In this document: one piece after another, positions 1-64,000 of the stretch
Position numbering within the stretch: position 1 is the first letter of the stretch
Layout of the letters: every line of letters begins with the position of its first letter
DNA from: Longimicrobiales bacterium
Lineage (GTDB): Bacteria > Gemmatimonadota > Gemmatimonadetes > Longimicrobiales > Gaopeijiaceae
Length of the DNA stretch: 64,000 bases
Direction: 5' to 3'
Assembly: GCA_965202985.1 (NCBI GenBank)
Contig: CBDBCF010000001.1
Coordinates: 2,208,001-2,272,000 of the forward strand
Notes under the pieces: generated by a model
The model's database searches: none
What the model was told of the DNA's origin: nothing
The model's input: the letters and a program-made list of their open reading frames with translations, nothing else
Program-made: the position numbers and the translations under genes

Positions 1-4349
<4,349 letters not shown>

Positions 4350-4374
4350 CGCTAAACGAGAGGAGAGCAGCAGC

Positions 4375-4977
4375 GTGGCATATGACCCATTGGACTACAA
4401 CAACCTAGCTCGAAGCGTCGTAGAGGCGCTCCTCGGCGCGCGCCCTTCCACCCTTCCTCCAGATGCATTCGACGGCTCAGGCGTCTATGCGATCTACTAT
4501 GCGGGACCACTGGAGTACAGGGCCACCGCTTCGGCGGAGGAAGTCCCGATTTACGTCGGGAAAGCGATTCCGCCAGGTGGACGAAAGGGCGGCCGTGGGC
4601 GTGGCCCTGCAGCAACCCGACCACTCCATCGACGACTGCGGGACCACGCGAAGTCGATCGGCCAGACAACGAATCTGTCTCCGGAACATGCCAGCTGTCG
4701 TTATCTGGTCGTGGTGCCGGTCTGGATCAGTCTGGCGGAGCGTTTCCTGATCGACCATTTCAAACCGCTGTGGAACACGGTGCTCGACGGTTTCGGAAAT
4801 CACGATCCCGGTCGCGGCCGACGGAACAGTGCGCGGCCCCGATGGGATATCATGCACCCGGGCCGCGCGTGGGCGACGCGTCTCCGGGCGAGCGAGTCAA
4901 GGGAAGACATCTTGGCGGCGATCCAGGTTCAGCAGCAGACCGAGAGCAAGCATCCTGCTTTCGTCAAGGTGCCCTGA
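4375..4977 (+). CDS. Eco29kI-family GIY-YIG restriction endonuclease
   Basis: GVYAIYY...IYVGKA, AERFLI..KPLWN..DGFGNHDPG.GR, WDIMHPGRAWA; RBS GAGGAG upstream. Confidence 0.88.
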   Translation: MAYDPLDYNNLARSVVEALLGARPSTLPPDAFDGSGVYAIYYAGPLEYRATASAEEVPIYVGKAIPPGGRKGGRGRGPAATRPLHRRLRDHAKSIGQTTNLSPEHASCRYLVVVPVWISLAERFLIDHFKPLWNTVLDGFGNHDPGRGRRNSARPRWDIMHPGRAWATRLRASESREDILAAIQVQQQTESKHPAFVKVP

Positions 4978-6505
4978 GTTCCACGGCCGTCTCGTACAGT
5001 CGTACGGGACGTGCTACCTTGCCTGCGCGCACGGACGAGTTGATCACGCTGTTTCCCGTTCTCTTGGTGCGCACCATGTGGATGTCCGCCAACTGAAAGC
5101 CTTCCGCCTCGGCGATATTGGCGAACAAGCGATCGGTTTCGAATTCGATTCCTTGAAGAATGTTGTTCCCGATCACCACAACGACCGTTCCACCCGGACG
5201 CATCACGGCCCTTGTCACTTGGCAGAAACGCTGACAGTCGTTGAAATAAGAAGTTGCATAGTTGGCCCAGCCCGGGCCGCCGTAGGCCCCCTTGTCCGCG
5301 TTGCAGCTGCGAAGGCGCCGCAGCTTCCGGACGAGGTGTTCGAGATCGGGTTGCAACGGGATCTCGGGGCCTGTTCGGACGGTCTGCCAAAACTGACCAA
5401 AGCTCTGTCGCTCGATATCCTTCAAGTCCGTCGTGCTCTGAACGAGATCAAGCCAAAACAGTTGCGGACGAGTATTCCTAATGTAGTGATAATTGTTCAG
5501 ATATGGAGGTGAAGTAATCATCAAGTCAATGCTGTGAGGTTCGATGCGATTTGCGTGCTTCAGGTACGATACCGGGTGCAGCGTAGCGACCGGTGGCTTG
5601 TCGAAGCCACCGACCTCGCGCTGGAACCCAAGCATGTCCTCAAGGATATCGCGTAGCTTGTTTCTCACTATTCCCGGAACATCGGCCTGCTCGATATTGG
5701 GCCTGCCCGCACCGGCTCGAGTACCAAGGCTGGGTTCGTAGGAGTAGTTCGAGAAGCTCACCATCACGGAACCCAGCGCCAGCCGGAAGACATCGGCAAC
5801 CCAACCGCTCGTTTCCTCTCGGATAAAGTCCAGGCACGCAAGCACCTGCCTCTCCACATCTGGACTAAAGAATGGTACGCGGCTCTTGAAGCCTGGCGGC
5901 GGCACGGCTCGGGGCTCTTTGTCTTGCCAGAGCTTGTCGTCGGTGTAGTCTTCAAAGTGTTCGATCGCTGCTTCCAGCTCGGAGGCGTCGGAGACCGCCG
6001 CTCGCGCCTTCACACGGCACGCCAGGGCAGCGTACGGGTTGATCTCGAATCCCACGGCGGTGTCCGCGCTTCGAATCGCTTCAACGAGTGTGGTGCCTAC
6101 ACCGGCGAAAGGATCCAAGATGCGCAGACTCTCGTCTCCCTTCCGCACCGTCTCAAGTACGCCCGTTACGAACGAACTGGAGAATCCGGCGATCCAGGGC
6201 ACCCAGCGGTGAAGTTGCCGCTTGTGGTTGTCCGAGAACGCCGTGTCCCGGAATCCAGCCAACCGCAACTCGTATTGCGGTGCAGACTCATTTACCGTCG
6301 TGCGGTCGGCAAGACTTCGGTCCCGAGGGTTCGGGTCGTCGAGGCCCGCCAGCCACTCGTCCAGGGCGCTTCGCAGAAAACGCCATTCTCGACCGACCTT
6401 TCGGGCCGGAACCCGGCGTTGCCGCGCCATCTCGCCCAGCGTCTTGCGACTCACCCGAAACATGCGGGCCGCTTCGGCGAGTGTCAGGACTTCGTCGCTG
6501 GCCAT
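4964..6505 (-). CDS. Amino-DNA methyltransferase (SPPY, probably N4-cytosine) with N-terminal excisionase-like HTH
   Basis: N-term VLTLAEAARMFRVSRKTL..VPARKVGREWRF; motif I DPFAGVGTT precedes motif IV ITSPPY; convergent with and overlapping the endonuclease gene. Confidence 0.85.
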   Translation of the reverse strand: MASDEVLTLAEAARMFRVSRKTLGEMARQRRVPARKVGREWRFLRSALDEWLAGLDDPNPRDRSLADRTTVNESAPQYELRLAGFRDTAFSDNHKRQLHRWVPWIAGFSSSFVTGVLETVRKGDESLRILDPFAGVGTTLVEAIRSADTAVGFEINPYAALACRVKARAAVSDASELEAAIEHFEDYTDDKLWQDKEPRAVPPPGFKSRVPFFSPDVERQVLACLDFIREETSGWVADVFRLALGSVMVSFSNYSYEPSLGTRAGAGRPNIEQADVPGIVRNKLRDILEDMLGFQREVGGFDKPPVATLHPVSYLKHANRIEPHSIDLMITSPPYLNNYHYIRNTRPQLFWLDLVQSTTDLKDIERQSFGQFWQTVRTGPEIPLQPDLEHLVRKLRRLRSCNADKGAYGGPGWANYATSYFNDCQRFCQVTRAVMRPGGTVVVVIGNNILQGIEFETDRLFANIAEAEGFQLADIHMVRTKRTGNSVINSSVRAGKVARPVRLYETAVELRAP

Positions 6506-6560
6506 ATCTTCCCCATGTTCAGTTATTGACCGTTATTTGCCTGTATCTTCCACATCAAGG
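6505..6560 (-). promoter_or_regulatory. Phased imperfect direct repeats (9-10 bp period) upstream of the HTH-methyltransferase; candidate operator
   Basis: + strand units TATCTTCC 6505, CATGTTCA 6514, TATTGACC 6524, TATTTGCC 6534, TATCTTCC 6544 in an AT-rich patch. Confidence 0.4.
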
Positions 6561-6626
6561 TCGTCACGTAGGGTTGTCCCAGTCAAGGGAGCGCCCGATG
6601 GGTCCGACGCCCCCGCCGGCCGGCCG

Positions 6627-8159
6627 CTAGCCGTCCCGCCGCCACTCCTCGGCGTAGGTGCGGCCGAAGCGGTCCAACGCTTCCACCACGACCGACCGGG
6701 GCGCGCCGGAAGGTCTGTCCGCCAAGCGAGCGCGGAACAGGTGATCGGTGGGCACGGGGTCCACCCACGGGCGACGAGACGGCAGGTCCGGTCCCGCGTG
6801 AAGGTTCAAGCTCAAGGGATCCGGCGCGGTCTCCCGAGTCATGGCCCCCCGGGGCTCGCCGTCCGCGAACCAGCGGACCGTCCACTCGGCGTCCCAGTCC
6901 CAAACGTTGGCCAGCAGGTCGTCGGGTGCCGCGGGGTCGGCCCCCGGCGGATAGACCCGCATCTGATGGGTCGTGGGCTGGCCGACGGTCTTGTATCGCC
7001 ACGTGACCTCTTCGCCGCGGATCTCGTAGACGCAGTAGCCGTTCGGCGTTCCGTCCCAGCAAATGGGACCGCTCCACCAAGCGCCGGACACGGCCCCGGT
7101 CACATGCTCGTGGATTCCACGCCCGAACAGATGCTCGGACTCGTGAAGGTGGCCGGCCAGCACGTGGGCGCGGAACGGTTCCAAGAGCCGATAAAGGGCT
7201 TCGCGGTTGGTGATCGCGGAACCTGTGCGCGGCGACTGTTCCCCGCGCCGGGCGTAGTGGCTTCCCAGGACCGGAATGTGCAGCGCCACGATCACCGGCG
7301 ACCCGGCCTCGATGCGGGCCAAGTCCCGCTCCAGCCACGTCAGCGCGTCCCGGTCCAGGTACCCGATGTAGCCGTTGCCGTGCCAGAACACGTCGTCCAG
7401 CACGACGTAGTGAACGGCGCCTCGGTCGAACGAATAGTTGCGAGGGCCGAAGCGGCGGCAGAACGTCTCGGTGGACGCTTCGTCCGTGAGGCCTGTCCGA
7501 TCCAGGTCGTGGTTCCCGACCACCTGGAAGAAGGGGACCCCGATGTCCTTGACGCCCCGCTCGTAGTCGGGGTACAGAGCCAAGTCGTCGTACATGATGT
7601 CGCCGCACGCGATCCCGAATGTGGGTGTGTCGCCCAGCGCGCGGACGGTGCGCGCCAAGTCGGGCACGGACTGCTCCAGGAACCAGTCCATCTCCCGCCG
7701 GTCCTGGGTCTGGATGTCCGCCAGCACCAGCATGGCATGGTTGTCGTGCGAAACGGGGTCCGGTTCCAGGTCGAACTCGGCCGTCTGTTCCGGCGCGTTC
7801 GTCAACTGCCGATAGAAGCGCGCAGTCCCCGTCGCGTTGGTGGGAATTCGGTATCCGGACGGACAACAAAACCACACGAACCGCCGGCTCGCCGTGGTCG
7901 CGATCTCGAAAGTGCCCCCGCCGTCCGTTTCTACGACCTGCAAGCCGTCCGAAACGGCCACGCCCGGCACTCCTCGACCCATCGATCGCACGACACCCCG
8001 CACCCGAACCGGCGCGTCGGCGGCCCGTCGCCCGTACGCGCTCGCCCACCCCGCCCACGGCGCGTACGGGTCGGCCAGCAACCGCCCGGGGTCGAGAACG
8101 ACACCGGCGATGCCCGCCGCGCCGGCCCTGACGAAGGCTCGCCGAGATGGAATGCGCAT
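6627..8159 (-). CDS. Tat-exported calcineurin-like metallophosphoesterase
   Basis: SRRAFV Tat motif; ADIQ, GDIMYD, GNHD, HIP, GHLH motifs; W..DGTPNGY C-terminal motif. Confidence 0.85.
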   Translation of the reverse strand: MRIPSRRAFVRAGAAGIAGVVLDPGRLLADPYAPWAGWASAYGRRAADAPVRVRGVVRSMGRGVPGVAVSDGLQVVETDGGGTFEIATTASRRFVWFCCPSGYRIPTNATGTARFYRQLTNAPEQTAEFDLEPDPVSHDNHAMLVLADIQTQDRREMDWFLEQSVPDLARTVRALGDTPTFGIACGDIMYDDLALYPDYERGVKDIGVPFFQVVGNHDLDRTGLTDEASTETFCRRFGPRNYSFDRGAVHYVVLDDVFWHGNGYIGYLDRDALTWLERDLARIEAGSPVIVALHIPVLGSHYARRGEQSPRTGSAITNREALYRLLEPFRAHVLAGHLHESEHLFGRGIHEHVTGAVSGAWWSGPICWDGTPNGYCVYEIRGEEVTWRYKTVGQPTTHQMRVYPPGADPAAPDDLLANVWDWDAEWTVRWFADGEPRGAMTRETAPDPLSLNLHAGPDLPSRRPWVDPVPTDHLFRARLADRPSGAPRSVVVEALDRFGRTYAEEWRRDG

Positions 8160-8170
8160 CACCGGTCGGG

Positions 8171-8884
8171 TCAAACCAGTTCGATCAGCGTCGCCAGGAT
8201 GGCGGTCGCAGCGGCGATGGCCCCGCATAGCCAGATGATCGTAGTCTTCTGGGCGCGTTCGATCTTGGCATCGATATTCGCCGCCAAGGCCGTGATGTCG
8301 CTGCGAAGGGACGCCTCGAGCTTCTCCATGTCACCGCGGATGGCGATCTTGAGCTTCTCCATGTCGCCGCGGATGGCGATCTCGGTCTTCTCCATGTCGT
8401 TGCGCAACTTCTCCAGCTCGCGACGAAGGGAAGCCTCGAGCTTCTCCATGTCGCTGCGGATGGCGATCTCGGTCTTCTCCATGTCGCCGCGCAGGGTCGT
8501 CTCGAGCTTTTCCATGTCGCTGCGCAGGGACGTCTCGAGCTTCTCCATGTCGTCGCGCAGGGACGTCTCGAGCTTTTCCATGTCGCTGCGCAGGGACGTC
8601 TCGAGCTTTTCCATGTCGCTGCGCAGGGACGTCTCGAGCTTCTCCATGTCGTCGCGCAGGGACGTCTCGAGCTTCCGCATGTCGCCGCGGATGGCGGTTT
8701 CGACCCTGTTCAAGTCGTCGCTCAGGGCCGCCTCGGTGCGAGCAAGGTCGGCCTTGGTAGCAAGCGTATCTTCCATGCCGCCGGCGACGAGGCCGACGAG
8801 CACGTGGGCCTGGGTCTCGTCGAACCCGCCTTCCTCTTGGAGGCGACGGGCCGCCTCGAGCGTATCGAACCTGGGGGGAGTCAT
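8171..8884 (-). CDS. DUF1640/CCDC90-like membrane-anchored coiled-coil protein
   Basis: Head FDTLEAARRLQEEGGFDETQA, neck LATKADL, 11-aa repeats DMEKLETSLRx, C-terminal TM IIWLCGAIAAATAIL. Confidence 0.75.
   Translation of the reverse strand: MTPPRFDTLEAARRLQEEGGFDETQAHVLVGLVAGGMEDTLATKADLARTEAALSDDLNRVETAIRGDMRKLETSLRDDMEKLETSLRSDMEKLETSLRSDMEKLETSLRDDMEKLETSLRSDMEKLETTLRGDMEKTEIAIRSDMEKLEASLRRELEKLRNDMEKTEIAIRGDMEKLKIAIRGDMEKLEASLRSDITALAANIDAKIERAQKTTIIWLCGAIAAATAILATLIELV
8295..8720. repeat. Coding 33-bp tandem repeat, about 12 units
   Basis: Unit ctcgagcttYtccatgtcgYYgcgcagggacgt is nearly identical at 8501-8665 and more degenerate on both sides. Confidence 0.9.
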
Positions 8885-9197
8885 TCCCTTATCGTACACG
8901 TTTCGCTCGGAAACGGCTACACCTCGCTCGGGCGGCGGGTCCCCGTGGGACGGGTTGGCCTTGGTTGCGACGGCGCGGGTGGGTACGGTTTGTTGGTCAG
9001 GTCTCATGGCGGGCTCCGATTCGTGGAAGGGTGCTCCTCTTGCAGCGCGAACACAGAACAATACGACCAATCTTGGGACATTTGGATAGCTGAATCGGCC
9101 AGAGTTTCTGCGCCCGCCCAAACCGGCGCTTCACGCACCCCGACGTCCGTCTGGACGTGTGCGCGGACGGCCTGCGTCCCGGGGCGCGGCGCTGGAC

Positions 9198-12100
9198 CTA
9201 GTCGGATCCGGAGGCGGCCCGCCACGCTTCGACGCGGCCTTGGGCCGTAAAGACCAGCAATCGCTCGTGGACCGGCTCGCCGGTGATCTGCTCCCAGCAC
9301 TCGGCGTACAGATCCACTTGGGTGCGGTACGCGGGAAGCCGCTTGTGAGAGTCGGGGTCCTCTCCCGTGTCCGTCTTGTAATCGGCGACTACCCAACCGT
9401 CGCCGTCCCTGAACACGAGGTCGATGACTCCCTCCAGGATGTCGCCGGAAACGGGAGACTCGGCCGTGCGAACGATCGAGGAAGCGGCGGTGGGGCGGTG
9501 GACGGCGATGGGGACCTCCGCGTACCGTTCTGGACTGGCCATGGCCCGGCGCCAGACCTCGGAGTCCAACACGGCGACGGTCGCGGCCATCAGGGCGTCG
9601 AGTTCGCGAGGGTCCCCGCGTTCGTCGACGGGGCGGTCGTGCTTCACCAGCAGGTGACGGGCCCGCTGACGCAGTCGGTCGTCGGGCTCGCCCCGGCTCG
9701 CCGCCATCAGCATGTGGTGAACGACGCCCCCCCATTCGTAGCCGCCCTCCAGCGGCCGCAACTCGGTGGTGCGGAAGACGGTCTCCTCGACAACCGCCGA
9801 CTCGACACCGGCCTCCGTCCCGGAAGCTCCGTCCCGCGTCGTCGACGCCTTTGACGGGGCTCCGTCGTCCGCCTTTGTGCGCTGGGTCACGGTTTCCACC
9901 ACGTAGCTGGGTTCGCCGGCATCCCCGACCGCGGCCTTCGCGGCTTTCGCGCACGAGACCAAGTCGCCTTTGTCGTCGAAGACGAGGCTCGCTGGCCGCT
10001 CTTCCCGCGGCACCTCCTCAACCCAAGTCGCGGGCGCGTCGTCGTCCTTGGCAGCCTCCTTGATCCATCGCTCGACTGGCTGCCACGGCGACGTGCTGTT
10101 CTTCCCCAGGCCAGTGCAACGCGAGACCCACAGTTCGTCTCGGGCGCGAGTGGCGGCGACGTACAGCAGGCGCGTCTTTTCCGCGTTCTCGAAGTCGGTC
10201 TCGACCTCCTGGTCTTTGTCCCAGGACAACGGCCGCGCAATGATTTCGTCGCTCCATCCCAGGGATTGCGCGACCAGCACGGAACCTCGCGGGACGCCGT
10301 CTTCGCCCCTGGAAACGTGCATCCGTGGGGGCCAGTCCTTCTTCCCGAAGGGCGCGGCCAAGAAGACCACCTTGGCTTCGAGCCCCTTGGCCCGGTGCAG
10401 GTTCATGACGCGCACGGCGTCGCTCCGCCCCGGGACGAGCGAGACTTCGGCGTCTTCCCAGTCGAGCGCCGCTTCCATGGCGTCGACGGCGCCGGTCAGC
10501 GACGGATCGCCGGCCAAGACTCGCGCCCGAACCGCGTCGAGCAGGTAGACCAGCGCTCCCGCCCGCATTTGTCCTAGGTCGGCGGCCGCCGCCAACGGGA
10601 AGACTCCCGTCTCGTCCGCAAGCCGTTCGGCCGTCACGTCGGCCGGCTCCCTGCGGGCGCGGCGCCACCACTCGTGCAATGTACCGATAGCTTCGGCCGC
10701 CGGGCCGCAAGTCCATGCGGGCGGAGGCCGGTTGACCTTGAACGGCGGGCGTCGCGTCTGCCCATCTTCGCGCTGGTTCCTGTACTCCGCCAGCTCGTCC
10801 AGGGCGATTCCGAAGAAAGGTCCGGCCAGAACGCCGAGCACATGCACCTCGTGTTCCGGATCCGCAAGGCACCTGAGCAAGAGCACGAACGCGGAAAGCT
10901 TGCCGGCAAACTCCGCCGCGGCGCGCGCTCCGGACACCTCGACAGGAATGTTCCATTCTTCCAAAACGCGTGCGTACTCGGGCAGGTGCAACCGCTCGCG
11001 CGTCAAGATCATGAAGTCGCCGGGCTTGCGGGCTCCCGACTCGATCTGCCGGGCAATGCTAGCCGCGACGATCCGCGCGTCGTCCGCAACAACCTGGCCC
11101 TGGTTGCGGCCCCTCGCTTCGTAGCAGAAGACATGTCCTTTCCCGTCCTTGGCGGGGTCCCGCCACGCGCACAAAGGAGCAAACGCGGCCTGGCCTCTGG
11201 TTGCATCGGCGGGGAACATGTCCTCGCTTTGGAAGACGCCCGCCACGACGTCTTCGATGCAGCTCAGCGAACGGAAGTTGGCCTCCAGCCCGACGACGCA
11301 ACCGAACGTCCGGAACCGCTTCTTGACGAACTCGTACAGGGAAATGTCCGCCCGCCTGAAGCGATAGATGCTCTGCTTGGGATCTCCGACGACGAAGAGG
11401 GCGCCGCGCCGGGGCGTCGCCGTTCGCCAGTCCGCAGACGCGGCGTCACCGGCGTCGGCCCCGAGGTCGCCTTGGTCGACAACGGAGTCGCCGTCGGCAG
11501 CGGGGTCGCTGGCCAGCAGAAACAGAATCTCGGCCTGCAACGGGTCCGTGTCTTGAAACTCGTCCACGAGGAGGCGCTTGTAGCGGGCACCCAGCTCGCG
11601 GCGGGCGCGGGGGTTCTCCCGGAGCAGCTCGGCGGCCAGCACCAAGTCGTCCTGGTACATCAGGAGGCCCGTGTCCTTGCGCTCTTGGGCGAATTCGCGG
11701 GCTGCGGCGCGGGCGAACCGAACCGCGAAGGGGTACCGATGTGCCCACCACGATTCCACGAGTCGACAAGCCCTGCTGCCTTCTTCGGCGAACGTCTCGA
11801 ACTCAGCGGCCAGCGCCTTGGCCGCCACGCCGTTCGGCCAGCGGTTCTGCGTGAGCTTGCAACGCTTCTTGTAGACTCTGGCCAGCGCGTCGAAGAGCAC
11901 GATCCGGTTGTTCCAGCCATGGGCCTTCCGCCAGTAGAGGAGCGTGCGAACGCGACTTGCGAAGCCGTCCCAGCCCTTCTCCGGTTCTTGATCCGGCAGC
12001 AGCTCGTTGGCCCGGTCCAGGAGGGCGTCGAACTGCGCGCGCACGACCGCGACCTCGCCGGTGTCCGGCGGGGGCGGGTCCCCGGTCGCCGCACTGAAGT

Positions 12101-12704
12101 CCACGTCGGGGTGCTCGACCAGCGTGTCGAAGAGCTGCCGGAGCTGGTTCTCCGAAATGCCCAGGTTGCGCAGCTCCTTGATCCGGCTGTCGCCCGACGC
12201 GGACAGTCGCTCCAGGAAGCCGGCCCAGAACTTCGTTTGCACATCCCGAGCTTCGGCATCCGTCATCTCTCGAAACGACGGGTCCAGTCCCGCTTCCAGG
12301 GGTCTCTCCCGAAGCATCTTCGCGCAGAACGAGTGGATCGTGCCCAGAAAGGCCGCATCCAAGTTCTGAATAGCCTCCTCCAGCGCCTCCGCCTCTTCCG
12401 CGTGCGGGGACCCGGCGCCTCCGGGCGGCATCCGGTCCGCCTCGTCGCGCAGCGGCCGCGCCTGCTTCTCGAGCTCGATCTGAAAGCGTTGCCGCAGCTC
12501 CGCGGCGGCCTTGCGCGTGAAGGTGACCGCTGCGATCTCCTCCACCTTGCACCACCGTCCGCGCACCAGCGCCACCATGCGGTCCACCAACGACTGGGTC
12601 TTGCCGGAGCCGGCCCCGGCCTCTACCAAGAGGTTGCTCTCCAGATCCTCTCTGATCTTTGTGCGAAACCGCTCGTCGGGCGGTGGGCGATCTTGGGCGG
12701 TCAA
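9198..12704 (-). CDS. addA: AddA-like UvrD helicase with C-terminal PD-(D/E)XK nuclease
   Basis: AGAGSGKT, TFTRKAA, TIHSFC, VDEFQD, VGDPKQSIYRFR, HRAKGLE, YVAATRA, GVIDL..ADYKT. Confidence 0.85.
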   Translation of the reverse strand: MTAQDRPPPDERFRTKIREDLESNLLVEAGAGSGKTQSLVDRMVALVRGRWCKVEEIAAVTFTRKAAAELRQRFQIELEKQARPLRDEADRMPPGGAGSPHAEEAEALEEAIQNLDAAFLGTIHSFCAKMLRERPLEAGLDPSFREMTDAEARDVQTKFWAGFLERLSASGDSRIKELRNLGISENQLRQLFDTLVEHPDVDFSAATGDPPPPDTGEVAVVRAQFDALLDRANELLPDQEPEKGWDGFASRVRTLLYWRKAHGWNNRIVLFDALARVYKKRCKLTQNRWPNGVAAKALAAEFETFAEEGSRACRLVESWWAHRYPFAVRFARAAAREFAQERKDTGLLMYQDDLVLAAELLRENPRARRELGARYKRLLVDEFQDTDPLQAEILFLLASDPAADGDSVVDQGDLGADAGDAASADWRTATPRRGALFVVGDPKQSIYRFRRADISLYEFVKKRFRTFGCVVGLEANFRSLSCIEDVVAGVFQSEDMFPADATRGQAAFAPLCAWRDPAKDGKGHVFCYEARGRNQGQVVADDARIVAASIARQIESGARKPGDFMILTRERLHLPEYARVLEEWNIPVEVSGARAAAEFAGKLSAFVLLLRCLADPEHEVHVLGVLAGPFFGIALDELAEYRNQREDGQTRRPPFKVNRPPPAWTCGPAAEAIGTLHEWWRRARREPADVTAERLADETGVFPLAAAADLGQMRAGALVYLLDAVRARVLAGDPSLTGAVDAMEAALDWEDAEVSLVPGRSDAVRVMNLHRAKGLEAKVVFLAAPFGKKDWPPRMHVSRGEDGVPRGSVLVAQSLGWSDEIIARPLSWDKDQEVETDFENAEKTRLLYVAATRARDELWVSRCTGLGKNSTSPWQPVERWIKEAAKDDDAPATWVEEVPREERPASLVFDDKGDLVSCAKAAKAAVGDAGEPSYVVETVTQRTKADDGAPSKASTTRDGASGTEAGVESAVVEETVFRTTELRPLEGGYEWGGVVHHMLMAASRGEPDDRLRQRARHLLVKHDRPVDERGDPRELDALMAATVAVLDSEVWRRAMASPERYAEVPIAVHRPTAASSIVRTAESPVSGDILEGVIDLVFRDGDGWVVADYKTDTGEDPDSHKRLPAYRTQVDLYAECWEQITGEPVHERLLVFTAQGRVEAWRAASGSD

Positions 12705-15700
12705 GGCGTGCTGCCCCGTGCGTCGCGCAACACTGCGAGTTCCTCCACATCCGCCTTCTCCCAGTTGCGCTTCGTCCAGTCCGCATAAGGAGAAGACGGC
12801 GGGCCCCGTCGGTGGGATCGCACGGCGCAGGCGGATCCGTAGTCGCAGAACTTGCAGTCGCTCGGGTTGTCCGTGGCCGGGAACCAGCCGTTCGCCAAGC
12901 CTTCCAGCAACCGGGCCACCAATGCGGCCCCGTGTTCCAAGTCGGCGGCGGCGTATCGCCGGGTCGTCGCTTCGCCCTTGCGTGTCGGGTAGTGGTATTC
13001 CATGCGTACGTGGTTTCTGTCTCGGTCGTACAACCGGGCCGCCACTTCGCTGTACAGGAAGTGCTGAAACCGGCGCCCCCCGTCGAAGACGTTCTTTTTC
13101 TTTTCCGTGTCCCAGAGCCGACCGGTCTTGTAGTCGACGACGCGGAGACCTCCATCCACGCCGTCCACGCGGTCGATGGCGCCTCGGACGCGAACCGCCG
13201 TACCGCCGATCTCCAGGGGCTCGTCTTCGAATTCGAACTTCTTTTCAACGTCGAGCCATTGGGGCGGATCGTTGCGGATCACCTGAACGAAGGAGCGCAC
13301 GTCCTCCAGGATGTCCTCTTCCTCCCATTCGCAAACCGTTTGGCTGGGCGACGGCGTGTTGAACAGTTCCCTTTTGCACGCTCGCTGGGCACACTCCAGC
13401 GCGAGCTCGAGAAAGGCCGGGTTGCCCGGGTCCACGTCGCGCTCGCGGGCACGCTCCAGAGTCTCCTGGTACACGCGATGCAGAAGCGCGCCGCGCTCCA
13501 ACGAACCCAGCCATCGGCCCGGGTCGAACTCCGGGTCGTCCGGAGGATAGGCTTCCAGCAAATGGCGAAAGAAGAACCGGCGGGGACATTCGCCCAAGTT
13601 GCCCAAGGAGCTCGCCGAAAACCGATGCACGCCGAATTCGGGCCCCGAAGACAAGAAGCTCGGGTCGAGGAACCCCGTCTGCACGCTGGCCTCCCCTCGG
13701 CGCAGCGCCCGATCCACTTCGATGCCTCGCCCGAGCCGGGGAAGCTCGCGGCCCACGGCGTCCAGGCCATTCCGCAAACGCCCGTCGTCTTCTGCAAGCG
13801 CCCGCAGCCAGACGTCGGAAGCATCCAGGTTCGCCCGAGTTCCAGACTTGGGAACTCTCGATTCGGCCTGACCCAAGAGCTCTTCGAGGTCGTCGAAGCC
13901 CCGCGAATCGTCGTCCCTTAGCAAGCGGTACGCGCAAAGCATCTCCGGCGCCGGCGGCAGAGCCCTGGCCGCTGCGGGGTCCCAGCGGCAGTAGCTCAAG
14001 GCGACATGGCCGCGAAGCCGGGCAAACAGCGCAGCGAACAGAAAGCGCTTCTCCGACGGCCGATCCCTTGCGCGCGACAGGGCTTCCTTGCCCACGCGCC
14101 AGCGTTCGTGGTCCAGCAGGAAGGGGTCTTCGACGACATGGCCGGGAAAGCGCCTGGCATCCATGCCCACCACGAAGGTGTGGGACCGTCCCGTCGCGCC
14201 GCCGTGGTCCAAGTCCGCCAGATGCAAGTGGCCGGGCGCTGCTCCCCAAGGCGCCTTCCCCTTCGCCCGGGGCGCCGACACGCGAAGCCTCAGAAAGCCC
14301 TGGACGATGTGACACGCCCAGGCGAAGTCGGTGGCGCGCGTTTGCGTGGCCTCGATGCGGGTCAGTCGCTCGGTCAATCTCTCGAGAGCCTGGTCGTCGG
14401 TGTCCGTACCCCTTGCGACCCGGCTCAAGAGAGAGAGCACGCCCGTCGCAACCTGGGCCGGTGTCGTCTTGGTCTCGGGGCCGTCCGCCGGCGTCGCCTT
14501 CAACACCGGCCCCAGCAACGCCCGCAGAGCTCTCAGTTCCTCCCGCGCCCCGTCCTTCCGCCGCTCGAACGACTCGTCGCATTCGTGTGGGCGCTGACGC
14601 AGCTTGTCCACGTCGTCCAGTCGGCGCCGCACCTTGTCCATGTACCGGTCGCGCCCCCACCCGATCCGCAAGCTCCGCAACGCCCGGGCAAGGCGCGGTC
14701 CGCGCACGCGCCGGTGTGGTTTTGGGGGCGCCAAGTCCCCCGCTTCCAGCAGCGCCCGCAGGGCCGGCTCCTGAAAGCCCCCTTGGACCCAGCGGAAGTA
14801 GGCCGAAACCACTCGGCCCGGCCTCGTCCGCTCCACCGGCAGCCCGACGGCGAAGGTCGCGGGAATCCCCAGCGACTCGGTCAGCGCGTGAAGCGCCGAA
14901 CCGTAGGTGTCGGGGTCGGGCGTGACGATCTCCACTTGGTCCCATCGGGCGCCCCGCGCAAGCACGCGTCGCAGCACGCCCCGCAGCTCGTCGTAGACCG
15001 ATGCGGCCGAAAAGAGTTCGATGTCAGTGCGCGACAACCCGTCCGCACTCCCGGAATCGGCCGACCGCGCGTGCAGACTGCTGCTGGCAGACTGGGCAGG
15101 CGCTGCGTCCCAGATCAGATGGCCGGGCAAGGGCAGCCCCTCCACGGGGTCGGTCCTAAGCAGCGTTGCGCCCCGCCGCCGGAGGGCTTTCACGAACCGG
15201 CCCGCGAGCCCGCGCTCGGAAAGGCCGGGCACAAGAAAGAAAACGCGATCGTCGACGCCCGGGTCGGCCCGCAACGCGCCCGGGGCGCTGTCCAACGCCT
15301 CCAGGGCCCACTTCAGAATGCGCGCCTCGTCCATCCACTTGTCGTTGCGAAGAAAGGCCTCGTAGTGCGCCAGCACGCGCTTCAAGAACACGCGCTTCTC
15401 CATGTCGTCCATGGCGGCTCGGCCAAGGTCGGCGGCGGTCACGCCTCCCTCGCGAAGCGTCGCGACCGACTTCCGCACCGCGTCTCTGAAGCCCACCTTG
15501 TCCACCAGCTTGGCGAACCGCTCTCCACCCTGCGCCACCGCCTCGTCGATCGCCTCTTCGACGGCCGCTTGCTGGACGAAGAAGTCCGCTACCGCGACGC
15601 CCTCGTTCAGAATGCGCGGCAGTGCGTACTCCAACGCCAAGGGCCCAACCGTGACGACCTCGAACCCCGCCCACGACCGCCCCCGAAGCGCGACTTGGCG

Positions 15701-15907
15701 AAGGTACTCCCGCCCTTCTCCCTTGGTGCGCGCGACCAGGACCTTGCGACGCCGGTCCTCGGGCGCGGCAAGCCGCGCCAGCTCCTGCACCAGCACGCAG
15801 GCGTCGGCCAACTCGGGGCGCCCGTGCCCATTGTCGCCGCGGTCGCGGTCGGGCGCGTCGAAGTCCAGTAGAAGCTGGGTCACGGTGGGCAAGCGGCGGT
15901 TCGGCAC
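12701..15907 (-). CDS. addB: AddB-like nuclease subunit (PD-(D/E)XK with Fe-S cysteines)
   Basis: FSASSL..ECPRRFF, GAIDRVD..VVDYKTG, CKFCDYGSAC; overlaps the addA-like start. Confidence 0.78.
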   Translation of the reverse strand: MPNRRLPTVTQLLLDFDAPDRDRGDNGHGRPELADACVLVQELARLAAPEDRRRKVLVARTKGEGREYLRQVALRGRSWAGFEVVTVGPLALEYALPRILNEGVAVADFFVQQAAVEEAIDEAVAQGGERFAKLVDKVGFRDAVRKSVATLREGGVTAADLGRAAMDDMEKRVFLKRVLAHYEAFLRNDKWMDEARILKWALEALDSAPGALRADPGVDDRVFFLVPGLSERGLAGRFVKALRRRGATLLRTDPVEGLPLPGHLIWDAAPAQSASSSLHARSADSGSADGLSRTDIELFSAASVYDELRGVLRRVLARGARWDQVEIVTPDPDTYGSALHALTESLGIPATFAVGLPVERTRPGRVVSAYFRWVQGGFQEPALRALLEAGDLAPPKPHRRVRGPRLARALRSLRIGWGRDRYMDKVRRRLDDVDKLRQRPHECDESFERRKDGAREELRALRALLGPVLKATPADGPETKTTPAQVATGVLSLLSRVARGTDTDDQALERLTERLTRIEATQTRATDFAWACHIVQGFLRLRVSAPRAKGKAPWGAAPGHLHLADLDHGGATGRSHTFVVGMDARRFPGHVVEDPFLLDHERWRVGKEALSRARDRPSEKRFLFAALFARLRGHVALSYCRWDPAAARALPPAPEMLCAYRLLRDDDSRGFDDLEELLGQAESRVPKSGTRANLDASDVWLRALAEDDGRLRNGLDAVGRELPRLGRGIEVDRALRRGEASVQTGFLDPSFLSSGPEFGVHRFSASSLGNLGECPRRFFFRHLLEAYPPDDPEFDPGRWLGSLERGALLHRVYQETLERARERDVDPGNPAFLELALECAQRACKRELFNTPSPSQTVCEWEEEDILEDVRSFVQVIRNDPPQWLDVEKKFEFEDEPLEIGGTAVRVRGAIDRVDGVDGGLRVVDYKTGRLWDTEKKKNVFDGGRRFQHFLYSEVAARLYDRDRNHVRMEYHYPTRKGEATTRRYAAADLEHGAALVARLLEGLANGWFPATDNPSDCKFCDYGSACAVRSHRRGPPSSPYADWTKRNWEKADVEELAVLRDARGSTP

Positions 15908-15985
15908 GCACGCGACGGCAAGGGCCGGCCGACCGAGACGATTCCGCCGCCCCGCCGACCGGCCCTCAAAGGCCGCGCTAGAACG

Positions 15986-17458
15986 CTACCTGAACGGAGA
16001 CGCGTTGTTCTCGACCAGCACGCGGTTCATGTCCACCCCGATCGTGACGTGCATCTCGACCAGCTGGGCGTCGAGGTCGTCGCTGTCGTAAAGCTCCAGA
16101 GGAGAGTACACGTCCATGGCGTAGAGGGGGTTCAGGGGTATCCAAGAAGGCATCGCCACTTCCGTGCCCGGATCGCCAGGGTCGATCTCCGGGTTCTGGT
16201 CGATCTCGCGCAACATCATCGGAAGCTTGATCCCCAGGTCCGCCAGCCTGCGTCCCTCCAGGAACATGATCTCCTGCCGCGCCAGCCAAAGCGCGTGCCA
16301 AAGGTCCGGGGCGTCGGACAGCTCGGCCACGCTGTCGGCGTTCAGCGAAGTCGCCGACACGGCCGGAATCATAAGCCCTTCCGCAGGCCGATCCAGGACC
16401 AGCCCCGCGCGGTACGGGCTGTCGGCGTCCGAGCGGACAAGGATCTCGGAGTTTCGGGGCCGCAGGCTCAGGTCGCCGTTGCGGCGCTCGTCGCCGTCGT
16501 CGAACTTCACCGAATCGCGAGTTCCAGCCAAGTTGATCGCGTCCACCAAGTGCGCTCGCCCCGCCTCCAAATTCCCCTCGGCCAAATCCACTTCCGCCAA
16601 GATCAAGTGCATCTCCTCGGCTTTGGCCACGGGAATGGCCGTCGCGCGTTCCGTGTACTTCGGGTCCAGGAAGTCGAGCCGTGGAAGCGGTTGCATCTCT
16701 TGAAGAGCGCGAAACACCAGGAACGCTACGGGCGTGTTTTGGATCGTTTGGGCGTCGTACGCTTGGGCCTGCAGGAAGTTGGGGTCCAGGTCGAGCACCT
16801 GTTGAGCCGCCGTCGCGGCCGCCTGCGTGTTGCCCAGCAACCTGTGCGCGCGAGCCTCCCCTGCGCTCGACGCGGCAATGCTGAAGCGCTTCGCCTGCGA
16901 CAGCTGTTGGATCGCCAACTCCAAGGCTGCGGATGCCGGCTGGGCGGGCCCGTCTTCCATGTGAGGGGCGTAGGAGAAGACTTCGCCCATCGTCAGATAG
17001 GCCATCCCCCGGTAGTAGTTGGCTTCGTCCACGAGCGCCGCCGGCGGATTCGGGTCGGTGGGCACGATGTCGTTGAGAACGAAGTCGGACAGCGCCCTCA
17101 GGGACTGGACGCTCCAGTAGACGCCGGACGCTGCAGTTCCGGTTCCGTTGACCAAGTCGGGCGTCACCGCGCTCGGATCGTCCATGTCCTGGTTGATGCC
17201 GGTGCCGTGGATGGAGTAGTTGTCGCTCACCACCTCCGCAGCGGAGACGTAGGCGTTGATCATCCGCGCGAACTGCGCGCGCAGTCCCGGCAGCAACGCC
17301 GCGGTGGGGTCGCTGGCGTTGGCCAAGTCGCTGTCCGTGGTGGTCGGGTTGTTGATCTGCGTGGGATCGATGGCGTCGCAGGCGGACAACGCCCCCATGA
17401 CGGCCAGAGCGGTCGCGGCCAGCCTGTGGCGCGCGCGAGCGTTGATCCGAGTCTTCAT
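15986..17458 (-). CDS. SusD/RagB-like outer-membrane lipoprotein
   Basis: Lipobox LSAC, KAEEMHLILAE, EIMFLEGRRLAD; directly downstream of the SusC-like gene; RBS AGGAG. Confidence 0.8.
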   Translation of the reverse strand: MKTRINARARHRLAATALAVMGALSACDAIDPTQINNPTTTDSDLANASDPTAALLPGLRAQFARMINAYVSAAEVVSDNYSIHGTGINQDMDDPSAVTPDLVNGTGTAASGVYWSVQSLRALSDFVLNDIVPTDPNPPAALVDEANYYRGMAYLTMGEVFSYAPHMEDGPAQPASAALELAIQQLSQAKRFSIAASSAGEARAHRLLGNTQAAATAAQQVLDLDPNFLQAQAYDAQTIQNTPVAFLVFRALQEMQPLPRLDFLDPKYTERATAIPVAKAEEMHLILAEVDLAEGNLEAGRAHLVDAINLAGTRDSVKFDDGDERRNGDLSLRPRNSEILVRSDADSPYRAGLVLDRPAEGLMIPAVSATSLNADSVAELSDAPDLWHALWLARQEIMFLEGRRLADLGIKLPMMLREIDQNPEIDPGDPGTEVAMPSWIPLNPLYAMDVYSPLELYDSDDLDAQLVEMHVTIGVDMNRVLVENNASPFR

Positions 17459-17484
17459 CGTATTCCGTCTCCTTGCCGGCCGCA

Positions 17485-20400
17485 TTAGAACACGACCTCC
17501 ATGCCGAGCCGGAAGATCCGGTTCGGCGGCAACGTGATGCTGGTTTCCCCGCCCAAGTCCAGGCCGCCGCCGGCGATGCCGTTGAGCTCGCCGTCCACCA
17601 TGACGTTTCTGGACCAGATCCACAGGTTGCGGCCAGTGGCGTACACCGTGGCGCGACGGGCCTTGATCGTGCTCGACACGTCTTCGGGCAGCACGTAGCG
17701 TACCGCCACCTCGCGGAGCTTGAAGTAGTCGCCGTCGTACAAGAATGCGCTTCGCGCCGCGTTCTGACTGTACCTGCCTCGCGGCGTGGCGCCGTTGTTG
17801 GCAGTCTGGTACCGGACCGGGAAGGCGTACTCGCACTCGTCGAGCGCCCCTTCTTCCGTGCCGCACCGGACCGATTCGCGCCGGTAGATGCCGTTGAAGG
17901 TGGACCACACGGACCCCCAGTCGAAGACCTGGTGACCGCCGGCCCAGTCGGCCAAGGCGCTGATCGTAAGGTTGTCGCCCACGGAAACGGTCGTGTTGAC
18001 GCCGCCGCTCTTGTTGGGCACGGGGATGCCGCCCGTGAACTCGCGGCTGGAGGCGTCGGGAAGCCCGTCTCCGTCGGTGTCGCTGGGCGTGGTCACCCAC
18101 CACGCACCCACGGGCATGCCTTCGGTCACGCGCTTTTGGCTCCCGTCCACGGAGAACGGGGCCACGCCGCCCATGTCGGTGACTTCGTTGTAGTTGTACT
18201 GGAAGTTTCCGCCGACCGACCAAGCCAGGTCGCGCCGGTTCAGCACAAGAAGGTTGACGGCGGCTTCGATGCCCCAGTTCCAGATCTCTCCGACGTTCTC
18301 TTGTTGCGTGCCCTGGCCGGTGACCGGCTGGCGGGGCACCTGGAAGAGGGCGTCGGTGGTGCGGGCGTCGTACCACGTGAAGTTCATGCCCAGACGATTG
18401 CTGAACAGAGCGGCGTCGAAGCCCGCTTCGATCGTGGACGTCTTCTCCGGGCCGAGTCCGTCGTTGCCCGGGTTCGCGAACCCTGCGGCCGCCTCGTTCC
18501 GGAACGGAATCGCAAAGAACGTGCGGTCCTTGAGGAAGGCGCCCGGGAAGCTGCCCGTCTGGCCGTACGCAGCCCGGAGCTTGAACTCGTCCATGAACCC
18601 GAACCGAAGATCCTCGGAGAGCACGTAGGATGCGGTGGCCTTGGGGAAGAACTCTGTGTCGATGGCGTCGCCGAAGCTGGAGCCCGCGTCGATTCGGAAG
18701 CCGGCGCCGACGTAGATCTTGTCCCAAAGGCCGACCTGCTCGTCAAAGTAGATCCCGCCGTTGAACACCTCCACGTTTCCTTCGACGGCGTCTCTGGTGG
18801 CGGCCGCGTCGAAGTCGAAGGTCCCCGGCAGGGCGAAGGTGCGGCCGAAGGCGGAGATAATCGTCTCGTCTTCCCGGAAGCCCTGCACGCCGATCGACGT
18901 GGACAGCTCCAAGGCGTCGCCGGGGCTGGCCCATCTATGGGTTGTTCCGGCCTCCAGCGACACGGAGGTGAAGTCACGGTCCCAACGATTGAGCTGTCCG
19001 GTCGCCTCTCCGGGCGTGAAGCCGATCGGTTGGTACCGCCGTTGCTGATTGCTGCGGTTGTCGGCTCCAACGGTGAGTCGAGCGTTCAAGTCGTCGCGGA
19101 TGTCCCAGCGCGCGCCTGCGGAAAAGATGAACCGATTCACGTACTCGGTGATGTCGGGCATGAGGAAGATGTCCAGCGCCTCTTCCAGCGTCTCCGCCCT
19201 GGAAAAGAACAAGGCGTCGGCCACCTCGAAGGTGGTGAGCGGATCGGCGATGGCGGTCCCGTTGTAGAGCCGGTCGAAGTTGTGGCGAACGTAGCTGCCC
19301 GAGAACTCCAGGCTGAAGTCGTCGTTGAGCGACGCCTGCATGCCGCCCCGAAGGCTGTAGTTCGTGCTGCCGTCCTTGGGTTGCGTTCCCGTTCGCGTTT
19401 CCAGCCGGCCGCTGATGTTGTAGGTCACGTCGGCCGTTCCGCCGGTAACGCCGGCGTAGTAGTTCTGCGTGGTGCCCCGCTGGAAGTAGTTGTCCTCCAT
19501 GAAGGTGCCGGTCACCTCGCCCGACGCGACCTCGTCGGGGAAGGTCAAGCGCGTGTCGAAGATGTACTTGAGCTCGGGCAACTCGATGCCCTGCTCCACC
19601 CGGCCGGTGATCCGGGGAGCGCCGGGCGTGCCCTTCTTGGTGAAGATCTGGATGACGCCGGTGGCCGCGTCGGAACCGAACAGCGTCGACGCGGCGCCGC
19701 CTTTCGTGACCTCGATCTTCTCGATGTCCGCGGTCAGCAGGTCCGACAGCGCGGACGACTGCTCGCCGCCCGTGCCGCCGGCGGTGGACTGGTCGTTGTC
19801 CACGCGGACGCCGTCCACGTAGATGACGGGCGTCTGCGAGTTGAAGACCGACGAGATCCCGCGGAAGTTGATGAGGGAGCCGGTGCCCGGCTGGGCGGAG
19901 GTGGCGCTGACGGTGGCCCCCGGAACTCGGCCCTGAAGCAGCTGGTCCACCGACTGGACCGGCGCCAGGGCGATCTCTTCGGCGGCGATGACCTCCACCG
20001 AAGCGCCCAGCGCGCGCCGGGTCGTTTCGGCGCCTACCCCCGTCACGACGATTTCGTCCAGCGAGATCGCCGTGGAAGACAGCTCGACGTCGACCGTCAC
20101 CGTCTGTCCGGCCCCCACCGAGATGGTCTGCTGCGATTCCTCGTAGCCGATGAGCGCGACCCGCAGCACGCGCTCGCCTGCGGGGACGCCCAGCAGCACG
20201 AACCGTCCCGAGACGGCGGCCAGCTGGCCGATCCCGGTTCCTTCGATGCTGATCTGGGCGTCCGACAGCGGTCGCCGCGACTTGGCGTCCACCACTTGGC
20301 CCTGGACGACTCCCGTCTGGGCCAGGCTCGGAGCCGCGCCGCCCGCCAACGCGAAGAGCGCGACGAGCAGTGCGGTCAAGTTCTTACACGGTTTCTTCAT
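17485..20400 (-). CDS. SusC/RagA-like TonB-dependent receptor
   Basis: Signal peptide, carboxypeptidase-regulatory-like N-domain, LDEIVVTG, plug PVIYVDGVR / IEKIEVTKGGAASTLFG, C-terminal Phe. Confidence 0.92.
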   Translation of the reverse strand: MKKPCKNLTALLVALFALAGGAAPSLAQTGVVQGQVVDAKSRRPLSDAQISIEGTGIGQLAAVSGRFVLLGVPAGERVLRVALIGYEESQQTISVGAGQTVTVDVELSSTAISLDEIVVTGVGAETTRRALGASVEVIAAEEIALAPVQSVDQLLQGRVPGATVSATSAQPGTGSLINFRGISSVFNSQTPVIYVDGVRVDNDQSTAGGTGGEQSSALSDLLTADIEKIEVTKGGAASTLFGSDAATGVIQIFTKKGTPGAPRITGRVEQGIELPELKYIFDTRLTFPDEVASGEVTGTFMEDNYFQRGTTQNYYAGVTGGTADVTYNISGRLETRTGTQPKDGSTNYSLRGGMQASLNDDFSLEFSGSYVRHNFDRLYNGTAIADPLTTFEVADALFFSRAETLEEALDIFLMPDITEYVNRFIFSAGARWDIRDDLNARLTVGADNRSNQQRRYQPIGFTPGEATGQLNRWDRDFTSVSLEAGTTHRWASPGDALELSTSIGVQGFREDETIISAFGRTFALPGTFDFDAAATRDAVEGNVEVFNGGIYFDEQVGLWDKIYVGAGFRIDAGSSFGDAIDTEFFPKATASYVLSEDLRFGFMDEFKLRAAYGQTGSFPGAFLKDRTFFAIPFRNEAAAGFANPGNDGLGPEKTSTIEAGFDAALFSNRLGMNFTWYDARTTDALFQVPRQPVTGQGTQQENVGEIWNWGIEAAVNLLVLNRRDLAWSVGGNFQYNYNEVTDMGGVAPFSVDGSQKRVTEGMPVGAWWVTTPSDTDGDGLPDASSREFTGGIPVPNKSGGVNTTVSVGDNLTISALADWAGGHQVFDWGSVWSTFNGIYRRESVRCGTEEGALDECEYAFPVRYQTANNGATPRGRYSQNAARSAFLYDGDYFKLREVAVRYVLPEDVSSTIKARRATVYATGRNLWIWSRNVMVDGELNGIAGGGLDLGGETSITLPPNRIFRLGMEVVF

Positions 20401-20422
20401 GAATTCTCCTTGTTGTTGGTGC

Positions 20423-24134
<3,712 letters not shown>

Positions 24135-24138
<4 letters not shown>

Positions 24139-25334
24139 GCTTCCACCACGCCGTTCCGGATGCGCCATCGCGCCAGGGACATGCTGCGCAGCCGCACGTC
24201 CGAATCCTTGGGCGCCGTGAGGATCACTTGGCCGGGCGCTTCCGCCTCCATGAGGGCCAGCACGCGGTCCGACCGGCCCGGGTCCAGCTCGGCAAAGGCG
24301 TCGTCCAGGAGCAGCAAGGGCTCGGTCTTGCGCTGCCGGCGGATGGTGGCGGCTTCGGCCAAGCGCAGCGCCAGAGCCAAGGTGCGTCGCTGGCCGCCGG
24401 AGCCGAAGGCGCGGGCCGGGACCCGCCGACCGCCCGACTCCAACATGAACACGAGGTCGTCGCGGTGGGGGCCCGTGCACGTGGTCCGCCGCGCCAAGTC
24501 GGTTTCCCAGCCTTGCTCCAGGCGCTTCCGGAAGCACCGTCGCACGGCCTCGGCGGCGGACGAGGCGTCGCTCGGGTCGTCCGGGTCCTCGCTCGCGGCG
24601 CCGGCGGCTGCGTCCCCCAAGTTCGGCTTGTACGCCATAGCCCCCGCGCATCCGCCGGGGGCGTCCGAACGACGCCTGCCCGAGATCGCCTCGCAGTAGG
24701 CCGCGAACGGCCCCGCCCAGCGCGACACCCACTCCCGGCGCATGCACACGACCTGCGCGCCCCGGTCCACCAAGAGGTCGTCCCACGCCCGGACGGCTTC
24801 TCGGGCCGCGCCCGCCTTGAGCGCCGCGTTCCGTTGCGCCAAAGCCTTCCGGTAGCCTTGGAGCGCCTCCACGTAGCCCGTCCGGTTCAGCGACAGCAGC
24901 ACGTTCAGGAAGCGACGTCGGCCGTCCGGCCCGCCGGACACCAGCTCCGCGTCCGCGGGCGAGAAGACGACCGCCCCCAATCGTCCCAGGGCCGCCCAAA
25001 GACGCGGCGCCTCGTTGCCGTCCACCGTCACCTTCTTCTTCTTCCTCCTGCGATCGAATCCAGCGGAAACGGTGGCCGGCCGGCTTCCGACGACCGAGCC
25101 CTTCAAGTGGAACACGTCCTCCGAGAACGCCGTCATCTCCGCGTCGCCGGCGCCGCGGAACGAGCGGAAGCTCTCCAGGTAGTAGATCGCTTCCAGCAGG
25201 TTGGACTTGCCCTGCCCGTTGTCGCCGACCACGGCCACGCCTTCGGGCGGAAAGCGCAGCGTCTGGGCGCCCAGGTTCCGGAAGTGGCGGAGTTCCAAGT
25301 CGGTCAGGACCACGGACGGAGCCGAGACGACCAC
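24135..25334 (-). CDS. recF: DNA replication and repair protein RecF
   Basis: FRNL, GDNGQGKSNLLEAI, GPHRDDL, SGGQRR, LLLDDAFAELD. Confidence 0.93.
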
Positions 25335-25394
25335 CGACGAAGCCGGGCGCGAAGGACGCCGTTCATGCCTTTCAATATAGCGGATTCTCCCGGC

Positions 25395-26180
25395 CTACCG
25401 GCCCTCGAAGGCCGCCCGTCGCTTCTCCAGGAAGGCGGCCATGCCCTCCTTCATGTCGCCCGTGGAGGCGAGCAGGCCGAACAGCGAAGACTCCAGCGAC
25501 AGAGCGTGTTCCATGGTGTTCTCGGCGGCGGCGACCATGGATTTGAGGACCATTTCAAGCGCCACGGGGCCGTTCCGCGCGATCCGCTTCACCAAGCCGC
25601 GCGCGCGCTCCGGCAGCTCGCCGTCGGGGACCACCAGGTTGGCCAAGCCGATCTCCGCCGCCCGCCGGGCGTCCACGGGGTCGCCGGTCAGGACCATCTC
25701 CATGGCCCGACCCAGCCCCACCAGCCGCGCCAAGCGCACGGTGCCCCCGTAGCCCGGGATGATGCCCAGCCCCACTTCGGGAAGGCCGAACTTGGCCCGC
25801 TCGCCGGCCACGCGCAGGTGACAGGCCAGTGCCAGCTCGCACCCGCCTCCCAGGGCGTATCCGTTGACGGCCGCCACCACCGGCTTTGGGAACGTCTCGA
25901 TGCTGCGGAATATCTCCTGGCCCTCGCGGCTGACCTCGGCGCCCGACAGGGGGTCCATCTGGGCCAGCACGCCGATGTCGGCCCCGGCGACGAAGGCGCG
26001 GTCTCCCGCCCCGGTAAGAACGACTCCCCGCACGGCCTCGTCCTCTCGGAGGCGGTCGAAGGCCGCTCCGATCTCTCGCACCACTTGGCGGTTCAGGGCG
26101 TTCAGCTTCTTCTGGCGGTCGATCGTCACGGTGGCGACGGCGCCGGCGATCTCGGTGCGGACGTGCTGCGATGGCGTCAT
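25395..26180 (-). CDS. Enoyl-CoA hydratase (crotonase family)
   Basis: KKLNAL, AFVAGADI, NGYALGGGCELALACH, FGLPEVGLGIIPGYGGT. Confidence 0.9.
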   Translation of the reverse strand: MTPSQHVRTEIAGAVATVTIDRQKKLNALNRQVVREIGAAFDRLREDEAVRGVVLTGAGDRAFVAGADIGVLAQMDPLSGAEVSREGQEIFRSIETFPKPVVAAVNGYALGGGCELALACHLRVAGERAKFGLPEVGLGIIPGYGGTVRLARLVGLGRAMEMVLTGDPVDARRAAEIGLANLVVPDGELPERARGLVKRIARNGPVALEMVLKSMVAAAENTMEHALSLESSLFGLLASTGDMKEGMAAFLEKRRAAFEGR

Positions 26181-26388
26181 GGGCGGCGGAACCTTGGCAA
26201 GGAAGCGGGGAAGGGGCGGGCGCAGAGCGGGGAAGCTAGAATCGGACCGCGGCGCAGGCCAGCCCTTCGGACGGCGGCGCAGGCCCAAGCCTTCCGGCAG
26301 GCGCCATGGCGCGCCCGATGCGATCGTCTTATCTTGCTCGACCTTCGCGAAAACGTGAACCCCACGAACCACAGGGCGCGCACCCGGC

Positions 26389-26847
26389 ATGGCTCGTTCT
26401 CTCAACAAGGCGATGTTGATCGGCAACGTCGGCGGCGATCCGGACATCCGGACGACCGCCTCGGGCAGCCGCGTCGCCAAGCTTTCCTTGGCCACCAGTC
26501 GCAGCTTCCCCGACCGTTCGGGGCAGCAGCAGGAGCGCACCGAGTGGCACCGCCTGACGATCTTCGGCCGATTGGTTGACGTGGTCGAGCAGTGGGTCGG
26601 GAAGGGCGACCGGCTCTACGTGGAGGGCCGCATCGAGTACTCGCAGAGCACCGACCCCCAAGGCGCGGTCCGCTACTGGACCGACGTCATCGTGGACCAG
26701 CTGATCATGCTGGGCGGCTCGGGCGGCCGCGGCGGCGGTCCCGTGGGCGACGATCCGGCGCATCCGCCGGGCGGCGGGCAGTCTCGTCAAGGCGGCCAGG
26801 GCTCGGCCCCGCCGATCGCCGAACCCGACGACGACCTGCCCTTCTGA
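26389..26847 (+). CDS. ssb: Single-stranded DNA-binding protein
   Basis: [25 protein letters not shown], acidic tail DDDLPF. Confidence 0.95.
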
Positions 26848-27062
26848 TGGCCAACGACGCGATCGAGATGGAAGGCACGATCACCGAGGTGCTTCCGAAC
26901 GCGAACTTTCGGGTCAAGCTCGAAAACGGACACGAAATCCTGGCCTACTTGTCGGGCAAGATGCGGAAGTTCTACATCCGCGTGCTGGCAGGAGATCGGG
27001 TGAAGGTGGAGATGTCTCCCTACGACTTGACCCGCGGGCGGGTCACGTATCGGTACAAGTAG
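26847..27062 (+). CDS. infA: Translation initiation factor IF-1
   Basis: [54 protein letters not shown] overlap with ssb. Confidence 0.97.
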
Positions 27063-27372
27063 AACCCCGGGAGCCGCGCTCCTTCCACAGCCCCATCAAG
27101 TGCGGGTCGAACTTGCCCGGGTCCTTCTCGTACTCTTCCGCCCACGCTTGGAAGTCCGGCAGGTCCAGGCGTTCTCGAACCTTGCCGGTGGCCAGCCGAA
27201 CGGCTTCGTCGAAAGACGCCGGCGCGACGCGGTTCGTCGCCCGAGCCTCGGCTTCCGCCAAGCTGTAAACCTCGTCGGGCGACAGCTTGAGCACGAATTC
27301 CGCAATCTGATGCGAGCAGTAGTCGTCGTACTTTGCGCGAAGCACGCGATCGCCGCCGTTCCGTTCCGCCAT
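27043..27372 (-). CDS. Hypothetical protein
   Basis: Plausible globular 109-aa ORF with RBS GAAGG and an upstream promoter-like motif; overlaps the infA 3' end by 20 nt. Confidence 0.65.
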
Positions 27373-27411
27373 CTAATACCTTCTTCGATTGGCCGATGGG
27401 AGTGAACAACA

Positions 27412-27440
27412 AAGATCGGCCCGCTATGACGGCAAGTCAA
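27412..27440 (-). promoter_or_regulatory. Sigma70-like promoter
   Basis: TTGACT-N17-GATCTT on the minus strand, about 40 nt upstream of the ATG at 27372. Confidence 0.45.
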
Positions 27441-27462
27441 TAGACGCCGCCGCATCGGCGTG

Positions 27463-27681
27463 CTACTGGATGAACTGCGACTCCGCAGGCGACGGTTGCG
27501 GGGGCGTGGCGCCGTTGATCGAGCCTCCGTCCCGGAGCCCGCGATAGGCGGAGCGCCGAACGAGGCCGTACAGGACCAACTTGCTGAAGAACTCCGGATC
27601 CGAGTGCTGAACGGTCTCCACTTGCTTGGCTGCTTCGTCCGGGACGCGGACTTCGAGACGGACGGATCGGGTGTTCGGCAT
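27463..27681 (-). CDS. Small hypothetical protein, possibly ribbon-helix-helix-like
   Basis: MPNTRSVRLEVRVPDEAAKQVE..FFSKLVLYGL; RBS AAGGAG upstream. Confidence 0.55.
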   Translation of the reverse strand: MPNTRSVRLEVRVPDEAAKQVETVQHSDPEFFSKLVLYGLVRRSAYRGLRDGGSINGATPPQPSPAESQFIQ

Positions 27682-28245
27682 GCGCGGTGCGCTCCTTGGC
27701 GGCCTCGAGATCGTTTTTTGGCGAATCTCGTTGGGGGCTGGTCGGAGGGAAGCAAAGCGGAGCCGGTTGGCGTCGCCCGTCGTCCCTTCGGGTTTCGGGA
27801 AACGAACGATAGGGCCTGGAATCCGGTTTCGCAAGGAAGGTCCAGGAAGGTCCGGCGTTGGGTCCGATATCGTACAAGTACTTGTCAATAATGAAGTTAC
27901 AAAACATTACCCATTTCGGTAATCCACTTGTTTCCGAACCTTGGCTCGCTTGCGGTCAGCTCCGGTCCAGGTGGCCCAAGTCCATTGCTTGGATGGATGT
28001 TTTGCGGAAACTCGGATTGACCGAAATCGGTCGTGGCGAAAACATATTTTTACCATAAAATGGCAAGCGAAAAAGTCCGAAAAAGCGTCCCCGTCGCCCG
28101 CCAGAATCGTCGTCTGCGGAGCCGGGAACCCGCCTTCTGCTCCCCCGTGCGCCTCCACGGCACCCCCATCGTCGTTTTCCGCTGGGGCTCGCGCGCTCTC
28201 CGGGGGCGCTCGGTGCGCGCGTCTGGCGGGGGCGAAGGGGCCGGG

Positions 28246-29151
28246 TCAGTGCACCGACATGCCCAGCCCCGAAGGCGTCGGCACGTTCGGTTGCCGGCTT
28301 GCGGTCTCCGCTGGCCGAGCCAGTCGCCCCAGGGTCTCCCGTTCCCCGAAGGCAGTCACTAGGCCGTGCAGCGCCCGATAGCGCTCGGGCTCAAAGCGAG
28401 CCACCAAGTGGCCGAGTCCGTGTCGCATGCGGTGGAGACTCCGCCGGGCGTCCTGCAGGTCGACGGGCACGCCGAAGCGGATCCGGTAGACGGCGACGCC
28501 CCGACGGTTCCGCGCTAGGGACAAGGGGAGACCCGCGAACACCTCACGGAGCGCGCGCTCCAAGACGAGGCCGGCCCGGGCGCCGACGGCAAACACCAGG
28601 GCGTTGGCGTCGTAGTCCAAGCGCACGCGGGCGAGCTCGCCGGGCGCCATGGCGATGCGGACCGTGGCGCCCTCGTGAAGGTCCAGGTCCTTGCACAGGT
28701 CGCGGTAGCCGATCCGAAGGAGGGTGGGCCGGGTCAAGGGCGTAAACCCCTTCCGCTCCAGGATTCGGAGGGCCAGGTCGAAGCAGTAGCGTTCCAGCTT
28801 CCTGGCCGGCTCGGGATCGCCGGCGGCTTCCGGTCCTCCCGCCGGCTCGAACCCGGCCAAGCGTCGGATGTGCGCCAGCGTGGGCTCGTAGACCCAGTCC
28901 AGAACGACCAGCTCGGAACTCAGGTCCAGGAACTTGGTGTCCGCCGACCCCAGGTCGATGGCGCGCACGGACGAGGCGAAGCGTCCCTCCAGGACCACGG
29001 CGAGCCCGATGTCCCGCAGGCGTCCGCCGGGGCGGTCGAGTTCGTGCGCGTCCCGGTACTGCACCACCGCCCGCGTGAGAGGCAGTTCGCACAAGCCGGG
29101 CACATCGGACAAGGCCTCGGGGCGGGGCGGCGGTTGGCTGGTCGGGTGCAT
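28246..29151 (-). CDS. Hypothetical protein
   Basis: About 300-aa ORF with normal protein composition; no recognised motif; start uncertain. Confidence 0.6.
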   Translation of the reverse strand: MHPTSQPPPRPEALSDVPGLCELPLTRAVVQYRDAHELDRPGGRLRDIGLAVVLEGRFASSVRAIDLGSADTKFLDLSSELVVLDWVYEPTLAHIRRLAGFEPAGGPEAAGDPEPARKLERYCFDLALRILERKGFTPLTRPTLLRIGYRDLCKDLDLHEGATVRIAMAPGELARVRLDYDANALVFAVGARAGLVLERALREVFAGLPLSLARNRRGVAVYRIRFGVPVDLQDARRSLHRMRHGLGHLVARFEPERYRALHGLVTAFGERETLGRLARPAETASRQPNVPTPSGLGMSVH

Positions 29152-29250
29152 TCGGCGCGGACGCAACGGGAGGGGCAGCAAAAAGCGAGTCCCAACAATA
29201 GCCATTTGTTTACGGCCAGTCCACACGCCAGCGGCTGGTACCGGCGCCGG

Positions 29251-29279
29251 TTGACGCAGTTCCCCTGCTTTGACATCAT
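29251..29279 (+). promoter_or_regulatory. Candidate sigma70 promoter for tRNA-Asn
   Basis: TTGACG-N17-CATCAT, 18 nt upstream of the tRNA. Confidence 0.4.
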
Positions 29280-29296
29280 TATCGGCTGTTCCTCAT

Positions 29297-29369
29297 TCCC
29301 GCGTAGCTCAGCTGGTAGAGCAGACGGCTGTTAACCGTCGGGTCGCAGGTTCGAGTCCTGCCGCGGGAG
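29297..29369 (+). tRNA. tRNA-Asn (GTT), CCA not encoded
   Basis: Acceptor stem TCCCGCG/CGCGGGA, D-arm GCTC..GAGC, anticodon arm GACGG-CTGTTAA-CCGTC, T-arm GCAGG-TTCGAGT-CCTGC. Confidence 0.97.
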
Positions 29370-30494
29370 TTGCAGCGTGGTCGCCAGCTCGGCCACGAAC
29401 TCGTCCGCTTCGGCGACGGTGTTGTAGAAGTGGGGACTGGCCCGCACCACGCCGGGCCGATGGTCCACCACGATTCCCCTGGCTGCCAAGCGCCGCACCG
29501 CCTCTTCGGGAGACGGGTGCTGGACGGCCACGATCGCCGACGCGGCTTCCCTGTCGTCCGCCATGCGCAACGAGAACCCGGCGGCGCGGCATCCGTTCGC
29601 CAGCCGCTCGGCCAGCTCCCGGTTCCTAGCCCGGATCGCGCGGACTCCCACTTCGTCCACGATCTCCTGACCGCCCAAGGCGGTGTGGACGGTCGGCAGC
29701 GCCGGCGTTCCCATCTCGAAGCGGCGGGCGTCCTCGTGGTACCGAAACGCCGCCGGATCGAAGCGGAAGGGGTCGTCCACCGCGAACCAGCTGGTGATCC
29801 GGGGCGCCAAGCGGTCCACCAACTCGCGACGGACGTACAGGTAGGCCAAGCCCGGGCCGCCGCAAAGCCACTTGAGGGGGCCCGCCGTGTAGAAGTCCAC
29901 GCCCGTGGCGGGCAGGTCCACGGGCACTTGGCCGGCGCCCTGGTAGCCGTCCACGATGCACCACGCCCCCGCCTTCCGGGCGATTCGGGAGAGCGCGCCC
30001 AAGTCCTGGACGGCCCCGGTGGCGAAGAAGACGTGGCTTGTCGCGATGGCCAGCGTCCGCTCGTCCACGGCGTCTTCGAACTGCTGGAGGTCCACGCCGA
30101 CGCCGTCTGCACTCTCGAGGACCACGAGTTCCGCCTCGGGGCGCACCCTCCACTGGTAGAGGAGCGTCGGGAAGTCCAGCTCGGTGGCGACGATGCGGTT
30201 GCGCTTGGACCAGTCCAGGCTCTCGGCGACGACCGACAAGCAGGTGGACGTGGTCGGGAGCAGGGCCACGGAGCCCGCCGGAGCGGCGAACATCTTCTCC
30301 ACGCGCCGGCGCAGGTCGGCCAGAAGGGACCACCAGTGCTCGTACCACGCAGCCGCTCCTTGGTCGTGCCACCGGGTCGCGAACTCGTGGAGCCGGGCTT
30401 CGGCGCGTCGCGACAACGCCCCCAGGGAACACGAGTTCATGTAGTTGCGACGCCCCAAGATGGGGAACTCTTCGCGGATTCGGGCGAGGTCCAT
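29331..30494 (-). CDS. PLP-dependent aminotransferase class V (kynureninase/cysteine desulfurase-like)
   Basis: YMNSCSLG, SHVFF.TG, VDGYQGAG, LKWLCGGPG, RFEMGTP, RASPHFYN. Confidence 0.88.
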   Translation of the reverse strand: MDLARIREEFPILGRRNYMNSCSLGALSRRAEARLHEFATRWHDQGAAAWYEHWWSLLADLRRRVEKMFAAPAGSVALLPTTSTCLSVVAESLDWSKRNRIVATELDFPTLLYQWRVRPEAELVVLESADGVGVDLQQFEDAVDERTLAIATSHVFFATGAVQDLGALSRIARKAGAWCIVDGYQGAGQVPVDLPATGVDFYTAGPLKWLCGGPGLAYLYVRRELVDRLAPRITSWFAVDDPFRFDPAAFRYHEDARRFEMGTPALPTVHTALGGQEIVDEVGVRAIRARNRELAERLANGCRAAGFSLRMADDREAASAIVAVQHPSPEEAVRRLAARGIVVDHRPGVVRASPHFYNTVAEADEFVAELATTLQLPRQDSNLRPDG

Positions 30495-30672
30495 TGGGGG
30501 GATCCGGGAGTGGAAGGAGGCGCGGCAGGCGAAGCAAAGACCGGACCGGGCGGGCCGCGACACGGGACATGTCGAGTGACACGCCCTCGTCGGTCGGCTA
30601 ATCTACGAAGGGGACCCGCACCTGCGGCCCCTGGGAGGGCCGGGTTCGACGCCGAACAGGGAGCGACTACGG

Positions 30673-31845
30673 GTGACTTGGCAGACGGCGCTAGTCCTGT
30701 CCTTGGCGTGGTGGCTCGTGCCTCTCCTGGCGGCGCTTCGGGTTAGGCTCCCTCGTCCGCTGCCGCCGCCCGGCGCACGCGGAGACGGGGCGAACGGCGC
30801 CCGGCCGTTCGTTTCGGTCGTTGTGCCGGCGCGCAACGAGGCCAGGAACATCGAGCGCTGCGTTCGGTCGCTGGGCCAGTCCGACTACGACGACTTCGAG
30901 ATCGTCGTGGTGGACGACCAATCCAGCGACGGCACGGGGGAGTTGGCGCGCGGCGTCGGCCCCGGTCGCGCCCAATCGCTCCGCGTCGTCGAGGGCCAGC
31001 CGCTTCCGACCGGATGGACGGGCAAGCCGTGGGCGTGCCAGCAGGGCTTCCGCCAGGCGCGGGGCGACCTGCTGCTCTTCACCGACGCCGACACGTGGCA
31101 CGGACCCGAGCTGCTCGGGCGGGCTGTGGCGGGCCTGGAAGAAGACGACGCACACGTGCTCTCGGTGGTTGGTCGGCAGGAGATGGGCAGCTTCTGGGAA
31201 CGCGTGGCCCAGCCCTTCGTGCTCTTTCTGCTGGCTCAGATCTACGCGCATGCCCGGCGGCCCTTTCGGCGGAAGCGCTGGCGGTGGGCCATCGCCAACG
31301 GCCAGTTCCTGATGGTGCGCCGAGACGCGTACGAGGCCGCGGGCGGACACGAAGTAGTGAAGGACGAGGTGGTCGAGGACCTTCGCTACGCCCAAGCGAC
31401 GACCCGGGCCGGCCGCACGGTGAGCGTTCGATCCGCCCACGACTTCTCGGTTCGCATGTATCGGAGCCTGCAAGAGCTCGTGGCAGGTTGGTCAAAGTGC
31501 GTGGAAACGGGGTTCCGCGTGACGGTCGGGCGTGCCTGGGCGCCGTTCGGCGTAGCCGCCTGCGTTGCGTTCGTCGGGGCGCTCTGGACGGCGCCGCTGG
31601 GCGTCGTCGTGGTCGGGGCGGCGGCAGGACTCGGTCTTCCCGTGCTGGTCTGCGCCGGGTCGGCGTACTTGGCCGGCGTCTTCGTGTTCTCGCTGGTCGC
31701 GCGGTCCTTCGGGCTGTCCGCCGTGTTCGGACTTCTCCATCCGCTGGCGGCGATGGTGGCTTGCCGCATCATCCTTTCCGGCGCGGTCGGCGGCTCCAGG
31801 GTCCGTTGGAAGGACCGCGAGTACCGGGTTGCCAAGAAGGCCTGA
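30673..31845 (+). CDS. Membrane glycosyltransferase family 2 (CrtQ/HpnB-like)
   Basis: VSVVVPARNEA, VVDDQSSDGT, GWTGKPWAC, FTDADT, NGQF, VVEDL, RMY; C-terminal TM helices. Confidence 0.85.
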   Translation: MTWQTALVLSLAWWLVPLLAALRVRLPRPLPPPGARGDGANGARPFVSVVVPARNEARNIERCVRSLGQSDYDDFEIVVVDDQSSDGTGELARGVGPGRAQSLRVVEGQPLPTGWTGKPWACQQGFRQARGDLLLFTDADTWHGPELLGRAVAGLEEDDAHVLSVVGRQEMGSFWERVAQPFVLFLLAQIYAHARRPFRRKRWRWAIANGQFLMVRRDAYEAAGGHEVVKDEVVEDLRYAQATTRAGRTVSVRSAHDFSVRMYRSLQELVAGWSKCVETGFRVTVGRAWAPFGVAACVAFVGALWTAPLGVVVVGAAAGLGLPVLVCAGSAYLAGVFVFSLVARSFGLSAVFGLLHPLAAMVACRIILSGAVGGSRVRWKDREYRVAKKA

Positions 31846-31864
31846 AGCGGGGCGGGACTAGGCT

Positions 31865-33049
31865 GTGGTCGACTTGACGCGGGCCGTCGCCGAGGCTCGG
31901 GCGCTGGGGTTCGAGGCCGCCGGCGTGGTAACGCGAAGCCGAAGCGGGCACGCGACCCACTACCGGCAATGGCTTGACGCGGGCCGTCACGGGGGCATGG
32001 CCTACTTGGCTCGGGAGGACGCCGTGGAGCGGCGGTCCCGATTGGAGGCGCTGCTGCCCGGGTTCCGCAGCGCGATCGTGGCCGCGCACTCGTACGCGGA
32101 CGCGGACCCCGGTCCGCCCCGGGACGATCCCGCTACGGCCGTGGTCGCCCGCTACGCCCGAGGGCGAGATTATCACCGGGTCGTGACGGAGCGGTTGAAG
32201 GCTTTGGGCGAACGGCTGGAGGCGGTGGCCGGCAGGCCCGTGCGGCGCAAGGCCTACGTGGACACGGGACCCGTATTGGAGCGCGAACTGGGCATGCGCG
32301 CCGGGCTGGGCTGGTTCGGCAAGAACACCATGCTGATCGACCCCGGCCGCGGGTCCTACTTCTTCTTGGGCGTCCTCTTGACGGACCTGGAGTTCCCGGC
32401 GTCGCGACCGTTCGAGCGCGACCACTGCGGCACTTGCCGACGCTGCATCGACGCGTGTCCCACGGGCGCGCTGTTGGGACGCGACGATGCGGGCGCCCCG
32501 ATCATGGACGCGCGGCTGTGCATTTCGTACCTGACGATCGAGCACAAGGGGCCGATCCCCCGCACGCTTCGGCCCGCGATCGGCAACCGGGTCTTCGGAT
32601 GCGACATCTGCCAAGAGGCGTGTCCGTGGAACCTGAAGTTCGCGACCCCGGCCGCCGAACCGGCCTACGCGGCGTCCGCGGAGATGGACTCCCCTTCGCT
32701 GGCCGGCCTGGCCCGGCGGCTGCTGGCCATGTCGGGCAAGCGATTTCAGCGGGAGTTCGCCCAGTCTCCGGTGTCGCGGGCGGGTCGGAAGGGGCTGTTG
32801 CGGAACGTGTGCATCGCGCTGGGCAACTGGGGCCACGAGGACGCCGTATCGGTGCTGGACGAAGCCATGACGGACCCGTCGCCCCTGGTTCGAGCGCACG
32901 CCGCCTGGGCGCTGGGAAGGATCCGGTCCGCGCGGGCGCGCGCGACGCTTGCGGCTCGGCGACGGACGGAAGCGGACCCCGACGTCTTGGAAGAGGCGGC
33001 GCGCGCGCTCGCTTCGGGAGACCGGGGTGACGCTGCGGGCCGTGAGTAG
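31865..33049 (+). CDS. queG: Epoxyqueuosine reductase
   Basis: ARYARGRDYH, VDTGPVLER, GWFGKNT, CGTCRRCIDACPT, CISYLTIE, FGCDICQEACPWN, HEAT-like C-terminus. Confidence 0.93.
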   Translation: MVDLTRAVAEARALGFEAAGVVTRSRSGHATHYRQWLDAGRHGGMAYLAREDAVERRSRLEALLPGFRSAIVAAHSYADADPGPPRDDPATAVVARYARGRDYHRVVTERLKALGERLEAVAGRPVRRKAYVDTGPVLERELGMRAGLGWFGKNTMLIDPGRGSYFFLGVLLTDLEFPASRPFERDHCGTCRRCIDACPTGALLGRDDAGAPIMDARLCISYLTIEHKGPIPRTLRPAIGNRVFGCDICQEACPWNLKFATPAAEPAYAASAEMDSPSLAGLARRLLAMSGKRFQREFAQSPVSRAGRKGLLRNVCIALGNWGHEDAVSVLDEAMTDPSPLVRAHAAWALGRIRSARARATLAARRRTEADPDVLEEAARALASGDRGDAAGRE

Positions 33050-33122
33050 TCCCAAGGTTGGCACGTTTCTTGCTGACCTGTTGCCCCGATGTTCAAGCCC
33101 AAGTCCACAAAGGAGCGAAACC

Positions 33123-33893
33123 ATGATCACGACCAAGAGAGGTTCGATCTTTGCGGCGGCAGGCGTTGCCCTGGCCATGCTTGCCGCTCCGCCCGGCGGT
33201 CACGGGCAGGTCCGAGACCCCCAGACCCGATACCCGCAGGCCCGAGAAGACCTCGAATTCGGCCCGCCCAGGGGCGAGTTCTTCTTCCACGGCGACCTCA
33301 TGATGCCCGTCGGCGAGTTCGACAGCCGCATCGACCTGGGGGGAGGCGCCGGCATGGGCGGCGTCCTCTTCCTGGACGAGGGCGGCACCGTCGGGCTGCG
33401 CGTGAGCGGCGCCTTCGCCATCTACGGGGTGGAGACGATCGCGATCCCCATCCTGCCGCGCGTGACCGCCGATGTCCGGACCACCAACTACGTGGCCTCC
33501 GCCGGGGCCGGCCCCCAACTCTACGCGGGCAACGGAGCGGTGCGGCCCTACGTCTATGCGACCGTGGGCTTCGCCTACTTCGCCACCGAGAGCAGCCTTC
33601 GGGACGCCGACGACTGGGGGGCCGCGGACAGCTTCCTGTCCACCACCAACTTCGACGACTTCGGCTTGGCGCTAACCGGCGGCGGCGGCCTGTCGGTCAG
33701 GCTGTCGGGTCACGGCAGCAAGAATCCGGTTTCCCTAGACCTGTCCGCGACCTACCAGCACAATGGGCAAAACGAGTACCTGACCAAGGGCGACATCGAA
33801 GACCTGCCCGGCAATCAGTGGACCGTCAGCCCCAACCTGAGCGACACCAACTTCGTGATGTACCGAGCCGGGCTGTCCGTGGGGCTGCGGTAG
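33123..33893 (+). CDS. Putative outer-membrane beta-barrel protein
   Basis: Signal peptide, alternating beta strands (VRPYVYATVGFAYF; YRAGLSVGLR); RBS AAGGAG. Confidence 0.65.
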   Translation: MITTKRGSIFAAAGVALAMLAAPPGGHGQVRDPQTRYPQAREDLEFGPPRGEFFFHGDLMMPVGEFDSRIDLGGGAGMGGVLFLDEGGTVGLRVSGAFAIYGVETIAIPILPRVTADVRTTNYVASAGAGPQLYAGNGAVRPYVYATVGFAYFATESSLRDADDWGAADSFLSTTNFDDFGLALTGGGGLSVRLSGHGSKNPVSLDLSATYQHNGQNEYLTKGDIEDLPGNQWTVSPNLSDTNFVMYRAGLSVGLR

Positions 33894-33916
33894 GGCCTCG
33901 GAACCCTTCGGCAAGG

Positions 33917-33958
33917 AACTCCGCCGCCCGAGGCGCTGCGTCCCCGGGCGGCGGAGTT
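33917..33958. terminator. Stem-loop between convergent genes, probable terminator
   Basis: Perfect 14-bp inverted repeat AACTCCGCCGCCCG / CGGGCGGCGGAGTT. Confidence 0.7.
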
Positions 33959-33977
33959 TGGGTTGCGGCGGAAGGGG

Positions 33978-36056
33978 TCAGCCAGCCTCGGCGGCCAAGC
34001 GCCGGACGGCGTCCTCGAGCCGTTCCACCTTGGAGGCGTCGACGGAGCTCGCAGCGTCTTGGTCCAGCTCGGCGCCGAGAGCGTTCAGGGCGTCTCGCCG
34101 GGCGGCGCCGGAGGCGGCTTCGGCGGCCGCCAGCGCACCCCGCACGTCCGCCAAGCGCCGGGGGGCCAGTCCGCCGGAGCGGTCCAGCTGGTCGGCGTAC
34201 GCCCGTGCAAGCGCGAACGTGGCCGGCCACTCGAAGATCGGCTGGCCCTGCGAGTTCAGCTGGTCCAGCCGCACCGAGTTGGCCGCGTCGATCTCGTTCT
34301 GGGTCAGGACATCGCTGGGAACCAGCTCAAAGATGTCCAGCCCGCGCGCGATCTCCGAGTTCACGATCAGCCCGTTGTACCAGTAGACGGACCAGCTGCC
34401 GCCCGACCGCATCTGTTCAGGGTCCACCGGTCCCCGGTCGAAGTAGGCGATCTCGGTGGGGTTGGCCGGATCGGTCCAGTCGATCAGCGTGATGCCGCCC
34501 TGGTACCAGCCCTGGATCATGATGTCGCGCCCCGGAATCGGGATCAGCGAGCCGTTGTGGGCGACGCAGTTCTCCTGGCGCGTCTGCGGGGCCGGGATCT
34601 TGAAGTAGCTCTGGAAGTTCATGTCGCCGTCCTCGATCGTGAAGATGGCGTTGGCGCCCCACTCCGGCGGGTCGTCGGCCCGGCACTTCGGCGCTCCACC
34701 CCCCCCCCATTCGTCAGTGAAAAGGATGGCGGTTCCGTCGTTGTTGAAGGTGGCCGAGTGCCAGTAGGCGAAGTTGGAGTCCGACACCGCCGCCAAGCGC
34801 GTCGGGTTGACGGGGTCGCGGATGTCCAGGAGCAGGCCGTAGCCTCCGCAGGCCCCGCCGGCCAAACCGATGGCAGGGTAAACGGTGATGTCGTGGCACT
34901 GCGTGGGGCCGGTGCGCGGCGCGTCGGCCTGTGCCGCTGCCATGGCGTTCAATTGCTCGCGGGTGGCGGCACTGTCGGCGGCCGTGGGAGGCCCTTCCCC
35001 GCCCCGCGCCTGAACGTTTTGGGCAAGGAGTTGCTGCGCATATTGGTCGGGAACCACCATTAGTTGGCCGTCGTACTCGACGACGAAGGCACCTCGGGCG
35101 CGAGCCTCCTCGGCCAGGACGCGAGCTTCTTCCATGTCCGCCAGGTCGGCCACGGACGGGCCGTGGCGCGGCGGGGCCACCAAGTCGTGGAAGATCCGGG
35201 GCGAGCTGGCGATCGCCGCGCTGGCCGGGTCGTCCAGGGGCACGCGAATCACTTCAATCCGGAAGAGGGCCGAGTTCGGGTCCTCCTCGGGCGACAGGCC
35301 CGAGCAGCCCGCCAGCTCCTCGGCCGGCCTCACGCCCGACGAGCCGGACACGTAGATGTAGACGTTGTCGTCGTCGCCGGGATGCTTGAGCACGGTGTGC
35401 GTGTGCGAACCCCGACACGTCTGGACGTTGGCCACGTACTCCGGCGCGGCGATGTCCGAGATGTCGAAGATGCGGATGCCTCGCAGGCGGTGATGGCTCA
35501 CGGCTTCCTGGATGCCCTGGTCGCCGCAGTCGAGTCGTCCTCCCAAGCCTTCGCCCGAGACGAAGAGCAGGTTGCCGTAGACGGACACGTCGCTTTGTGA
35601 GGCGGGACACACGTAGGTGATCACCGATGCGGGACTGGACGGGTCCGAGATGTCCCAGACCTGGACGCCGTCGTAGTTCCCTTGAATGGCGTAGTTGCCG
35701 GTGAACGCCAAGTCCGAGTTGGTGCTGCCGACGAACGGCTCCTCGGGGGGAGTCGCCGAGATCAGCCGCAGGTTCCAGATCGCTTCGCCGGCGTCCATGA
35801 GCCCTGCGGACAGTCCCACCCGCGGGTCGGGAGACGGCGGATTGGCGGCTTCGGGAACAGGCATCATCGGCGGCGGCAGGATGTCGCTTGCGGCCATGCT
35901 GGGCTGGGCTGCGACCGGCGCCGCTTCGCTGGCCGGGCCTCCGTAGCCGGACGAGCAGCCGGCCAGAGCGAGGGCGAGGCTCAGGCACGAGAGGCCTGCG
36001 AGGATCGGGGAGCGGCGCGTCCGTCGAGGGAGCGTCGCGGTCGTCGAGAAGGTCAT
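33978..36056 (-). CDS. LVIVD-repeat lipoprotein
   Basis: LAGC lipobox; NSDLAF, QSDVSVYGNLLF, GIRIFDISD, CHDIT, HSATF, CVAHNG; paired with DUF305. Confidence 0.8.
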   Translation of the reverse strand: MTFSTTATLPRRTRRSPILAGLSCLSLALALAGCSSGYGGPASEAAPVAAQPSMAASDILPPPMMPVPEAANPPSPDPRVGLSAGLMDAGEAIWNLRLISATPPEEPFVGSTNSDLAFTGNYAIQGNYDGVQVWDISDPSSPASVITYVCPASQSDVSVYGNLLFVSGEGLGGRLDCGDQGIQEAVSHHRLRGIRIFDISDIAAPEYVANVQTCRGSHTHTVLKHPGDDDNVYIYVSGSSGVRPAEELAGCSGLSPEEDPNSALFRIEVIRVPLDDPASAAIASSPRIFHDLVAPPRHGPSVADLADMEEARVLAEEARARGAFVVEYDGQLMVVPDQYAQQLLAQNVQARGGEGPPTAADSAATREQLNAMAAAQADAPRTGPTQCHDITVYPAIGLAGGACGGYGLLLDIRDPVNPTRLAAVSDSNFAYWHSATFNNDGTAILFTDEWGGGGAPKCRADDPPEWGANAIFTIEDGDMNFQSYFKIPAPQTRQENCVAHNGSLIPIPGRDIMIQGWYQGGITLIDWTDPANPTEIAYFDRGPVDPEQMRSGGSWSVYWYNGLIVNSEIARGLDIFELVPSDVLTQNEIDAANSVRLDQLNSQGQPIFEWPATFALARAYADQLDRSGGLAPRRLADVRGALAAAEAASGAARRDALNALGAELDQDAASSVDASKVERLEDAVRRLAAEAG

Positions 36057-36079
36057 GTTCGGTTCCTGTGTGAGGTTGA

Positions 36080-36790
36080 CTAGGGTCGGGGCGGTGCTGG
36101 ATTGGATTCGAGGGCTTCGAGCATCAGCTCCATGCGGGCGATCTCGGAGCCTTGATCGGCCTGAATGTCGGAGGCCAGCTTGAAGACGAAGTCGCCTTGA
36201 GCGGCGCCGTCCACGGCGAAGAGCTCTTCCACCATAGTGACCGCGCCCTCGTGGTGCATGATCATGTACTTCAGGAAGAGTCGGTCGAAGTCGGGGCCTC
36301 GGGCTTGCCGAAGCTCGTCCAGCTGTTCGACCGTGAGCATCCCGGGCATGTGCATGGCGTGCTCTGGACCGTGGACCATGAAGCGGCCGCCGTCGGTGTG
36401 GACCTCCGGCACGGGCTGGCCTCGGTCGCGCAGCCATTCCTGCATGACCGCAATCTCGTCCTTCTGCGCGTTGATGATCCGGGCGCAAAGGACCTGAATC
36501 GTGGGACTGGCGTCGTTCTCTGGGGCGAACCCGGACATGACCAGCGCCTGTCCATGATGGCCGATCATCCCCGTCATGAAGTGAACGTCGGCCTCGTGGT
36601 AGTTCGCCAGCGCGGCTTCGGCCCGTGCCTGGTAGAGCGCTGCCAGCTCGGCGGCCCGGGCGGCGTCGGGGCGGGTGGGCCCGGCGGGGTCTTGGGGCAG
36701 CTCGCCACGGCTTCCGACGCCACTGGTAGCGCAAGCTTGGAGGACCAGAACGGCTGCTGCGAAGACGGATGGGAGAATGCGCGGTGACAT
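36080..36790 (-). CDS. DUF305 ferritin-like lipoprotein
   Basis: DVHFMTGMIGHHGQA, MPGML, FDRLFLKYMIMHHEGAVTM, QGSEIARM. Confidence 0.85.
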   Translation of the reverse strand: MSPRILPSVFAAAVLVLQACATSGVGSRGELPQDPAGPTRPDAARAAELAALYQARAEAALANYHEADVHFMTGMIGHHGQALVMSGFAPENDASPTIQVLCARIINAQKDEIAVMQEWLRDRGQPVPEVHTDGGRFMVHGPEHAMHMPGMLTVEQLDELRQARGPDFDRLFLKYMIMHHEGAVTMVEELFAVDGAAQGDFVFKLASDIQADQGSEIARMELMLEALESNPAPPRP

Positions 36791-36795
36791 GGTGG

Positions 36796-38571
36796 CTAGC
36801 CCGCTAGTTTCTGGTAGGCGGAAGCGACTTCGGCTGCGTAGTTGTCGCGAAGTATCCTGCGGTCTACGGGAAAATGCTGAATGAAGGTCTTGGAGTACGA
36901 CCACCATCCTCCCAGATAGGGCTTGCTGGTAGTCCTGACGAACTCGTGCATCCTTTCGCTGTTCAACTCCGCAACCAAGTCCGTTAGCGACATGTTTCGC
37001 ACGGGCTTGACGGCATATCCCGAATAGAAGAGAGATTCGGCGTCTTCGCATATCTGGAAGTTCGGCCTCTTATTCACGCCCGAGGTCAGAATCTTGACGC
37101 CGAGAGCGGTCCTGATGCCTACATGCCTTCCATATCCGTGCCACTTCCGCTCGTCGACACGTCCCTTGTCGCGAGCCAGCAATGTCTTCTTGTTGCGGGC
37201 CAGCCATTCGGCGGCCAAGGGGTGCTGCCGGCACATCTTCGCAAACGGCACCAGCTGACCAGAGCTGCTGTAAGGGTATATTGCGACGCGGCGAATTGGA
37301 TCCGTGCCGTTCTTCATCACCGACGCCTTGTAGATGCGACGGACGCTGCCCTTCTCCAGCTGTACCTCCACATTTCCGTCCGTGCACGTTACAACCGCGT
37401 CGTCTTCATCCACGACCGTCAGGATGAACACGCGGTCCGCGAGAGTCTGCACTCCTACTCGGATCTCGGCGATGTCGCCCAGACGGACACCATGTTGCTC
37501 GAGTCGATGAAGGTTCTTCCGCTGTTCCGGGTTCGTGAGCGTCCACATCGGAGAGAGCGCATCGATGCGGTAGCCGTTCCGGGGGACGACCGTGTTCCGC
37601 TTGATCACGGCCTTGGCCGCGTTGATCCGTCGGCTGCGTCCGCCCTTCTCGACTCGGGCAATCGCGGTGTAGGTCGTAACGGACGGAAACACTTGGTGTC
37701 CCTCGAAGTCGACGATCTTGCGCACGCGATGGTTGGCGGACAGCTGGGTGCGGAGCGCGCGGCCCGCGGCTGATTTGAGCCAGCTGTTGGGCGTGATGAA
37801 GGAGACTTGGCCGCCGGGACGCAACAGGTCCAGGCCCGCCTCGAAGAACAGGAAATAGAGGTCGCCGCATCCGTTCACGAAGCGCCAGCCGCCGGACGCG
37901 ATCTGCTCTCGGCGGCCGTGTTCGAGGTGCTGGATCCGAACGTACGGCGGATTGCCGACGACGTAGTCGAACGAATTTGCGTGCCGACGCCACTCTGCGC
38001 GGTTCAGTATGTCCAGGCGTCGTATCTGCCAGTCCACGGGCGGTGCCTCGCTTCCCAGCACCTGATCACATACGCCGGTCAAGCGGGCCTTGCACGCCTC
38101 GATGGCTTGGTCGTCGATCTCGAACCCGGTCAGCCACTCGAGCGAGTCGAGGTAGCCGGTCCGAGGGCCGAACTCGCCGATCTTCTCGCAAATCCGCTGA
38201 ACGCACCCCGCCAAGAACGCCCCGTCGCCGCAGGCCGGTTCACATATGCGAACGGACTTGGGATCGCTGGGCAGCAGATCGTCGAGCATGAACGCAACCA
38301 CGTGGAGCGGCGTGTACACGACGCCGGCTTGCTTTGCGCTCCACGCCACCTCCGTGTCGGTGCGGGGATCGGTTGCGCCGGCGACCGGTCCGAACAGGCT
38401 GGCGCGGCTCCGGCGATCGGCAACGTTCGGTTCGCGGACGGCTGCACTGGCGTTCAGCGCAAAGACGGAACGGTCCGGACCTCCGGCTGGAGCCCAACGG
38501 GACCCCAGAGGCGATCCGCCGCCGTCGGCCGGTCGCGCCCCGGCCAAGTCGTCTCGACGCGAAGTCGTCAT
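36796..38571 (-). CDS. Orphan N6-adenine DNA methyltransferase (gamma class, Eco57I/TaqI-like); start uncertain
   Basis: GVVYTP, EPACGDGAFL, GFEID, VVGNPPYVRIQ, DLYFLFFE, FITPNSWL. Confidence 0.85.
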   Translation of the reverse strand: MTTSRRDDLAGARPADGGGSPLGSRWAPAGGPDRSVFALNASAAVREPNVADRRSRASLFGPVAGATDPRTDTEVAWSAKQAGVVYTPLHVVAFMLDDLLPSDPKSVRICEPACGDGAFLAGCVQRICEKIGEFGPRTGYLDSLEWLTGFEIDDQAIEACKARLTGVCDQVLGSEAPPVDWQIRRLDILNRAEWRRHANSFDYVVGNPPYVRIQHLEHGRREQIASGGWRFVNGCGDLYFLFFEAGLDLLRPGGQVSFITPNSWLKSAAGRALRTQLSANHRVRKIVDFEGHQVFPSVTTYTAIARVEKGGRSRRINAAKAVIKRNTVVPRNGYRIDALSPMWTLTNPEQRKNLHRLEQHGVRLGDIAEIRVGVQTLADRVFILTVVDEDDAVVTCTDGNVEVQLEKGSVRRIYKASVMKNGTDPIRRVAIYPYSSSGQLVPFAKMCRQHPLAAEWLARNKKTLLARDKGRVDERKWHGYGRHVGIRTALGVKILTSGVNKRPNFQICEDAESLFYSGYAVKPVRNMSLTDLVAELNSERMHEFVRTTSKPYLGGWWSYSKTFIQHFPVDRRILRDNYAAEVASAYQKLAG

Positions 38572-38761
38572 TCCTCCAAGGTACGGAATCGGCGCGTGGC
38601 TTGCCACCCCGCAGTTCTCCCGGGCGTCCCCGTTTCGGGCGCGAGAATGACACGGCTGCTCGTGCCGACATACCTTGAATGGGCCGGCTGGGCCCGACTC
38701 GCAAGCTCGGGCCGCGATCCGGCGTGCGAGGGCCACTAGGAAGGGGGGCGCGGACAACTCT

Positions 38762-40147
38762 ATGGACCGACGAGGTTTTCTGAAGACCGGCGCGGCGGGT
38801 GCGGCCGGAGGAGCGCTGGCCGGGTGCGGCGGGACCGGTGAACCGACTTACGGCGGCAGCGAAAGGGACCGGCCTGCGACCTCTGCCGTCCCCGACCGGC
38901 TGGGTTCGTCCCCGGCCCAGCCGCTGTCGGTGCCGGCGATCGAGGAGGTGCGGATCGGTTTCGTGGGCGTCGGGGGGATGGGGACCGCCCATGTGCGCAA
39001 CTTGGTGCGGATCGAGGGGTGCGCGGTGACGGCGGTGTGCGACGTGGTGGAGGCTCACGCCGAGCGGGCCGCCGGAATCGTCGAGGAGGCGGGTCGCGCC
39101 CGCCCGGCCCTCTACACGCGGGGCGAGACCGACTTCGCGCGCCTTTGCGCGGAGGAGGAGCTGGACTTGGTGTACACGGCGACGCCATGGCGGTGGCACG
39201 TGCCGGTGTGCGTTGCCGCCATGGAGAACGGGAAGCACGCCGCCACCGAGGTTCCCGCCGCGTACACGCTGGACGACTGCTGGCGGCTGGTCGAGACCGC
39301 CGAGGCGACCGAACGCCACTGCGTCATGATGGAGAACGTGAACTACGGCCGCGCGGAGCTGCTCTGCCTGAACTTGGTGCGCCAGGGGTTGCTGGGCGAA
39401 GTCCTCCACGCCGAGTGCGGGTACCTGCACGACCTGCGGGCGATCAAGTTCGCCGACGAGGGCGAGGGGCTGTGGCGCCGCGACCACTCGTGGACCCGGA
39501 ACGGCAACCTCTACCCCACGCACGGCTTGGGTCCCGTCGCCAACTGCATGGACGTGAACCGGGGCGACCGCTTCGACTACTTGGTGTCGATGAGCAGCCC
39601 GTCCCGAGGCCTGCAGGAATGGGCGGAGACCCACTACCCCGAAGGCCATCCAAAGCGCGACGAGACCTTCGCCCTGGGCGACGTGAACGGCAGCCTGATC
39701 AAGACCGCCCTTGGACGCACGATCTACGTTTCCCACGACACGAACTTGCCGCGCCCCTACAGCCGCATCAACCAAGTGCAGGGGACTCGAGGCGTCTTCC
39801 AGGGATACCCGGACCGCGTGCACGTCGAGGGCCGCAGCCCCGCGCACCAGTGGGAAGACGCCGAGGCGTACTACGACGACTTCGAGCACCCGCTGTGGCA
39901 GGCGCTGCGGGAGGCGTCGGTCGGCGCCGGCCACGGCGGCATGGACTTCATGGAGGACTATCGGCTGGTCAAGTGCCTGCGCGAGGGGCTGCCCACCGAC
40001 ATGAACGTCTACGACGCCGCGGCGCTGAGCGCGGTGTGCGAGCTCTCCGAAATCAGCGTGGCCAACGGCAGCGCGCCCGTGGCTTTCCCCGACTTCACCC
40101 GGGGCCGCTGGCGGGAGTGGGCGCCGTGGCCGATCGTGGAGGCATAA
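38762..40147 (+). CDS. Tat-exported GH109 / Gfo-Idh-MocA NAD-dependent glycosidase (alpha-N-acetylgalactosaminidase-like)
   Basis: MDRRGFLK, GFVGVGGMG, ATPWRWH, ATEVPAA, MMENVNY, YPTHGLGP, GHGGMD. Confidence 0.88.
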   Translation: MDRRGFLKTGAAGAAGGALAGCGGTGEPTYGGSERDRPATSAVPDRLGSSPAQPLSVPAIEEVRIGFVGVGGMGTAHVRNLVRIEGCAVTAVCDVVEAHAERAAGIVEEAGRARPALYTRGETDFARLCAEEELDLVYTATPWRWHVPVCVAAMENGKHAATEVPAAYTLDDCWRLVETAEATERHCVMMENVNYGRAELLCLNLVRQGLLGEVLHAECGYLHDLRAIKFADEGEGLWRRDHSWTRNGNLYPTHGLGPVANCMDVNRGDRFDYLVSMSSPSRGLQEWAETHYPEGHPKRDETFALGDVNGSLIKTALGRTIYVSHDTNLPRPYSRINQVQGTRGVFQGYPDRVHVEGRSPAHQWEDAEAYYDDFEHPLWQALREASVGAGHGGMDFMEDYRLVKCLREGLPTDMNVYDAAALSAVCELSEISVANGSAPVAFPDFTRGRWREWAPWPIVEA

Positions 40148-40161
40148 GGAAGGAGTGTCCC

Positions 40162-40385
40162 ATGACCACCGAAGCCCAATTGGCGGAGATCATCGCAGCG
40201 GGCGAGAGCGACCGCGTCGAGTTCAACGAGTCTCTCTCGGGCAAACGCCAAGGAGGGCATCCGACAGGCGATCTGCGCGTTCGCGAACGATCTGCCCCGG
40301 AGCGGAAAAAGCAGGAACGGTGGTCGTCGGAGTCCGGGACGACGGATCGCTTGCCGGCCTCGAGGTCACCGATCGCATGTTAATT
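40162..40385 (+). pseudogene. Truncated, doubly frameshifted AlbA_2 (Schlafen-like) domain remnant
   Basis: Three frames join as MTTEAQLAEIIAAGESDRVEFNESLSG / AKEGIRQAICAFANDLP / GAEKAGTVVVGVRDDGSLAGLEVTDRML; RBS AAGGAG retained. Confidence 0.75.
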
Positions 40386-40414
40386 CGCAGGTCGACTTAT
40401 GGAGAAGACGACTC

Positions 40415-43225
40415 ATGACAAACCGTGACGACAGATGGCGCCGGACGGCGGCATCGCCGACGCAGACGACGGGAGCGTTCGCTTGGCTGGCGGCAGCGAT
40501 GGTGCTCGCCGTGGGCGCCTTGCTCTTGGCCGGTGGCCCGCGCGTGGCCGCCCAGCAGGTCCCCACGCCCGAATCGGTGCTGGGCCACCGGGTGGGCGCC
40601 GACTTCCACTTGACCACCTTCGAGGAGTCGATCGAGTACTTCGAGCGGCTGGACGGGGCCAGCGACCGGCTGGCGCTTCGGCAGGTGGGGCGTTCGTCGT
40701 ACGGGCGGCCGGTGTACATCGCGCTGATCTCGAGCGCCGAAAACCTGCGCAACGTCGAGCGGCACCGGGAGATCGCGCGGCGGCTGGCCCATCCGAAGGG
40801 GCTGACCGACGACGAGGCGCGGGCGCTGGCCGCGGAGGGCAGGGCGATCGTGCACATCGACGGCGGGCTGCACTCGACCGAGGTCGCGCACGCCGAGCAC
40901 ACGATCCAGCTGGCGCACGACCTGGTCGCCGGCGACGACGACGATCCCGAGATCAGGGCGATTCTGGACAACGTGATCCTCATGCTCTGGCCGTCGATCA
41001 ACCCCGACGGGCAGACGATGATCACCGAGTGGTACCGGTCCAACCTGGGCACGCCCTACGAAGTGGCGTCGGCGCCGTTCCTCTATCAGAAGTACGTCGG
41101 CCACGACAACAACCGGGACGGGTACATGATCAACCAGATCGAGTCCCGGATGGCCACGCGGGTGACGCGCGAGTGGGAGCCGCAGATCCTTTACAACCAT
41201 CACCAGAGTTCGCCGTTCCCGACGCGGATATGGATTCCGCCCTTCGCGGAGCCGATCTCTCCGCACGTGCATCCACTCATGTGGCGAACGGTCAACTTGA
41301 TCGGCATGTCGATGGCGCAGGCGCTGGAGGAGCGCGGCCAGAAGGGCGCCACGCACATGGGCACGGGCTTCGACAACTGGTACCCGGGCTTCATGGACCA
41401 CGCGCACAACTTCCACAACGTCGCGTCGTTCCTGACCGAGACGGCACTGTACCGCTACGCCACACCGCACTTCTACACGATAGGGGACTTTCCCGGGAAC
41501 ACGCGGGAGCTCCGCCCCCAGTCCCTCTACAGCAGCCCCTGGGAGGGCGGCTGGTGGCGGCTCCGGGACGCCGTGGACTACATGCTCACCGCGTCGATCT
41601 CGGTGCTGGACGTGGCGGCCAAGTACCGCACCGACATCTTGTACAACCGCTATCAAGCGGGGCGAGACGTGATCGCCCAGTATCGGGAAGAGCCTCCGTA
41701 CGCGTTCTTCGTTCCCCAGGACCAGCGGGACCCGGTGGCGGCGGTGGAGATGCTTCGGCGCTTGGCCTACAACGGCATCGAGGTGCACCAGCTTGCCCAG
41801 GGACTCGAGTTCGAAGGGATCGCGCATCCGGCGGGGACCTGGGTGATCCCTATGGACCAGGAGTTCGCCAACTTCGTCCGGCAGCTCTTTGCGGTGCAGG
41901 AGTACCCGGACCTGCGCCAGTATCCGGAGGGGCCGCCCGACCAGCCCTACGACGTGTCGGGGTGGACGCTGCCCTACCTGATGGGCGTGCGCGTCGTCGA
42001 GGCGGCGTCGCCGTTGACCGAAGACGTGCGCGACGCGATGAGCGCGCTGGTCGGCGAGCCCCTTGCTTGGGACGCGGAGGTGGAGGACGCTGCGCCTTTC
42101 GATTCCCCCCCTGGGGTCGGCTTCGACAGCCATCCCGTGGCGACGGCGATCGTGCCTCCTGCCGGGAACGCCGGGAGCGGCGGCGGACTCGTGGCGGACC
42201 CGGCGCAGAACAACGCCTTCAAGGCGCTCAACCGCGCATGGGCGAGCGGGGGACAGGTGCGGTTCGTGCCGGGTGCGGGCGGCGAGGGCGGGGCGGCCGG
42301 CAGCTCGGGGCGGTACGTGATCGCGGGGCTCTCGGGAGCTGCTCGGAGCGCGCTGGCGTCGGAGCTGCACTTGCGGCGCGCGGAGGGCGGCACCGGTGGC
42401 CGGTCGGGGGTGGATCTGCCCCGTCCCAGAGTGGGCCTCTACCGCCCGTGGGACCCGTCGATGGACGAAGGCTGGACGCGCTGGCTGCTGGAGGCCTACG
42501 ACTTCGAGTTCTCCAGCTTGTACAACGCCGAAGTGCTGGCGGGCGATCTTCGGGAGCGCTACGACGTGATCGTCTTGGCCGACATGCGCGCCGGGCGGAT
42601 TCTGGAAGGCTTCGCCAAGGGATCGGCGCCTCCGCGCTACGCGGGTGGCATTGGCAGCGAGGGAGTTCGCGAGCTGGACGAGTTCGTGCGTGGCGGCGGC
42701 ACGCTGGTGGCGCTCAACCAAGCCAGCTTGTTTGCTGTCGACCAGCTTCGCCTGCCGGTCGAGAACGTGGTGGCGGAACTGGAGCCCGCCGAGTACTTCA
42801 TGAGCGGATCGATCCTGGAGATGGAAGTCGACCCGTCGCACCCCGTCATGTCCGGGATGCCCGCGCGGGCCAAGGTCGTCGTGGAGCGAAGCCCCGTCTT
42901 CACGACCAAAGAGGACTTCGATGGGGCGGTCTTGGCCAGGTACCCGGAGGATCGGTCGCCCTTGCTTTCCGGCTACTTGCTGGGGGAAGAGCATGTGCAG
43001 GGGTACGCCGCCGCCTTGGACGTGGCGCACGGAGATGGACGCGTCGTCCTGCTGGGCATGAAGCCCCAGTGGCGCGGCCAGCCCTTCGGCAACTTCCGAA
43101 TTCTGTTCAACGCGCTGCTGTACGGCGCACCAGTCGCAGGCGTCGCACCGTCGAATCCCGACTTCTGGAAGGTCCCGGACGGAGACGAAGCCTCTGCCGA
43201 AGAAACGTCCAACGACGAAGCTTGA
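40415..43225 (+). CDS. Secreted M14-family zinc carboxypeptidase with C-terminal GATase-like domain
   Basis: GLHSTE, INPDG, HDNNRD, YNHHQ; C-terminal MDEGWTRW, FVRGGGTLVA. Confidence 0.85.
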   Translation: MTNRDDRWRRTAASPTQTTGAFAWLAAAMVLAVGALLLAGGPRVAAQQVPTPESVLGHRVGADFHLTTFEESIEYFERLDGASDRLALRQVGRSSYGRPVYIALISSAENLRNVERHREIARRLAHPKGLTDDEARALAAEGRAIVHIDGGLHSTEVAHAEHTIQLAHDLVAGDDDDPEIRAILDNVILMLWPSINPDGQTMITEWYRSNLGTPYEVASAPFLYQKYVGHDNNRDGYMINQIESRMATRVTREWEPQILYNHHQSSPFPTRIWIPPFAEPISPHVHPLMWRTVNLIGMSMAQALEERGQKGATHMGTGFDNWYPGFMDHAHNFHNVASFLTETALYRYATPHFYTIGDFPGNTRELRPQSLYSSPWEGGWWRLRDAVDYMLTASISVLDVAAKYRTDILYNRYQAGRDVIAQYREEPPYAFFVPQDQRDPVAAVEMLRRLAYNGIEVHQLAQGLEFEGIAHPAGTWVIPMDQEFANFVRQLFAVQEYPDLRQYPEGPPDQPYDVSGWTLPYLMGVRVVEAASPLTEDVRDAMSALVGEPLAWDAEVEDAAPFDSPPGVGFDSHPVATAIVPPAGNAGSGGGLVADPAQNNAFKALNRAWASGGQVRFVPGAGGEGGAAGSSGRYVIAGLSGAARSALASELHLRRAEGGTGGRSGVDLPRPRVGLYRPWDPSMDEGWTRWLLEAYDFEFSSLYNAEVLAGDLRERYDVIVLADMRAGRILEGFAKGSAPPRYAGGIGSEGVRELDEFVRGGGTLVALNQASLFAVDQLRLPVENVVAELEPAEYFMSGSILEMEVDPSHPVMSGMPARAKVVVERSPVFTTKEDFDGAVLARYPEDRSPLLSGYLLGEEHVQGYAAALDVAHGDGRVVLLGMKPQWRGQPFGNFRILFNALLYGAPVAGVAPSNPDFWKVPDGDEASAEETSNDEA

Positions 43226-43230
43226 CGGAC

Positions 43231-45720
43231 ATGGTCCTGCCGCTACGAAAGCGCCGGCGCGGTTCCGAGTGCCCAGCGCGGTTGGGGCTCTGCCTTGCGA
43301 CGACGGGGCTCGCCGTCCTTGCCTGCGACAGCCCCACGGAGCCCCGGCCCGCGGCGGCGGCGCCCGCGACGTTGGCGCCCGCGGCAACTCTGGCCGGCGA
43401 CCATGTGCCGGGCGGGCGGATTCGCGTGTCGCCGGCGCGAGCCGCCTTCTTTCGGCGGAGCGGCGACGCGGTACAGCGCTTCGCCTTTGCCGCGCAGCTG
43501 CTTGATTCGTCGGGGGTGGCCGTCGCGCTTCCGGGTCCGATGGCGTGGACGATCGCGGGAGACGGCGGGTCCAGGCTTGCGGGACAGGGGCTGTCTGCCG
43601 ACCGACTCGCGGCGACGGCGGAGACGGAGTCCGTTGTCAAGGGACGCGACACGCTGACGGCGCGCCATGGATCGGCGTCGGGGCGGGCGACCGTCACCAA
43701 CTGGGATTGGCTGGAGAGCAGGTGGCAAGGCCGCGACTGGGTCCGTGCGGGCGGGTCGAGCTGCATCGTGGTTGCGGTCGCGGACCGCGCGGGGACCGCG
43801 GTGCCCCTGTCGGTGTTCCACGACCTGCACGGCGCGTCCCTGGCGCCCGAGACGGCGGAGCTGGACTCGATTTCGCTCGTTGCCGGCGCCGACTCGGCAC
43901 GACTGTGCGTCCGCGGACGGCAACCGGGGTCGGCCGGCCTCGCCGTGTCGGCTTGGGACACGACGACCTTTCGCTACGCGGGGAGCTGGCGGCGCCACCA
44001 CGTTCTCGCAGAACCGCTGACGCTGCGGTTTGCGGCGGACGAATGGGAGCTGGGCGTCGGCCAGGAGGAACCGCTGGCGTTGCAGACGAGGGGCAGCCAA
44101 GGGAACGCGGGAACGGCGCCCGCCTCGGAGGCGTCCGTGTCGTCGTCTCGCAAGGCGGTGGCGGAGATCGCGGAAGCAGGCGGCACGGTGGTCAGAGGCG
44201 TGGCCTCGGGCTCCGCGACCCTGTCGGCCTCGTACGCCGGCCTGGAAGCGCAGGCCCACATGGAAGTGCACGAGATCGTGGCAGTGCGCACGGGGGGCGG
44301 CGTCACCTGCGTTCTGCTGCGTCGGGGGACGCTGCGCTGCGCCGGCGAAGAGGGCCGCCTGCTCGGGTATGGGCGGGAGCGGACGGAGGGCGTCCTGTTG
44401 TTTCCCGACGCGCCGGACATACCGATGGGAGAGAGTCCGCTCGTCGACCTCGGGCGGGGAATGGCTAGCTACTTCGCGTGCGCCGTCCACGCGAACGCCG
44501 ACGTCCATTGCTGGGGCGCCGGAAGGCGCGGCCAACTGGGCTACGGCGACGGCCGAAACGTGGGCCGGTTCGAGACGCCCGCCGAGAAGGGACCCGTGCC
44601 CGTGGGGGGACGGGTGCGAAGCGTCGGCGTTGCGGGCGACCACGCGTGCGCGGTCATGGAGGGGTCGGGCGCGGTGCGGTGCTGGGGGGACAACACCGCC
44701 GGGCAGCTGGGCTACGGGTCCCTGGAGCCGGCGGTGGGAGACGACGAAACGCCGGCGTCGTTCGGCGATGTGCCGCTGGGCGGCAGGGCGATCCAGGTGG
44801 CGGGCGGTCGATTGCACACGTGTGCGCTGATGGAAAACGGCCGGGTTCGGTGCTGGGGGCTTGCCGGCGAGAACTGGGATCTGGCGAACGGAGAGCTGAT
44901 CGGCCGTTCCTACGGGCTCGGCTACGGCGATCGGTTCCCTCACGACGAAGCCCTTGGAGACGACGAGACGCCGGCGTCCGTGGGCGACCTGCCCCTGCCG
45001 GGACGGGCGGTGAAGATCTCCGTCGGGGGCTACCACACTTGCGCGCTGATGGCTCAGGGGACGGTCCGGTGCTGGGGTTCCGCTTGGTGGGGCGTCCTGG
45101 GCGACGGCGAGCGCGGCGCCCAACTGGACCACGTCTATGACGCCGCGAACTCGCCGGAGCTTGGGTTCGAGTCGCCCGTCGTCGACCTCGCGTCGCACTA
45201 CTTCCACAACTGCGCGCTCCTGGCCAACGGCTCGGTGCGCTGCTGGGGAGGCGGAGACCAGGGCGCGCTGGGCTTGGGACACGAGCGAAATATCGGCGAC
45301 GACGAGCCCGCGACGAGCGCGCCGCCCGTGCCGCTTGGAGGTCCCGCAACCGCCCTGGCCGTTTTCTACAAGGGAGGCTGCGCCGTGATGCGGGCCGGGG
45401 GCCTGCGCTGCTGGGGCAACCCCCGCGGGCTTGGCTTCACCGGCGTGCAGCTGGGCGACGACGAAGCGCCCGCAGAGGGCGGCGACGTTCGGGTCTTCGC
45501 AGGACCGCTGCGGCGAGAATCGGGCAGCTTGCAGGCGAGCCGCCTGCTTGTCGCGACGGCGGGCGAGGCGACTTTGACGACCGTGCTGTTCCGAGACCAC
45601 GGCCCGCTGGTGCGGCGGCAACTTGACCTCGGCTTGCGGCGCGGTCCGCTGTTCGGTCCCGAAGGCGTGCTCTCCGCAGACTCCCTGCCGCCGTCGTCTT
45701 CGTGGGTTCGCGCCAAGTGA
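43231..45720 (+). CDS. Lipoprotein with Ig-like (BIG2) domain and RCC1-like repeats
   Basis: VLACDSPTEP lipobox; SSSRKAVAEI..VRGVASGSATLSA; repeated HTCA..G.VRCWG..GQLGYG..GDDETPAS. Confidence 0.8.
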   Translation: MVLPLRKRRRGSECPARLGLCLATTGLAVLACDSPTEPRPAAAAPATLAPAATLAGDHVPGGRIRVSPARAAFFRRSGDAVQRFAFAAQLLDSSGVAVALPGPMAWTIAGDGGSRLAGQGLSADRLAATAETESVVKGRDTLTARHGSASGRATVTNWDWLESRWQGRDWVRAGGSSCIVVAVADRAGTAVPLSVFHDLHGASLAPETAELDSISLVAGADSARLCVRGRQPGSAGLAVSAWDTTTFRYAGSWRRHHVLAEPLTLRFAADEWELGVGQEEPLALQTRGSQGNAGTAPASEASVSSSRKAVAEIAEAGGTVVRGVASGSATLSASYAGLEAQAHMEVHEIVAVRTGGGVTCVLLRRGTLRCAGEEGRLLGYGRERTEGVLLFPDAPDIPMGESPLVDLGRGMASYFACAVHANADVHCWGAGRRGQLGYGDGRNVGRFETPAEKGPVPVGGRVRSVGVAGDHACAVMEGSGAVRCWGDNTAGQLGYGSLEPAVGDDETPASFGDVPLGGRAIQVAGGRLHTCALMENGRVRCWGLAGENWDLANGELIGRSYGLGYGDRFPHDEALGDDETPASVGDLPLPGRAVKISVGGYHTCALMAQGTVRCWGSAWWGVLGDGERGAQLDHVYDAANSPELGFESPVVDLASHYFHNCALLANGSVRCWGGGDQGALGLGHERNIGDDEPATSAPPVPLGGPATALAVFYKGGCAVMRAGGLRCWGNPRGLGFTGVQLGDDEAPAEGGDVRVFAGPLRRESGSLQASRLLVATAGEATLTTVLFRDHGPLVRRQLDLGLRRGPLFGPEGVLSADSLPPSSSWVRAK

Positions 45721-48371
45721 CGCGGACGCGGCGCGGCTGGACCTGGGCTTCGGCAGCCGCAACGCTGGCCACAGGAGGGTGCGGCGACGGAGGCGCGGGT
45801 CCAACCGATCCGCCTTCGCCGCCCCAGGTGGCGCGGATCGAGCTCTCCGCTGGCGAACCCGACGAGCACGTCGTCGGCGACACGGCGGCGGTCACGGCCA
45901 GGGCGCTCTCGGCCGCGGGCGTCGGCATCGGCGGAACGACCGTCCGCTTCTCCGCCGGTCCAGCCTCTGGACACGTCTACCCCGAGTCCGCCGTCACCGG
46001 CGCCGACGGCGTCGCCCGCGCATCGTGGGTGCTCGACACCATTCCCGGCGACCAGACGCTCACGGCCACGGCAGGCGCCGTCTCGCAACGCCTCCAAGCG
46101 ACGGTGACGCCGGGTCCCCCCGCCACGCTCGCGGCGGACACCACAAAGCTTTCGGGGTCGCCCGGGTCGCCCACGACCCAGGCCCCAGTAGCGTGGGTGC
46201 ACGACCGCTTCCGAAACCCCGTCCCCGACGTGCCCGTGAGCTTCTCCGCCTCGGAAGGAAGCTCGGCCAACCCGGCCCAGGCGCTCACCGGAGCGGACGG
46301 GCAGGCAACCACGGTGTGGACGCTGGGTCCCGATCCGGGCGACTACACGCTGACGGCAGAGGTGGCGGGCGTCGGCGGCGTGGAGTTCCTGGCCACGGCG
46401 TACGGCCGTCTCCTGGGGGTCCTGGGCGACACGCTGGTCGTGACGTCCGCGGACACCGCGTTCGTGCTTCCGGTGGTCGCGCCCCCGGAGCAGGAGTGGA
46501 CGGTCCGCGTGATCGACGAAGCGCGTTGGCTGCAAGACGAACCGGTGCTGGAGGTGAAGCGCAGCGCGGACTCTCGGGGCGTCGAGATGCGGGTCCGGTC
46601 GCCCTCTTTCGCCCGGATCGTCGTCGAGACGGTGGAACAGAGCGACGAGCTGGTCGTCGTGGTGGCGCTGCCGAGGCCAATCGTGACGGCGGTGCACCAA
46701 GCGAACTGGCCCGACAGCTCCGACGCCGTGCTCCGCGGCTATCACTTGGATCGCGTGCCGCTCCCCGCCATTCAGGTGGACGGACAGCCGGTGCTGGCCT
46801 ACGGCGACAGCGCCGAGATCGTGATCCGCCCGCCGTTCTTGGGCGACGGCGCCTGCTCCGGGCCGGCGGCCGCCCCCGGCAGACTGTCCGTCGTCGGCGC
46901 GACGATCGCAGCCGAAACCGTCGTCATGCGCGCCGCAGGACCGCTGCTTTCCCTGGCGACGGGCGAGTCGAAGCGCTTCGACGCCAACGACGAGTGCCTT
47001 CGGATCCTGACGCCGCCCGGTGCCCGGTTCGCCGTCGCCAGCGTGGATCGCACCTACATCGACCAGTCGCGGGAAGAGCCGGAAGCCCTCACCTACGCAG
47101 GGCACCCGGTGTACTCCATCTTCGTGGCCGACAGCACGCCGAACGCCGGCTGGTCGCCCGCCCCGCGCCAAGCGCAGCAGCTGCACTTGCACGACTTGCT
47201 CGTCGACCGGCCTCCCGACGTCCGCGTGCACAACCTCGCGGCGGCTGTCGGCATTGCCGCGAACGTGTACACGCATCCCGATCCCTACGTGGTGGGCGAC
47301 GAGTTCGAGTGGTACACCAACAACAGCAGCGAACGAACGGGGACATGGCAGGTAATGGCCCTCTACCCGCCCAACGTCGCGCTGGCGGTGTTCAAGGACG
47401 ACCTGCCGGCCCTGTGGAACGACGCGCGCAAGGCAGCGATGGACTCTCTGTTCATGGAACTCGGGTCGGACGCAGTCCAGGACATGTACAAGAACGTCTT
47501 CGGTCCCGATCCGCCGGCCACGAGCCCCTCCACCAACCAGATGCTGGTGATGTTCCACGACGGCGAAGACGGCGAGGGGACCGGCGTCAACATCCCGTCG
47601 CGGATCGACCATCGCTACTCCACGATTCACTTCCGGCGGGTCCATTTTCAGGACGACAACGGATGGTATCGCACGCTGGTGTCGCACGAGTTCGCCCACG
47701 CTTGGCAGTTCCGCAACTTGCAGGCCTTCTCCGCCGTTTGGAGCACGGAGGGGATCGCCAACTTCTTCGCCGAAGAGTTCGTTCGGGTCGCGGCCGGGCT
47801 GTCGCTGGATGCCAACGTGGACCCTGAACGGCGCGTGGACGGCTGGTCTTGGAGGATGCCCTGGAGCGGGTCCTTCGCGAGCGGCTACCGGGAAAGCCAT
47901 CCGTTCCTTCGGTTCCTGGTCGAGCGGTTGGTGCTGGGCCACGGCCGCAGCTACGAGTCGGCGATTCGCCGGGTGATTCGCGGCGCCGCCGAAGGATGGC
48001 ACGGGCGCCACTTCGTCGAGTGGGGCGCGTGGGATAACTCCCGGCAAGGGCGGGGCCTAGTCGACTACATGCAAGAAGTGGTGCCCACCTGGGACCCGGT
48101 GGAAGCGCGCCTCGACTGGATGCTGTCGATCGCGTTGGACGACCGCGCACCGGGTGCCGGGTACGACTTCCCGTTCGTTCACGAGGCTTGGCAGGTCTTC
48201 GGCCCGCGAACGGAGCTCCGGCTGGGCGACGGGCGGGAGGCCTCGATACGGGCCACGCGCGGCGGCAACGGCTACTACGTGCTGAACGGCGGAAGCGAAA
48301 GCGCCAGCGTGCGCCTGAGCGTCGTGTCGGGCGAGGCCGATGTGGCGTGGAAGATCGTGCGCTTTCGGTAG
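45717..48371 (+). CDS. Lipoprotein with Big_1 Ig-like domains and a HExxH zinc metallopeptidase domain
   Basis: TGGC lipobox; two TGADG.A...W.L Big_1 units; SHEFAHAWQ...EGIANF; GTGA overlap with the upstream stop (alternative start 45702). Confidence 0.75.
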   Translation: MTRTRRGWTWASAAATLATGGCGDGGAGPTDPPSPPQVARIELSAGEPDEHVVGDTAAVTARALSAAGVGIGGTTVRFSAGPASGHVYPESAVTGADGVARASWVLDTIPGDQTLTATAGAVSQRLQATVTPGPPATLAADTTKLSGSPGSPTTQAPVAWVHDRFRNPVPDVPVSFSASEGSSANPAQALTGADGQATTVWTLGPDPGDYTLTAEVAGVGGVEFLATAYGRLLGVLGDTLVVTSADTAFVLPVVAPPEQEWTVRVIDEARWLQDEPVLEVKRSADSRGVEMRVRSPSFARIVVETVEQSDELVVVVALPRPIVTAVHQANWPDSSDAVLRGYHLDRVPLPAIQVDGQPVLAYGDSAEIVIRPPFLGDGACSGPAAAPGRLSVVGATIAAETVVMRAAGPLLSLATGESKRFDANDECLRILTPPGARFAVASVDRTYIDQSREEPEALTYAGHPVYSIFVADSTPNAGWSPAPRQAQQLHLHDLLVDRPPDVRVHNLAAAVGIAANVYTHPDPYVVGDEFEWYTNNSSERTGTWQVMALYPPNVALAVFKDDLPALWNDARKAAMDSLFMELGSDAVQDMYKNVFGPDPPATSPSTNQMLVMFHDGEDGEGTGVNIPSRIDHRYSTIHFRRVHFQDDNGWYRTLVSHEFAHAWQFRNLQAFSAVWSTEGIANFFAEEFVRVAAGLSLDANVDPERRVDGWSWRMPWSGSFASGYRESHPFLRFLVERLVLGHGRSYESAIRRVIRGAAEGWHGRHFVEWGAWDNSRQGRGLVDYMQEVVPTWDPVEARLDWMLSIALDDRAPGAGYDFPFVHEAWQVFGPRTELRLGDGREASIRATRGGNGYYVLNGGSESASVRLSVVSGEADVAWKIVRFR

Positions 48372-48444
48372 GGCGACGCCCGAAGCGGCAGCGTCGTCGT
48401 CCCTGGCGTGTTGCCAGCGTCAGCGCCATGGCTTTGCCTGGGAT

Positions 48445-48855
48445 TTATGATTTTGCGGCCAGCGTCGTGCTCTCCACCGTGCGCGACTCCCACCAAGCCG
48501 CTCCCACTACCCCCGCCAACGTGGTCGCCGCAAGCGGCAGAAGGTTTCCCTCGGCCCCCACAGTGCCTGCCACCAGGGTAATCGTCACCACCGTCAGTCC
48601 GCCGAGGAGGCCCGTCACCCCGATCTCCCAGGGCTTGGCGCGCGCTCGTTTCTCGAGCCAAAGCGCGGTGACTGCGTCCATTGCCAGCTGGCTAACGCGC
48701 TCGGGCACTTCGGTGGCGCGCACGTCCTCGACTTCCTTCAAGACGCGGAGCAAGCGACGGCACTCGTCGCACTGCGCCACGTGGTCCGAAAGCCCGGCAA
48801 CCGAGCGCAGGTCGAAGGCGTGATCGACGACTTGGTCGAGGCGTGGACAAGTCAT
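48445..48855 (-). CDS. Zinc-binding anti-sigma factor (ZAS) with two TM helices
   Basis: HVAQCDEC matches HxxxCxxC; ATGA overlap with the ECF sigma gene. Confidence 0.75.
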   Translation of the reverse strand: MTCPRLDQVVDHAFDLRSVAGLSDHVAQCDECRRLLRVLKEVEDVRATEVPERVSQLAMDAVTALWLEKRARAKPWEIGVTGLLGGLTVVTITLVAGTVGAEGNLLPLAATTLAGVVGAAWWESRTVESTTLAAKS

Positions 48856-49403
48856 GGTCTGAACTCCGGCAATCGCTTGGCCAGCTGCTTCGCGGCGTGA
48901 CGCACGTTGGACCTCACCGTACCGGGCTCCACGCCGAGAAGCTCCGCCGCTTCCCGGGTGCTGCGGGACTCGACGTGGACGAGGTGAAAGGCTTCTCGCT
49001 GTGCCTTTGGGAGCGCTTGAAGCTCCTCGATCACGCGCTCTCGAAACTCGCTCCTTTCCGCTTGGGTCAGCGGATCGACCGTCTGGTCGACGGGCTCCGA
49101 CTGCGGGGGAAGGTCTTCCAGGTCCATCAGACGGTGGGCCTGCCGCTTGCGAGCTCGAATCTCCATGAGGCAGGCGTTGCGGGCGATGCGCCCCGCCCAG
49201 GCCGCAAAGCTGCGGCCCCGACGTAGCGCCTTCCGCTGCTTCCAGATCGCGATCCACACTCGCTGATATAGCTCCTCCGCCCAGTCCGCGTCTTGTTGGA
49301 ACGAAAGAATGACGCCCATCAGGAACCCCCTGTGCCGACGGTTCAACTCGCGAAAGAAGGCCGGGTCTCCGGCCCGGAACAGTGCCAGTTCAGAGTCGTC
49401 CAT
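48852..49403 (-). CDS. ECF RNA polymerase sigma factor
   Basis: Region 2 AEELYQRVWIAIW..SFAAWAGRIARNAC; region 4 LPKAQREAFHL..EAAELLGVEPGTVRSNV. Confidence 0.85.
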   Translation of the reverse strand: MDDSELALFRAGDPAFFRELNRRHRGFLMGVILSFQQDADWAEELYQRVWIAIWKQRKALRRGRSFAAWAGRIARNACLMEIRARKRQAHRLMDLEDLPPQSEPVDQTVDPLTQAERSEFRERVIEELQALPKAQREAFHLVHVESRSTREAAELLGVEPGTVRSNVRHAAKQLAKRLPEFRP

Positions 49404-50211
49404 CCTCCATCTGGTACGGCCCGGCCGAGCGTTGCGCAACGCTCCGGCGACGCGCCACAAGAGCCAGGAGGCCGATCTGGACTGCTGGCGCCAGCAGCGG
49501 CGCCCACGCCGCGACGATCCCGGAGACGGTTTCCCAATCCCGGTTCGATCCTTGTGCCAGCAACATGGCGACGACGAGGGCGAGCGTGCCGGCCAGAGCC
49601 ACCGACCACCGCATGCGGCGGCGGGTTCGCGGGCCCGTCCCGGCGGTCGCCCGACCGAGCAGCAGGCCCGCGAAGGTGTTGAGAAGCGCCACCGCCGCTG
49701 TGGCCGCCGGCAGGTGAAGGAAGAGGACGAGCCTGGCCGGATGCGCCCTGTCGGGGTGCTCGATGGACAAGCTGTATTCGGCGGGCGGGTGTTCCCGCAC
49801 GTACTCCAGGTTCCGCAGAATGCCTGCCGGCGTCTGGATGCCAAACATCTCGATGTCCTTTCCGTATCGGTCTCCCCACGCGAACCCGGCGTACTCCGCC
49901 AGCGGTGTGACCAGGGCCGACATGACGTAGGTCGCAACGGCCAGGATCAGTCCGGCGACCGCGGCTGCACGAAAGCGGCGGCCCCGAAATCCAGCCAAGC
50001 GCAAGCCGCCGGCGACCGCGGCGAAGGCGAGCACGCCGGCGGCGTTGCTGGTCGCGGCTTCGATCAGCCACCAGAACGGTCGCAACCCGGCCCGCGCAAT
50101 GTGCTGGACCAACAGAAGCGCCGTGGCCGTCGCCGTCCACGCCATCGTGGACTTCAGAGCCTGCCAGACGCCGCTGCGGACTCTGAGCGGCACCGTGTCT
50201 TCTTCGCTCAT
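49390..50211 (-). CDS. Polytopic membrane protein, weakly LptF/LptG-like
   Basis: About 6 hydrophobic segments; YVMSALVTPLA and LHLPAATA..GLLLG resemble YjgP/Q helices; family call is tentative. Confidence 0.5.
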   Translation of the reverse strand: MSEEDTVPLRVRSGVWQALKSTMAWTATATALLLVQHIARAGLRPFWWLIEAATSNAAGVLAFAAVAGGLRLAGFRGRRFRAAAVAGLILAVATYVMSALVTPLAEYAGFAWGDRYGKDIEMFGIQTPAGILRNLEYVREHPPAEYSLSIEHPDRAHPARLVLFLHLPAATAAVALLNTFAGLLLGRATAGTGPRTRRRMRWSVALAGTLALVVAMLLAQGSNRDWETVSGIVAAWAPLLAPAVQIGLLALVARRRSVAQRSAGPYQMEDGRL

Positions 50212-50215
50212 GGCG

Positions 50216-50407
50216 CTAGTTGGGCATGCATCCGCCGCAGCCGGAGCCGAGGAAGCAGCAGTTCCGGCAGCAGTACGCCCCCGGTCCGCCGCCCCTGCAG
50301 CAATCCTCCCACAGGCTCGCGACGGGCTGCCTCTGTACCGTCGCGAAGACCGCAGCGGCCAGCACGACGTTCAAGACGATCAAGCCGACGATCATGATGC
50401 TACGCAT
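50216..50407 (-). CDS. Secreted cysteine-rich peptide (63 aa, 8 Cys)
   Basis: RBS AGGAGG; hydrophobic N-terminus; core CCRGGGPGAYCCRNCCFLGSGCGGC; stop is 4 nt from the next ATG. Confidence 0.75.
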   Translation of the reverse strand: MRSIMIVGLIVLNVVLAAAVFATVQRQPVASLWEDCCRGGGPGAYCCRNCCFLGSGCGGCMPN

Positions 50408-50446
50408 GGTTCCTCCTGTTGTCGAGTGTACGGAAAGTAGTGGCCT

Positions 50447-50983
50447 CTAGCCGGATCCCATCGCCATCCAGAGAGCGTCGGCGACTTGGGAGACTCGGTT
50501 TCCGGGTCCGGCAGCAACCGCCCTGCCGTTTGCGCTCACAGCGAACACCCACGGGCTTCGGCGAACGACGGCCCACACGGACGTCTCCGGTCCACTGGCC
50601 GCATCGGCTTGGACCGTAAGGACCGGCACGGGCCACCCGACTGCTGTGGCGTATGCCGAGGCCGTCGCCTGTCTGGACGCCGACAGCGCGACGACCCTGA
50701 GGCTCGGGTCGGCGTGGCGAAGCCAGTCGTGCCACAAGGGAGCTACTCGTCGCGTGTGCACGCACTCCGGGTCGAAAACGAGCACCAGCAGAGGGCCCAT
50801 GGCGGCAAGTTGCTGCTGCCTGCCCTCGGCGTCCGTCGCCAAGACTCTCGACAGGTCCGCCGACGGCAGCGAAGGCGGCTGGGCGGGCGACACGTCGTCG
50901 AGGCGTAGCACGACAAGCACCGTCGCCTGGATGGCGGCGACAACGGTCAACGCTAGGGCGAGCGCCCTGGTCTTCGGCCTCAT
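50447..50983 (-). CDS. Membrane-anchored thioredoxin-fold (TlpA/redoxin-like) protein with CxxT
   Basis: N-terminal TM; LLVLVFDPECVHT..W; cis-Pro-like SPWVFAVSANGR; ATGA overlap with the ECF stop. Confidence 0.65.
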   Translation of the reverse strand: MRPKTRALALALTVVAAIQATVLVVLRLDDVSPAQPPSLPSADLSRVLATDAEGRQQQLAAMGPLLVLVFDPECVHTRRVAPLWHDWLRHADPSLRVVALSASRQATASAYATAVGWPVPVLTVQADAASGPETSVWAVVRRSPWVFAVSANGRAVAAGPGNRVSQVADALWMAMGSG

Positions 50984-51546
50984 CGGTCGTGGGCCACTTC
51001 GCGCAGCTTCCTGCGCAGAGTGGCGTGAGCCCGGCAGAGGTCCGATCTGACTGTGCCCTCCGGGCGGCCGACGGTCGCCGCGATCTCCTTGTGGGACATG
51101 TCCCTGAACCACCGGCAGATCACGACCGTCCGCTGGGTGCCCGGCAGCTCGTCGACGGCTCTGCGGATGTCCACCTTCAGGAGGATCGCGTCCTCGGGGT
51201 GGCCGGTGTCGCTGGCCGCCGGCGAAGCGTGCGCCTCCAAGAGGGAGGACTGGCGGGCGTGCTTTCTCGCCTCCTGCAGGCCCACGTTGCAGACGAAGCC
51301 GACCAGCCACGCACCTGCCGCTTCGGGGTCTTTGAGCGTCTGGAGCGCGTTGTAGGCGGCTATGGAAGCCTTTTGGACGAGGTCCTCCGCTCCCACCGAC
51401 CCGTGGGCGTAGCGAGCCGCCACAGAGAGCATGCGGGGGCGGTGGGTCTCGAGCCAGTTCCCGAAGGTGTGGTCGTCGGGGCTTTCGGCGGGCCGGTCCG
51501 GCGGCGGCCCGGTTCTCGGTTCGGAAGAGCGGCGCGTGGTACCCAT
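50980..51546 (-). CDS. ECF RNA polymerase sigma factor
   Basis: AEDLVQKASIAAY..LKDPEAAGAWL; LPGTQRTVV..MSHKEIAATVGRPEGTVRSDL. Confidence 0.85.
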   Translation of the reverse strand: MGTTRRSSEPRTGPPPDRPAESPDDHTFGNWLETHRPRMLSVAARYAHGSVGAEDLVQKASIAAYNALQTLKDPEAAGAWLVGFVCNVGLQEARKHARQSSLLEAHASPAASDTGHPEDAILLKVDIRRAVDELPGTQRTVVICRWFRDMSHKEIAATVGRPEGTVRSDLCRAHATLRRKLREVAHDR

Positions 51547-52075
51547 GAGTCCTCCGGTGAGGCGACAGCAAGCCGTCGGTGTGACGGCGCGACACTCTCT
51601 TGATGCTCCGAAGCCCGAAAGCGTGCAAAGGGCCTGACGAGCTTGCCGTGGAGACGGCGGCGAAGGCGGGGTTCAGCAGGGCGACGGGTACGGGGTCGAG
51701 GCGGACCCTCGGTTGCCGTTGGAGAAACGGCAGCGGCGACCGGACCCGCTGGCGGCCGGTTCGAGCGTGTGGCGCCGCCTTTGTTCGAGCGGAAGGGATG
51801 GCGGGCGGTGGGCGCTGGACGACGCGCTAATTGCTGATAAGGAGTCCGCGCGCGCGACGCGCACGAAGAGCAAGGGTTGTGTCGCGTACAGAGAACCTCT
51901 CGTGTCCGGGTCGGCTCGGCGTCCCGACAAGGCGGTGGATTCGCGGGAGGCCGCTGTTGCTGCAACAAAACCCGAGTGTCATGACAACCACAATACGAGC
52001 AAAGAATCGCGCGTCCCCGGCCATCGGGGCACGAAGCTCGATCCGTTCACCTTTCCCAACGGAGGAAGAGTCATC

Positions 52076-52630
52076 ATGAGAGAGATCGTCACCAAGATCG
52101 CGGCAATCTTTCTGGTCGCAACACTGGCCGGCGTCCCGGCCGTCGCGCCGATCGAGGCCCAGCCCTCGTCGTCGGAGGACCATTTCCGGACCGGCCAGCC
52201 CGCCTCGCCGAGCTTGGTCGTCGCGGACGCGTCCTGGCAGAAGGAGGTCGACGAGGTCGGCCGTCCCAACAGTCTCGCCTACGCTTCACCTCCGGCGATC
52301 GGCTTTCCACTGGTCCCTACGACCGAAGCCGAGAGGTTGCGGCTCGCGGTGGCCGTGTGCCTAGCCAAGATGTCGCCGAGTGGCGCCGAACACGTGTTGC
52401 GGTCGTTGCGGGCAGGGGCATGGACCTCGGCCGTTCGAGGCATGCAGGACGAAGACGAGGGCGAAACCAACGTGACTTGCACGGGCGAAGAGGCCACCGT
52501 GACCATCACGTCGGACTCGGTGCGAGCTTGCGTGACCAACGGGGAGTGCGCCGGCACGATCAACGGACATGGGGTGCACATGAAGTCCAGTGGCACGGTT
52601 TGCCTAACCATCGATCTCGAGCCGAGCTGA
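52076..52630 (+). CDS. Secreted hypothetical protein with a C-terminal 4-Cys beta-rich domain
   Basis: RBS GGAGG; signal peptide ending PIEA; acidic DEDEGE followed by a Thr/Val/Cys-rich tail. Confidence 0.65.
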   Translation: MREIVTKIAAIFLVATLAGVPAVAPIEAQPSSSEDHFRTGQPASPSLVVADASWQKEVDEVGRPNSLAYASPPAIGFPLVPTTEAERLRLAVAVCLAKMSPSGAEHVLRSLRAGAWTSAVRGMQDEDEGETNVTCTGEEATVTITSDSVRACVTNGECAGTINGHGVHMKSSGTVCLTIDLEPS

Positions 52631-52636
52631 CCGCCA

Positions 52637-53752
52637 ATGGACGCCAAACCAACCGTGGCGACGAACCCCGTCGCCGGTCGCGGGTCCTGGATCCCCCGAT
52701 GGCTGTTGCTGGTCGGCGCCTTGACGATGGGGTCCCCGGCGGGCACGGCCTGGGCGAGCCAGCAGCAGCAATCGTTCAGCCTGCCCGTGTCCCTTCCCGA
52801 GCCGCCCGACGAACTCCTGGCGGCGTGCGATCTGGAGCGGTCGCCGCTTGCGCTCGAAGTCGTGGCGAGTTCGGTGGAGCACTATCCGACGCTGGCGGAG
52901 CGCACCTCCAGCGGCTGGCTCGTTTACGACCGGTACTCGGACCAGGTGGTGGAGCTGGACAACGACCTTCGGGAAACAGCGCAATGGGGTCGCAAGGGTC
53001 CGGGTCCCCTCGAGTACCGGGGCACCGTGCCAGGGTTCGGACGGACGGATTCTGGCGGCACCTTCGTCGTGGACGACTCGCCGCCGTCCGTCATGGTGTT
53101 CGGAGCAGCGAAGGAGGAGCACCGCCTGGACGTGACCCACCGGTTGCATCATGCCGTTAACGCAGGCAACCGGTTGCTGCTGGCCTCTGCCCTGGGTATC
53201 CACGGGACCACTCTGGCACCTGTGGACGAGGTGACGACGGAATGGAGCCGGGAGGACCTGGGGGTCGCCGTCTACGACGACGGCCAGCCTCCTCGTTTCC
53301 GGTTGCGCAGGGGCGGCGACGGGTTCCTGTACGCGGCCACGACGACTCAGTCGGCGATCTTCCTGCTGAACGGGGAGGCCGCGCCCCGGAAAGTGGTCCA
53401 GCGGTGCGTGCCCAAGGCGTGGCGGGAAGTGCATCGGAAGGCGCCGGTGTTCGAGAGCGGTCCTTTCAAGGGACACGGATACTCGATGCAGACGCTCGCC
53501 GACTACGCGGTGCTCGCGAGCGGCCGCGTGCTTGCGCTCGGCACGCTGGCCGCCAGCGGTGACGGGCACGTTTCCGTCGAACTGTACGACGCGAGCGGCG
53601 AGATGGTTCGGGCGTGGGAGCTTCCCTTGGCGACGTCGCAGGCGATGTTCGACCCGTACAACCCGCGCCGTCTTCTGGTGTGGGGAACGTGGAAAGGAGA
53701 CAAGCATGTTCGACTCGTCGAGGTCGAGGGCGATGACTATCCGTCGTCGTAA
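52637..53752 (+). CDS. Secreted beta-propeller protein (6-bladed/NHL-like), paralog 1
   Basis: Signal peptide; WGRKGPGPLEY (GRxGxGPxE motif); ELYDASGEMVRAW. Confidence 0.7.
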   Translation: MDAKPTVATNPVAGRGSWIPRWLLLVGALTMGSPAGTAWASQQQQSFSLPVSLPEPPDELLAACDLERSPLALEVVASSVEHYPTLAERTSSGWLVYDRYSDQVVELDNDLRETAQWGRKGPGPLEYRGTVPGFGRTDSGGTFVVDDSPPSVMVFGAAKEEHRLDVTHRLHHAVNAGNRLLLASALGIHGTTLAPVDEVTTEWSREDLGVAVYDDGQPPRFRLRRGGDGFLYAATTTQSAIFLLNGEAAPRKVVQRCVPKAWREVHRKAPVFESGPFKGHGYSMQTLADYAVLASGRVLALGTLAASGDGHVSVELYDASGEMVRAWELPLATSQAMFDPYNPRRLLVWGTWKGDKHVRLVEVEGDDYPSS

Positions 53753-54803
53753 CGTGACCGCGCTTCTTCTTGTTGCGGTCGCGGCAGGGTCGGGAAGCGC
53801 CGGCGTCAGCGACGCGGCGGCTCTTCAAGCGCCAGGCGCGCCCCCGCCGTTTCGTCCGCCGGAAGCGCTCGTTACGGCCTGCGAAATGGAGCGTTGGCCG
53901 CTCACGGTCGAGGTCGTCGCGACTTCGACTGCACACTATCCGCGTCACGCGGAACGCGTCCCAGGCGGTTGGCTCGTCTACGAGCGGTACGACCAACAAG
54001 TGGTGGAGCTGGACGACGACCTTCGCGAAGTAGCCCGATGGGGTCGCAAGGGGCCGGGCCCGCTGGAGTACCGCGGCAACGTGCCAGGGTTCGGCCGGAC
54101 GGAGTCGAGCGGCACCTTCGTCGTGGACGACTCGCCGCCGTCGGTCATGACGTTCGGCGCGACGGGAACGGAGTACCGCCTGGACGTTCCAAGACCGCAT
54201 CACGCTGTCGCCGTGGGAGGTCGGTTGATGCTTGCGTCGTCTGCGGGGATCCACGAAGCGACGATCACGGGCGACGGAGCGGGCGCAACGGCGTGGAGTC
54301 ACGAGGACCTGGGAATCGATGTCTCCGAAGACGGCAAGCCTTCGCGTTACTTGCTGCGCAGCGGCGACGGCTCCGTCTACGCGGCGGCCACGAGCCAGTC
54401 GTCCATCTGGGCATTGAGCGGCAAGGACGCTCCCCGCAAGGTGGTTCAGCGTTGCGTGCCCAAGGCATGGCAAGAGATGCATCGGAAGGCGCCCGTGTTC
54501 GAGCGAGGTCGGTTCAAGGGACAACGGTACTCGTTGCGAACGCTCGGTGACTATGCAGTCCTCGACGAGGGGCGTCTGCTTGCTCTCGGTACACTGCACA
54601 CTAACGCCGACCTGCACAGCTCGCTGGAGCTGTACAACGCGGACGGAGAAATGGTGCGGGCGTGGGAGATTCCTATGCCGTCGTCGTCTAGAAAGGTATT
54701 CGACCCCTACAACCCGCGCCGTCTTCTGGTGTGGGGACCATGGAAAGGAGAAGAGCATGTTCGACTCATCGAGGTCGACGGCGAGAACTATCCGTCGTCG
54801 TAG
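53706..54803 (+). CDS. Secreted beta-propeller protein, paralog 2 (alternative start 53733)
   Basis: Colinear with paralog 1 (WGRKGPGPLEYRG, GTFVVDDSPPSVM, PRKVVQRCVPKAW, FDPYNPRRLLVWG); AAAGGAG upstream of ATG 53706. Confidence 0.75.
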   Translation: MFDSSRSRAMTIRRRNVTALLLVAVAAGSGSAGVSDAAALQAPGAPPPFRPPEALVTACEMERWPLTVEVVATSTAHYPRHAERVPGGWLVYERYDQQVVELDDDLREVARWGRKGPGPLEYRGNVPGFGRTESSGTFVVDDSPPSVMTFGATGTEYRLDVPRPHHAVAVGGRLMLASSAGIHEATITGDGAGATAWSHEDLGIDVSEDGKPSRYLLRSGDGSVYAAATSQSSIWALSGKDAPRKVVQRCVPKAWQEMHRKAPVFERGRFKGQRYSLRTLGDYAVLDEGRLLALGTLHTNADLHSSLELYNADGEMVRAWEIPMPSSSRKVFDPYNPRRLLVWGPWKGEEHVRLIEVDGENYPSS

Positions 54804-55111
54804 CGCTGTAGCGATCTTCTTCGTCGCCGCCGTGGCAGGATGGGAAGCCATCGCCGGTAGCACGGAAGAGGCGCTCGGCGCCGTCGGGACGCTAGCGGCA
54901 GGCCCCGAGACGGACGTCGAGCCAGAGTCGCAGGGAGACTGCTACGACTTCGGCGTGCTGCCTGACGGCGTCTCGATCGAGGGTTGCTGGAACTGCGACA
55001 AAGGACGTCCACTGGGGCTGGTCGTTCTGGTGTGTCGACGTCACGCTTTCTTGCGATGACGGCGAAGGCAACTCGCTCGAGATCGACATCACGGATGTGG
55101 GACTCTGTTGA
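54757..55111 (+). pseudogene. Secreted 6-Cys small protein with an apparent +1 frameshift near 55000
   Basis: AAAGGAG then ATG; leader homologous to that of paralog 2; removing one A from gacaaaggac gives CWNCDKDVHWGWSFWCVDVTLSCDDGEGNSLEIDITDVGLC*. Confidence 0.55.
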
Positions 55112-55146
55112 CAAGACGCGACAAGTAGCCGAGTTGATTTGACGGT

Positions 55147-55311
55147 GATTGCGACTGAAGCCCTGGCGCAGGCTGCTTCTAGTCGTACAACATGTGCGGC
55201 GTCGCGGACCGAGCGAACTGCTCCAGCTCCGCTTCGGCGCCCTCCATGATCCCGGTGGCGCCGACGCCGGCGTCGATGCCGGTTCGCAGGCCGTCGTGTC
55301 CCCACAGGATG
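55147..55311 (-). repeat. Second copy of the namZ 3' end and downstream flank (direct repeat of 57046-57205)
   Basis: 55179-55311 aligns without gaps to 57073-57205 with 8 mismatches in 133 nt. Confidence 0.92.
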
Positions 55312-55426
55312 CGACGCGCGAGCCGACTTCACGCCGCGACTGCCTCCTTTACGCCCCCGTCACTTTGCTGGGGGTCAGCCCCGACGATGCCTCCGTCCAG
55401 CACCAACGCAACGCCTCCCACTTCCG

Positions 55427-56920
55427 TCACGCGCCCGCCACCTTGGTGGGGATCAGCCGACCGGTGCCGGCGCCGGCGCCCTCGCCTTTCTCGTAGTACT
55501 CGGCGTCCTGGTTCACGTTCCAGACGTCGTAGCGGGTCTCGCCGGCAATGATGTTCTCGACCGCGCACATGGCCGTCATCATCGCGTGGTCTTGGTTGTT
55601 GTACCTGTGCATCCCGTTGCGGCCGGTCAGATGCAGGCCGGGACATTTCGCCTCGACGAACCCCCGGATCAAGTTCACCCGGTCCGCATACCCTTCGTCG
55701 TACACCGGATACGCCTTCTTCTGCCGAATCACGAAGCCGTCGATCACGTCTTCGGCGACCGTCAGCCCGATCTGTATCAGCTCGCGCTTTCCTCGCTCCA
55801 CCAGCTCGGCGTCCGTGCTGTTCCACAGCCCGTCGCCCTCGAAGCAGAAGTACTCCATGCAGTAGAACGCAGTGTCGGGATCCGGAACCATCTCCGGCGA
55901 CCAGTACTTGTAGTTCTCGATCCGCCCGACCTTCACGTCCGGATCGTGGATGTAGATCCACTGGTCGGTGACGTCCTTGCGGTCCTTGACCACGATCCCG
56001 ACCGCGAGAAAGTCCCGGTACTTCAGCGCCTTCGCGGCGGCCGCGACCTCCGGCGACGGGCCCGGATCGACGAACCCGACGACCTCGCGCAGGGGCGCCG
56101 ACGAGATCACGTGCTCGGCTTCGTGGCTGGCTTCGTCGCCGTCCGGCCCCACCGACCCCACGCGCCACCTTCGGTCCGGCAGCCGTTCCAGGCTGGTCAC
56201 CAGCCGCCCCATCTCGATCTTGCCGCCCTGATCCAGAATCTTGCGCCCCGCGCTCTCCCACATCATGCCCGCACCCTTCGGCGGGTAGCGGAACGAGTTG
56301 ATCAGGGTCGTGATCACCTCCTTCCCCTTTCCCTTTGTGCGGCTGCCGGTCAGCGCGTTCCTAAGCGCGTCCGCCAGCGTGAAGCGCTTGATGCGCTGCG
56401 TCGCCCAGTCGGCCGAGATTTCCGAGCACTTCATGCCCCAGACCTTCTCGGTGTACGTTTCGAAGAACATCGAGAACAGCTTGCGGCCGAAGTTGTTGCA
56501 GACCCACTGCTCGAAGTTGTCGGGGTTCTTGACCGGAAACACCCGCGCCCTGAGGTAGGAGAGGACGCACATCGCCGATTCGACTACCCCGATCTTGCCG
56601 AAGATGTTGCCGAGCTTCAGCGGATAGTCGAAGAAGCTCTGCCGGTAGTAGATGCTCGACTTGCGCATGCAGCGCACAAAGCTCTCGTCGAGAATCTCCA
56701 GCCAGAGCTTGTCGACTTCCTCGGACTTGGTGTAGAAGCGGTGCCCGCCGATGTCGCAGCGGTAGCCGTTGTGGACGAACGTCCGGGAGAGGCCGCCCAG
56801 GTAGACGGGATCGGCTTCGAGGACGGTCACGGGAACATCCTTCCGGGACAGAAGGTACGCGGCCGTGAGGCCCGCGGGGCCGCCGCCTATGCAGAGAACG
56901 CGTGTCTTGGTCGAGGGCAT
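55427..56920 (-). CDS. FAD-dependent oxidoreductase (protoporphyrinogen oxidase / UDP-galactopyranose mutase-like family)
   Basis: IGGGPAGLTAA, GGLSRT, DIGGHRF, YTEKVWG, AYPVYD, GRNGMHRYNNQDHAM, WNVN. Confidence 0.85.
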   Translation of the reverse strand: MPSTKTRVLCIGGGPAGLTAAYLLSRKDVPVTVLEADPVYLGGLSRTFVHNGYRCDIGGHRFYTKSEEVDKLWLEILDESFVRCMRKSSIYYRQSFFDYPLKLGNIFGKIGVVESAMCVLSYLRARVFPVKNPDNFEQWVCNNFGRKLFSMFFETYTEKVWGMKCSEISADWATQRIKRFTLADALRNALTGSRTKGKGKEVITTLINSFRYPPKGAGMMWESAGRKILDQGGKIEMGRLVTSLERLPDRRWRVGSVGPDGDEASHEAEHVISSAPLREVVGFVDPGPSPEVAAAAKALKYRDFLAVGIVVKDRKDVTDQWIYIHDPDVKVGRIENYKYWSPEMVPDPDTAFYCMEYFCFEGDGLWNSTDAELVERGKRELIQIGLTVAEDVIDGFVIRQKKAYPVYDEGYADRVNLIRGFVEAKCPGLHLTGRNGMHRYNNQDHAMMTAMCAVENIIAGETRYDVWNVNQDAEYYEKGEGAGAGTGRLIPTKVAGA

Positions 56921-57072
56921 TGCGCTATTGGCGTGTGTCTGGGAGGAGGGTGAGAGGGGAAACGGAAGCGACGAAGCAAGATAGTGCAAGCAGGACCCGA
57001 GCGGGAGCCCCAACCGGTGGATCGCGGCCTACTGGACGAACACGCGATCGCGACTGCGAGCCCTGGCGCCGC

Positions 57073-58263
57073 CTAGTCGTAAAGCATGTGCGGCGTCGCG
57101 GAGCGGGCGAACTGCTCCAGCTCTGCTTCGGCGCCCTCCATGATCTCGGTGGCGCCGGCGCCGGCGTCGATGCCGGTTCGCAGGCCGTCGTGTCCCCATA
57201 GGATGTCGATGGGCGGCAGCGTTTCTTCGTACTCGTAGGGCGGTTCGCGCCAGCCGAAGTGGTCCGGCGCCAATGCGCGGGCGGCGGCCAGGATCTCGAC
57301 GGCGGTGCGCACGGGCTGGAAGGCGTCGGGGTCGGCGACGTGCAGCTGGGCGCCTCCGCACAGCCGGTCGGCGTGCTTCTGGAAGGTGGGCTCGAAGTGG
57401 CATGGACGAAAAACGACGCCGGGCAGCTTTGCGGCGCGCAGGCGGTGCGCCAGGGCCAGGGGGTCCAGCCACGGCGCCCCGAAGAGCTCGAAGGGGCGGG
57501 TGGTTCCGCGTCCTTCCGACAGGTTGGTTCCCTCCAGCAGCACCATCCCCGGATAGACGGCGCAGGAGTCCGTCGTCGGCAGGTTGGGGCTGGGCATGAT
57601 CCAGGGCAGGCCCGTGGCGCGCCAGTCGGTTCGGCGGCTCCAGCCTCGGCAGGGAAGCACCGACAGCTCGCAGCCGATCTTCCTCTCCGCGCACAGCCAG
57701 CGGGCCAGTTCGCCACAGGTCAGTCCGTGGCGCAGGGGTACCGGGTGCAATCCTACGAACGACTCGAAGCCGGGGCGGAGGACGGGGCCTTCCCGCTTGA
57801 CCCCGCTCACCGGGTTAGGTCGATCCAGCACGACAAACCGGACTCCGGCTTCGGCGCACGCCTCCATGGCCAGCGCCATCGTCCAGACGAAGGTGTAGAC
57901 GCGCACGCCCACGTCTTGAAGGTCGAACAGGACGGCGTCCAGGCCGGCCAGCATTTCGGGATCGGGCTTGCGGACACGACCGTAGAGCGAGTGGACCGGC
58001 AACCCCGTGGCCGGGTCGGCATACGAGTCCGACTCGATCATGTTGTCCTGCTTTTCGCCGCGCGCGCCGTGCTGCGGGCCGAAGAGGGCGCGGAGGTCCA
58101 GCCCGGCTTCGCGAACGGCGTCCACGCCGAAGACGAGGTCGGAGGTGACCGACGCCGGGTGAACGATCATGCCCAGTCGGGCCCCGACAAGGTCCAAGCG
58201 CCTCGCCGACGCGGGCTCGCGGGTCAGAACGTCGAGACCGGTCAGGACGTTGGCGCCGCTCAC
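57073..58263 (-). CDS. namZ: DUF1343 exo-beta-N-acetylmuramidase (NamZ-like)
   Basis: LFGPQHG, HSLYG, DLQDVGVRVYTF, LDRPNP, RHGLTCGE, PSPNLP, SEGRGTTRPFE. Confidence 0.88.
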   Translation of the reverse strand: MSGANVLTGLDVLTREPASARRLDLVGARLGMIVHPASVTSDLVFGVDAVREAGLDLRALFGPQHGARGEKQDNMIESDSYADPATGLPVHSLYGRVRKPDPEMLAGLDAVLFDLQDVGVRVYTFVWTMALAMEACAEAGVRFVVLDRPNPVSGVKREGPVLRPGFESFVGLHPVPLRHGLTCGELARWLCAERKIGCELSVLPCRGWSRRTDWRATGLPWIMPSPNLPTTDSCAVYPGMVLLEGTNLSEGRGTTRPFELFGAPWLDPLALAHRLRAAKLPGVVFRPCHFEPTFQKHADRLCGGAQLHVADPDAFQPVRTAVEILAAARALAPDHFGWREPPYEYEETLPPIDILWGHDGLRTGIDAGAGATEIMEGAEAELEQFARSATPHMLYD

Positions 58264-59078
58264 GTCTTCCGGGATTCGCCTTCGCCGGATTGCGGGAACA
58301 CCCGGTCCACCGTGACCCGGAGCGCTTGGCCGACGCGGTCCCGAACTGCCGGGGCGACTCCGTACGCCGACAGCCAGACACCCAGCTTCCAGCGGTCGCC
58401 GCTGCCCTCCAGCTCAACGTGCAGGACGCCGTCGCCGAACGACTCCACCATGCCGGCGAACGCCCAGGGCCGGTCGGAGTGGACCGCGACTCCCTCCAAG
58501 ACTTCGCCGCCGTCCAGCGCGAACCGAAAGCGGTCTCCGGCCAGGGGGGGCGGTGCGTTGCCCAGGCCGTCGGGCGCAAAGAGGCGACGCCAGACGTCTT
58601 CTCGCGTCCCGCGGACCCAGGGACGAGCGGAGATCATCGTTCGGGGGACGCCGGGGTGGCGCTCCAGGACATGCTTCAAGTTCCACAGGAAGAAGCGCCA
58701 GCCGTTCTCCATCATGTGCAGGAAGTCGTCCGCCTCCGGTCCTCCCGACAAGCCCGAGTTGACCAGGCGAAGTCGCATCCCGCCGTTCCTGGGCTCCAGG
58801 TAGTAGTCCAGCGCCGAAGGGGGCGTTCCCTCGGGCACGTCGTCCTCCAGCCGCAGGTGCACGCCGGGGCGCCAGACCGCGATACGGCTCGTCCACTCGC
58901 TGCCCTCGTCCCAGGCCACGGTGACGCTTCCGCCCTCGCCCGGCTCCGCCGACGCGATCGGAGAGAACCACCGCGACATCCACTCGCCGTCCGAGATGGC
59001 CGTCCACACGTCGGCGGGCGCCGCGTCGAGGTCCACCGAGAGATCGATTGTCCGCGCGCCTTCCTGTTCGCCGCTCAC
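58260..59078 (-). CDS. SRPBCC/AHSA1 domain protein, probably tandem domains
   Basis: LDAAPADVWTAISDGEWMSRWF, GWRFFLWNLKHVLE, second unit TREDVWRRL. Confidence 0.75.
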   Translation of the reverse strand: MSGEQEGARTIDLSVDLDAAPADVWTAISDGEWMSRWFSPIASAEPGEGGSVTVAWDEGSEWTSRIAVWRPGVHLRLEDDVPEGTPPSALDYYLEPRNGGMRLRLVNSGLSGGPEADDFLHMMENGWRFFLWNLKHVLERHPGVPRTMISARPWVRGTREDVWRRLFAPDGLGNAPPPLAGDRFRFALDGGEVLEGVAVHSDRPWAFAGMVESFGDGVLHVELEGSGDRWKLGVWLSAYGVAPAVRDRVGQALRVTVDRVFPQSGEGESRKT

Positions 59079-62000
59079 CTGCGCCCGCCTCGGGACAGCG
59101 CCCGGAAGTACTCCTCCACCAGCTCGCGATAGGCCTCGGGCACGTCTCCCGACGAGTGTAGCAGCAGTTGTTCTTCGTCCTCGGCCGCGAAGTCGCGTCG
59201 CAGGCGGAACTCGACCTGCTTCATGCTCTCGACCAGGGCGCTCCGCAGGCGCTGCACCTCTTGGGGGTCGTCGTAGGTGCGGTCGCGGTCCAAGGCGCGC
59301 ATGGCGGCGATCATGGCCTCCAGATCGCTCGGGTCGCCCCCTGCTTGGGTCACCAGTTCCGCCAACGTCCGCAGCTCGGACGCCCGCTCCCGAGCCTCCC
59401 TGCGCATCCCGCGCACGCCGCCCCCGCCTCCCGGGGTTCCCGCGCCCGCTCCCGGTCGCCGCTCCATCGACTCCAAGCTCCGCACCAAGTCGCGGGCCGA
59501 CTCTAGGGCCTCCGCTTCGGGGTCGCCGGCGGCGGTTCCGCGGCGCACGGCTTCGGCCGCGTCCTCCAGGCGGTTCCGCAGCGACTGGATGTTTTGGGCC
59601 GTCTGGTTCTCGAACGCACGGGCGTACTCCTCCTGGCCCGGACGCCCTACCAAGCCGCGAGAGTACAGCAACCGCTCTCGTAGCTGCGTGTCCCGGATGG
59701 CGGCGGCGGCCTCTTCCAGCTCGGCGGCCCCCTCCCGACCGTCGCGCCGGGCGTCGGCGGCGGCCCGGTTCAGCAGGTCCAGGATCTCGCCCGCCTCTTC
59801 GGCCATCGACTCCTTGGCGTCGAAGATGCGTCCCATCTGGTCCTGCGACGGACGGCCCACGCGCTCCATCGCCCGCACTCGGTTCTGCACCTCTTCCTGC
59901 CGCTGGGCCAGCCCGTCCGCCCGGCTCTGCGCCTCGGCCACGTCGCGCTCCAGCCGCGCGTCCTGCGCCCCCTCCAGCCGCTCCCGCGCCTGCCTAAGCC
60001 GCCGGAGCGCCGACTGCGCCTCCACGACTCCCTGGCTGCCCCTGCCGGCCGCCGCCCGGCGCATGGCGTCCGCGGCCTGCTGGAGCTCGCGCGACACCTC
60101 CTCCAGGCTCCGGTCTCCGGTCTCGCGGGACAGCCGCTCCAACTGCCTGGCGGCCTCTTCCGCGTCCTCCGCCAACTCCCGCGCGGCCTGGCCCCCGCCG
60201 CCCGCCGACCCGCCCTGCTGGACCGCGGCCCGCCGCCTTTGCCGCTCCAGCTCCTGTTCCTGTCGCCGCGCCAGCTCGCGCAACTTCTCCAGCGACTCGT
60301 CCACGCCCTGGTCGGCGGTCTGCTGCCGGCTGCGCTGCACGGTCTCGTACTGGTTGCGGAGCTTGTCGGTCTCCAGCTCGAAGAGATCGGCCAAGTCCTC
60401 GGCGGTGGGGCCGCCGCCCCCCTGACCGCCGCCGCCCTGCGAGGGCTCCGTCGTCACGAAGCGCTCGTAGGTCTCCTCGGCCTTTTGGAGCTCGCGCAGC
60501 GCCCGCTGCTCCGCCGGCACCGCACCGCCCGGACTCCCGGCGCGCAGCGAGTCCTCCGCCTCGCGCATGGCTTCGGCCGCCCTGGGCAGCGTTTCGGCGA
60601 TGCGGCGGAAGGCTTCGTCCGCGCCCGCAATGCCCCGGTTGCCGATCCGCTCGACCAGCGTCTCCACCTGTTCCCGCAGCCGCTGCTGGCCCAGCGCCAC
60701 GCTCACCACGTTCTCTTCCCAAGCGTCCGGGTCGTATCGGTCCCTGTCCCGCACCAAGTTGAAGCTCGCCGCGATGATCTGCCGCTGCATCGCCGACAGG
60801 TCCTGCTCCATCTCTCCTGCGCCCCCGCCGCCGCGCCCGCCGCCGCGCCCCTCGGCCTCGCGGAAGTCTCGGCGGAAGGGCCGGACTTGCAAGAAGTAGA
60901 TGTCGGTCATGGCTTGGTTGGGGACGGGCGCGTTGTCCCGCGCCACGGCGTGATAGGCGATCAAGTCGCCCGTCTCCAGCCCGAACTCCTCCATGAACAC
61001 GGTGTGGCCAGCGGCGACTTGAGCCAGCGGCCGTCGCCCGGCTTGGGCAGCGGACTGCTCGGAACCGTCGCCGAAGATGCGCACCGTGTCCGGCGCGCCG
61101 CCGTTGACGGAGTACACCCACAGCACTTCGGACACGCCGATGTCGTCCTCGGCCCGAGCCTCGACGAAGACCTCTTCGATGGCGCTGACTTGGGCGTCGC
61201 GACCGGGCTTGGCGAACGACACCGTCGGTCCTTGGTCCGCCAGCACGTCGATCCGGTAGTCGGGGGCGCCGGCGACCCAGGTCCCGTCCGCCGTTTGGAG
61301 CCGGATGCCGTAGAAGCCGTCTCGGCCCACGGTGAACGTCCCCTGGAAGGCGCTGCCGGGCGGGGCGCTCGCGTCTGCGGGGCCGGGCGCATCTGCCGAG
61401 ACCGGCGGGGCCGGCGAACCCGGCGCGGCTTCCGAGACGGATCGCATGGCCAGCGTGTCGCCGGTGTCAATGACAAGGAGCGCGCCCGGCGACGGCAGCG
61501 TGGTGCGGACGGACAGCTCGACGCGGGTGCCGGCCAAGGCGGCCACGTCTCCGCCGACCTCGAATCGGCGGGGCGCGAGTCCGGTGTACGCGGGGAAGTG
61601 GTACTCCATGGCCAGACCGTCCACCGCGGGCAGGTCGGCAACGCCCACGGCGAAGGTGGCCGACCGAACGCCGCTCGACTCCACGTAGTAGCGGGTGGAC
61701 CGCGCCACGTTCAGCAGCAGGCCGTCGAAGGTCCCGGCGCCGTCGGCGATCATGGGCATGGCAGCAAATGCGTTTTCGCCCTCTTCCATGGTGTAGAGGA
61801 CCACGTCGGTGGAGCCGAAGCCGTGAAGGACCGCCGAAATGCGCAAGTCCGAGTTGCGCGCGATCGTGGTGTCGCCCGGCGCGACCGAAACGCGGTACGG
61901 GTTCACCGCCTCCGCGGGCCGGCCCGGCAGGAAGAGCGCCGTGGCGCCGTGTCGAACAAAGCCGGGCCCCAGTCCGGCCAGCGCCGCCGATACCAGGGCG

Positions 62001-62536
62001 ACCCCGCCCAGCGCCCCCGAAGCCCGGCGGATCGACGACCGCTCGATCTTCTTGCCGTAGTCGATTCGGCGGCAGCCGTCGGCGGCGCGCTCGACCAACG
62101 CCGCCTGGATTTCAACCGGCCCTGTGCCGCCTGGCCCGCGACCGCCCGAGGCCCCCGGCGCGCGCTTCCCGACCGCTTCCACCGCCGCCAGGACGCGCGA
62201 CCGGAGGGCCGGCTCGTGCTCTTCCAAGTACAGGGCGACGCGCTCGTCGGAGACGCGACGAAGCAGCGGCCAAGCGACGAAGCGGACCAGAAGGAATCCG
62301 GTCGTCAGCCACAGCAGGGCTCGGAACGCCGTGACCGCTTGCGTGTCGAAGCGGAGCGCCTCCAGGCCCGAAGCCGACGCCACGAACGCCAGGAGCACGC
62401 CCGCTCCGGCGATCGCCAAACCCCGAAGCAGCAGCTTGATCCGCCAGCGACGGCGCACCAGGCGGACGGCCCGAAGAACGTTGGCGGAGGCGCGTGCCTC
62501 GCGGGCGAAGGCGGTACCGGCGGGGGACGGGTTCAT
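59075..62536 (-). CDS. DUF4175-like large membrane protein with Ig-like domains and a coiled-coil C-terminus
   Basis: Three TM segments, YHFPAYTG, ARAEDDIGV, Q/E/R-rich helices, terminal VPEAYRELVEEYFRAL. Confidence 0.7.
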   Translation of the reverse strand: MNPSPAGTAFAREARASANVLRAVRLVRRRWRIKLLLRGLAIAGAGVLLAFVASASGLEALRFDTQAVTAFRALLWLTTGFLLVRFVAWPLLRRVSDERVALYLEEHEPALRSRVLAAVEAVGKRAPGASGGRGPGGTGPVEIQAALVERAADGCRRIDYGKKIERSSIRRASGALGGVALVSAALAGLGPGFVRHGATALFLPGRPAEAVNPYRVSVAPGDTTIARNSDLRISAVLHGFGSTDVVLYTMEEGENAFAAMPMIADGAGTFDGLLLNVARSTRYYVESSGVRSATFAVGVADLPAVDGLAMEYHFPAYTGLAPRRFEVGGDVAALAGTRVELSVRTTLPSPGALLVIDTGDTLAMRSVSEAAPGSPAPPVSADAPGPADASAPPGSAFQGTFTVGRDGFYGIRLQTADGTWVAGAPDYRIDVLADQGPTVSFAKPGRDAQVSAIEEVFVEARAEDDIGVSEVLWVYSVNGGAPDTVRIFGDGSEQSAAQAGRRPLAQVAAGHTVFMEEFGLETGDLIAYHAVARDNAPVPNQAMTDIYFLQVRPFRRDFREAEGRGGGRGGGGAGEMEQDLSAMQRQIIAASFNLVRDRDRYDPDAWEENVVSVALGQQRLREQVETLVERIGNRGIAGADEAFRRIAETLPRAAEAMREAEDSLRAGSPGGAVPAEQRALRELQKAEETYERFVTTEPSQGGGGQGGGGPTAEDLADLFELETDKLRNQYETVQRSRQQTADQGVDESLEKLRELARRQEQELERQRRRAAVQQGGSAGGGGQAARELAEDAEEAARQLERLSRETGDRSLEEVSRELQQAADAMRRAAAGRGSQGVVEAQSALRRLRQARERLEGAQDARLERDVAEAQSRADGLAQRQEEVQNRVRAMERVGRPSQDQMGRIFDAKESMAEEAGEILDLLNRAAADARRDGREGAAELEEAAAAIRDTQLRERLLYSRGLVGRPGQEEYARAFENQTAQNIQSLRNRLEDAAEAVRRGTAAGDPEAEALESARDLVRSLESMERRPGAGAGTPGGGGGVRGMRREARERASELRTLAELVTQAGGDPSDLEAMIAAMRALDRDRTYDDPQEVQRLRSALVESMKQVEFRLRRDFAAEDEEQLLLHSSGDVPEAYRELVEEYFRALSRGGRR

Positions 62537-62541
62537 CGGCG

Positions 62542-64000
62542 TCAACGATACCGGGGCCGCACCGGCTCGGCAACGGACGGACTTCGCGACAATCGATTGC
62601 CCAGCAGCGATTCCAGTACGAGCAGGACGAAGGCGGCGACGGCCAAGTATCGCCAGAAGGACTGGCGCGCCTCGAAGGCTTCGCCGGCGACGGCTTCGGG
62701 GCCGCTGTCGGTCTCGCCGTCGGCGGAGGTCGGCGGGGTCGAGGCGTCGTTGCCGGGCGTCCCGCCCACGGCGGCCGCAAACTCCGCCAAGTCCAACGGT
62801 TGCAGGTCCGACTCCGCCAAGTCCACGTTGGCGGCCAGCGCGAAGGGGCGGTCGGGGCGCTCGCCGGGGGGGCGGACTTCCCAGATGCCGCGGGCGGACA
62901 GGGTGAGCAGGGGCGCGTCGGGGTCCAGGGCGACGGCGCCGCCGTGAGGGTCCATGGCCACGGCGTCCAGGGAGACCGGCGGTGCGTCGGCGCTCGCGGG
63001 CAGGTCCGCCGCCTCTGCCAGCTGGGCCAGGTTCACGGTGGCGCCGGCGCGGTGCCAGGCCGGAAGCTCGCCTTGGCCTCCCAGGTGCTGGGCAAGTCTG
63101 TGGACGAACGGCAGGTACACCGAATGCAGGGGCAGATCGTTCCACAGGCGGTCCATGCCCGTGGCCCAGATCAGGACGAGGCCCTTGTCGCGCAGGCCTT
63201 CCACCAGCGCTGGGGCGCCGTCGTCGAAGCGCGCCAGCACGCGGCCGTCCGTGGGTGCCAAGCTGCGGGCGCGGAAGAAGGCGGCTCGCGAGAAGTCTCC
63301 CGAGCGCGCGCCGTGGAACGCCTCGAACACGGGGTGGTCGTAGTCTACGAACCCCAGGCGGCGAGGCTGGCCCGGCAAGCCCGAGGTCGGGCCGACGGCG
63401 GCGGGCAGGAAGTCGGCGTGCGCCGCCGCCGTCCGGCTTCGCTCGCCCAGGACGATTAGCAGGCCGCCGCCGTCCTCCACGAACGTCCGCAGACGGTCGC
63501 CGGCGCCGCCGCCCGGGAACCCGCCGCCGTTCAGGATCACCAGGTCCGTTCCTTCCAGGTCGGCGGCGCCGGGCGCGCCGCGGATCACCCGAACGTCGAA
63601 CCCAACCCCTTCCGCGATCCCCAAGGCCTGTCGCAGGTGCACGTTGGATTCGCCGCTTCCCAGAGGGTCCGCCACCACGACGCGGACGCCTCCGCCGGGC
63701 GAGGCCACGAAGTACACGACGTTGTCGGACTGCAAGGCGGCATCGGCAACGCGCACTTCGCCCCGCGTGAAGGGACGGGTCAAGGTGAACGGGCGGAACG
63801 CGACCGGCGCCGAGCCGGCGGGCGGAACGACGACGGTCGCGCGCTCCACCTCCGAATCGTCCACCCACAAGGCGACTTCGGCGGAGATGCCCGACGAGGA
63901 GGCGGGGGCCGGCGAAGGGGTGGAAGCGACCGATGCGGCGGAGGTGGCCGAGGATGCGGAGGCGGCCGATGCGGCTATTGTCGCGCCCGTGGCCAGTGTC
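62542..64000 (-). CDS. BatA/vWA-associated membrane protein, C-terminal part (5'-truncated by the window)
   Basis: Frame is open to the window edge; DAALQSDN, FVEDGGGLLI, HPVF, WNDLP...YLPFV, ESDL, FWRYL...ESLL. Confidence 0.7.
   Translation of the reverse strand, partial: TLATGATIAASAASASSATSAASVASTPSPAPASSSGISAEVALWVDDSEVERATVVVPPAGSAPVAFRPFTLTRPFTRGEVRVADAALQSDNVVYFVASPGGGVRVVVADPLGSGESNVHLRQALGIAEGVGFDVRVIRGAPGAADLEGTDLVILNGGGFPGGGAGDRLRTFVEDGGGLLIVLGERSRTAAAHADFLPAAVGPTSGLPGQPRRLGFVDYDHPVFEAFHGARSGDFSRAAFFRARSLAPTDGRVLARFDDGAPALVEGLRDKGLVLIWATGMDRLWNDLPLHSVYLPFVHRLAQHLGGQGELPAWHRAGATVNLAQLAEAADLPASADAPPVSLDAVAMDPHGGAVALDPDAPLLTLSARGIWEVRPPGERPDRPFALAANVDLAESDLQPLDLAEFAAAVGGTPGNDASTPPTSADGETDSGPEAVAGEAFEARQSFWRYLAVAAFVLLVLESLLGNRLSRSPSVAEPVRPRYR

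Follow-up and report, generated by a model that had tools for sequence, protein, structure and literature searches.

What does a 63-residue open reading frame with eight cysteines encode in a Longimicrobiales bacterium, and which genes belong with it? The frame lies at 50216..50407 on the minus strand of the window, by which we mean the whole stretch of 64,000 nucleotides analyzed here, and translates into 63 amino acids followed by a stop codon. A sequence-only reading had described the product as a toxin-like or metallothionein-like exported peptide, lying next to a candidate thiol-disulfide enzyme. Several elements of that description are borne out. The strong ribosome-binding site is an AGGAGG Shine–Dalgarno sequence at 50417-50412 (feature 50412..50417, minus strand), four bases before the ATG, and the minus-strand translation gives the cysteine framework claimed, CC-x8-CC-x2-CC-x5-C-x2-C, with the eight cysteines of the core lying within 25 residues. 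The frame has the best codon score among the six frames and a GC3 of 0.90. One sigma70-like site, at 50425-50397, was rejected as a promoter because it overlaps the start codon.

The precursor, P0002, starts with MR and continues with a hydrophobic stretch over residues 4-22. Hydropathy analysis gave the signal-like profile that had been proposed for the N terminus, and the peptide is probably exported, with putative cleavage of the leader. The AlphaFold2 model (pLDDT 75, pTM 0.36) has a helix at residues 2-23 and strands at 34-38 and 45-52. The predicted leader helix (residues 1-23; 50339..50407, minus strand) carries a near-invariant Asn13 on an LxxxNxxL face, and the cysteine core (residues 36-60; 50228..50302, minus strand) is predicted with moderate confidence to fold into a single beta-hairpin, 34-38/45-52, a model from which disulfide connectivity cannot be read. 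As neighboring cysteines in a hairpin face opposite sides, cross-strand bonds are, on this model, more likely than true vicinal disulfides.

GC-rich DNA yields many cysteine-rich shadow frames: in a DNA-pattern scan of genome contigs, 113 of the 118 matches listed were non-members and at least five were true members, these five coming from two Longimicrobiales, two Gemmatimonadota and one Bryobacterales MAG. That the frame in the window is such a chance product is nevertheless vanishingly improbable and is refuted by the family evidence. A search of all six frames of this genome for a loose form of the framework yields five occurrences, in comparison with 0, 0, 0 and 0 in four genome-size surrogates generated as fourth-order Markov sequences, and all five occurrences are paralogues (C1:165620, C1:1890915, C1:2090568, C2:906400 and the window's own). 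A profile of the five retrieved, at E ≤ 0.001 among 1.84 billion representatives, 120 proteins with the same leader and framework; a word-indexed search returned 10 family proteins. Purifying selection and conserved synteny, described below, likewise speak against chance. The peptide is a member of a real, undescribed family of eight-cysteine miniproteins in Gemmatimonadota, which elsewhere comprises at least 120 clusters. One of the paralogues (C2:906400-906933, seen at positions 7401-7934 of its locus, L004) has no stop after the core and extends to 177 amino acids; it is possibly a decaying copy or one that lost its stop.

The complete cysteine pattern was present in 120 of 128 candidate members, mostly with spacings of 9/2/5/5 (48 candidates) or 8/2/5/5 (33), the 8/2/5/2 of the window being found in 7. 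In an alignment of 106 full-length members, from which fragments, frameshifted and over-long sequences were excluded, the eight cysteines, an even number, were invariant in 106 of 106, and the homologues conserving the framework that the first description had called for thus exist. Other positions were strongly conserved as well: Asn13 in 98%, Leu16 in 83%, Leu9 in 72%, Tyr or Phe45 in 93% and Trp52 in 70% of the members. The loops vary widely between subfamilies in the alignment. Among close homologues, seven pairs, a small sample, gave a dN/dS of 0.25 overall, 0.32 for the leader and 0.25 for the loops, with no cysteine changed. The cores have a mean charge of −2.4 and are net negative in 79 of 104 members. 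Among 104 leaders, a lipobox was found in one and a Tat motif in none, and many members carry P-A-x-(T/A/S)-Q after the helix, with P in 42%, A in 38% and Q in 30% at 11, 12 and 15 residues after the asparagine.

The distribution of the family is patchy. In a sample of the phylum, 21 of 301 genomes gave matches: 15 of 47 in the bacterium's own taxonomic family and 5 of 125 in one other family, the rest having none. The five out-of-family matches are weak, three containing internal stops, one (L031) being a divergent eight-cysteine relative and one (L030) unclassified. A sample of the own family had the peptide in 15 of 121 genomes. A genome carries up to five divergent copies, and every copy has a partner set of its own. 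Divergent relatives such as L031, L195 (G061) and L215 (G357) resemble the family in the leader or the first CC and have altered cysteine spacing, suggesting a wider superfamily. The peptide of the Bryobacterales MAG (L160), which is labeled as Acidobacteriota, is near-identical to that of a genome from the window's own family (L019/L167) and reflects either transfer between phyla or misbinning.

Searches for known relatives matched the peptide to no characterized family in Pfam, NCBIfam or the PDB. P0002 itself had no match in Pfam; with the 106 members, no Pfam or NCBIfam family matched more than two of them; 50 cores gave no Pfam profile match at E ≤ 1; and neither full nor core-only profiles matched PDB sequences, the core profile being searched to E ≤ 10. 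No toxin in PDB or Pfam was matched. Foldseek against the PDB with the peptide model returned nothing at E ≤ 0.001, which does not prove the fold new, and a wide fold search, with a best Z of 2.6 confined to the leader helix, does not show novelty either. The ESM Atlas gave no usable match for the peptide and one lead at 0.75 for the downstream membrane protein, results that show neither novelty nor absence. The 20 members looked up were named nothing more than "hypothetical protein". A search of the openly accessible literature gave no paper on the family. The portion of a marine Gemmatimonadota study covered here mentions ranthipeptide clusters and not this family (PMC11651109), and the biosynthetic gene cluster tables in its supplements could bear on prior annotation; the covered portion of a conotoxin review does not spell out framework patterns (PMC11860864).

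The resemblance to toxins and metallothioneins fared less well. There is no sequence match, the cores are mostly acidic, the loops are under purifying selection and the leader is of an export type, and the label "toxin-like" is weakly supported. The first description does not mention the downstream genes of the module, which encode a membrane protein of LptF/LptG fold, an ECF sigma factor and an anti-sigma factor. On the minus strand the order is ECF sigma factor 1 (50980..51546), a thioredoxin-like protein (50447..50983), the peptide, the membrane protein (49390..50211), ECF sigma factor 2 (48852..49403) and an anti-sigma-like protein (48445..48855), adjacent genes overlapping or lying apart by 4 to 39 bases; the stop of sigma factor 1 overlaps the thioredoxin start (ATGA) and the membrane protein begins 4 nucleotides after the peptide stop. 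The anti-sigma protein, putatively zinc-binding and with two C-terminal hydrophobic segments, has no Pfam match and is one that we take to be ZAS-like; its motif C..HxxxCxxC is invariant in 25 of 25 sequences.

To describe the neighborhood we used 42 loci, left from 45 after removal of two weak matches and one tandem duplicate. They come from related genomes, most of which belong to one family, and also served as the source of the partner HMMs, so the following counts are not independent: the thioredoxin lies within 3 kb of the peptide in 36 of 42 loci; the membrane protein lies within 3 kb in 38, directly following the peptide on the same strand in 33 and missing nearby in 4; and one or the other is present in all 42. 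An ECF sigma factor is found within 3.5 kb in 34 loci, a zinc-type anti-sigma factor in 24, an AraC-type protein in 16 and a propeller-like gene within 3 kb in 34. Two loci carry a PAS sensor kinase, a response regulator and a DrrA-type ABC transporter instead, the only two at which an ABC transporter was seen, and transposases occur at several. In this genome, all thioredoxins of the subfamily (4 of 4), all short (2 of 2) and long (3 of 3) membrane proteins and both anti-sigma factors of the subfamily are at peptide loci. Among 33 and 71 neighbor proteins scanned, the latter drawn from a list of 90 plus core genes, we found no radical SAM, MNIO or other maturase. The MNIO family (DUF692, PF05114) had 0 matches in this 92%-complete genome, a Caulobacter control being positive. 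Neither a metal-resistance gene cluster among the neighbors nor an LptB-like ATPase cluster at the peptide loci was recurrent. SD-like words precede the peptide in 29 of 42 loci.

The thioredoxin-like protein is the tightest partner of the peptide. Starting from the thioredoxin instead, we found a peptide no more than 1.4 kb away at 19 of the subfamily's 23 loci, or at 15 of 19 once this genome is set aside; the other four of the 23 comprise one degenerate peptide, one contig edge and two weak matches. The protein is membrane-anchored, with an AhpC-TSA/TlpA-like thioredoxin fold; its best PDB profile matches are at approximately 4e-6, and AhpC-TSA is matched in 3 of 9 members. The first cysteine, the PW motif and a glutamine in the anchor (Gln19) are invariant among 25 members. 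The thiol-disulfide enzyme of the sequence-only reading is thus upheld in its fold and as a conserved partner and qualified in its chemistry: the window's site is CVHT, with a single cysteine and not CxxC, and the second cysteine, present as CxxC in 6 of the 25, is Ser or Thr (CxxS/T) in 19.

The downstream membrane protein was modeled confidently (pLDDT 92) as six helices with no strands, an LptF/LptG transmembrane fold without the beta-jellyroll. The top Foldseek rows are LptF/LptG with a probability of 1.0 and a TM score of about 0.6, at weak E-values of 0.02-0.09 (best 0.019), and PF03739 is matched by 26 of 89 members at E ≤ 0.1, the best at 6.6e-7. A homologue bears the name Gemmatimonadota. 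As the canonical LptF/G pair is encoded elsewhere in this genome (C2:725808-728233), a role as the LPS exporter is ruled out. Asn178 is invariant. The long and short types of the protein are homologous (hhalign 92-93%), and the leaders follow them: a proline five residues after the asparagine marks 13 of the 14 long-type loci and none of the 24 short-type ones, a match that may reflect shared descent. Long-type loci usually encode, as regulators, an AraC-type protein together with a sigma factor. We do not claim the long type to be a short type fused to an anti-sigma factor, the hhalign similarity (40%, 35 columns) being weak.

The membrane protein also occurs alone with its regulators. The peptide is directly upstream in only 11 of 23 short-type loci, and most others keep the sigma and anti-sigma factors; the LptF/G-fold protein, the ECF sigma factor and the zinc-type anti-sigma factor form a unit conserved even without the peptide, which may be a new ECF signaling group in its own right. 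At an orthologous locus of the same genus (L210; G001:C1:3346722-3350453), sigma factor 1 is joined to the membrane gene, with neither peptide nor thioredoxin, and the receptor-like core therefore needs no peptide in cis. In another genome (L199, G003) a propeller gene takes the place of the peptide and thioredoxin. A third locus (L206:2250-2731) has, 5′ of the membrane gene, a leader-like ORF without the cysteine core and a truncated thioredoxin, apparently a decayed module.

Further genes with exported products surround the module. A divergent plus-strand cluster at 52076-55059, with no Pfam match better than E 0.01, encodes a secreted 184-residue protein with five cysteines, two similar propeller-like proteins (52637-53752 and 53691-54803) and a small secreted ORF with four cysteines. 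Downstream of the module, at 40415-48371, lie genes for large proteins predicted to be exported, among them an RCC1-repeat protein (43282-45720) and a Big_1/Ig-like protein with an HEFAH metallopeptidase-like motif (45702-48371). At L170:6628-9603 (G196) the peptide and thioredoxin are tandemly duplicated around a propeller gene, the two peptides being identical. Our own gene caller found 91 propeller-like genes in this genome, and small signal-bearing cysteine-rich ORFs lie within 2 kb of a propeller in 11 of 17 cases in comparison with 110 of 846 small genes overall. At least 11 unrelated small secreted cysteine-rich ORFs lie beside propeller genes. The peptide family thus belongs, as a single branch, to a wider group of exported cysteine-rich miniproteins, distinguished within it by the triple-CC frame and the regulatory module. 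The propeller proteins are candidate alternative binding partners of the peptide.

On the reading frame, its family, purifying selection, the conserved neighborhood and the folds of two partners, all of them observed, we base a mechanism that we favor tentatively, at somewhat less than an even chance: an exported, disulfide-locked miniprotein, folded with the one-cysteine thioredoxin, acts on the LptF/G-fold protein and so feeds an anti-sigma/ECF switch. The peptide would be exported by Sec and its leader cleaved; the core would fold into a four-disulfide miniprotein and not into a metal-thiolate; and the CxxS/T thioredoxin would aid this folding as an isomerase or chaperone. The folded peptide may then serve as a ligand or accessory subunit of the neighboring membrane protein, which would relay the signal to the anti-sigma factor and its ECF sigma factor. 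Three membrane helices carry invariant polar residues, Asn13 of the peptide, Gln19 of the thioredoxin and Asn178 of the membrane protein, and these suggest that the leader could be recognized inside the membrane. A categorically new peptide–receptor–sigma pathway of Longimicrobiales, in which Asn/Gln contacts in the membrane recruit a miniprotein whose CC-CC-CC-C-C frame is undescribed, with a private thioredoxin and an LptF/G-derived receptor releasing an ECF sigma factor from a zinc anti-sigma factor, is in our view less likely than not; if it exists, the paralogous modules would provide each cell with several orthogonal channels. Alternatively, the role of the regulators may be confined to expressing the peptide.

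This last arrangement is part of a different explanation, in which the peptide would be exported as an effector, either antimicrobial or directed at a host or neighbor, and would rely on its dedicated thioredoxin for maturation as pediocin does on PedC. The membrane protein would then be an immunity protein or stress sensor, and the sigma factors would control expression only. The thioredoxin being the tightest partner, as oxidoreductases are in the bacteriocin clusters covered in part of a published account (PMC4919988), is in its favor, together with the patchy distribution (15 of 121 family genomes), the several paralogues per genome, the transposases and the wide differences between the loops of subfamilies. 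Mostly acidic cores, constrained loops (in the seven close pairs), ABC exporters of DrrA type at only two loci and the lack of a toxin match in PDB and Pfam make it, nevertheless, unlikely. Eight cysteines in 25 residues and an acidic core could describe a periplasmic metal-thiolate chelator, metallothionein- or bufferin-like and induced by metal or redox conditions through the ECF/anti-sigma pair, which the one-cysteine thioredoxin would keep reduced or repair. A zinc-type anti-sigma and ECF sigma adjoin the peptide much as SigF/NrsF adjoin bufferins in the portion of that work covered here (PMC11626156). We regard a chelator as distinctly unlikely: neither this genome nor the neighbors scanned have an MNIO, no metal-resistance cluster recurs among the neighbors, exported thiols would meet an oxidizing compartment with VKOR, which this genome encodes, and the fixed cysteine spacing and the aromatics at positions 45 and 52 appear to fit a folded hairpin better.

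The explanation closest to the favored signaling mechanism, with which it overlaps, leaves the leader uncleaved, the peptide being a single-pass membrane microprotein whose asparagine helix packs into the LptF/G-fold protein and whose cysteine knot is a periplasmic redox switch. The LptC helix packs into LptB2FGC in an analogous manner. A polar residue conserved at 98% in a hydrophobic helix would be unusual for a disposable signal peptide, and the leader dN/dS (0.32) and the match between leader and membrane-protein types are in keeping with a retained helix. The P-A-x-(T/A/S)-Q motif resembles a signal peptidase I site in many members, however, and many loci encode the membrane protein and no peptide; we consider an uncleaved leader quite improbable.

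The signaling model is testable with four or five small genes. The family supplies at least 120 naturally occurring versions of a small scaffold, probably held by four disulfides and absent from the libraries searched, together with a likely folding helper, and an LptF/G-fold protein appears to be used without ATPase or jellyroll in a sigma/anti-sigma module. If the membrane protein is the receptor of the peptide, the module would be a new trans-membrane signaling route in a barely cultured phylum; should the peptide prove to be no more than an effector, exported and served by its own oxidoreductase, the scaffold would still be new and the logic known.

Known systems share some features with the peptide and differ from it in others. 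Metallothioneins are cytoplasmic cysteine-rich proteins without an export signal, whereas a hydrophobic leader is conserved across this family. Granulin is a stack of beta-hairpins cross-linked by paired cysteines, and conotoxins have hypervariable loops under positive selection. Paired cysteines, the CC-x8-CC spacing, a predicted hairpin and a conserved leader joined to a cysteine frame recall both, but no profile matched either (50 cores against Pfam at E ≤ 1; PDB sequences at E ≤ 10), the peptide sits in a bacterial operon, and its loops are under purifying selection, with the low loop dN/dS, from a small sample of close pairs, running counter to conotoxins. Class II bacteriocins combine a cationic mature peptide with a dedicated ABC exporter, and the family has neither, given its negative mean core charge and an ABC transporter at two loci only.

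Bacteriocin clusters such as those of pediocin PA-1 with PedC, sublancin with BdbA and thermophilin with BlpGst encode a dedicated thiol-disulfide oxidoreductase according to the part of the source covered here (PMC4919988), and a disulfide peptide co-encoded with an exported thioredoxin-fold protein is common to both systems. Their oxidoreductases are of CxxC type in the same part of that source, whereas most here are CxxS/T; the leader here is signal-like with an invariant asparagine, the core is mostly acidic, no peptidase-ABC exporter recurs, and ECF regulators are adjacent. Bufferins, as far as the covered portion of their description goes, are Sec-exported cysteine peptides that bind copper beside SigF/NrsF, and they share with our module a small cysteine-containing precursor, whose signal is here putatively of the Sec type, and a nearby ECF sigma factor, anti-sigma factor and membrane protein (PMC11626156). 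The peptide differs in its genome lacking MNIO (DUF692; 0 PF05114 matches, and none among the scanned neighbors), in having no recurring modifying enzyme nearby, in its eight-cysteine CC-CC-CC-C-C frame and one-cysteine thioredoxin, and in having an LptF/G-fold protein instead of DoxX; as no RiPP maturase was seen, we rejected its assignment as a bufferin or MNIO-modified RiPP. With LptF/LptG (PF03739) the downstream protein shares the six-helix transmembrane fold and differs in lacking the periplasmic beta-jellyroll, in being a single copy per locus and in being tied to sigma and anti-sigma factors. Taken together, the peptide family is new, its module is undescribed, and the logic of the module is a known one.
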